A stretch of DNA of 64,000 bases from positions 186,001 to 250,000 of the forward strand of contig NIVC01000702.1 in NCBI GenBank assembly GCA_002269645.1, read 5' to 3'. The position numbers were made by a program, and so were the translations under genes. This document shows positions 1-64,000 of the stretch, in pieces. Positions within the stretch are counted from its first letter, which is position 1. Each line of letters begins with the position of its first letter. The notes below the pieces were generated by a model. That model did not search any database. It was not told the origin of the DNA and saw nothing but the letters and a program-made list of their open reading frames with translations. The stretch is from Macrostomum lignano. Taxonomy: Eukaryota.

Positions 1-878
1 GGCTTTTACTTGACTCTTTTGATGTGCCGCCTCCCGTCACCCAGCCCTATTAATTCAGAATTCATCGGCTCTTTGATGTGCCGCCTCCCGTCACCCAGTC
101 CTATTAAATCAGCTCGGTTCTTTGATGTGCCGCCTCCCCGTCACCCAGCCCTATTAATTCAGAATTCATCGGCTCTTTGATGTGCCGCCTCCCGTCACCC
201 AGTTCTATTAAATCAGCTCGGTTCTTTGATGTGCCGCCTCCCCGTCACCCAGCCCTATTAATTCAGAATTTATCGACTCTTTGATGTGCCGCCTCCCGTC
301 ACCCAGCCCTATTAATTGAGAATTCATCGGCTCTTTGATGTGCCGCCTCCCGTCACCCAGCCCTATTAATTGAGAATTCATCGGCTCTTTGATGTGCCGC
401 CTCCCGTCACCCAGCCCTATTAATTCAGAATTAATCGGCTCTTTGATGTGCCGCCTCCCGTCACCCAGCCCTATTAATTCAGAATTCATCGGCTCTTTGA
501 TGTGCCGCCTCCCCGTCACCCATTCCTATTAAATCAGCTCGGTTCTTTGATGTGCCGCTCCCTCACCCAGCCCTATTAATTCAGAATTAATCGGCTCTTT
601 GATGTGCCGCCTCCCGTCACCCAGCCCTATTAATTCAGAATTCATCGGCTCTTTGATGTGCCGCCTCCCCGTCACCCAGCCCTATTAATTCAGAATTAAT
701 CGGCTCTTTGATGTGCCACCTCCCGTCACCCAGCCCTATTAATTCAGAATTCATCGGCTCTTTGATGTGCCGCCTCCCCGTCACCCATTCCTATTAAATC
801 AGCTCGGTTCTTTGATGTGCCGCTCCCTCACCCAGCCCTATTAATTCAGAATTCATCGGCTCTTTGATGTGCCGCCCG
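1..878. repeat. Minisatellite, ~54-bp unit (ggctctttgatgtgccgcctcccgtcacccagccctattaattcagaattcatc) with shorter variant units; continues past the left window edge
   Basis: Unit read directly from the sequence; it gives the 18-aa periodicity of the spurious ORF 208-519. Confidence 0.95.
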
Positions 879-2013
879 CCTCTCTGTATGTCTAATAGAT
901 TTTAGAAAACGGTGCTTCGAAAGTTTCTTTCACCAAGCTGTCTAGAATGCTGCTCAAGAAAACTAGCATTGATTGTATTTTTCTTATCTGCCTCAATTGA
1001 TTACTCAGCATTCAGTTCCGACTTATCTAATGACTTATTGGCTCTGGTCTCCCTGACTTGACCTCAGTTATATCCAGGTACTGAGTTCCGTACATGTAAC
1101 CCCTTGCTGATTATAGTAGTGTAAAATAATTTTGTCAATATCTGCTCATCTGCATTAAGTTTAGCTATTAGCCATGATCAGACACTCAGGCACTATTGTC
1201 GATTCTTGTAAAAAAATAGTTTGCTTAGAATTTGGATTTTTGATTAACTGATTGCATTAGTAAACTAATTTGCGCCGCTAGAAAACTCTGCAATGTTCTG
1301 CATGTGTTTTAATTAAACCGTTATTCAACTAAATAAATACATGTATACTGTGTAAGTGTATAATTTGTGTTACAAACTTTTTGACACTTACTATATAATA
1401 TACGAGCAATATGTGATGTCGTTGGCTCAAGCTCTCTCTCCCTCTTCCACCTCGCGCCGGCCTGGCCCACGCTCTGCCCTGCGGCGGCTCGTGATTGGCT
1501 GGTCGGCGGGGTGGGGATTTCGCAGCCGCCCGTCTCTCTGTCCCTGCCCCCTCATTTCTATCTCTTGCTCCCGTGACGATCGTGTGAAACTCAGTGACTC
1601 ATCATTCCACAGCTGCACCCCCCCCCCCGAGTGTACATTTACCCCATGTACAAACTTCATCACGTGACTGCTTTCTCACATTTTATTATCTATCCAGCCC
1701 CTTCTTATCTTTGATTTAGCAAAGTTTTTGTCCTCTTTCTCTTTGAGAGCGCTGCGCAGGCCCACATCTGTTTATTAAAAATGACATAAAAATTGTTGTC
1801 AACAAACGTAGGTGTTAATTAATAGCGTTTTTATTTACATGTAATTAAAAAAATCATGGCAAAAGCCAGCGAGGAGGGAAACTGATACGCACGCATGCAC
1901 ACGAGCTCATACTGGGTGTACATTGCCATTTGACACACCGTAGGCCTCAGAGGGACTTGGCCATTGAAAGTACATTCTTATCTATAAAAATGGTCTCAGA
2001 CAAATCTTCGGCA

Positions 2014-10215
<8,202 letters not shown>

Positions 10216-10609
10216 CAATTATCGATTGTACACTGAGTTCTATCTGTAGTGTATACCGGTATATAAGTGGCTTTTGAATTTAATATTTTACATAGTCAAA
10301 AGAACAGTTTTTTTCTCGAGCCATTTTTTTTCAACTTCTTTCCTCTGCGTTTAATAAATTGAGTAGCTGGTTGGGTCTTTTGTCCTTCGCTGCACAGCAA
10401 TTTTTGTACTGACGCTCTGCATTTCAACTCTCATATCTGCTTGTGCACCCAATTGTGTTCTTGCGTGCCTTCACTTAGTTTGTACAATAAACTTGCGCAT
10501 ATATTGCACAGGTGTGCGCACTCACTTTCAGTTGAGAGAATTTTTAGTACCTGACTAGCGCATTAAGCCCCAATGGGGCATTCGAATTCAAAATCCAAAC
10601 ATTGAGAGA

Positions 10610-10853
10610 GACGATAGAGTGAAGAGAGAGGTGGGGGAGTAGAGAGAGAAGGGGGAATAGAGAGAGGGGGAGAGTAGAGAGAGGTGGGGGAGTAGAGAGA
10701 GGGGAGGGGAGTAGAGAGATGGGGAGGGGAGTAGAGAGATGGGGAGGGGGAGTAGAGAGATGGGGAGGGGGAGTAGGGAGATGGGGAGGGGGAGTAGAGA
10801 GATGGGGAGTGGGAGTAGAGAGATGGGGAGGGGGAGTAGAGAGAGGGTTAGAG

Positions 10854-10901
<48 letters not shown>

Positions 10902-11222
10902 TAGAGAGAGGGGGAGAGTAGAGAGAGAAGGGGAAAATAGAGAGAGAGGGGAGAGTAGAGAGAGGTGGGAGAGTAGAGAGAGGTGGGAGAGTAGAGAGAG
11001 AAGGGGAGAATAGAGAGAGAGGGGAGAGTAGAGAGAGGTGGGAGAGTAAAGAGAGGGGGAGAGTAGAGAGAGAGGGGGAGAATAGAGAGAGATGGGAGAG
11101 TAGAGAGAGGTGGGAGAGTAGAGAGAGAAGGGGAAAATAGAGAGAGAGGGGAGAGTAGAGAGAGGGGGGAAAGGGGGAGTAGAGAGAGGGTTAGAGTGGA
11201 GAGAGAGAAGGGGGAGAGTAGA
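10610..11222. repeat. Polypurine (GA-rich) degenerate repeat, ggggagagtagagaga plus (GA)n
   Basis: Direct. Confidence 0.93.
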
Positions 11223-11764
11223 TCTGAGAGGCCATTGGTCATTGCCAAATAGTTCTAAATATTGAATTACACGCCAACTGGCAAGCAGATGTAGGCTATT
11301 AATTAAAAAAGTTTTCTACAAAAATCGGTCGATACTACTTAGTTAAGACGACTTACCACCCAACATGTTTTCGAAGCTTCAATTTGTTTTCTTTCTGCTA
11401 AAAATTTCATTGGCTTATTTATGCTTTTTTATGAAGGAGAGTAAGATTATATATTCATTTATCAGGAATATAACCCATACTGATCTAAATTACTTTTTTC
11501 AATGATTCTCTGCCAACTAACGGGCCTACGAAAGTACATGTGTACTTGTAATAGTTATACCGACAGTTTATCTAAAATGGATTCTCTCTAGGACATCTGC
11601 AGCTATTGATTTTTATTTATTATTAACGATGTCGAAAGACTTGGTGAGGCTTTAGGGAGGGCTGTTGTTCCTCGATTCGGAAGCAGTGGGCTTTCACGAT
11701 TGCTGGAGTCATGGACTTCTAAAATGGAGCAAATGGAATGGAAGACCTTGGCAACGAATTCTGT

Positions 11765-12535
11765 GTCCGAGTTGACCCAAATTAGATAGTCAGAGATGAC
11801 CCACATTGGGTGTCAGAGTTGACCCAAATTAGATAGTAAGAGATGACCCACATTGGGTGTCAGAGTTGACCCAAATTAGATAGTAAGAGATGACCCACAT
11901 TGGGTGTCAGAGTTGACCCAAATTAGATAGTAAGAGATGACCCACATTGGGTGTCAGAGTTGACCCAAATTAGATAGTAAGAGATGACCCACATTGGGTG
12001 TCCGAGTTGACCCAAATTAGATAGTAAGAGATGACCCACATTGGGTGTCAGAATTGACCCAAATTAGATAGTCAGAGATGACCCACATTGGGTGTCCGAG
12101 TTGACCCAAATTGTGTGTCAGAGCTGACCCAAATTGGGTGCCAGATTTGACCCACATTATGCGTCAGAGTTGACCCACATTATGCGTCAGAGTTGACCCA
12201 CATTGGGAGTCAGAGTTGACCCACATTGGGAGTCAGAGTTGACCCACATTTTGCGTCAGAGTTGACCCACATTGGGAGTCAGAGTTGACCCACATTGGGA
12301 GTCAGAGTTGACCCACATTATGCGTCAGAGTTGACCCACATTGGGAGTCAGAGTTGACCCACATTATGCGTCAGAGTTGACCCACATTTTGCGTCAGAGT
12401 TGACCCACATTGGGAGTCAGAGTTGACCCAAATTTTGCGTCAGAGTTGACCCACATTGGGAGTCAGAGTTGACCCACATTTTGCGTCAGAGTTGACCCAC
12501 ATTGGGAGTCAGAGTTGACTCACGTTGGGGGTCAG
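11765..12535. repeat. Minisatellite: 47-bp dimeric unit switching to a 23-bp monomer (gtcagagttgacccacattggga)
   Basis: Period 47 at 11821-11868; period 23 after ~12110. Confidence 0.93.
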
Positions 12536-13387
12536 AGCTAGATTCCAATCCAGTCCACTTTAGCGCTCGTATTGGTAGTCCTTGGCGCAAAGCACACAAG
12601 TAGTGGTTCCCCCGCATCGATCTGGGGCCGGGCCTGCAGCCTCCCCGTGCGTGTTTTTCCTAATCGAATCTGGTCCTCCCTAGAGCAAAGTGATCTAGTG
12701 GGTGATGAAGAGGGAGACGGTTGGGAGTTGGAAGAGACAAGAGTGGCATCTACAAAGCGAGAATATCGTCTCTATACATATGTGGCTACTGCATATGTGG
12801 ACTCAGATTCCACCAAACTCTTCATCTTAGCCTCTCCGCAGCCGAGAAGGGGACAGGGAATAATTAAAGCCCGGCTGGGGTTCTCAGTAGGCACGCAAGA
12901 AAAACTTCTGACCGAAGCGCGGCTAACAATTCCAGCAAAAGGATGTGATGTGGGGCGCCGGCTTTGGTGTGCTTGAGAAAGTTGAGTTAAGTTGCTAGGA
13001 GAGGTGGTGGGTCGGGCCTCATGTTAGATCGATTGCGTGCAGACAAGAGCCCGGCACCGAGATCGTGCAGTGGGGGGATAATTCTCCCCCAGCTGTGTCA
13101 GTGAGGGATGGAGTGAAATTATAAATTAGGGTTAGTTTGTTATATTGGTTACGCATGTATGCTCAACATCGGATTCGCGATTCCGTCTCAAGTGTTACTC
13201 ACAAGTCAGCTGGACGAATGCACGCAGTAACCATGCAGTGCTGCCTGGAATTGTAAATCATTGGGCCTTGATTTTAGCTGTGAATGCGGGGTGCGACCTG
13301 CGCAGGCTCCAGCCTCTGAGCGCCGGGTATGGTTCGAATTCCTTTTCTCTTTAGTGTGATTTAATTGAGCTCTTTTGTGCTTGATAA

Positions 13388-13405
13388 TTCTCTCTCGCTC
13401 GCTCG

Positions 13406-13438
<33 letters not shown>

Positions 13439-13443
13439 GCTCG

Positions 13444-13530
<87 letters not shown>

Positions 13531-13645
13531 GTGTCTCTGGTGTCTCTGGTGTCTCTGGTGTCTCTGGTGTCTCTGCTGTCTCTGGTGTCTCTGGTGTCTC
13601 TCTCTCTCTCTCTCTGGTGCCTTTGGTGTCTCTCTGGTCTCTCCC
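13388..13645. repeat. (CT)n microsatellite followed by (GGTGTCTCT)n
   Basis: Direct. Confidence 0.95.
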
Positions 13646-14139
13646 ATAGTATATTTTCTTTATAAAATAAGAATAAAAAAAATTTTTTTAAGTTTATGAA
13701 AGTTCAAAATCCTTTAAATTATAATGACATTTTTGCAAACGCACAAGTCTGTCAATTTAAATAGTAGATGTGCCATTCTAATACTGGTAATTTTAAGCAT
13801 TATAAGACTTCTACCAGATGAGATTAGTTTTATTAAAAGTAAACGAAGCAAGCAAATTATGCAGAGCAATAACAAATAAGCGCATTGGGATTTTTACATT
13901 AGGATCTCAGATTGCTTCGGTTAATCTATGTCACTATGTTTTCGGTGACAATGGGTGTCGTCAATAAGTGTTGAAAAAATCTAATAAGAAGACAACTACA
14001 TCAGCTATGTACATAATATTATGCCAGTATCACGAAGCGACAATGCATGAACTTTTAAAAGAAATGTAACAAAAATTCTGCTGTGCAAAGCTAAACGATA
14101 GGCTACGAGTACAAGTTATAAGGCCTGTTGCCAATTTTG

Positions 14140-14632
14140 AATTTGGGTTGGAGGGTGAGAGCTAGTTAAATTGGGGTGGAGGGTGACAGCCACTGAAATG
14201 CGGTGTTAGGATGCGAGCTAGGTAAATTCGGGTGGTGGGTGAGAGCCGCTGAAATTAGGGCGGTGGGTGAGAGCTATTTAAATTGGGGTGGTGGGTGAGA
14301 GCAATTTAAATTGGGGTGGTGGGGGACAGCCAGTGAAATTGGGGTAGTGGGTGAGAGTTTTTTAAATTGGGGTGGGGTGAGAGCTATTTAAATTGGGGTG
14401 GTGGGGGGACAGCCAGTGAAATTGGGGTAGTGGGTGAGAGTTTTTTAAATTGGGGTGGGGTGAGAGCTATTTAAATTGGGGTGGTGGGGGGGAGCCAGTG
14501 AAATTGGGGTGGTGGGTGAGAGTTTTTTAAATTGGGGTGGGGTGAGAGCTATTTAAATTGGGGTGGTGGGGGGAGCCAGTGAAATTGGGGTGGTGGGTGA
14601 GAGCCACTGAAATCGATGTGGTGGGTGAGAGG
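14140..14632. repeat. G-rich ~28-31-bp minisatellite (aaattggggtggtgggtgagagctattt)
   Basis: Direct. Confidence 0.9.
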
Positions 14633-14748
14633 CACAACTTGCCATTGAAGTGAATTTTAATTTAAAACTGATTCCAATAAAAAGACTGCGCTTTTAATCC
14701 ATCGCATTTAAAGGTTCAACAAACTTGACCGGTTCTTCACGCGTTACT

Positions 14749-18487
<3,739 letters not shown>

Positions 18488-20761
18488 GACTGGCGAGTCC
18501 TGGCCTCGTTGTCCCGGATGAGTCAGTCAGTCAAGCCATGCCGGCTACTTGATTGGCGAAACTGTTGGCTAACGAGAGCTGAGAGTTGTGGCTTAAACTT
18601 TATAGGCATTTAGCATTAAGATGCATGGGTTGAGAAAGGGTTTGGATTGGTTGAGAGGTCCTGTCTATTCAGTAGCAAGCTAGCTTATAAGTTGCTTGAG
18701 AGCTCCTTTTGATGAAGCAGACTTACGGAGTGAAGACGGCGGAGAAGTTCCGCCAATGGTGTGCGCGCGCCGTTCAGGTTGAATTTAGGCCTCTCCCTGA
18801 AGCTGCTGACAGCTTCCTGTAGCTTTTCTTTGCTCGCCTGTCGCCACCTCTCCTTACTCCCTTTCTTGCCGTGGCAACTCTCACTTCAGGCATCCAATGG
18901 GAGATTGGCAACTCTTTTCCTGCCTTGCTCACTGCTCAGGGTTTGACTTCTAGTAGTCACAGTCTCACGCTTTGCCTACCCTTTCAGATATTTGTGTGTG
19001 TGTGTGTGTAGGTGAATGAATGCCTCGCTGACGTTGAAGACTCAAGCAAGACTCAAAGAAGAGACGATCGGAGAGGGCGGAGGGGAGATGGCCTCCCGCG
19101 CGCACAAAAAAACTCCTTCTTAGCTTTCCCACATTGAAGCTTTTTTGCAATCCTTGATCCATATTTTCTTTCCGCGATTCTGCCCAGTCCCAAAATCCCC
19201 CCTCAGATCTTCTGCTCAGCTCCCTGGGGAGTTTGCGCCCGAAATTATCCCCATAACTCAGATAGCAGCTTCTCATTCCCGAGCGAGATGGGGCAGGAGA
19301 TCGGGCTCTTGCTTCGTAGAGTGTCAACGTCGGCTTGCTTTGGAGAAAATCTTCTGCAAGAAAATTAATCGAAATTTGGATAGTCATCGCCAGCCAGTAA
19401 TCGATCGATCAGTGATCACAGAGTTTTCTTTGAAGGCTAGATCTCGTAAGCACTCGAGGATAGTTTATCGTTCGTGGCATCAAAATTAATGAGTTTAAAG
19501 TGAGTTCCTAAGCGGTAAACGCGTCTGACTCTCAATCGCGCTCGACTCCGAGGACTTGTGTGCTCGAAATAATGATTTGTTTTGCGGGTTGGGTTGGGTT
19601 GAGAAGAATTGCGTCAGGACCGGCTTTGGGTCGATGTCGCCGAAGACAAATTGTGGCATGAATATTTGTTCTATTTTATAATTGAGCTGATTAGTGAGTG
19701 GATGACTGAATACATGAGTGAGTACATGGTTGACTGCATTTGACACGTGAGTCATTGAGTTGTCAAAAAGTTCATGGCTGCAAATATTGACTTTAACTTT
19801 AGCCCTTAATCTACTGGATGGCGAAGCGTTCAAATGGAACAGCCCCGTGAAGTGTGAGGAATTGGGATACTAAATGCAAGTCACTGACGGAACGAAAAAG
19901 AGTTGAGATCCGGGGATGAAGAGACGAAACCAAACAGACTCAGCGCTGGCCAATCTATGTGGATGACTTGAGCTGCAGTTGGGTGATCGATATAAAGTCG
20001 CTGGGAAGAATGAAGAATAAAACGTCGCATCTCGGAGGGAAAAACGAGAGGAGAGTGGAATAGGGATAAAAGAGTTAGAGAGAAGATAGATCGTCTAAGG
20101 ATGATCGATGAAGTCGGTTGGAGACAACAAGATTTTGTCCCCTTCTTACAAGAGGCTTAGGAGGTCGAGATCGAGTAGCTGCTGCATGCTCAGCATGCTC
20201 AACAATCCATGAGGAGCGAAAAACCAGAGGCGCGCGGTCGTGCAAAATGTGTGATAAAATATGCATCGAGAAACATCAGTTGACAACAAAAAAAACTTGA
20301 CAACATAAAGACTTGAAAAACTTTGACTTGTCGTAAATCTAGCATTAATTTTTTAGGAAGCGGCAAAATTTTTGACGATTTTCAATGGCAATCCTGGCTC
20401 ACGGTTATATCTCTCCTCTTCTAACTCCTCTCTCCTCTCTACTCCCTCTTTGTCTCACTCCTCTCTCCTCTCTACTCCCTCCTCTTCTCATTCCTCTCTC
20501 CTCTCTACTCTCTCCTCTTCTCGCTCCTCTCCCCTCTTCTCTCTCTTCTCTTTTCTATTCCCCTCAACTCTTCTATTCTCTCCTCTCCTCTCTCCTCCCT
20601 CTTACCTCTCACTCTCTCCCTCCCCTCACCTCACTTTCTACACCCCTCTTATCTTCCCTCCTCTCCACTTCTCTCCTCTTTTTTCTCCCTCTCTCCTCTC
20701 CTATTCTCTCTCACGCCCGCATAGGTTAGATTCCTTTTCTGACCCTTGAGGTAGGAGCGAA

Positions 20762-21040
20762 ACAATTATAACAAAGTGGTGGATCGATCTTATAAATTAT
20801 GAAGTTTTGATTGTATCCAGCGTCCTATATATTTTACACAAGGAAAACTTTTTCTGTATACGAGTCAGCTGATTAAAGATTATAAATAGATCCTACAAAA
20901 AATAATCTTGTGTTGTCTGCTGCATCAACGCAACTGCGTAGGATTGAGAGCAGTTGTTATAATTAACTCGCCAAGCTAGTTGAAATGGGAGTCGTTAATC
21001 GGGGAACGGGTGACCCCTATGGACTCACCGGATGTTGCAG

Positions 21041-21130
<90 letters not shown>

Positions 21131-21653
21131 GCTGAATTCGCTCAATCAAAATTGGCAGAATATTCAGCATTAGTCATGCGCTGCCCCATGTCAATTCATA
21201 AATCGGGCCTATACTTCTGTACTAACAAGCTAGGCTGCATGGTAGCTGATTTACAACGGCCAAAACGTAAGCTTTTGTTGGTCCAGGCAATCAATCATCA
21301 ATGAAATGAAATACATGTATGTAGTTTATTTTGTATCCTTCGCCTGATCATGTACATGTATTTGACAATTTCAGACAATTATAACAAAGTGGTGGATCGA
21401 TCTTATAAATTATGAAGTTTTGATTGTATCCAGCGTCCTATATATTTTACACAAGGAAAACTTTTTCTGTATACGAGTCAGCTGATTAAAGATTATAAAT
21501 AGATCCTACAAAAAATAATCTTGTGTTGTCTGCTGCATCAACGCAACTGCGTAGGATTGAGAGCAGTTGTTATAATTAACTCGCCAAGCTAGTTGAAATG
21601 GGAGTCGTTAATCGGGGAACGGGTGACCCCTATGGACTCACCGGATGTTGCAG

Positions 21654-21735
<82 letters not shown>

Positions 21736-21981
21736 TTCGCTCAATCAAAATTGGCAGAATATTCAGCATTAGTCATGCGCTGCCCCATGTCAATTCATAA
21801 ATCGGGCCTATACTTCTGTACTAACAAGCTAGGCTGCATGGTAGCTGATTTACAACGGCCAAAACGTAAGCTTTTGTTGGTCCAGGCAATCAATCATCAA
21901 TGAAATGAAATACATGTATGTAGTTTATTTTGTATCCTTCGCCTGATCATGTACATGTATTTGACAATTTCAGACAATTAT
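20762..21981. repeat. Two tandem copies of a ~612-bp unit containing a (CT)n tract (repeated at ~29806-31025)
   Basis: acaattataacaaagtggtggatcg at ~20762 and ~21375; unit ends in acaattata. Confidence 0.93.
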
Positions 21982-22965
21982 ACAGTGCAGGGTGTATTTT
22001 CTTCATAATTTACAGCAGGGGTTTTAAGAAAATTTAACACAAATGAAAGAGCTGCGCATTATAGATATAATGGACATAATTAGAATGAACACATAGAGAA
22101 CTGTGAGCGTGCCTGCGTAGAACCTCGCTAGCGTATAGTAATCGCGCTTAATTGTGAATGTTTAGGAGTCAGTAGTGGATCGAATAAAGCACGGACTGCG
22201 ATTGCCTTCATGCTAGCATAGTATATAAAGACGAATTATTTCAACGTCCTGACAAACGAGGTCTAAATATAGGCGAACACGCCAAGGAGATTCTTGCGGT
22301 CTCGCGCGGACGTTAGACATGAAGCTACTCGAAGAATAGTATATTTTTATATAAAGAGACTTTTAAAACAAATATCGAAGACATAACACCATCAAAGGTA
22401 TGTTTGTTTACATCTTTTAACATCCTAAACGTACATGTACATGATCATTTCGTTCTCGTAAATTTTAATGATCAGAATGCACCCGGATTTATACATGTAA
22501 ATGTATGAGCAATTAAATTACAAACGTTGGCTGCCCCACGCAAGTTTTGCTTTCCACTAATTATGGAGGATTTTTAATTACTGTGTTTTCAGCATAAAAT
22601 GTTTTCAGCATAGCAGACGACGTTCTGTATAATTTTGACTGCTCTGTACAATGAAATGTATAATATGAGTGTTATATTTGAGCAGTCTTTCGCTATTTTT
22701 GAGCCAATATTTTATAACAGACGATTTCTCCGTCCTGCTACATTGGTTGTCCTTTTAGTTCGTATGTGAACATATATTTTACAAGTAAATTTAGAGCCAT
22801 GCGCATGTACAAAGTAAAGGGACTTGTTTAATTTTTTGTATACAACTTTTTTTCTGATTATGTCAAATATTTCTTTGATAGAAGTACAGCATAGGGTTTC
22901 ATTTCAAATACCGGCTTCATCAGTCTAGTATTTACCTAATTTAAATACTAAATACTAGAATACTA

Positions 22966-23090
22966 GAATACTAAATTTACGTATTTAGTATTACGTATTA
23001 CGTAAGTATTACGTATTACGTATTACGTATTACGTATTACGTACGTATTAATTACGTATTTACGTATTACGTATTTACCTATTTAACGTA
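22966..23090. repeat. (TTACGTA)n heptamer array preceded by a 10-bp inverted repeat (copy at ~32010-32134)
   Basis: Direct. Confidence 0.85.
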
Positions 23091-24290
23091 GTTCTTTTTG
23101 AGTGCCCAAATACAAACACGTTTTCTATTCGTTTTTTTAATAAATTTGATAAAATAAAAAATTAACTTTTGCAAAGCAATATTTTACTAGCAAGTTTTAG
23201 TATAATAAAACTGCGAATCCATATACTAAAAATGAAAATTATTTTTAAAAGAAACACTTACCTGACTCTGCAAAATGGTACTTAACTTAGTTTGTTATTT
23301 CACGGTACAACCTAGGCCTATAAATAGAATTTGATGGTCACGTCATTTCCGAGAACTTTGATCTCTTTCTTCAACTGTGTTCTATACTTCTATTCTAATC
23401 TAGACTTTTATATGCATTAGTGGTTGTATACTCATTTTTTCTATAAATAACAAAACTATGACAATATTTCTAGCTAGTTCGAGGTAATTTAAGGCCTGGT
23501 CTATTTAAACTAAACTAGATCTAAACATATTTAATATTTGAAGTTTTGAACAAAGTAAAATCCTAGTGCTTAGTAGGCCAGGCCCTAGCCTAGGGCCGAG
23601 GCGACTAGAAGGCCTGGCTAACCTGTAGTGTAGTAGGCCTAACTTCTACTAGTACTAGTTCTGAGCATCGTTATCAGACATAATTATATAAGCCTCGAGG
23701 AATATTAGCCTAGCCAGCCTATGGCATGCAAGCTATGCTAGCTGGCTGGCTAACATCACACTGTAGAGCTTGTAAGGCCTATAAATCCTAGAATAGGTAG
23801 GGCCTATGCTAGAAATTTCTGGCATAAAATTAAGTTGAGTTGAGTGTGCAATTGGAAGTTGGCATATAGATAGTTGGCATAATATTAATATTTCTACTTA
23901 TTAGACTAAAGCTGTATATAAATTATTTTTCTTTTAAATAGGCCTAAATGAGCCAAAATCACAAAATGAAAAGCAACTGACAAGGTAAAAATTTTAAGTA
24001 GGCCTATGCCTATGCCTAGACCCAGAAACCAGAAGGCAGATTTTAAGAAAATAAATTAGGAATAGGGCCTAATTTAGAATTGCTTCTTAGATATGTGTAT
24101 AAAATCACTTGTATTTCTTAGGGCCTATAGTTTTTATTAATAAAATAATAGGACTAATTAATTTTTTTATTTTCAATGATCTTATATCTAAGGCTAATTG
24201 GATCAATCAATCAACCAGCCAGATTTAATGTGTATCTCCTCCTAGATAGCTGCCATGGTCAGGAAGGTGCAGCGTGTGCGCCGGAATAAC

Positions 24291-27200
24291 TTGACTTACT
24301 TGACTTAGCTGCAGGGCTGTCCCGGAGGGGACACAGCGGGAAGGCGCGGGCGCCCATTCCGCTAGTCCCTGAACGGCCGACGCGTCGCTATGGACGGAGG
24401 GTTGGCGCCGCCCAGGGAGGTCCCCCAGTGTTGCCAGCAGCTATGGTGCTCTCTGGAAAGGAGAGTTCAGCCCTGCGGGTGGCCCGAAGGTAGCGCATGA
24501 GCTGATTAAAGTTTTCGGGTTTGCACGCTTCAGTAATAGATGTGTGTGGCCCGAGGTAAGTGAGTCTGGCCTGCGTGAAGGCGGGACAGATGCTGACGAA
24601 ATGCTCAGCGGTTTCGTCACCTGAGTTGCAGAAACTACAGGTGGCGTTGGTGGCGTTGCCCTGCAGGTACTGGTGCCTGGAGAAGCAGCCGTGACCAGAG
24701 AGGGTCATGGTGGCAGCCCGGATGTCTCTGCGCGAGAGGCGCAAGAGGAGCTTCCAGAGCTGGTGAGAGGGCTGAGGGACAGCGCCTCTGGATTGCCTGC
24801 AGTTCGTGCGGTTCGCCCAAGTCGAGCGGTGCTGAGTCCTGATCCACGCTTTGATGCGCAAGTCGATGACACAGCCAGGAATCGGGACAAGAGGTTCGGG
24901 GCCGAGAGAGGAGCCGGAGGCACCAACTTTTGCAAGGGTGTCAGCCAACTCATTTCCTCGGATCCCCACATGCCCCAGAACCCACTTAAGGGTAATTTTG
25001 TTGGCGGAACCCAACATATTGAGGAGTTTGATACAGTCAAGGACTGTAGCAGAGTTGGTGCTGCAGCCACTGATGGCGTGCAAGGCAGCTTGGCTGTCCG
25101 AATGGAAAATGATGTTCTTACCAGTAACGCCAGTGGCGAGAAGCTCTGCAGTGCAGGAGCTGATGGCCAGAACTTCATTTTGGAAAACACTGGAGTTGAC
25201 CCCAGTGTATTGAGCGTGGGTAGCGATGACCCTCCCGTTCAGAAAGATTCCAACACCAAAGCCGGTGTTGGCTGACTGCTTAGAACCGTCGGTGTAGCAA
25301 TGAAGCTCACCAGGGTTCCAATGGTCATTGATGTTATCGCGCGAGTCGATAGCTACGGAGTAGCGCTGTCTCAGGTTGAGCGTTGAGGCAATGCCATCGG
25401 TGAAGACGCGATTGGCCTGACACTCGTTGAGAAAGTTGAGGCACAGATCGCTATGCGGGACAAGGTTCCGCTTAGCAGGTGCTCTCATGTAAATGAATTT
25501 GACGCCGGCATCAATTAGACGCCGCGTCGTTCTAGCCGCCTCACCCCTGATGAAGAGGTCAAGAGGCGGAAGATTAAGAAAGGCCCCCATGCCAGCAAAG
25601 GGCGTGGACCTGGTGGCGTTGCAGATGAGCCTACACGCTCTGCCTTGGATCGTGTTGAGCAGGTCTGCATGGCTTTTGACCTGGGTAGCGCTAACCCAGA
25701 CAACAGAGGTGTACGTAATGGCAGGTCTAACTATGGAAGTATAGATCCACCAAAGCCGCTTTGGGGATAGACCCCAAGAAGTGCCAAGTGCTCGTCGGAG
25801 CTGGGCCAGGATGGCTGAGGCACGCTTAGCTTTTGCTTTCACGTGGAAGGACCAGTTGAGCCGGTGGTCAAGTGTGACCCCGAGACATCTGGTCTAGTGC
25901 GCGAAGGCAATATCTCTGCCGTAGAGCTGCAGAGGACGTATGTTCCAGCGTAGTCTGCTGGTAAACATAATGGCAACGGTTTTGGGCTCAGAGAGTTCCA
26001 AACCATTGTCATTGGCCCAGGATTCTGCTTTGCGGATAAAGCTCTGCATCAGATCCCTGAGCGTGCTGGGAGACGGTCCTGCCACAATGGCCGTGACGTC
26101 ATCAGCATACCCGACTTTGAAGACGGGGTCAGGTCGGGAGTCACTCAGAAGAGCGTCCATGACCAGGTTCCAGAGCGTCAAGGTGAGGACTCCGCCTTGG
26201 GGTCCACCCTTACAGACTCTGGTGGAGGCAGTTTGCCCAAGAAGTTGGGCAGTGACCGTACGGTTGGAGATCATGTACATGATCCACCGTATGAGGGTAG
26301 CATGAGCTTTGCGATTTTGAAAGGCCCTCTGAAACGCTTCAAAGATAACATTGTCGAAGGCGCCAACAATGTCAAGAAAGAGAGCCAGGGCGTAACCGTC
26401 ACCCAGTACCGCCCGTTCAATCTTTTCGACAATCGCATGCAGGGCGCTGTCAGTCGACCTCCCGGTACGGAAGGCGTGCTGATTATTGCTGAGGGGCATC
26501 GCTGTCAGCTCGCAGGACAGCAGCCGCCAGAGAATAAGCCTCTCAGTGAGCTTAAGCATTGCTGACGTTAAGCTAATTGGCCAGAAGGCCTTGACGCTTT
26601 GGTAGTCACCCTTCCCAGGTTTGGGAATAAAGACTACTCGAGCTTCAGTCCAGCTTTTGGGAACGTATCCCAGCTGGATAGAGGCCCGCATAAGATTGCG
26701 AGTGAGTCTCAGGAACGAGGGTATCTTGGCTGCTTCACGAAGGAGAACAGGGTAGATACCATCAGGTCCAGGAGATTTGAAGGGTTTGAAGGTTCTGACT
26801 GCACGAGCGATTAGGTCTTCAGTGACAATGCCCGCCGCTAGGGTGGCTCCATCCATCGAATGGTTGGGCTCCGGTCTAGCAGTAGGTACCCTCGGGAAGA
26901 ATGTGCTAAGCATATGCTGAAGCACTTCTTCAGGGTCTTTAGTAAGAGAGCCATCATCTTTTTTGATCATGGCTAATTTGGACATTTTGTCCATTGTAAG
27001 GGCCTTGACAAGCCTAGAAGTAGGTCTGTCTTGATCCAATTCATTGCAGAATTGGCGCCACTTACATTCCTTGGCCTTGCGCACTTCAGATTTGAAATTG
27101 CGGGAGGCTTGCCGGAAAAGCTCCATGTCCTCCGGGTTTCCGGTCTTCATGGCACGGCGATGAAAGCTTTTGGCCTTCCGCCTGAGTTTCCCCAGCTCCG

Positions 27201-28432
27201 GGTTCCACCACGGCGCCGAGGTCTTGCCTCTGTAGGCGCGAGCAGGACAAGCCGCTTCGTAGGCTGCAATAATGCAACCTGTCAGCGTCTCAACCATATG
27301 ATCCACATCCTCGCAGGTCTCAATCGGACGTAAGTCCGTGAGTTCCTGCAGGTGCAGATCAAGGGCAGCCTTGTAGGCCGCCCAATCAGTGTTGCGGATA
27401 TTGCGTCTCCAAGTGATCGGAGACTGGGTTTTAGTGTCCGCGATATTAAAGGCGATAAAGCAGTGGTCAGACAGGGAGGGCTCCTCAGACCAGACTCTCT
27501 ACTCCTTGACTCTGTCAAAGAGTCTTGGGGTAACGAGTGTGGCGTCGAGGACCTCGGTCCATCTGCCATTATTAAAGGTAGGAGTGCTGCCGCAGTTGCA
27601 GAGCATGAGGTTTGTGTTAGAGATGAGGGCCAGAAGCTCCTCTCCTCTAGTGTTGGTATCTTTGCTGCCCCAGTGCTTGTGGTGCGCGTTGAGGTCGCCC
27701 CCTAAGCACAGCTCAGCGTTCTGGGACTCGCAGTACTGCGCAAGGCGCAGTAAACTCTCGGGAGCAGGGTCTCTATCGCCTGGGATATAAACCGAGGCAA
27801 CAAGACACGTACGCGGAGAGAAATGATTAGATTGGATGACGCAAAGGTCTCCATCAGAGAGATCAGTCCTCAGCCAAGCCTGGAGATGGCTAGCAGCGAG
27901 GATAGCCGCTCTAGGGCGGCTGTTCCCCGGGCCACACACATAAAAATCAGAGTAGCCAGAGGGAATGTTGGGCAACTTACCATTGCGCATCCAGGGTTCC
28001 TGGATCAGGATGAGGCCTGGCCTGTACAGCTCAGCAATCTTCATCAGATTTACTGATGCAGATACACAATGCTGTAAATTTATTTGCAGACAGAATGTCG
28101 CTCCTTTGGCAGCGTGGAGCTTAGTCATACTGTATTAAATGCAATATCTGGCTAGAGCCCAGGGCCATCAAGGAGACTTGGACAACAGATCGTCCTCGTC
28201 CCAGGCCGCTGGGGCTTGACTGGGAGATGGGAGTTGGTCGACGTCCATGGCCTCCTCACCCCCACCGGCCCCCCCAGCAGAGTCCTCAGGCTCCGATGAC
28301 AGGATGGAGGAAGCTTCCTCACCTGCATCTTTACCTTCAGACCCCACCAAGGTGGCCAAGGAGAGCTCGGATTCCAAAGACCCGGCCTCGTCCTCAACTC
28401 CTTCTCCGACTGGTAGGTTTGGTTCCCGGGGC
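24291..28432 (-). mobile_element. Non-LTR retrotransposon (LOA/R1-like, I group with RNase H), copy A; lacks the 5' UTR and most of ORF1 because of the duplication breakpoint
   Basis: APE, RT and RNase H motifs as in copy B; 3' tail (TAAGTCAAG)2 on the minus strand. Confidence 0.92.
24388..28128 (-). pseudogene. LINE ORF2 (APE endonuclease, RT, RNase H, C-terminal Cys/His knuckle), one frame interrupted by two TAG stops (~27499 and ~25894)
   Basis: QINLQH, LIQEP, GGDLNAHH, SDH (APE); PGPDG, PISL, PQGG, YADD (RT); YTDGSK, SDSQAAL, WVLGH.GIRGNELAD (RNase H); CSFC..ET.EH..C. Reading continues in frame past both TAGs. Confidence 0.92.
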
Positions 28433-30084
28433 GCCAGCCAGTAATCGATCGATCAGTGATCACAGAGTTTTCTTTGAAGGCTAGATCTCGTAAGCACTCG
28501 AGGATAGTTTATCGTTCGTGGCATCAAAATTAATGAGTTTAAAGTGAGTTCCTAAGCGGTAAACGCGTCTGACTCTCAATCGCGCTCGACTCCGAGGACT
28601 TGTGTGCTCGAAATAATGATTTGTTTTGCGGGTTGGGTTGGGTTGAGAAGAATTGCGTCAGGACCGGCTTTGGGTCGATGTCGCCGAAGACAAATTGTGG
28701 CATGAATATTTGTTCTATTTTATAATTGAGCTGATTAGTGAGTGGATGACTGAATACATGAGTGAGTACATGGTTGACTGCATTTGACACGTGAGTCATT
28801 GAGTTGTCAAAAAGTTCATGGCTGCAAATATTGACTTTAACTTTAGCCCTTAATCTACTGGATGGCGAAGCGTTCAAATGGAACAGCCCCGTGAAGTGTG
28901 AGGAATTGGGATACTAAATGCAAGTCACTGACGGAACGAAAAAGAGTTGAGATCCGGGGATGAAGAGACGAAACCAAACAGACTCAGCGCTGGCCAATCT
29001 ATGTGGATGACTTGAGCTGCAGTTGGGTGATCGATATAAAGTCGCTGGGAAGAATGAAGAATAAAACGTCGCATCTCGGAGGGAAAAACGAGAGGAGAGT
29101 GGAATAGGGATAAAAGAGTTAGAGAGAAGATAGATCGTCTAAGGATGATCGATGAAGTCGGTTGGAGACAACAAGATTTTGTCCCCTTCTTACAAGAGGC
29201 TTAGGAGGTCGAGATCGAGTAGCTGCTGCATGCTCAGCATGCTCAACAATCCATGAGGAGCGAAAAACCAGAGGCGCGCGGTCGTGCAAAATGTGTGATA
29301 AAATATGCATCGAGAAACATCAGTTGACAACAAAAAAAACTTGACAACATAAAGACTTGAAAAACTTTGACTTGTCGTAAATCTAGCATTAATTTTTTAG
29401 GAAGCGGCAAAATTTTTGACGATTTTCAATGGCAATCCTGGCTCACGGTTATATCTCTCCTCTTCTAACTCCTCTCTCCTCTCTACTCCCTCTTTGTCTC
29501 ACTCCTCTCTCCTCTCTACTCCCTCCTCTTCTCATTCCTCTCTCCTCTCTACTCTCTCCTCTTCTCGCTCCTCTCCCCTCTTCTCTCTCTTCTCTTTTCT
29601 ATTCCCCTCAACTCTTCTATTCTCTCCTCTCCTCTCTCCTCCCTCTTACCTCTCACTCTCTCCCTCCCCTCACCTCACTTTCTACACCCCTCTTATCTTC
29701 CCTCCTCTCCACTTCTCTCCTCTTTTTTCTCCCTCTCTCCTCTCCTATTCTCTCTCACGCCCGCATAGGTTAGATTCCTTTTCTGACCCTTGAGGTAGGA
29801 GCGAAACAATTATAACAAAGTGGTGGATCGATCTTATAAATTATGAAGTTTTGATTGTATCCAGCGTCCTATATATTTTACACAAGGAAAACTTTTTCTG
29901 TATACGAGTCAGCTGATTAAAGATTATAAATAGATCCTACAAAAAATAATCTTGTGTTGTCTGCTGCATCAACGCAACTGCGTAGGATTGAGAGCAGTTG
30001 TTATAATTAACTCGCCAAGCTAGTTGAAATGGGAGTCGTTAATCGGGGAACGGGTGACCCCTATGGACTCACCGGATGTTGCAG

Positions 30085-30171
<87 letters not shown>

Positions 30172-30695
30172 CGCTGAATTCGCTCAATCAAAATTGGCAG
30201 AATATTCAGCATTAGTCATGCGCTGCCCCATGTCAATTCATAAATCGGGCCTATACTTCTGTACTAACAAGCTAGGCTGCATGGTAGCTGATTTACAACG
30301 GCCAAAACGTAAGCTTTTGTTGGTCCAGGCAATCAATCATCAATGAAATGAAATACATGTATGTAGTTTATTTTGTATCCTTCGCCTGATCATGTACATG
30401 TATTTGACAATTTCAGACAATTATAACAAAGTGGTGGATCGATCTTATAAATTATGAAGTTTTGATTGTATCCAGCGTCCTATATATTTTACACAAGGAA
30501 AACTTTTTCTGTATACGAGTCAGCTGATTAAAGATTATAAATAGATCCTACAAAAAATAATCTTGTGTTGTCTGCTGCATCAACGCAACTGCGTAGGATT
30601 GAGAGCAGTTGTTATAATTAACTCGCCAAGCTAGTTGAAATGGGAGTCGTTAATCGGGGAACGGGTGACCCCTATGGACTCACCGGATGTTGCAG

Positions 30696-30779
<84 letters not shown>

Positions 30780-33431
30780 TTCGCTCAATCAAAATTGGCA
30801 GAATATTCAGCATTAGTCATGCGCTGCCCCATGTCAATTCATAAATCGGGCCTATACTTCTGTACTAACAAGCTAGGCTGCATGGTAGCTGATTTACAAC
30901 GGCCAAAACGTAAGCTTTTGTTGGTCCAGGCAATCAATCATCAATGAAATGAAATACATGTATGTAGTTTATTTTGTATCCTTCGCCTGATCATGTACAT
31001 GTATTTGACAATTTCAGACAATTATACAGTGCAGGGTGTATTTTCTTCATAATTTACAGCAGGGGTTTTAAGAAAATTTAACACAAATGAAAGAGCTGCG
31101 CATTATAGATATAATGGACATAATTAGAATGAACACATAGAGAACTGTGAGCGTGCCTGCGTAGAACCTCGCTAGCGTATAGTAATCGCGCTTAATTGTG
31201 AATGTTTAGGAGTCAGTAGTGGATCGAATAAAGCACGGACTGCGATTGCCTTCATGCTAGCATAGTATATAAAGACGAATTATTTCAACGTCCTGACAAA
31301 CGAGGTCTAAATATAGGCGAACACGCCAAGGAGATTCTTGCGGTCTCGCGCGGACGTTAGACATGAAGCTACTCGAAGAATAGTATATTTTTATATAAAG
31401 AGACTTTTAAAACAAATATCGAAGACATAACACCATCAAAGGTATGTTTGTTTACATCTTTTAACATCCTAAACGTACATGTACATGATCATTTCGTTCT
31501 CGTAAATTTTAATGATCAGAATGCACCCGGATTTATACATGTAAATGTATGAGCAATTAAATTACAAACGTTGGCTGCCCCACGCAAGTTTTGCTTTCCA
31601 CTAATTATGGAGGATTTTTAATTACTGTGTTTTCAGCATAAAATGTTTTCAGCATAGCAGACGACGTTCTGTATAATTTTGACTGCTCTGTACAATGAAA
31701 TGTATAATATGAGTGTTATATTTGAGCAGTCTTTCGCTATTTTTGAGCCAATATTTTATAACAGACGATTTCTCCGTCCTGCTACATTGGTTGTCCTTTT
31801 AGTTCGTATGTGAACATATATTTTACAAGTAAATTTAGAGCCATGCGCATGTACAAAGTAAAGGGACTTGTTTAATTTTTTGTATACAACTTTTTTTCTG
31901 ATTATGTCAAATATTTCTTTGATAGAAGTACAGCATAGGGTTTCATTTCAAATACCGGCTTCATCAGTCTAGTATTTACCTAATTTAAATACTAAATACT
32001 AGAATACTAGAATACTAAATTTACGTATTTAGTATTACGTATTACGTAAGTATTACGTATTACGTATTACGTATTACGTATTACGTACGTATTAATTACG
32101 TATTTACGTATTACGTATTTACCTATTTAACGTAGTTCTTTTTGAGTGCCCAAATACAAACACGTTTTCTATTCGTTTTTTTAATAAATTTGATAAAATA
32201 AAAAATTAACTTTTGCAAAGCAATATTTTACTAGCAAGTTTTAGTATAATAAAACTGCGAATCCATATACTAAAAATGAAAATTATTTTTAAAAGAAACA
32301 CTTACCTGACTCTGCAAAATGGTACTTAACTTAGTTTGTTATTTCACGGTACAACCTAGGCCTATAAATAGAATTTGATGGTCACGTCATTTCCGAGAAC
32401 TTTGATCTCTTTCTTCAACTGTGTTCTATACTTCTATTCTAATCTAGACTTTTATATGCATTAGTGGTTGTATACTCATTTTTTCTATAAATAACAAAAC
32501 TATGACAATATTTCTAGCTAGTTCGAGGTAATTTAAGGCCTGGTCTATTTAAACTAAACTAGATCTAAACATATTTAATATTTGAAGTTTTGAACAAAGT
32601 AAAATCCTAGTGCTTAGTAGGCCAGGCCCTAGCCTAGGGCCGAGGCGACTAGAAGGCCTGGCTAACCTGTAGTGTAGTAGGCCTAACTTCTACTAGTACT
32701 AGTTCTGAGCATCGTTATCAGACATAATTATATAAGCCTCGAGGAATATTAGCCTAGCCAGCCTATGGCATGCAAGCTATGCTAGCTGGCTGGCTAACAT
32801 CACACTGTAGAGCTTGTAAGGCCTATAAATCCTAGAATAGGTAGGGCCTATGCTAGAAATTTCTGGCATAAAATTAAGTTGAGTTGAGTGTGCAATTGGA
32901 AGTTGGCATATAGATAGTTGGCATAATATTAATATTTCTACTTATTAGACTAAAGCTGTATATAAATTATTTTTCTTTTAAATAGGCCTAAATGAGCCAA
33001 AATCACAAAATGAAAAGCAACTGACAAGGTAAAAATTTTAAGTAGGCCTATGCCTATGCCTAGACCCAGAAACCAGAAGGCAGATTTTAAGAAAATAAAT
33101 TAGGAATAGGGCCTAATTTAGAATTGCTTCTTAGATATGTGTATAAAATCACTTGTATTTCTTAGGGCCTATAGTTTTTATTAATAAAATAATAGGACTA
33201 ATTAATTTTTTTATTTTCAATGATCTTATATCTAAGGCTAATTGGATCAATCAATCAACCAGCCAGATTTAATGTGTATCTCCTCCTAGATAGCTGCCAT
33301 GGTCAGGAAGGTGCAGCGTGTGCGCCGGAATAACTTGACTTACTTGACTTAGCTGCAGGGCTGTCCCGGAGGGGACACAGCGGGAAGGCGCGGGCGCCCA
33401 TTCCGCTAGTCCCTGAACGGCCGACGCGTCG

Positions 33432-36400
33432 CTATGGACGGAGGGTTGGCGCCGCCCAGGGAGGTCCCCCAGTGTTGCCAGCAGCTATGGTGCTCTCTGG
33501 AAAGGAGAGTTCAGCCCTGCGGGTGGCCCGAAGGTAGCGCATGAGCTGATTAAAGTTTTCGGGTTTGCACGCTTCAGTAATAGATGTGTGTGGCCCGAGG
33601 TAAGTGAGTCTGGCCTGCGTGAAGGCGGGACAGATGCTGACGAAATGCTCAGCGGTTTCGTCACCTGAGTTGCAGAAACTACAGGTGGCGTTGGTGGCGT
33701 TGCCCTGCAGGTACTGGTGCCTGGAGAAGCAGCCGTGACCAGAGAGGGTCATGGTGGCAGCCCGGATGTCTCTGCGCGAGAGGCGCAAGAGGAGCTTCCA
33801 GAGCTGGTGAGAGGGCTGAGGGACAGCGCCTCTGGATTGCCTGCAGTTCGTGCGGTTCGCCCAAGTCGAGCGGTGCTGAGTCCTGATCCACGCTTTGATG
33901 CGCAAGTCGATGACACAGCCAGGAATCGGGACAAGAGGTTCGGGGCCGAGAGAGGAGCCGGAGGCACCAACTTTTGCAAGGGTGTCAGCCAACTCATTTC
34001 CTCGGATCCCCACATGCCCCAGAACCCACTTAAGGGTAATTTTGTTGGCGGAACCCAACATATTGAGGAGTTTGATACAGTCAAGGACTGTAGCAGAGTT
34101 GGTGCTGCAGCCACTGATGGCGTGCAAGGCAGCTTGGCTGTCCGAATGGAAAATGATGTTCTTACCAGTAACGCCAGTGGCGAGAAGCTCTGCAGTGCAG
34201 GAGCTGATGGCCAGAACTTCATTTTGGAAAACACTGGAGTTGACCCCAGTGTATTGAGCGTGGGTAGCGATGACCCTCCCGTTCAGAAAGATTCCAACAC
34301 CAAAGCCGGTGTTGGCTGACTGCTTAGAACCGTCGGTGTAGCAATGAAGCTCACCAGGGTTCCAATGGTCATTGATGTTATCGCGCGAGTCGATAGCTAC
34401 GGAGTAGCGCTGTCTCAGGTTGAGCGTTGAGGCAATGCCATCGGTGAAGACGCGATTGGCCTGACACTCGTTGAGAAAGTTGAGGCACAGATCGCTATGC
34501 GGGACAAGGTTCCGCTTAGCAGGTGCTCTCATGTAAATGAATTTGACGCCGGCATCAATTAGACGCCGCGTCGTTCTAGCCGCCTCACCCCTGATGAAGA
34601 GGTCAAGAGGCGGAAGATTAAGAAAGGCCCCCATGCCAGCAAAGGGCGTGGACCTGGTGGCGTTGCAGATGAGCCTACACGCTCTGCCTTGGATCGTGTT
34701 GAGCAGGTCTGCATGGCTTTTGACCTGGGTAGCGCTAACCCAGACAACAGAGGTGTACGTAATGGCAGGTCTAACTATGGAAGTATAGATCCACCAAAGC
34801 CGCTTTGGGGATAGACCCCAAGAAGTGCCAAGTGCTCGTCGGAGCTGGGCCAGGATGGCTGAGGCACGCTTAGCTTTTGCTTTCACGTGGAAGGACCAGT
34901 TGAGCCGGTGGTCAAGTGTGACCCCGAGACATCTGGTCTAGTGCGCGAAGGCAATATCTCTGCCGTAGAGCTGCAGAGGACGTATGTTCCAGCGTAGTCT
35001 GCTGGTAAACATAATGGCAACGGTTTTGGGCTCAGAGAGTTCCAAACCATTGTCATTGGCCCAGGATTCTGCTTTGCGGATAAAGCTCTGCATCAGATCC
35101 CTGAGCGTGCTGGGAGACGGTCCTGCCACAATGGCCGTGACGTCATCAGCATACCCGACTTTGAAGACGGGGTCAGGTCGGAGTCACTCAGAAGAGCGTC
35201 CATGACCAGGTTCCAGAGCGTCAAGGTGAGGACTCCGCCTTGGGGTCCACCCTTACAGACTCTGGTGGAGGCAGTTTGCCCAAGAAGTTGGGCAGTGACC
35301 GTACGGTTGGAGATCATGTACATGATCCACCGTATGAGGGTAGCATGAGCTTTGCGATTTTGAAAGGCCCTCTGAAACGCTTCAAAGATAACATTGTCGA
35401 AGGCGCCAACAATGTCAAGAAAGAGAGCCAGGGCGTAACCGTCACCCAGTACCGCCCGTTCAATCTTTTCGACAATCGCATGCAGGGCGCTGTCAGTCGA
35501 CCTCCCGGTACGGAAGGCGTGCTGATTATTGCTGAGGGGCATCGCTGTCAGCTCGCAGGACAGCAGCCGCCAGAGAATAAGCCTCTCAGTGAGCTTAAGC
35601 ATTGCTGACGTTAAGCTAATTGGCCAGAAGGCCTTGACGCTTTGGTAGTCACCCTTCCCAGGTTTGGGAATAAAGACTACTCGAGCTTCAGTCCAGCTTT
35701 TGGGAACGTATCCCAGCTGGATAGAGGCCCGCATAAGATTGCGAGTGAGTCTCAGGAACGAGGGTATCTTGGCTGCTTCACGAAGGAGAACAGGGTAGAT
35801 ACCATCAGGTCCAGGAGATTTGAAGGGTTTGAAGGTTCTGACTGCACGAGCGATTAGGTCTTCAGTGACAATGCCCGCCGCTAGGGTGGCTCCATCCATC
35901 GAATGGTTGGGCTCCGGTCTAGCAGTAGGTACCCTCGGGAAGAATGTGCTAAGCATATGCTGAAGCACTTCTTCAGGGTCTTTAGTAAGAGAGCCATCAT
36001 CTTTTTTGATCATGGCTAATTTGGACATTTTGTCCATTGTAAGGGCCTTGACAAGCCTAGAAGTAGGTCTGTCTTGATCCAATTCATTGCAGAATTGGCG
36101 CCACTTACATTCCTTGGCCTTGCGCACTTCAGATTTGAAATTGCGGGAGGCTTGCCGGAAAAGCTCCATGTCCTCCGGGTTTCCGGTCTTCATGGCACGG
36201 CGATGAAGCTTTTGGCCTTCCGCCTGAGTTTCCCCAGCTCCGGGTTCCACCACGGCGCCGAGGTCTTGCCTCTGTAGGCGCGAGCAGGACAAGCCGCTTC
36301 GTAGGCTGCAATAATGCAACCTGTCAGCGTCTCAACCATATGATCCACATCCTCGCAGGTCTCAATCGGACGTAAGTCCGTGAGTTCCTGCAGGTGCAGA

Positions 36401-37170
36401 TCAAGGGCAGCCTTGTAGGCCGCCCAATCAGTGTTGCGGATATTGCGTCTCCAAGTGATCGGAGACTGGGTTTTAGTGTCCGCGATATTAAAGGCGATAA
36501 AGCAGTGGTCAGACAGGGAGGGCTCCTCAGACCAGACTCTCTACTCCTTGACTCTGTCAAAGAGTCTTGGGGTAACGAGTGTGGCGTCGAGGACCTCGGT
36601 CCATCTGCCATTATTAAAGGTAGGAGTGCTGCCGCAGTTGCAGAGCATGAGGTTTGTGTTAGAGATGAGGGCCAGAAGCTCCTCTCCTCTAGTGTTGGTA
36701 TCTTTGCTGCCCCAGTGCTTGTGGTGCGCGTTGAGGTCGCCCCCTAAGCACAGCTCAGCGTTCTGGGACTCGCAGTACTGCGCAAGGCGCAGTAAACTCT
36801 CGGGAGCAGGGTCTCTATCGCCTGGGATATAAACCGAGGCAACAAGACACGTACGCGGAGAGAAATGATTAGATTGGATGACGCAAAGGTCTCCATCAGA
36901 GAGATCAGTCCTCAGCCAAGCCTGGAGATGGCTAGCAGCGAGGATAGCCGCTCTAGGGCGGCTGTTCCCCGGGCCACACACATAAAAATCAGAGTAGCCA
37001 GAGGGAATGTTGGGCAACTTACCATTGCGCATCCAGGGTTCCTGGATCAGGATGAGGCCTGGCCTGTACAGCTCAGCAATCTTCATCAGATTTACTGATG
37101 CAGATACACAATGCTGTAAATTTATTTGCAGACAGAATGTCGCTCCTTTGGCAGCGTGGAGCTTAGTCAT
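33432..37170 (-). pseudogene. LINE ORF2 copy B (APE-RT-RNase H) with the same two TAG stops plus single-base homopolymer frameshifts
   Basis: Identical to copy A except 1-bp indels near ~35180, ~36205 and ~36235. Confidence 0.9.
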
Positions 37171-37193
37171 ACTGTATTAAATGCAATATCTGG

Positions 37194-38714
37194 CTAGAGC
37201 CCAGGGCCATCAAGGAGACTTGGACAACAGATCGTCCTCGTCCCAGGCCGCTGGGGCTTGACTGGGAGATGGGAGTTGGTCGACGTCCATGGCCTCCTCA
37301 CCCCCACCGGCCCCCCAGCAGAGTCCTCAGGCTCCGATGACAGGATGGAGGAAGCTTCCTCACCTGCATCTTTACCTTCAGACCCCACCAAGGTGGCCAA
37401 GGAGAGCTCGGATTCCAAAGACCCGGCCTCGTCCTCAACTCCTTCTCCGACTGGTAGGTTTGGTTCCCGGGGCTCGGCCGGAGCCGTTACCGCGGTCGCC
37501 GAACTGCTGCTAGCAGAGGGGCGAGATGCAGCTTTGGCTTTGGGATCGGCTTGCGCCTTTCCTTGGGCCTTAGACTGCGCCCCGCTCTTGCCGGAGATGC
37601 CGGGGTTGGCAGTAGCCTTCCCTTTGGCAGACTTTCCTCGGCGCAACTTGAGCTTGAGGGCACCCAGCTGGAAAGAGGATCCATTAGGGTACCGACTCGC
37701 CCAAGTGCTGGAAAGGCCGAGGACAATTGAGTTGCCCGTCTCCCCCCTGCGGACTTTGCGGTGATACACCAGTCCACTAGCAGGGAGGTCGGGGTTCAGA
37801 CGCAGTAGAACCCGGCGAATAACGTCTGGTCCAGCTGCGGTGCTCTTAGCAGGGACAAAAACCACATAGGGTATCGTCTTTGGACGCTGGCCCTCGCGAA
37901 GAAAAAGAGCTCCACCAAGGTCAGCATCCAAGGAGACCGTCGGTAGCCGCTGGAGCAGCCGCCGAGCGTCCTCCTCGCTGCTAGGAGCAATAAGAACGAA
38001 TGTGCTTCGCAGCACCATCCGCTCAACGCCGATGGAGATTCCCTCCTCGACAGTCAGCTCAATCAGATAGGAGTCAACAGCACTCCACACTTTTTGAAGC
38101 TGATCAGTGGTCCAGTCCTGGTTGCGACCTTGGATGATCACTCCCGGGATTTTGGCCTTGGCCTTCGCCGCAAAGGTAGCTCCCGAAGGAACCTCCTTGT
38201 TGGCAGTGGCCATTTGTTGCGCCGTGGTTTCAGCCTCAGCAGCCGCGGCAGCAGCTCCAGGGAGCGCCGCCGCTGAACTACTGGAGCTTCCACCGGCCGG
38301 CCCGCCTGGTTGCCTTGGGACTCCAGTCGCTTCAGCATCCATGGTGGACGCCGCCGCTTTGGCCCCCGCAGCTCCCTTCTTGGCCTGCCTTTTGGCGCGT
38401 TGTTTAGCGCGTTTGCGCTCAAGCCAAGCCCGCTGAGCTTCATCGGATCTGCCAGATTTGGCCGGTCCTTTAGGCTCAGAGCTCGCGGTTCCCTTAGATC
38501 CACCAGCAGAGCTGGCAGGTCTTAGGGTATTTTGAGTTTGGTAGCTCTGGTCGGATCTGCCAGCAGAGCCAGCCGGTCCTTTCTTTGCCACAGTTGAATC
38601 AGTCGGTTGGGATCTGCCAGCAGGGCCGGCCGGTCCTTCGGACTGAGGTTGGGGTTTAGAAGGGTCCCCGTCCCTAGAAATAGCTTGTTTATCCATAGTC
38701 GGCTCGAAGGCCAT
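37194..38714 (-). CDS. LINE ORF1 (gag-like nucleic-acid-binding protein); no CCHC knuckle seen
   Basis: Long ORF directly upstream of the APE ORF; first ATG at 38714 (MAFEPTMDK); basic/low-complexity N-terminus and a structured core (LLRLNPDL..). The C-terminal frame differs from copy A by one C in a homopolymer. Confidence 0.8.
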   Translation of the reverse strand: MAFEPTMDKQAISRDGDPSKPQPQSEGPAGPAGRSQPTDSTVAKKGPAGSAGRSDQSYQTQNTLRPASSAGGSKGTASSEPKGPAKSGRSDEAQRAWLERKRAKQRAKRQAKKGAAGAKAAASTMDAEATGVPRQPGGPAGGSSSSSAAALPGAAAAAAEAETTAQQMATANKEVPSGATFAAKAKAKIPGVIIQGRNQDWTTDQLQKVWSAVDSYLIELTVEEGISIGVERMVLRSTFVLIAPSSEEDARRLLQRLPTVSLDADLGGALFLREGQRPKTIPYVVFVPAKSTAAGPDVIRRVLLRLNPDLPASGLVYHRKVRRGETGNSIVLGLSSTWASRYPNGSSFQLGALKLKLRRGKSAKGKATANPGISGKSGAQSKAQGKAQADPKAKAASRPSASSSSATAVTAPAEPREPNLPVGEGVEDEAGSLESELSLATLVGSEGKDAGEEASSILSSEPEDSAGGPVGVRRPWTSTNSHLPVKPQRPGTRTICCPSLLDGPGL

Positions 38715-39898
38715 GATAAAAGGTTGGTGGGCTACCCTCAAAGGGGCGCGGTACCCACCCGGCCGCTCCACCTGACCAGGCAGTAGGCCAATAGCACCCT
38801 CAAGGCTGGCCCGACACCAGGAGGGGGACCGCTTGCAACCGGACTACTCCCCGGCCTTCCAGCCCATCGGCACGGTCAACACCTTAGGCATTAGAGAGTA
38901 CGTTGAGCAGTACCACGGCCTGCAGGTTGGCGAGCCAGACCCGCATACCCAAATTCGGCCGAAGCCACTGGATAGGGTCGCCAGCGCCGGAGCCCAGTCT
39001 GTCCAGCAGCCCTAGGGACTGCCTTGAACACACGCGGGGACGAGTACCCTGGGTCGACTTGCGAGACAGCGTGGGGGGGGGTCTGCGGCTGCCAGAGGCA
39101 AATAGAGGGTGCAGACCTCCCACCAGCCTTGACCTGCTGAAGATAGGGGCAGGCGTGAAGCATCGCAGACCTTAGCCCATGGGCCTAGTCTGTCTCATAC
39201 TTCACTGGCATGCTGAATACGCCTTCGCGTGCCGCCGAAATAACATCCATCAAAATTTTTGTTGTGCGCCGCGTGCGCCGAGAAAAAAAAATTACTTGTG
39301 CACCATGCGCCAAGAAAAATACACTTGAAAAAGCACCATCAAGTATTAAGTATCTAAATTGAATCAATACCAATGGAAGTTCAAGCAGTTCAATCATAGC
39401 TTCTATTTGTAAAATATAAGCAAAAAGACGCAACAAAAGCCGCGAAAGGCACAAATTTGTTAAGTTTGTTAAGTCGATTAATGAAATTTGAAATAGAAAC
39501 AACATTGGAAATAACGACTATCGTATCGACTATCGTTTATTTTATTGATTGATTGACATTTAATATACGTTTTTTTATTATTCATTATTATATTGTCACG
39601 TACACTGACGTACCTTGTGCGCCATGCGCCGAGCCATGCACCGATGCACCGAGCCATGCGCCGATGCGCTGAGCCCATGCGCGCAGCGCAGTGAAGTGTG
39701 CGCCGGCAAATTGCTGATTTGCGCCGGAAAATTCCGAGGATTCTACCGTCTTCCTGGCTGTGGGATGGCTGAAAACTCAAATGTGGGACCTATAGTCTAG
39801 ATCATGCTGGGTGCACACCCAAACAAAAATTGAATAATTACAAATGCATGCCGAAAAAACCTTGGAAATCACCTGGTCATTTCTATTGGCAACAGTAC

Positions 39899-39976
39899 CA
39901 CACACATGTAAGTCACTATTGACTGAGAGCAGTCATGTAACTACTATTCTGTCCAGTAGTCACTTACATGTGTGTG
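39899..39976. other. ~78-nt hairpin / inverted repeat
   Basis: cacacacatgtaagt (39899-39913) is the exact reverse complement of acttacatgtgtgtg (39962-39976); pairing extends ~10 bp further inward with mismatches. Confidence 0.75.
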
Positions 39977-40637
39977 TGTGTGTGTGTGTGTATGTTACCA
40001 ATAGAAACAGCCAAGTGAATCCCAAGGTTACGCCCAAGCATGAATCTTAACCCTAGCCACTGAATCCTGAGAGTTGAGCTCTATTTGACAAAGAAAATTT
40101 TTTTTCATTTTTTGATCATTTTTAGTTTCACAGAGAGGATTTCTATTTTGTGAAGAGGATTTTGATTTTTTTCAATTTAATAGAAAATATTTTGATGGAT
40201 TTGGAGAAAAGTTAGATGATAGGATTTGGGTCATGTGATTCATCTGATGGAGTTCAAACAATAGAATTCTAGTAATGGGAGTTCTTCCCCTTTCTCTTCC
40301 AACAGAGGAGTTGACCTCATAATCTCTAAAAGTATAAACTATATTAAAAACCATATTATATAACTAGGGCCTATCTAAAACCAGGCAACATCTAAAAATA
40401 TTAATATAAAAAAATAATTTCTAAGTATTATATACTTGTTAATATTAGTACTTAGTTTGGCACTCATTGTAGGCACTTATAAAATCTATCTATAGGCCAA
40501 AATGAAAGCCAATACCCAATTCCAGAAAGTTATATATGTGCTAGAAAATTCTAGCATCCAAATGACCCCCTCATTTTTGATATGCAAATTCATGCCATTT
40601 TTGGAATAAAAATTTATGCCTTTTTTATCCAGTCCTA

Positions 40638-40906
40638 GAGTTCTGGCGCCGGAACCCATTTTCTAAGGGCTATGGATCCAGCAATGAAATTCCAGTAGTG
40701 CAATTTATGGGTATAATATAGCAGAAACATTTTTACTTTTTAATGGGTGGTTGACATGGAGATTTTGTTCTATATAAGCTAAAAACAAAATGACGAGATT
40801 CAAAACAAGATACTTCTAATGTTCAAGGACTTCATTAGTAGATAACTGCCTACAGAAGACTGCCAGATCTATAGCCATTAGAAAATGGGTTCCAGTGCCA
40901 GAACTC
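40638..40906. mobile_element. MITE-like ~270-bp element with 41-bp imperfect terminal inverted repeats
   Basis: gagttctggcgccggaacccattttctaagggctatggatc versus reverse complement of 40866-40906, gagttctggcactggaacccattttctaatggctatagatc (4 mismatches); no clean TSD. Confidence 0.6.
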
Positions 40907-41675
40907 TTAGCCATTACCACAAATTTTATTGAACAAATTTATGTTATATATGAAAAATTTTGTGTAAATAAATGTGTTTAATGTGAAATAAAGAAACTCT
41001 GTATACTCTAAAAAGTTGGTAATGAACTTTGTTTTAATATTAAATAAGACTAGTAAAAATTATTGATAAAAGTTTTTTATGCATCATTTTTTCAGAATTA
41101 TTATTTAATTTTGTTTAAGATCAATAAATTTATAATTTTAAAAAGACCTTTGTTATAATTTAACCTTTTTATAAAACTCAACTTGTAAAAAACCAAATTA
41201 CTTATTTAGGAGAAATTTTAGGCATACAATTTATTGAAATTTTCAATTTTTGGTCTTTACTGGCATATATTTAGCAGAACGAAAATGAGTATGTGCAATG
41301 CCAAAATAAGTGCCTGTGATACCAGAATAAGCATTGACAACATTGATTCTAAAAATATATATATATATATGTAGGAATGTAGGCATGTATATATACTATA
41401 ACATCCATGGCAATGCCCTTGTTTTAAAGGTTAATGCATATATGTTACAGGTCTAAAATATATATTTCTTTATTGTGAAGGTTATTTGCATTTTCCAAAT
41501 ATATTTTAGAACTTTCAGTATTCACTACCAAATTATAACTTTTTGTAAAATAAGAATATCAAAAAATAAACTAGATATGATGAATAAAATACATTTTTAT
41601 AATATTTAAACATTAGTGCAAGATTGGATCTGGTCAAGTTTAGAGTTAAGGAAATTTTCTATTTTTTCAGCAATA

Positions 41676-43737
41676 ATGTCCGATCAAGCAGCTGTAGAAC
41701 AACCAAACAACGGCGATGCCACAGATGCTGGGTCCAGCATCTTCAAGCGCTCTAGCCAGGTGCAGCCAGCATTTCCTCAGCCTCTGCCAACTGCTGCTCT
41801 AGAAGACATTGATGTTGAGTACAAGATGGACCATCCCAGTAGGGGATTTTGTCTGATCTTTAATCACGTGAGTTTCACTTGTTTTATCTGAATAGGAATA
41901 GCTGTCTAGCGCTTTTGTCTGTGTCCAGCTGTCTTAGTGTGTCTGTCTGTCTGTCTGTCCATCTCTTAGTGTGTCTGTCTGTCTGTCTGTCTTAGTGCCT
42001 GTCTGTCTATCTGTCTTAGTGCCTGTCTGTCTGTCTGTCTTAGTGCCTGTCTGTCTATCTGTCTTAGTGCCTGTCTGTCTGTCTGTCTTAGTGCCTGTCT
42101 GTCTATCTGTCTTAGTGCCTGTCTGTCTATCTGTCTTAGTGCCTGTCTGTCTGTCTGTCTTAGTGCCTGTCTGTCTGTCTGTCTTAGTGCCCGTCTTAGG
42201 TCCTGTCTGTCTATATGTCTTAGGGCCTGTCTCTCTGTCTGCCTGCCTGATATGATATTTATTAATGCGTATCTACTTCATGTTCTAATTCATTTTGGTT
42301 CTTCCAGCATTTCAATAATATAGCGTATATTGTCTGCAACAGCTAAAAAAGAATCGGTCGCACTCAAACAGGTGGACTTCGACTCAACCCGCCAGCCGAC
42401 CCGCGAGGGCTCCGACGTGGACGCCAGCAACATTGAGAACTCGTTTCGTCGTCTGGGCTTCGATGTTCGAACTTTTCGCGACCTGACAGCCTCGAGCCTG
42501 CTGGATGTTCTGCGCGAGTTCCGCCTCAAAAATCATTCCAATAACGATTGTTTTGCTGTAGTGTTGCTGTCTCACGGATATGAGGGCCACTTCTACGCCA
42601 AGGACAGGGACTTGCCTATCGACTTTGTTGTTCGACAGTTCAAACCGGACGCTTGCAAAACTTTGGCTGGCAAGCCGAAGCTGTTCTTCATCCAGGTATG
42701 TCTTCTGCTGGGATTCTGAGGTTAGGTTAGCTGGGATCTTGAAAATTTAAGCAATTTGTTTCTTAAATCTCAGAATGGGATTGGGGATCTCGGAATGGAA
42801 TTGGGGCTCTCTGAATGGTATTGGGGATCTCAGAATGGGATTGGGGATCTCAGAATGGGATTGGGGATCTCAGAATGGGATTAGGAATCTCAAAATGGTT
42901 TTGGGGATCTCAGAATGGGATTGGGGATCTCAAAATGTGATTGGGGATCTCAGAATGGGATTAGGGATCTTAAAATGGGATTGGGATCTCTGAATGAGAT
43001 TGGGGGTCTCAGAATGGGATTGGGATCTCAGAATGGGTTTGGTGATCTCAGAATGGGATTAGGAATCTCAGAATGGGATTAGGAATCTCAGAATGGGATT
43101 AGGGATCTCAGAATGGGATTAGGAATCTCAGAATGGGATTAGGAATCTCAGAATGGGATTAGGAATCTCAGAATGGGATTAGGAATCTCAGAATGGGATT
43201 GGGGATCTCAGAATGGGATTAGGGATCTCAGAATGGGATTGGTGATCTCAGAATGGGATTGGGGATCTCAGAATGGGATTGGGGATATTTAGGAAGGCTT
43301 TCATCATCCATCCCAATTAACGTCAGGCCTGCCGCGGTGACAACTTTGATCGAGGCGTTGAAGTCACCGACGGCGAAGACGACACCCTGGACGCTCTGCC
43401 ACCAGCTGGCGTTGGCGTCGGCAGCGGCGCTGGCATCAGCGGGCCGTTCCGAGTGCCGCTCGAGTCGGATTTCTTCTTCTTCTACTCGACCCCGCCCGGC
43501 TACTTCAGCTGGAGGAACAGCCACAGAGGCAGCTGGTTTGGGCAGCAGCTGACGGCTCTGCTGGATCGCCACGGTGACCGCATGGAGCTGCAGCATCTCA
43601 TGCTGATGGTGCAACGCCTGGTGTCTTCGGCCTACGCCAGCGACACGGGAGACCCGAAGAGCACAGGGATGAAGCAGATGCCAGTGACTGTTAGCCAGCT
43701 TAGGAAACTGCTGTACTTCAGACCTAAGCAGCATTGA
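41676..43737 (+). CDS. CASP3/7-like: Effector caspase (caspase-3/7-like), ~308 aa, exons 41676-41867, 42372-42695, 43327-43737
   Basis: [30 protein letters not shown] (catalytic His), KPKLFFIQ|ACRG (catalytic Cys), [27 protein letters not shown]; phase-0 GT-AG junctions in frame. Confidence 0.95.
41925..42245. repeat. 24-bp unit (gtctgtctgtctgtcttagtgcct) in caspase intron 1
   Basis: Direct. Confidence 0.93.
42772..43290. repeat. 20-bp minisatellite (gatctcagaatgggattggg) in caspase intron 2
   Basis: Direct. Confidence 0.94.
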
Positions 43738-44549
43738 AGCCGGCATGCGACATTCTTGACTAACTATTTTTTTTATTGCAAACAGCCTTTTGCAATCAAT
43801 TTTCCAGTGCACTGCACCACAATCAACCTCTCAGAAAAGCTTCTGCACTGACTGATGTCAGTATAGCTTGGCCATAGACAAAATTCCGCTCCTTTTTGCA
43901 TGGAGTCGATTTCGGTTTGGGCCATAGACTACTATTGAGTAGGCGAAGCCTCAGATTCTCCGTGTCCAGTTTTGAAAGCTGCGAGTGGAAAATCGACTGC
44001 AAAAAAGGCGATATTACCAGTAATTTGATTAACTATTTATTGCCATAGACACTGATATGATCAACGCCAAAAAGTTATGTATCTTTATTTTCTTTTGATA
44101 TTTAATAGGTTTTGAGATTATTAAATACAGCTGATATAATTTAAAATCTCTATGGTATTTATATTGTTCCTGTTTGTGTGTATTCAGAATTTATCTCCAA
44201 ATATTTAAGCTTATTTACCCTTCTCATACGAGCTATAACGTTTTCATAAGCTTTTAGTTCGAGGTGCCTTTGCTTGTACTAAATTACTGGTAAATTGTTT
44301 ATTTACCTTTACTAAGAGTAATTATATGTAATTAACTGTTTTCTGAAAATTCAGCTTAAGTTAGAATTTTTATTAGTTAAATATAATTCACTAGTAATGC
44401 TCTTTTTAAGTGCTTTTTTATCTGCTTCCCATCTAAATAGTGTTGACCCATGTTTACTTGTTTATTGTGGGTTTAAAATGTCTTTACGAAAATTGTTTTA
44501 GAAATTTAAAGTTTTTAAGAACTGGTTAAAATAAAGGGGTCAGTGTTTT

Positions 44550-45235
44550 AAGTAATTCTTGTCAGGTGAGGACAGTGTCTTGAGTAATTCTTGTCAGGTG
44601 AGGTCAGTGTCTTGAGTAATTCTTGTCAGGTGAGGTCAGTGTCTTGAGTAATTCTTGTCAGGTGAGGTCAATGTCTTGAGTAATTCTTGTCAGGTGAGGT
44701 CAATGTCTTGAGTAATTCTTGTCAGGTGAGGTCAATGTCTTGAGTAATTCTTGTCAGGTGAGGTCAATGTCTTGAGTAATTCTTGTCAGGTGAGGTCAAT
44801 GTCTTGAGTAATTCTTGTCAGGTGAGGTCAGTGTCTTTAGTAATTCTTGTCAGGTGAGGACAGTGTCTTGAGTAATTCTTGTCAGGTGAGGTCAGTGTCT
44901 TGAGTAATTCTTGTCAGGTGAGGACAGTGTCTTGAGTAATTCTTGTCAGGTGAGGTCAATGTCTTGAGTAATTCTTGTCAGGTGAGGTCAATGTCTTGAG
45001 TAATTCTTGTCAGGTGAGGTCAATGTCTTGAGTAATTCTTGTCAGGTGAGGTCAGTGTCTTTAGTAATTCTTGTCAGGTGAGGACAGTGTCTTTAGTAAT
45101 TCTTGTCAGGTGAGGACGTGAGGTCAATGTCTTTAGTAATTCTTGTCAGGTGAGGTTAGTGGGTCAGTGTTTTAAGTACTTGTCAGGTGAGGTCAGAGGG
45201 GTCAGTGTTTTAAGTACTTCTTGTCAGGCGAGGTC
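44550..45235. repeat. 32-bp minisatellite (gtcttgagtaattcttgtcaggtgaggtcaat) between the caspase and RBM48
   Basis: Period 32 at 44701/44733. Confidence 0.95.
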
Positions 45236-45369
45236 AGGGATCAATCTCCAGAGTACCTCCTGTCAGAAGTTTCTGTGATGTTATGTAACTCTAGTTGGGT
45301 TAGTGATAAAAATCACAAAAAATCGTTACGATTGCTAAGCTCTCAACTGCTGAGATCTCAAATTTCTTC

Positions 45370-48300
45370 ATGTCCGCTGACAACCAGCAGCGGCGCCCGC
45401 TGCCCAGGCATCACGCCAAGCAGGGACCCTGCCTTAACCGGCCTCCTTATAGGGATGGCAGGCGTAAGACTGCCGTTAAGGTGAGGATGGGACAATTATA
45501 CCTATATTTGAGCTTAAAGAGACTCTGATTGGTCAGGAGATTCTCTGATTGGTCAGGAGATTCTCCGATAGGTCATGCGATTCTCTGATTGGTCAGGAGA
45601 TTCTCTGATTGGTCAGGAGATTCGCTCATTGGTCAGGAGATTCGCTGATTGGTCAGGTGATTCTCTGATTAGTCAGGCGATTCTCTGATTGGTCAGGCGA
45701 TTCTCTGATTAGTCAGGCGATTCTCTGATTGGTCAGGCGATTCTCTGATTAGTCAGGCGATTCTCTGATTGGTCAGGCGATTCTCTGATTGTTCAGGCGA
45801 TTCTCCGATGGTCAGGCGATTCTCTGATTAGTCAGGCGATTCTCTGATTGGTCAGGCGATTCTCCGATAGGTCAGGCGATTCTCTGATTGGTCAGGCGAT
45901 TCTCCGATAGTCAGGCGATTCGCTGATTGGTCAGGCGATTCTCTGATTGGTCAGTATATTCTCTGATTGGTCAGGCGATTCTCTGATTAGTCAGGCGATT
46001 CTCTGATTGGTCAGGCGATTCTCTGATTAGTCAGGCGATTCTCTGATTGGTCAGGCGATTCTCCGATAGGTCAGGCGATTCTCTGATTGGTCAGGCGATT
46101 CTCCGATAGTCAGGCGATTCGCTGATTGGTCAGGCGATTCTCTGATTGGTCAGTATATTCTCTGATTGGTCAGGAGATTCTTTGATTGGCCGGAAGTGAA
46201 AGTGGGTAAAGAAAGTGGGGGTTTAAAGGTTGGCAATAGGGAATTTGAATTTTGGGAATGAGGATTTAAAAATCCCCCTAACCCCCTACAAGGCCTACTG
46301 CATCTCAGACGAGTCTCAGTACCTGCAAATCTACGGTGTGCCGGCCATCGGTCTGACAGATCACGTGACCCGCTCGGCCAGTCGCTTTGGCCCAGTGGAA
46401 TCGGTGACCCGTTTGGACTGTTCCGCGTCTGTTGCAACATCTGCACCATCAACTAGTCAAAATAGCCAACTTGTTGAAGCCTTCACCGATACATTTCTGA
46501 TTAAATTTGTCAGGATTAATAGTGCAAGGTTAGTGGCTCTTTATTTTATTGTTTATTAATTAAATTTTATTTAATATCATCAATATAAGCTGCATGTACT
46601 CCAGACTCTACCGGAAGCCTACACGAGTACCTAGAAATTAATGGTACCCTTTTTAAAAATGTTGTTTGCAGATTATCAAAGGGCGTAGATTAACAAATAT
46701 CTAACCCATTTTCTCCACTGTTTCTTGTGTTTCATTTTTGAATAGAGGGCTAGTTATCAAATAAACTTCTGGGGCAGTTTCTAAACATTCCTTATTAAAG
46801 TATCGATGTCTCTGATCAATCTATAGATGTCTCTAGTCAGTCTGTAGATATTCCTGATCGATCTATAGATATCTCTGATCAGTCTGTAGATATTCCTGAT
46901 CAATCTATAGATGTCTCTGATCAATATGTAGATATTCCTGATCAATCTATAGATATCTCTGATCAGTCTATAGATATCTCTGATCAATCTATAGATATCT
47001 CTGATCAATATGTAGATATTCCTGATCAATCTATAGATGTCTCTGATCAATATGTAGATATCCCTGATCAATCTATAGATATCTCTGATCAGTCTATAGA
47101 TATCTCTGATCAATCTATAGATATCTCTGATCAATATGTAGATATTCCTGATCAATCTATAGATATCTCTGATCAATATGTAGATATTCCTGATCAATCT
47201 ATAGATGTCTCTGATCAGTCTGTAGATATTCCTGATCAATCTATAGATATCTCTGATCAGTCTATAGATATCTCTGATCAATCTATAGATATCTCTGATC
47301 AATATGTAGATATTCCTGATCAATCTATAGATGTCTCTAGTCAGTCTGTAGATATTCCTGATCAATCTATAGATATCTCTGATCAGTCTATAGATATTCC
47401 TGATCAATCTATAGATATCTCTGATCAATATGTAGATATTCCTGATCAATCTATAGATATCTCTGATCAATATGTAGATATTCCTGATCAATCTATAGAT
47501 GTCTCTGATCAGTCTATAGATATCTCTGATCAATCTATAGATATCTCTGATCAGTCTATAGATATCTCTGATCAATCTATAGATATCTCTGATCAATATG
47601 TAGATATTCCTGATCAATCTATAGATATCTCTGATCAATATGTAGATATTCCTGATCAATCTATAGATGTCTCTGATCAGTCTATAGATATCTCTGATCA
47701 ATCTATAGATATCTCTGATCAATATGTAGATATTCCTGATCAATCTATAGATATCTCTGATCAGTCTATAGATATCTCTGATCAATCTATAGATATCTCT
47801 GATCAATATGTAGATATTCCTGATCAATCTATAGATGTCTCTGATCAGTCTATAGATATCTCTGATCAATCTATAGATATCTCTGATCAGTCTATAGATA
47901 TCTCTGATCAATCTATAGATATCTCTGATCAATATGTAGATATTCCTGATCAATCTATAGATATCTCTGATCAATATGTAGATATTCCTGATCAATCTAT
48001 AGATGTCTCTGATCAGTCTGTAGATATCTCTGATCAATATATAAATATTCCTGATCAATCTATAGATGTCTCTGATCAGTCTGTAGATATCTCTGATCAA
48101 TATATAAATATTCCTGATCAATCTATAGATGTCTCTGATCAGTCTGTAGATATCTCTGATCAATATATAAATATTCCTGATCAATCTATAGATGTCTCTG
48201 ATCAGTCTGTAGATATCTCTGATCAATATATAAATATTCCTGATCAATCTATAGATGTCTCTGATCAGTCTGTAGATATTCCTGATCAATCTATAGATGT

Positions 48301-48805
48301 CTCTGATCAGTCTGTAGATATTCATGGTCGATCTTTAGATATCCTCATCAGTATGTCGATATTCCTGATGGATTTATATCTATCCATGGCCAATCTCTAA
48401 ATAGCCAGCCATGGCCAATCTTTAGATATCTATGGTTAATCTCTAGATATCTATAGCCAATCTTTAAATATCTATAATTCATTTCTGGATATATCTGTTC
48501 AATCTCTAGATATTCCTGATCAATCCTCATCCATATCTCTAGCCACTCCAAGAATCAGTGGGATCAGTACTCAGCTCGCTGATCCATTTTGTATCCTTGC
48601 TTTTGAGAAAGACACAATTGAAAGCTGTCAATTATTTTCCTTGAACTGACCGCCCAAACTAATCGATGAACAACCGGAAATCAGACACGCCAAGAGGCGC
48701 ATGGACGATTTGAACTTTTTCGGCGGTGTATTACATGCCGTGTACGCTCCCGAGTTCGAATCCGCGGAGGAGTGCCGACTTAAATTGAAGCACCGCTGTC
48801 GGCAG
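45370..48805 (+). CDS. RBM48: RNA-binding protein 48 (minor-spliceosome-associated RRM protein), exons 45370-45480, 46293-46528, 48685-48805; 3' end uncertain (possibly 48963-49022 or splicing on to 49868-50416)
   Basis: HHAKQGPCLNRPPYRDGRRKTAVK|AYCISDESQYLQIYGVPAIG..FTDTFLIKFVRINSAR|HAKRRMDDLNFFGGVLHAVYAPEFES matches my recollection of RBM48 (YREGRRPRAVKVYTINLESQYLLIQGVPA..AKRKMDEQSFFGGLLHVCYAPEFE); phases 0 and 2 consistent. Confidence 0.9.
45520..46185. repeat. 20-bp minisatellite (gattctctgattggtcaggc) in RBM48 intron 1
   Basis: Direct. Confidence 0.95.
46810..48330. repeat. 21-bp palindrome-rich minisatellite (atctctgatcaatctatagat) in RBM48 intron 2
   Basis: Direct; gives the spurious IRDIYRL heptad ORF. 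Confidence 0.96.
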
Positions 48806-49104
48806 GTGAGGTCTGGACTGGCTATGAGTAAGTACCGCGTGATTACTCATTTTCTTGTGTAATTTAAAAAAAATTGATTCTTTGTATCCGATATGTAGTG
48901 TAATTAACTTTACAGAGCGGAAATTTTCGTGTTACTTTTTGTGGGTTGTATTTTTTCTTTAGACAGCGATTGGGTACGTAAGAGATACTTGGCGCTTGTT
49001 TCAAGTGGCGACGCGAAGTTAAAGAGAGGGGTGTCCGCGAGATTGGAATGTCAGGCCAGAAAAATATCACAAAGAATGATTTCAAAGGGATTAGGATGTC
49101 CAAG

Positions 49105-49795
49105 AGATGGGCATGTCAGAGACATGGGATGTCAGAGAGATGGGGATGTCAGAGAGGTAGAGATGTCAGAGAGATGGGGATGTCAGAGAGATGGGGATGT
49201 CAGAGAGATGGGGATGTCAGAGAGGTAGAGATGTCAGAGAGATGGGGATGTCAGAGAGATACATGTAGGGATGTCAGAGAGATAGAGATGTCAGAGAGAT
49301 GGGGATTGCAGAGAAGATGGGGATGTTAGAGAGATGGGGATGTCAGAGAGGTAGAGATGTCAGAGAGATGGGGATGTCAGAGAGATGGGTATGTCAGAGA
49401 GATGGGGATGTCAGAGAGATGGGGATGTCAGAGAGGTAGAGATGTCAGATAGATGGGGATGTCAGAGAGATGGGGATGTCAGAGAGATGGGGATGTCAGA
49501 TAGATGGGGATGTCAGAGAGATGGGGATGTCAGAGAAGATGGGGATGTCAGAGAGATGTGGATGTCAGAGAGGTAGAGATGTCAGAGAAGATGGGGATGT
49601 CAGAGAGATGGGGATGTCAGAGAGGTAGAGATGTCAGAGAGATGGGGATGTCAGAGAGATAAGGATGTCAAAGAGGTGGGGATGTCAAAGAGATAAGGAT
49701 GTCAGAGAGATGGGGAGGTCAGAGAGATGGGGATGACAGAGAGATGGGGATGTCAAAGAAATGGGGATGTCAGAGAGGTAGAGATGTCAGATTAG
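49105..49795. repeat. 17-bp minisatellite (ggggatgtcagagagat)
   Basis: Direct. Confidence 0.94.
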
Positions 49796-49867
49796 ACAAG
49801 GATTCCATAAAAATCATCTGAGATAGTTATGTGAAGGAAATAACGCCATGAGAGGCATCAAACAGAA

Positions 49868-50416
49868 ATGCATGCAGCCATCATCTACCTTCGATTAAAA
49901 GCAGAAGTGACAGCCATGGCCACAGCGGATGGTTCTGTTGATCAGGAGAGCAGCAACGTTAAAGATGCTGCTGCACCGCCGCCCCCGCTGCCGCCGCCGC
50001 CGCCGCCTCCGCCACCACAGCATCAGCCACCGTCCAGTGCTTCAACACCAGCACCATCAGCTTTGCCAGCTCACCCAGCAGTTCTACAAGCCAAACTGGC
50101 AATGTCAACTCAATTATATTCTTCAATATCAGGCTCTTCTGCTGCTGCTCCTAGACCTGCTTGTGCCAGCAATAATAAACGGTCGGCAAGTACTTTGGAT
50201 TCTGAGGAGAGAAAATCTTCAAGTTCCACTGTTGGTCCTTCCCGGTTGCCGCCTGCGAAATATTTTCGGCAAGCTCCGGGTGCTCAGAGATCGAGCTCAA
50301 CTGTATCCACCGTTGGCAGTTCAAATCAGTCGAAAACTTCTTTAAAGTTCGATTCTGGTCGACTGTTGACAATGAGGCCCAGGCAGGTTGTGCTGCGCAA
50401 GTCGAATGCCAAATAG
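49868..50416 (+). CDS. Pro/Ser-rich low-complexity open frame, probably a terminal exon (perhaps of RBM48)
   Basis: 183-codon non-satellite open frame, GC-rich like the exons here; no in-frame splice from the RBM48 exons could be fixed. Confidence 0.4.
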   Translation: MHAAIIYLRLKAEVTAMATADGSVDQESSNVKDAAAPPPPLPPPPPPPPPQHQPPSSASTPAPSALPAHPAVLQAKLAMSTQLYSSISGSSAAAPRPACASNNKRSASTLDSEERKSSSSTVGPSRLPPAKYFRQAPGAQRSSSTVSTVGSSNQSKTSLKFDSGRLLTMRPRQVVLRKSNAK

Positions 50417-50467
50417 TCAGCAAATTCAGTCAGTAGTTTTTATACTGGGGTGTTTAGAAGATATCAA

Positions 50468-50845
50468 AGTGTTTAGAAGTAGATACCCGAAGTGTTTAGA
50501 AGTAGATACCCGAGGTGTTTAGAAGTAGATACCCGAGGTGTTTAGAAGTAGATACCCGAAGTGTTAAGAAGTAGATACAGAGGTGTTTAGAAGTAGATAC
50601 CGAGGTGTTTAGCAGTAGATACCCGAGGTGCTTAGAAGTAGATACCGAGGTGTTTATAAGTAGATACCCGAAGTTTTTTGAAGTAGATACCCGAAGTGTT
50701 TAGAAGTAGATACCGAGGTGTTTAGCAGTAGATACCCGAGGTGCTTAGAAGTAGATACCGAGGTGTTTAGCAGTAGATACCCGAAGTGTTTAGAAGTAGA
50801 TACCCGAAGTGTTTAGAAGTAGATACCCGAAGTGTTTAGAAGTCG
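50468..50845. repeat. 22-23-bp minisatellite (gtgtttagaagtagatacccgaa)
   Basis: Direct. Confidence 0.92.
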
Positions 50846-51219
50846 ATACTGTTTCGAAATGGAAAAGAGAAGTTAAGTGAAGCCTATTCTGAACTAGTGT
50901 GCTTTACTTAATTTCCAATGCTTACTTAATCATATTTTCATGCCTTTTTCTGCCGTATTTCATCTCTGTAATAAACTAACTTCTGGCGTGTGTCGTTTGT
51001 ACCGATATTAGTAAAACGTATTATAAAGTAACATCATAAATGAAATAATACATTTTCGATTCATTTCTCTGTCTCAAAAAAGCATTTAAAGTAACAAATA
51101 AATTGTAATTTTTATGTACGTCATAATTCACCAACAAAAGTCAAATTTAGAAATCAATCGATTGTTGAAAATTTAACAACTTTTTTTAAACTTAATCTTG
51201 GTTTATTTTTGGTTACACA

Positions 51220-52112
51220 GTCTCAGGTGATCTCACTGTCTCACAGGTGATCTGATCTCACTGTCTCACAGGTGATCTCACTGTCTCACAGGTGATCTCA
51301 CTATCTCACAGATGATCCCACTGTCTCACAAGTGATCTCACTGTCTCACAGGTGATCTGATCTCACTGTCTCACAAGTGATCTCACTATCTCACAGATGA
51401 TCCCACTGTCTCACAGGTGATCTCACTGTCTCACAGGTGATCTCACTGTCTCACAGGTGATCTCACTGTCGCACAGGTGATCTCACTATCTGTCTCACAG
51501 GTGATCTCACTATCTCACAGGTGATCTCACTGTCGCACAGGTAATCTCACTATCTCACAGGTGATCTCACAGGTGATCTCACTGTCTCACAGGTGATCTC
51601 ACTGTCTCACAGGTGATCTCACTATCTCACAGATGATCCCACTGTCTCACAGGTGATCTCACTGTCTCACAGGTGATCTCACTATCTCACAGATGATCCC
51701 ACTGTCTCACAGGTGATCTCACTGTCTCACAGGTGATCTCACTATCTCACAGGTGATCTCACTGTCTCACAGGTGATCTCACTGTCTCACAGGTGATCTC
51801 ACTGTCTCACAGGTGATCTCACTGTCGCACAGGTAATCTCACTATCTGTCTCACAGGTGATCTCACTATCTCACAGGTGATCTCACTGTCGCACAGGTAA
51901 TCTCACTATCTCACAGGTGATCTCACTATCTCACAGGTGATCTCACTGTCTCACAGGTGATCTCACTATCTCACAGATGATCTCACTATCTCACAGGTGA
52001 TCTCACTGTCGCACAGGTAATCTCACTATCTCACAAGTGAACTCACTATCTGTCTCACAGGTGATATCACTATCTCACAGGTGATCTCACTGTCGCACAG
52101 TGATCTCACTGT
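51220..52112. repeat. 20-bp minisatellite (ctcacaggtgatctcactgt)
   Basis: Direct. Confidence 0.94.
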
Positions 52113-52254
52113 CTACCACTTGATTCCAAATTCATAAGAAGTTAGCCGTTCATTATTTAAAAGTATTCAGTTATTCATGTTTATATACATGTAGCTGATA
52201 CTCGTATTACCGCAAAAAGTTGTAGGCAAAAGTACTAAATGTCCTTTCTTATAT

Positions 52255-54185
52255 TCACTCCATTTTCACTCCGCGAGCCGCCCATGCCGCCCGATTTCGT
52301 TGCACAATTCGTTGGAGAAGGTCGCGGAACGCCTTGTCAACGCCTTCGCCTGTGGCGGCCGAGGTCTCGTATAGATGCAGCTTGTGCTTGGCTGCTGCTT
52401 TGGCTGCGTCTGCAGGGGTCACCTGTGTGTGCGTTCAAATTTACTCTTGAGGTCTGAGATTCACTCCTAATTGGCAGGCCTAAGATTCACTCTATATTGT
52501 CAGGTCTGAGATTCACTCTTAATTGTCAGGTTGGAGATTCACTCTTAATTGTCAGGTCGGAGATTCACTCTTAATTGTCAGGTCTGAGATTCACTCTTGA
52601 TTGTCAGGTCGGAGATTCACTCTTAATTGTCAGGTCTGAGATTCACTCTTAATTGTCAGGTCTGAGATTCACTCTTGATTGTCAGGTCGGAGATTCACTC
52701 TTAATTGTCAGGTCTGAGATTCACTTGATTGTCAGGTCTGAGATTCACTCTTGATTGTCAGGTCGGAGATTCACTCTTAATTGTCAGGTCTGAGATTCAC
52801 TCTTGATTGTCAGGTCGGAGATTCACTCTTGATTGTCAGGTCTGAGATTCACTTGATTGTCAGGTCTGAGATTCACTCTTGATTGTCAGGTCTGAGATTC
52901 ACTCTTGATTGTCAGGTCGGAGATTCACTCTTGATTGTCAGGTCGGAGATTCACTCTTGATTGTCAGGTCGGAGATTCACTCTTGATTGTCAGGTCTGAG
53001 ATTCACTTGATTGTCAGGTCTGAGATTCACTCTTGATTGTCAGGTCTGAGATTCACTTGATTGTCAGGTCTGAGATTCACTTGATTGTCAGGTCTGAGAT
53101 TCACTCTTGATTGTCAGGTCGGAGATTCACTTGATTGTCAGGTCTGAGATTCACTCTTGATTGTCAGGTCGGAGATTCACTTGATTGTCAGGTCTGAGAT
53201 TCACTTGATTGTCAGGTCTGAGATTCACTCTTGATTGTCAGGTCTGAGATTCACTCTTGTGACTTGTGGGATCTGAGATTCACTCTGGTAAGGTCTGTGA
53301 TCCACTCTTGATTGTCAGGTTTGAGATCCACTCCTGTCAGGTCTGAGATTCACTCTTGATTGTCAGGTCTGAGAATCGCTTTTTTGAGGTATGAGAGTCA
53401 CTTTTGTGAGATCTGAGATTCACTCTTGTGAGATCTGAGATTCACTCTTGTGAGATCTGAGATTCACTCTTGTGAGATCTGAGATTCACTCTTGTGAGAT
53501 CTGAAATTCACTCTTGTGAGATCTGAGATTCACTCTTGTGAGATCTGAGATTCACTCTTGTGAGATCTGAGATTCACTCTTGTGAGATCTGAAATTCACT
53601 CTTGTGAGATCTGAGATTCACTCTTGTGAGATCTGAGATTCACTCATAATTGTTAGGTTTGAGATTCACTCTTGTCATGTCTGAATATTATTGATTTTGC
53701 CAGTTACGAGTATAAGAACAGCAGTGATTTATTACCTGTCTCTTATCCTTGAGATCTGCCTTATTAGCCAGAAGCACAATATCTGGCATCGAGCTCTGCT
53801 GCTGCTGCTGCCCAGGACTCCCAAGGCAGCACTGAGCGATCTCTCTCATCCAAGCGTCAATATTAGCTACAGATTTTGCTTCCGTGAGATCAATGGTCAG
53901 CAGCACTCCGTCGCAACCGGAGTAGAGCTCATTTCTCACCTCCAGGTACTCGGGATAACCGGACAGATCCCACATGTTCACCCTCAGATCGATGCCATCC
54001 ACCCTGAACACCTTGAAGCCGTAGTCCGCTCCAACTGTTGGCTGGTAGCCTGCCGAAAACCGGCTGTCGCAGAAGTGCTTGATTAGGGAGGTTTTACCCG
54101 AGCCTGGAAATCCTGCGGAGACCAACTTAACCCATGCCAGACAGATGGAAAAGTCTGGGATTGGGGTCTGCAGCTGTTTGCTCAT
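52255..54185 (-). CDS. RJL-family (DNAJC27/RBJ-like) Rab-like small GTPase without a J domain, 205 aa, exons 54185-53736 and 52422-52255
   Basis: G1 GFPGSGKT, G2 YQPTVGADYG, G3 WDLSG (no catalytic Gln), EVRNELY typical of RJL, G4 NKAD, G5 ETSA; CAG|gtaat to cag|GTG in frame; stop after GVKME with no CAAX/CC motif. Confidence 0.85.
52452..53680. repeat. 24-26-bp minisatellite (gtcaggtctgagattcactcttgatt) switching to a 22-bp unit (gagattcactcttgtgagatct); fills the GTPase intron
   Basis: Direct. Confidence 0.94.
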
Positions 54186-54524
54186 TTTAGTTGCGGTTGC
54201 TTGGAAAATATTGTCTTCTTCTTTTGCGAGTTGCTTCTCTCTTGCTCAACCTTGTCGAGTATGATTCTGCACTGCTCCGCTTCGCTGTGAGATTTTCCAG
54301 GCTTTTATAAGCCCGTGAGAGCTTATGAAAAATGAACAGCTATATTAGCGCTGGGTCTCGGCTTTATAATACCACACTTCTGCTTGTGCAAGCATGCCAG
54401 TCTACGAAAAGAGAGCAATTGTGTTGCATTTTCAAGCACCTGAGATACTCCGGCCATATTGTTCTGTCAGTGGCGTATTTTTTATATAGCACATTCCCCT
54501 GTGTTTAAATGTGTGCAATGTTTG

Positions 54525-55030
54525 AGATATGAGATGTAGGAGATTTTAAATTTCGGAGAAATGAAGTGTCGGAAATATGAAGTTTCGGAGATATGAAGTG
54601 TCGGAAATATGAAGTGTCAGAGAAATAAAGAGTCGGAGATATGAATTGTCGGTGATATGAAGTGTCTGAGATATGAAGAGTCGGAGATATGAATTGTCCG
54701 TGGTATGAAGTGTCGGAGAAATGAAGTGTCGGAGATATGAAATGTCGGAGATATGAAGTGTCGGAGATATGAAGTGTCGGAGAAATGAAGTGTCGGAGAT
54801 ATGAAATGTCGGAGATATGAAGTCTCGGAGATATGAGATGTCGAAGGTATGAAGTGTCGGAGATATGAAGTGTCAGAGATATGAAGTGTCGGAGTGCTGA
54901 AACGTCGAAGATATGAAGTCTCGGAGATATGAGATGTCGAAGGTATGAAGTGTCGGAGATATGAAGTGTCGGAGATATGAAGTGTCGGAGATATGAAGTG
55001 TCGGAGATATGAAGTGTCGAAGAAATGAAA
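54525..55030. repeat. 16-bp minisatellite (gtgtcggagatatgaa)
   Basis: Direct. Confidence 0.93.
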
Positions 55031-55534
55031 TGTTGAAAATATAAAACCTCACTCTGACAATTCATTGTGCTTATGACGCCACAAAAAGTCACGTGACAGT
55101 TTCGTACAAGCTCAACTTTTACGATTTGTATTTGGTTTCCGAGCCAAAGTATGCACACAGAGATTTAATAGCATGCACGCATGAGAAATGTATGATGCAA
55201 CGTACACATCAGAATGTCCAAAGAAGTTGAAGAACGGCTTCTTCAGAATCTGTAATTTAATACTAAAAAACGTAATACTACTAATTAGGCTACACAATAG
55301 GAAATGGGCTATGACACCTTATTATTAATATATAGCAACTTAAAGGGTGGTCTTACTGTATAGATTTAATATAGAATTCCATAGATTGTATTGTATACTA
55401 GCGCTGAATATTACCTCAGCAAGACGTTTTCTACCTGTAAATACTAAATATTAAATTCTTACTGTTCAATAACTATTTCAGAAACAAGCTGAAATTATAT
55501 TCGATGTGTTACAAAAAATACTTTATCGTAATTA

Positions 55535-56037
55535 TGGGAAAATCAGATTGGGGATCTGGGAGAATCAGATTGAGGATCTGGGAAGATCAGATTGGGGATC
55601 CGAGGGAATTAGATTAGGGAGCTGGGGAATCAGATTGGGGATCTGGGAGAATTAGATTGGGGATCTGAGAGAATCAGATTGGGGATCTGGGAGAATCAGA
55701 TTGGGGATCTGGGAGAATCAGATTGGGGATCTGAGGGAATCAGATTGGGGAGCTGGGGAATTGGATTGGGGATCTGAGGGAATCAGATTGGGGATCTGGG
55801 AGAATTAGATTGGGGATCTGGGAGAATCAGATTGGGGATCTGAGGGAATCAGATTGGGTATCACGGAGAATCAGATTGGGGATCCGAGGGAATCAGATTG
55901 GGGATCTGAGAGAATCAGATTGGGGATCTGGGAGAATCAGATTGGGGATCTGGGAGAATCAGATTGGGGATCTGGGAGAATCAGATTGGGGATCTGGGAG
56001 AATCAGATTGGGGAACTAGGTGAGTCAGATTGGGGAT
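55535..56037. repeat. 22-bp minisatellite (tggggatctgggagaatcagat) starting a few bases 3' of the nAChR stop codon
   Basis: Direct. Confidence 0.93.
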
Positions 56038-56045
56038 CAATTTAT

Positions 56046-59000
56046 TTATCCCTTAAACACATCCGGAGCAGAGAACAGAATCGCGCATGTCGAGATGATG
56101 GTGAAGCAGGAGAACAGGATGAGGCAGAGTCTGTCCACCACTCTGGCCGCGAATTTCCACTCGCTGCTGACTTCTCCGTCCGCCACATCATCGGAGATTT
56201 TCTGCGTGACGATTCGAAGTTCGTGAACGATGGCGGCGAGCTCGGAACGCACGCTGCAGGGCGGCTGCTGCTGCTGAACCTCATCGTACACCGGTGGCGC
56301 CCTCGACGCAGCGGCCTGGGCAGCGGATGCTCGAAAATTGTCCTCCAGGTCCAGCACGTTCGCCAGCAGCGACTTTGAAGAGCGTTCGCGCAGCTCCATC
56401 GAGGCTGGCCCTGGGGAGGCGTGGCAGCATGAGATTATCCTCGACTCTCATGGTGAGATTATCCTCGACTCTCATGGTGAGATTATCCTCGACTCTCATG
56501 GTGAGATTATCCTCGATTCTTATAGTGAGATTATCATTGATTTTTATGGTGATATTATCTTTGGTTCTTTTGATGATATTCTGCTCGATTCTTATGGTGA
56601 GATTATCCCAGATCCTTATTATGAGATTATCCTCGATTTTTTAATGAGATTATCCTTGATTCGTGTAGTGAGATTATCCTCGATTCTTATGGTGAGATTA
56701 TCTCTGATTCTTCTGGTGAGATTTTCCCTGATTCTTGTGAGATTATCTTTGATTCTTATGGTAAGATTATCAATGATCTCTATGATGAGACTATCCTTAA
56801 TCATACATTATCCCAGACTCTTATGGTATGATAATTCGCTTTTCTTATGGTGAGATTATCCCTAATTCCTATGGTGAGATTATCCTTTGTTTAGATGAGA
56901 TTATTCATTATTCTTATGGTGAGAATGTGTCGACTCGTATGGTGAGAATATCTCTGATTATCATGAGATTATTCCGCCTCTCCGATCCGATCTCCGCCCT
57001 CACCTCCCTGCTGCTGGTGGTGATCCGCCAGCAGCTCCCTGTGGTGCTCTGTGCCGAAGCCGGAGCCGGCGGATGCGCTGGCCCGGAAAGTGCCCAGTTT
57101 GCCTCCGCCGGTGGCGCCGCGAGTTCGGCGACGCCTCATCCGGATCGGCTCCGAGTCCGTGTCCCGGCGCATGCGGCGCATGCAAAGAATGCTGGCCAGG
57201 TAGGTGCAGATGAACTGGCGCACCTGGTTGCCATGGCGACGGGAGTTTTGGAGTTGTTAGTTTGTGTCGAAATCTTCTGTAGGCTATCGCTAAATCTATT
57301 GGAATGAGATTATCTGAATTCATATCATGAGATTATCGCTGAATCCATCCCAGGAGATTATGTCTAAATCCATCTCATGAGATTATTGCTGAATCCATCT
57401 CATGAGATTATCGCTAAATTCATATCATGAGATTATCGCTGAATCCATCTCATGAGATTATCTCTAAAACATTAGATAATCTATAGTATTTAAGAAGTCA
57501 AAATTCGCTTTAAACTCTTACCCAATTAGGAATTGGATGCGATTCGGCATCTCTGTGATGGTAGTTGAGCACAATCACGGTGAACACCACTGATAGACTG
57601 CACATGATCATGGTGCAGGCAAAGTACATGCCTGAAAGTTTACCAGAAAAAATTTCTATAACTTCTGAAAAAAATACTTAAAAAATTGATTGGAAAACAA
57701 AAATTGATTAGAAAAATCATTGTTATCATAAATTACAATTAGACACAGAAATAGAAAGCGAAATCCTATAGTTTAACAATTAAGTGCTTTGCAGGACTTC
57801 TTTACTTAAGGTAACTCGTTTTAGGTAAATTTTTGTCTGGAGTAAATTTCTTGAGAAATCAATGCTAAAATAGATTTATCATTTTTCATAATTTCAATCA
57901 AAACTACATTGTAGCATTGTTAATGGATTTCATCTTTACCAAATTTAAGGCTTCTTAGCTGCTAAAGTGCAGCCTTGTATGTAGGATACAGCAAATTCAA
58001 TTTTATCAAACGGATTTTTCAAAATTAAAGAAACTTACCTGTTTAACAAAATCGATACTGCTTTTATTAGGAAAAGAAAAATTTCATTTTCTTAATTGCG
58101 TTTTTATACTGTTATTAGATTACTTTTTTATTATGTATAGGGCACCGAAAAGCGTGGATATCGTAAATTTTACCCGCCTACTACTTAGTAGTAAGTATAG
58201 TATCTCGCAGCTCACCTATCACAGGCACAGAGTCTGACGTGGGCGGCATTGCCTCAGCAACCATCATTAGAAATACCGTTAGCGATAGAAGAATTGTGAC
58301 ACCTAAATAAAATTATCAAATAATATTATAGCTACTGTATCAATACTGTTAGTAAGAATAATATAATTACAGTCTTATTGATTAATTTATTTTTACTTTT
58401 TTCTGAAGCAAGTCTCTTGGAAAGTTTGGATGGGCATTTTAAATTTGTCGATTGGAAATTATTGTTTAGTTTTAGTTTGAGAATCTGACAGACTGACGGA
58501 CGCAAACTAAAATTTCAGACCAAAATGAGAAATTGTGTAAACAAAAATAAAGTTTTAGTATAATCTATCTATACAGACCGTAGTGAATTCACACAAAAAT
58601 TATTAAGAATCATGCCAAAAAACCGACGTACACAAAACGAAACAAATTTTCAATAGCATATTACCTGAATTATGCTACTAAAAGTAGGAAAAAAGCGCCC
58701 TCACCAATAAGCGGCAGCGCTTCCGAAGTTTGCGGCATTGCGTCAGCCACAAGCAGCAAAAACATGGTCAGGGAGAGCAGGATGGTGACGCCTGCGCCAA
58801 GTAAAATTCATAAATCATATTTTACCGATCAGTTGCTTGTTAATAATGAGGTGTTAGAACCAAGTCTAACAGCTGTAACAGAATTCATCTAATGTTCGAA
58901 TTCTGTCTAACAGCTGTACCAGAATTCATCTAATGTTCGAATTCTGTCTAACAGACTATCAATTTATCTAACATGTTCCTTCACTGTCTAACAGACTAAC

Positions 59001-62000
59001 ATAATTTATCTAACATGTCCCTTCACTGTCTAACAGACTAACATAATTTATCTAACATGTCCCTTCACTGTCTAACAGACTAACATAATTTATCTAACAT
59101 GTCCCTTCACTGTCTAACAGACTAACATAATTTATCTAACATGTTCCTTTACTGTCTAACAGACTAACATAATTTATCTAACATGTTCCTTCACTGTCTA
59201 ACAGACTAACATAATTTATCTAACATGTTCCTTTACTGTATAACAGACTAACATAATTTATCTAACATGTTCCTTTACTGTCTAACAAACTAACATAATT
59301 TATCTAACATGTCCTTCACTGTCTAACAGACTAATTTATCTAACATGTTTCTTCAATGTCTAACAGACTAACATAATTTATCTAACACGTTCCTTCACTG
59401 TCTAACAGACTAACATAATTTATCTAACATGTCCCTTCACTGTCTAACAGACTAACATAATTTATCTAACATGTTCCTTCACTGTCTAACAGACTAACAT
59501 AATTTATCTAACATGTTCCTTCACTGTCTAACAACTAACATAATTTATCTAACATGTTCCTTCACTGTCTAACAGACTAATTTATCTAACATGTTTCTTC
59601 AATGTCTAACAGACTAACATAATTTATCTAACACGTTCCTTCACTGTCTAACAGACTAATTTATCTAACATGTCCCTTCACTGTCTAACAGACTAACATA
59701 ATTTATCTAACATGTTCCTTCACTGTCTAACAGACTAACATAATTTATCTAACATGTTCCTTCACTGTCTAACAGACTAACATAATTTATCTAACATGTT
59801 CCTTCACTGTCTAACAGACTAATTTATCTAACATGTTCCTTCACTGTCTAACAGACTAATTTATCTAACATGTTTCTTCAATGTCTAACAGACTAAAATA
59901 ATTTATCGAACATGTTCCTTCCCTGTCTAAAAGACTTACATAATTTATCTAATATGTTCCATATCTGTCTAACAAAATGGATTTGTTACATAACAGGTCA
60001 GACTCGTGTGTCTAACAGATAAATTTTTCCTAAATCAATTTAGGATTATTAATTATTTAATTAGAGATTATTGCAGTGCTACTCTTATTCAGTAGGCTGG
60101 GCGCGTATGTGTGCATTTAAATGTTTTTTATCGTAAATTTATTGTGAAATTCCATAGATTGCGCAATATCAGTGTGTAGCAATATTTTGCGTGTTCATGT
60201 ATGAAAATGTTGCGCCAATCGGTTTGCGAGTTTAATACAGATGGCTGCTGCTCTTTTGCAAATGGAAATTTTCTAATAGCTCTGCGAGGTGCTTAGCATA
60301 AGAAATCGAAGAAGCACTTAAAACTCGAATTTTTTTATAGAGTGGCCCTGACCTGAAAAATGTGATTTTTCAAGAATTCATTGCGCATTATTGGATCTTC
60401 TTTCTGAAATAGGTATGCAATTCCTTTCGACTTTCCCTGCATTTCCTTTTCATCTCCCTGCATTTCCCTTTGATCTCCCTGCATTTCCCTTTGATCTCCC
60501 TGCATTTCCCTTTGATCTCCCTGCATTCCCCTTCACTCTCCCTGCATTTCCCTTCACTCTCCCTGCATTTCCCTTCACTCTCCCTTCATTTCCCTTTGAT
60601 CTCCCTGCATTTCCCTTTGATCTCCCTGCATTTCCCTTCACTCTCCCTGCATTTCCCTTCACTCTCCCTGCATTTCGCTTTGATCTCCCTGTATGTCCCT
60701 TTACTCTCCCTGCATTCTCTACATACAACTTCAAAAAAATAAACTTTAACTATGTCTAAATCATTCCGAAAGTTATAAATTTAAACCAATAAACAAAAAA
60801 TTTAAACAAAAAACTCACCCAACGATATCTTCTCTCCTGCATCCGGTGGCAGCATGAAGGTGAGTAGCGCCATGGAGGAGATTAACACGCAGGGGATTAT
60901 GAGATTAAACCCATAGTACAAAGTCCGTCGGCGGATGTTGATCCAGTACTTCAGATCGATGAACGGGAACGGGCAGCAGTCGTAAAGAAGAGCCGTTCTA
61001 ACGCCAGGCATGCCTGACAAAACAGGTTAACATTTTCCGGCTTTGATTTTTGCGCGTTATTTACGAGCGCACATTTTCAATTAAAAATATGTAGTGAGTG
61101 CTCTTAAAGGTTTTAAGCGTGTTTGCCGGTTTATTAAGTACAAAATGAACTTTGCAATGCTTTTTACGCTAGGCGCTTAAAGTTGCATTTTGTGCGAGAA
61201 TTGGTCGTCAATTTTAAGCAACGGTTAAACGATAACCTGAGATTCAGGAGACCTGAGATTCAGGAGACCTGAGATTCAGGAGACCTGAGATTCAGGAGAC
61301 CTGAGATTCAGGAGACCTGAGATTCAGGAGACCTGAGATTCAGGAGACCTGAGATTCAGGAGACCTGAGATTCAGGAGACCTGAGATTCAGGAGACCTGA
61401 GATTCAGGAGACCTGAGATTCAGGAGACCTGAGATTCAGGAGACCTGAGATTCAGGAGACCTGAGATTCAGGAGACCTGAGATTTAGGAGACCTGAGATT
61501 CAGGAGACCTGAGATTCAGGAGATCTGAGATTCAGGAGACCTGAGATTCAGGAGACCTGAGATTCAGGAGACCTGAGATTCAGGAGACCTGAGATTCAGG
61601 AGACCTGAGATTCAGGAGACCCAAGATTTTCCCATATTTTTCAGCCATCCGTCCTTTCCAAGAATCGCTAACCTATCAATCAATGCCACGTGACCTCAAA
61701 ACGAAATTTTTGTTTTACCGAAGCTGACTTTTTCCCCAGCATCCGGCGGTATGATGAAGCTGAGCAGGGCTAGCGAGGACAGAAACGAACAGGGGCCAAT
61801 TAAATTGAATACGTAATAAAGCTTGCGCCTGCGGATTAGCAGGTAGAATTTCAGATCGATATATGGATGGGGGCAGCAGTCGTATAGGATGCTGGTCCGC
61901 ACTCCCGGTAAACCTGCGTGCAAGTTGGACGAGTCAAAAATTTTTCTGGCTGGGCGAACATTAAAAAATGCCTGGATTTTTCGGCAATAAAACTGATTCT

Positions 62001-63125
62001 GAGATTTCAACACTTTGAGATTAAACCAATTACCGATTATTCACTGCCGAATATGCAGTTCAATTAAATGATTATAACCATATTAAAGTCTGATAAAAGA
62101 TCGTTGAACTAAGAAAATATTGTAAATGTGACATTTCATTCAACCAATGAATAGTCAGTCGGTCAATCAATCAATTAATCAATCAATCAAATCAATCAAT
62201 CAATCAGATCTATCAATCAATCAGATCAATCAATCAATCAGATCAATCAATCAATCAAATCAATCAATCAATCAGATCAATCAATCAATCAGATCAATCA
62301 ATCAATCAGATCAATCAATCAATCAGATCAATCAATCAATCAGATCAATCAATCAATCAGATCAATCAATCAATCAGATCAATCAATCAATCAGATCTAT
62401 CAATCAATCAGATCAATCAATCAAATAAATCAATCAATCAGATCTATCAATCAATCAGATCAATCAATCAATCAGATCAATCAATCAATCAAATCAATCA
62501 ATCAATCAGATCAATCAATCAATCAGATCAATCAATCAATCAGATCTATCAATCAATCAGATCAATCAATCAAATCAATCAATCAATCAGATCAATCAAT
62601 CAATCAGATCAATCAATCAAACAGATCAATCAATCAATCAGATCTATCAATCAATTAATGAATTAAATAACAAATCAATAAATTATCAAAGCGTACAATC
62701 AAACTACAAATTAATCAAGGGAAATAGCATTCGCTGTCAATAGATTATTACAATCTTTCACAATCTCTATTGTGAATCTCTATTACAATCTTATCAAGTT
62801 TTGCATACCTTCCAGGTTCCACTCGCCACTCTCAACATAAGTCGATATGTCGCCAGACCCTTTCTCCGAACAGTTTTTCGGGTCCTTCAGGATTTTCTCG
62901 GTCGTGTCCAGGTTGGGGTCGTCGCACTTGAACCGCAAATCCACGGTGCCCCCATCATAAGTCCAGGAGCCGAACTTCAACTCGCATTTCTGAGTATCGA
63001 ACGGAAACCAGGTGATGTCAATTTTGCAGGTGGACTTGAACATGCCAGGCGGGATGTAGTTCATGCTGCCGTAGTGATTTATGACCACATTCGTCGGAAA
63101 TGTGCCGTCGAACTTCTCGTCCGCG
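56046..63125 (-). CDS. CHRNA7-like: Nicotinic acetylcholine receptor alpha subunit (alpha7-like), 5' exons outside the window. Exons 63125-62809, [61913-61719 or 61013-60819], 58791-58705, 57631-57522, 57223-57004, 56410-56046
   Basis: SADEKFD..TNVV, Cys-loop [26 protein letters not shown], vicinal YDCC, PPDAGEK, TM2 [17 protein letters not shown]3 [39 protein letters not shown]4 [14 protein letters not shown]; all phases consistent. Confidence 0.95.
56428..57470. repeat. Degenerate 24-25-bp minisatellites (gagattatcctcgactctcatggt at 56428-56975; catgagattatcgctgaatccatct at 57305-57470) in two consecutive nAChR introns
   Basis: Direct. Confidence 0.88.
58860..59970. repeat. 42-bp minisatellite (ctaacagactaacataatttatctaacatgttccttcactgt) in a nAChR intron
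   Basis: Period 42 at 59041/59083. Confidence 0.94.
60430..60720. repeat. 21-bp minisatellite (cctgcatttccctttgatctc)
   Basis: Direct. Confidence 0.93.
60819..61013 (-). CDS. nAChR loop C/TM1 exon, copy B ([33 protein letters not shown])
   Basis: tgtcag|GC ... TTG G|gtgagt, 195 nt, phase 1-1. Confidence 0.93.
61236..61622. repeat. 16-bp hairpin minisatellite (cctgagattcaggaga) between the two duplicated nAChR exons
   Basis: Period 16, nearly homogeneous. Confidence 0.96.
61719..61913 (-). CDS. nAChR loop C/TM1 exon, copy A ([33 protein letters not shown])
   Basis: cacgcag|GT ... TTC G|gtaaaa, 195 nt, phase 1-1. Confidence 0.85.
62150..62655. repeat. (TCAA)n / atcaatcaatcag microsatellite in a nAChR intron
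   Basis: Direct. Confidence 0.95.
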
Positions 63126-63284
63126 CTGGGAATCCAAGAGGGATAATTATCCTCTAATTATTCTTGCCTTCTGGCTCGTGAACTTTAGAGCTGAAATATC
63201 GGATATATTCTGCAAAATCCAGAGATACTCTTTATTATGCCTAATATCTCGTAGAGGTGCGATACCAACTCATCTCAGGGTGAA

Positions 63285-64000
63285 ATTCTAATTGATTTCT
63301 AGGAATGAGATTCTCATTGATTTCTAAAAAGAAGATTCTAATTGATTTCTAGGAAAAATATTCGTATTGATTTCTAGGAAAAATATTCGTATTGATTTCT
63401 AGGAAAAATATTCGTATTGATTTCTAGGAAAAATATTCGTATTGATTTCTAGGAAAAATATTCGTATTGATTTCTAGGAAAAATATTCGTATTGATTTCT
63501 AGGAAAAATATTCTAGCTCGTAATTGATTTCCAGGAATGACATTTTCTTTGATTTCTAGGAATGAGATTCTAATTGATTTCTAGGAAAAAGATCCTAATT
63601 GATTTCTAGGAAAATAATTCTAATTGATTTCTAGGAAAATAATTCTAATTGATTTCTAGGAAAAATATTCTCATTGATTTCTAAGAATGATTGGATTCTC
63701 ATTGATGGCTAGGAAGATTCTATTTCATTTCTTGAAAAAATTCTTTTTGATTTCTAGGAAAAAGATTCTAATTGATTTCTAGGAAAAAGATCCTAATTTA
63801 TTTCTAGGAAAATAATTCTAATTGATTTCTAGGAATGAGATTCTCATTGATTTCTAGGAATGAGATTCTCATTGATTTCTAGGAATGAGATTCTCATTGA
63901 TTTCTAGGAATGAGATTCTCATTGATTTCTAGGAAAAAGATCCTAATTTATTTCTAGGAAAATAATTCTAATTGATTTCTAGGAATGAGATTCTCATTGA
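63285..64000. repeat. ~23-25-bp minisatellite (attgatttctaggaaaaatattcgt and variants) in a nAChR intron; continues past the window edge
   Basis: Direct. Confidence 0.93.

Follow-up and report, generated by a model that had tools for sequence, protein, structure and literature searches.

An alpha7-like receptor gene with two tandem exon pairs

The window (the whole 64,000-nucleotide stretch of DNA from the flatworm Macrostomum lignano that was analyzed) carries an alpha7-like nicotinic acetylcholine receptor (nAChR) gene on its minus strand, running from 63125 down to 56046. The window covers the 3′ two-thirds of the gene; the signal peptide and loops D and A lie in exons upstream of position 64000, beyond the window end. 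The exons are as follows.

62809..63125, minus strand: Cys-loop exon, 317 nt, phase 2 in and phase 1 out, splice sites read; tblastn with human alpha7, E 2.9e-26
61719..61913, minus strand: exon 7a, divergent copy, 195 nt, AG/GT, phase 1-1
60819..61013, minus strand: exon 7b, canonical copy, 195 nt, AG/GT, phase 1-1
58705..58791, minus strand: exon 8a, divergent TM2 version, 87 nt, AG/GT, phase 1-1; TMF...VAD.MPQTSE
58216..58302, minus strand: exon 8b, canonical TM2 version, 87 nt, AG/GT, phase 1-1; TVF...VAE.MPPTSD
57522..57631, minus strand: M3 exon, 110 nt
57004..57223, minus strand: intracellular-loop exon, 220 nt, with a boundary that keeps the frame open to the M4 exon
56046..56410, minus strand: last exon, with the end of the intracellular loop, M4, and the stop codon; tblastn E 1.5e-13

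A PDB search returned human alpha7 as the best match, at E 1e-84, with other subunits (alpha3, alpha4, muscle) at 1e-57 or weaker, and the named database matches of the gene were alpha-7, acr-16, and alpha6. UniRef models of M. lignano contain exon 7 peptides identical to those of the window. Across the assembled exons, the reading frame is open through to the stop codon. Exon 63125-62809 encodes loop E, the Cys-loop with its two Cys 13 residues apart (C-x13-C), loop B, and loop F. The vicinal Cys pair of alpha-type subunits (YxCC) is present as YDCC in both 7a and 7b, and both also carry PPDAGEK, the cation-type GEK ring before M2. All four membrane helices align with alpha7: M1 (exon 7), M2 (exon 8), M3, and M4.

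Two successive tandem exon pairs separate the Cys-loop exon from the M3 exon. Exons 7a and 7b encode loop C, pre-M1, M1, the M1-M2 loop, and M2 positions -1′ to 3′, and exons 8a and 8b encode M2 4′-20′ together with the M2-M3 loop. A first-pass annotation of this DNA had described the two 195-nt AG/GT phase 1-1 exons; both were confirmed at their minus-strand positions, each with a single open frame. The identity it gave, 45/66 amino acids, holds with two split Gly codons included and is 43/64 over whole codons, and every motif that it quoted is present (YDCCPHPY/YDCCPFPF, RRRKLYY/RRRTLYY, LIGPC/LIIPC, and PPDAGEK). At the nucleotide level, 121/195 positions are identical, with differences mostly at the third codon position (17/12/44 by position), and the likeness is not due to chance, given a tblastn cross-match of E = 1.9e-29. 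The annotation was wrong, however, in placing a “single TM2 exon” downstream: there are two 87-nt TM2 exons, 58791-58705 and 58302-58216, whose products share 19/28 amino acids.

Because the TM2 exon is duplicated too, up to four exon 7/exon 8 combinations can arise. All four duplicated exons are a multiple of 3 nt long and phase 1-1, and the frame is kept in 7a8a, 7a8b, 7b8a, and 7b8b alike. Each mRNA most likely receives one exon per pair, which would yield alternative channel-domain modules. The choice must be made at splicing, since skipping or double inclusion stays in frame and nonsense-mediated decay cannot police it.

Selection on the duplicated exons in M. lignano paralogues

A paralogous locus on an independent assembly contig (L001) has the same 7a-7b-8a-8b order, with its exon 7a, of the same type as window 7a, at 4090-4284. 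Each of the four duplicated exons is maintained by purifying selection: between the two paralogous genes, dN/dS is 0.15 for 7a, 0.08 for 7b, 0.05 for 8a, and 0.06 for 8b, with dS about 1 or more (about 1.2 for 7a). The AG/GT boundaries and open frame of 7a are intact in both paralogues. Saturation of synonymous sites between the copies (pS 0.82) and low dN/dS bear out the earlier proposal that these are old, intact paralogous exons under selection.

In the tree of exon sequences, the M. lignano 7a exons form one clade (94%) and the 7b exons another (97%). The internal topologies of these clades are broadly alike, with the window gene and model P0002 paired in both (68-86% support); the partner of L001 differs between them, being the paralogue L002 for 7b and P0007 for 7a (41%). 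Judged from these sequences, the 7a/7b pair already existed when at least four M. lignano paralogues diverged. In L002, both 7a and 8b have been lost.

Existing gene models contain the pairs in different ways. In the M. lignano models P0007 and P0185, the only duplicated exons are 7a+8b; the RNA-seq-derived GenBank models P0005 and P0006 contain 7b+8a, and 7b is the copy found in transcript-based GenBank models of two paralogues. The public ab initio models P0001, P0002, and P0003 join both copies in series, which we read as an annotation artefact.

Occurrence and age of the exon 7 pair

When the pair was sought in orthologs, Lineus (Nemertea), Capitella and Owenia (Annelida), and Lingula (Brachiopoda) were each seen to have a divergent copy upstream and a canonical one downstream. 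These exons are again 195 nt long (198 in Lingula) and phase 1-1. Over all loci examined, the divergent copy lay upstream in 6/6. RefSeq isoforms of Lineus differ exactly within the 64-amino-acid block of this exon. Lineus, Owenia, and Capitella carry a single canonical TM2 exon alongside the a-type exon. Comparison of the C-terminal halves makes the 7a exons of M. lignano and Lineus each other's nearest neighbours, Lineus 7a being the closest foreign relative of window 7a. The pair is probably older than the flatworm/nemertean/annelid split, and seems to be an old feature that M. lignano has in common with ribbon worms and annelids.

We also considered that tandem duplication occurred independently and recurrently in each lineage, with the a-type residues convergent. 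Between taxa, a-type exons are on average no more alike (mean identity 0.54-0.59) than a-type and b-type exons are, loop C halves look like the partner exon of their own species, and the two Lingula copies have a one-residue insertion in common. A separate duplication is clear in the barnacle Amphibalanus (its two copies group at 66% bootstrap), and the Owenia and Lingula a-copies are closest to b-types, so some of the pairs may indeed be independent duplications. Recurrent duplication as the general explanation is nevertheless somewhat unlikely. The M1 halves of the a-type exons of M. lignano, Lineus, Capitella, and two ENA sequences are reciprocal nearest neighbours, and these exons form a single clade across phyla with a modest 64% bootstrap on 64 amino acids, falling to 40% once Owenia is included. 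A Lys following RRR and a Phe at M2 3′ are shared as well, and the constant upstream position of the divergent copy likewise speaks for a single origin.

Residues that distinguish the two exon classes

Every a-type exon can be told from every b-type and single-copy one at three columns: the position following RRR, the LYYG Gly at the M1 start, and M2 3′. Exon 7a is marked by K/R/Q rather than T at the first of these, a hydrophobic residue in place of the LYYG Gly at the second, and Phe rather than Leu at the third. The differences between the classes thus map to pre-M1, M1, and the M2 base, not to loop C. The first-pass annotation had interpreted the duplication as a “ligand-binding loop swap,” which did not hold as a conserved feature: across taxa, the number of loop C columns separating the classes is zero. 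Among M. lignano paralogues, the loop C Tyr/Phe difference varies inside both exon classes, and the loop C half of 7a has its greatest similarity to 7b of its own species. The M1 half of 7b is ~86% identical to b-type exons in other phyla. From the class-defining residues, the conserved difference between isoforms would therefore bear less on agonist contacts than on coupling, gating, desensitisation, and the transmembrane allosteric region.

A candidate intronic bridge between the two pairs

Complementary intronic elements lie beside the regulated splice sites; their pairing is above chance for splice-site-proximal segments, and their position is kept in L001. The candidate arms are as follows.

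61645..61664, minus strand: candidate 5′ arm, inverted repeat I2, 55-74 nt downstream of the 7a donor; UUCUUGGAAAGGACGGAUGG
58414..58433, minus strand: candidate 3′ arm, 112-131 nt upstream of the 8b acceptor; CCAUCCAAACUUUCCAAGAG
4311-4356 (5′) and 6302-6347 (3′) of L001: equivalent arms, in the same places as in the window

For the window bridge, 5/1000 dinucleotide shuffles reached the observed score when splice-site-proximal segments (150 x 150 nt) were compared, these segments having been picked after the inverted repeat had been seen. Against whole introns, 88/1000 shuffles reached the score, and the bridge ranked third among proximal pairs. In L001, the pairing of the intron downstream of 7a with the intron upstream of 8b was the best of 10 intron pairs and of 45 proximal segment pairs. 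It scored 49.5, the second-placed intron pair 36; 0/1000 shuffles equalled it, and the duplex dG was -58.9 kcal/mol. The arms of these two paralogues are unlike in sequence except for a GGAUG/CAUCC core, and a blastn comparison of the window with L001 for conserved intronic sequence matched exons alone. RNAduplex on 150-nt flanks gave long, loop-filled, uninformative structures, though the L001 helix surfaced among them.

Several other intronic elements were evaluated. A pairing of the segment after the Cys-loop exon with the segment after 8a is highly ranked in the window and in L001, yet it is mismatch-rich and its offsets differ between the loci (1 versus 96 nt, and 49 versus 10 nt), and we rejected it as unconvincing on those grounds. 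The AT-rich inverted repeats I1 and I4 beside the 7a donor are low-complexity sequence. A 16-nt self-complementary minisatellite between 7a and 7b has a very stable fold, but it is absent from the corresponding L001 intron and so is probably outside the mechanism.

Base pairing of the intron after 7a with the intron before 8b would place the 7a donor next to the 8b acceptor, with 7b and 8a looped out. Such a bridge would couple 7a to 8b, and 7b would by default join 8a. Joining of 7a to 8b is suggested by this intron complementarity, which recurs at the corresponding positions in L001. Against the bridge model, strict coupling would mean that the fully canonical 7b+8b is never made, which is odd, and the model gives no account of how 8b is skipped after 8a.

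Both pairs could instead be mutually exclusive with independent choices, so that all four combinations are made and the intronic complementarity is functionless. The frame is maintained whichever exons are combined, and the window bridge is marginal against whole-intron shuffles, with other weak pairings in the window scoring about as well. One canonical TM2 exon suffices for the a-type exon of Lineus, Owenia, and Capitella, so 7a intrinsically needs no special TM2 partner. We nonetheless consider independent choice a minority possibility, as the L001 bridge is a clear outlier, 7a and 8b were lost together in L002, and the models that contain single copies are all either 7b+8a or 7a+8b.

Probable mutually exclusive use of 7a and 7b

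Mutually exclusive use of 7a and 7b in the window gene is the most likely arrangement, and is well supported by comparison. A protein search with a 146-amino-acid 7a+8b junction peptide returned short proteins of ≤64% identity, none of them from M. lignano, in a database that seems to lack M. lignano transcript fragments. A reading in which 7b alone is spliced, with 7a a pseudo-exon that is decaying or unused, is very improbable. In the window, the 7a acceptor does have a poor pyrimidine tract (ccaacttgcacgcag) compared with that of 7b (aacctgttttgtcag), and the RNA-seq-based GenBank model of L001 uses 7b only. The GenBank transcript pipeline, however, retained only isoforms that reached at least 0.75 of the major one, so that the absence of 7a from these transcript models means little. 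Against decay stand the open frame and AG/GT boundaries of 7a in two paralogues, its low dN/dS over a dS of about 1.2, and the use of an a-type exon in Lineus RefSeq isoform models and in M. lignano P0007 and P0185.

Inclusion of both exons, giving two loop C/M1 modules, is hardly credible: P0001, P0002, P0003, P0019, P0021, and Amphibalanus RefSeq isoform models do join the copies in frame, and Bombyx alpha6 transcripts with both exon 3a and exon 3b are on record, but a second M1 would flip the M2-M4 topology, and the Lineus isoform models and P0005, P0006, and P0007 contain one copy only. In the established topology of Cys-loop receptors, an extra M1 inverts M2 to M4. Assembly collapse of two genes is ruled out by the recurrence of the tandem layout in an independent assembly contig and in four other phyla.

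Taking the parts together, we put the probability of two mutually exclusive pairs, an old divergent 7a, and a proposed bridge coupling 7a to 8b at roughly 0.7. A more specific version is tentative, and we would give it less than even odds: that a spiralian exon older than the flatworm/nemertean/annelid split replaces pre-M1, M1, and the pore mouth, and that a bridge in Macrostomum links it to a younger TM2 pair, producing 7a+8b versus 7b+8a.

Implications

Alternative exons are the chief route by which alpha7-like receptors diversify in invertebrates, and in insects they affect loop D and TM2, with relevance to spinosad resistance. A swap of pre-M1, M1, and the pore base would add another functional axis, comprising binding-gating coupling, desensitisation, and the transmembrane modulator site. 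The alternative exon is apparently widespread in Spiralia, including parasitic flatworms, whose nicotinic receptors are drug targets. Public models from M. lignano, Capitella, and Owenia, and possibly the Amphibalanus RefSeq isoforms, are probably wrong because they join the copies in series. If the intron bridge is real, it offers a simple example of coordination between two neighbouring exon choices; transgenesis exists for M. lignano.

Comparison with known systems

In the vertebrate alpha7 gene, this region is encoded by single exons. Human alpha7 (PDB 7KOO) is the closest solved relative (E about 1e-84), and the Cys-loop, loop C vicinal Cys, RRR pre-M1, GEK ring, and M1-M3 align throughout. 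The two proteins differ in loop F, where the flatworm protein has a 24-26-amino-acid insertion containing Cys that is not in human alpha7.

The insect Dalpha6 gene is likewise alpha7-like, with tandem, equal-length, in-frame exons (3a/3b and 8a/8b/8c). Its exon 8 covers “TM2 and TM2-TM3 loop,” and its exon 3 covers loop D. The Dalpha6 exon 8 cluster thus comprises M2 and the M2-M3 loop, as do 8a/8b of M. lignano, which also fall in its length class, whereas the additional loop C/pre-M1/M1/M2-base cluster of M. lignano is absent from insects. A literature search bore out the earlier statement that the known insect cases do not include loop C and TM1, returning only Dalpha6 exon 3 (loop D) and exon 8 (TM2), and a search for loop C/TM1 alternative exons and for splicing of flatworm nAChRs found none. 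The papers searched thus describe TM2-type alternative exons in insect alpha6 but no alternative loop C/M1 exon. Chelicerate and barnacle isoforms vary at the same TM2 block, and M. lignano 8a shares zero variant-specific residues with their TM2 variants. The TM2 duplication of M. lignano is probably independent of the arthropod one, a view favoured by the single TM2 exon of Lineus, Owenia, and Capitella.

The alpha7-like gene of Lineus longissimus has two 195-nt phase 1-1 exons, a then b, at the same place in the protein, and its a-type exon has class residues in common with window 7a. Its isoform models, which are automated annotations, use either copy: XP_064652926/36/52 are b-type and XP_064652944/68 are a-type. 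Lineus differs from M. lignano in having one TM2 exon rather than two, together with further alternative blocks in loop D and loop A; a literature search found no description of the Lineus alternative exons.

Docking site/selector systems of the Dscam type likewise place complementary intronic elements next to regulated splice sites. In Dscam, one docking site is paired with competing selectors, whereas the candidate bridge of M. lignano has one arm pair spanning two clusters. A Dscam-type arrangement picks an exon within one cluster; the candidate bridge would instead tie together the choices made at two.

Exon anatomy of the receptor gene

The exons of the window gene, an alpha7-like nAChR, were placed by tblastn with human alpha7 and by direct reading of the splice sites:

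63125-62809, minus strand, Cys-loop exon, 317 nt
61913-61719, minus strand, exon 7a, 195 nt
61013-60819, minus strand, exon 7b, 195 nt
58791-58705, minus strand, exon 8a (TM2), 87 nt
58302-58216, minus strand, exon 8b (second TM2), 87 nt
57631-57522, minus strand, M3 exon, 110 nt
57223-57004, minus strand, loop exon, 220 nt
56410-56046, minus strand, M4 exon with stop, 365 nt

Exons 7a and 7b each lie between AG and GT, hold a single open frame, and have phase 1 at both ends. The first-pass annotation had described two such 195-nt exons, and our reading bore this out and reproduced its count of 45/66 identical residues, which includes the split Gly codons (43/64 for the 64-aa peptides). The DNA is identical at 121/195 nt, with mismatches of 17/12/44 by codon position, and by tblastn the peptide of either exon hits the other exon (E 1.9e-29). 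The single TM2 exon of that annotation was wrong, as the gene model contains a second, 8b; 8a and 8b are identical at 19/28 aa and 58/87 nt. Any choice of one exon 7 and one exon 8 gives an unbroken 430-aa frame up to the stop, which covers the window exons only, the N-terminal exons lying past the window end. Relative to human alpha7, loop F carries an insertion of 24-26 aa that includes two cysteines (62850-62930, minus strand), and its outline, KC...NDP.NC, is kept among the M. lignano paralogues.

The top database matches of the gene were M. lignano proteins, and the nearest solved structure was human alpha7 (E ~1e-84; other nAChR subunits 1e-57 or weaker). UniRef entries A0A1I8H5A2 and A0A1I8H9W9 hold exon 7 peptides identical to those of the window, CCPHPY included.

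Paralogues and selection

We compared the gene with paralogues on two M. lignano contigs of GenBank assembly GCA_002269645.1, L001 and L002. L001 has the same architecture, with identical exon lengths and phases:

L001 4090-4284, exon 7a
L001 4939-5133, exon 7b
L001 5801-5887, exon 8a
L001 6416-6502, exon 8b

L002 (NIVC01004712.1, 12653-14826) has only one 7b-type and one 8a-type exon, with introns too short for hidden further exons. Since L001 and L002 resemble each other more than either resembles the window gene, L002 has lost 7a and 8b, both together.

Between the window and L001, Nei-Gojobori dN/dS calculated exon by exon was 0.15 for 7a (dN 0.18, dS 1.2), 0.08 for 7b, 0.05 for 8a, and 0.06 for 8b. 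The low ratio for 7a indicates that it is no decaying relic, and synonymous sites between 7a and 7b are saturated (pS 0.82), in line with the earlier proposal of an old duplication with both copies under selection. Neighbour-joining of the 64-aa blocks put the M. lignano 7a and 7b exons into separate clades (94% and 97%), and the window gene grouped with paralogue model P0002 in both; on this topology the duplication predates at least four M. lignano paralogues.

The exon pair in other phyla

The pair also occurs in Lineus, Owenia, Capitella, and Lingula. Isoforms were compared across phyla using cluster members among RefSeq isoform sets. Five isoforms of one alpha7-like gene of Lineus longissimus (Nemertea), known from automated annotation only, differ in exactly the 64-aa exon 7 block, one version being near 7b and the other having 7a hallmarks. 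The Lineus genome has two 195-nt phase 1-1 exons, a-type then b-type, followed by one TM2 exon. The Lineus isoforms are also alternative in the loop D and loop A region (protein positions 77-118), so this gene has at least three alternative-exon clusters.

Owenia has the same a-then-b arrangement, with 72 nt between the copies (L004, the Owenia locus, 51004-51075), a length at which steric exclusion could prevent inclusion of both. On the ENA contig behind protein model P0136, the loop C/M1 copies are likewise separated by a short in-frame spacer. In Capitella, a 150-nt intron separates the two copies. Lingula anatina (LFEI02000065.1) has an unannotated upstream copy with AG/GT boundaries (8686-8883) and, ~500 nt past it, the annotated copy (9381-9578); both are 198 nt and have a one-residue loop C insertion in common. 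The isoforms of chelicerates differ from one another at loop D and TM2 and those of barnacles at TM2, sites already known from alpha6; the barnacle Amphibalanus also has a loop C/M1 exon duplication of its own.

When ten a-type (7a-like) exons were aligned with sixteen b-type (7b-like) or single-copy exons, three columns split 10/10 of the former from 16/16 of the latter:

Residue after RRR: a-type K/R/Q/S; b-type T/V
Gly of LYYG: a-type V/L/I/M; b-type G/A/F
Last residue, M2 3': a-type F/C/M/H; b-type L, invariant

Identity of the M1 half across phyla is 86% for b-type and 59% for a-type exons. In this half, Lineus 7a is the nearest foreign relative of every M. lignano 7a, reciprocally, and Capitella 7a pairs with an ENA a-type exon and next with M. 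lignano 7a. The loop C halves of the M. lignano 7a exons are closest to those of M. lignano 7b exons. These columns and half-by-half relations point to a conserved isoform difference in pre-M1, M1, and the pore base, rather than in the ligand-binding loop that the first-pass annotation took to be swapped, and loop C evolves in step inside each species. The loop C Tyr-to-Phe difference it singled out is present in the window gene but is specific to that gene: the position is Phe in other M. lignano 7a exons and Tyr in both Lineus exons.

The a/b pairs could possibly have come from recurrent duplication, and the Owenia and Lingula copies are ambiguous on origin. One ancient origin is the better reading, given a 64% clade, Lys and Phe residues in common, and an upstream position of the divergent copy in 6/6 loci.

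Database models and mRNA evidence

P0001, the public model of the window gene, has 7a and 7b one after the other, and paralogue models P0002 and P0003 join 7a+7b+8a+8b. Serial loop C/M1 exons also occur in UniRef A0A1I8HTP0, A0A1I8H5A2, A0A1I8GWB3, and others (P0001-P0004), and in Capitella P0019, Owenia P0021, and Amphibalanus XP_043210121-25. Some of these duplicated-M1 models join both TM2 exons too. The serial models are probably annotation artefacts, ab initio ones in the case of P0001-P0003, since everything after a second M1 would have the opposite topology. P0007 and P0185, models of one further M. lignano paralogue, contain 7a+8b only, and P0005 (the L001 gene) and P0006 (L002) contain 7b+8a. 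The GenBank proteins of GCA_002269645.1 come from an RNA-seq-guided transcriptome in which isoforms <0.75 of the major one were discarded (PMC5730564). As P0005 and P0006 show, 7b+8a mRNAs exist; the lack of 7a isoforms in this protein set says little, because the pipeline dropped minor forms.

A possible splicing mechanism

Each of the four alternative exons has a length divisible by three, so the frame survives both skipping and double inclusion, and nonsense-mediated decay has no means of enforcing the choice. At 705 nt in the window and 654 nt in L001, the 7a-7b intron is too long for steric exclusion. In the window this intron holds a 16-nt self-complementary unit repeated ~24 times (61235-61621), an array absent from the same L001 intron; the RNA fold predicted for the window intron has an energy of -242 kcal/mol (z = -12.6).

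An inverted-repeat scan of the window gene gave one non-AT-rich pair:

61664-61645, 5' arm, 55-74 nt past the 7a donor
58433-58414, 3' arm, 112-131 nt ahead of the 8b acceptor

The duplex consists of 10 bp and 6-7 bp helices flanking a 3-nt mismatch, and its score was matched by 5/1000 shuffles of proximal segments and 88/1000 of whole introns. In L001, the introns after 7a and before 8b had the top complementarity among ten intron pairs (49.5; next 36) and among 45 splice-site-proximal segment pairs; 0/1000 shuffles reached the score, and the duplex dG is -58.9 kcal/mol. The window and L001 arms share a GGAUG/CAUCC core only, and the introns were otherwise unalignable. Such an intronic RNA bridge would place the 7a donor next to the 8b acceptor, with 7b and 8a in the looped-out stretch. 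A bridge of this kind agrees with the loss of both 7a and 8b from L002 and with the models that contain 7a+8b or 7b+8a. It leaves the skipping of 8b after 8a unexplained, and strict coupling would never yield a fully canonical 7b+8b receptor (8b is the canonical TM2, with 25/28 residues of L001 8b matching Lineus; 8a is divergent). The bridge coupling 7a to 8b, which we infer, is the most novel part of this analysis and the least secure.

Other features of the window

Minisatellite arrays (units 8-75 nt) are present in nearly all introns of the gene as well as in its 3' flank, in keeping with a reported 15% of simple and tandem repeats in the M. lignano genome:

55535-56038, 56430-56952, 57285-57468, 58864-59974, 60434-60716, 62163-62666, 63285-64000, minisatellite arrays
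24388-28128 and 33432-37170, minus strand, two copies, 9044 nt apart, of a non-LTR retrotransposon with ORFs matching AP-type endonuclease, reverse transcriptase, and RNase H
5419-8763, very GC-rich (up to 69% GC), an ORF of 1114 aa plus several long ORFs that overlap in other frames, no Pfam match for any
46649-48325, 21-nt tandem array (~70 or more copies) giving a 514-aa repetitive ORF, minus strand

Predicted function and known systems

Exon 7 encodes the pre-M1 arginines (binding domain-channel coupling), M1, the M1-M2 loop, and M2 -1' to 3' (the cytoplasmic mouth), and exon 8 encodes M2 4'-20' and the M2-M3 loop. M1 of alpha7 lines the transmembrane modulator cavity. The variant positions of exon 8 are 13' (M/V), 16'-17' (LL/MM), and 20' (D/E). 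From what is established for alpha7, we expect the main contrasts between the isoforms to lie in gating, desensitisation, conductance, or modulator sensitivity; in the window gene, the His/Phe and Tyr/Phe differences of loop C may add a secondary effect on agonist binding.

Our literature search found no description of loop C/M1 alternative exons or of flatworm or lophotrochozoan nAChR splicing. In Dalpha6, the mutually exclusive exons are 3a/3b, for loop D, and 8a/b/c, for TM2 and the TM2-TM3 loop. A loop C/M1 alternative is listed neither for any Drosophila subunit nor in the insect alpha6 comparison, agreeing with the earlier statement that the known insect cases do not cover loop C and TM1. 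Exons 8a/8b parallel insect alpha6 exon 8 but probably duplicated independently, since only one TM2 exon is present in Lineus, Owenia, and Capitella. The loop C/M1 exon pair is real and old, and probably functional, and it extends in M. lignano the familiar theme of alternative nAChR exons.
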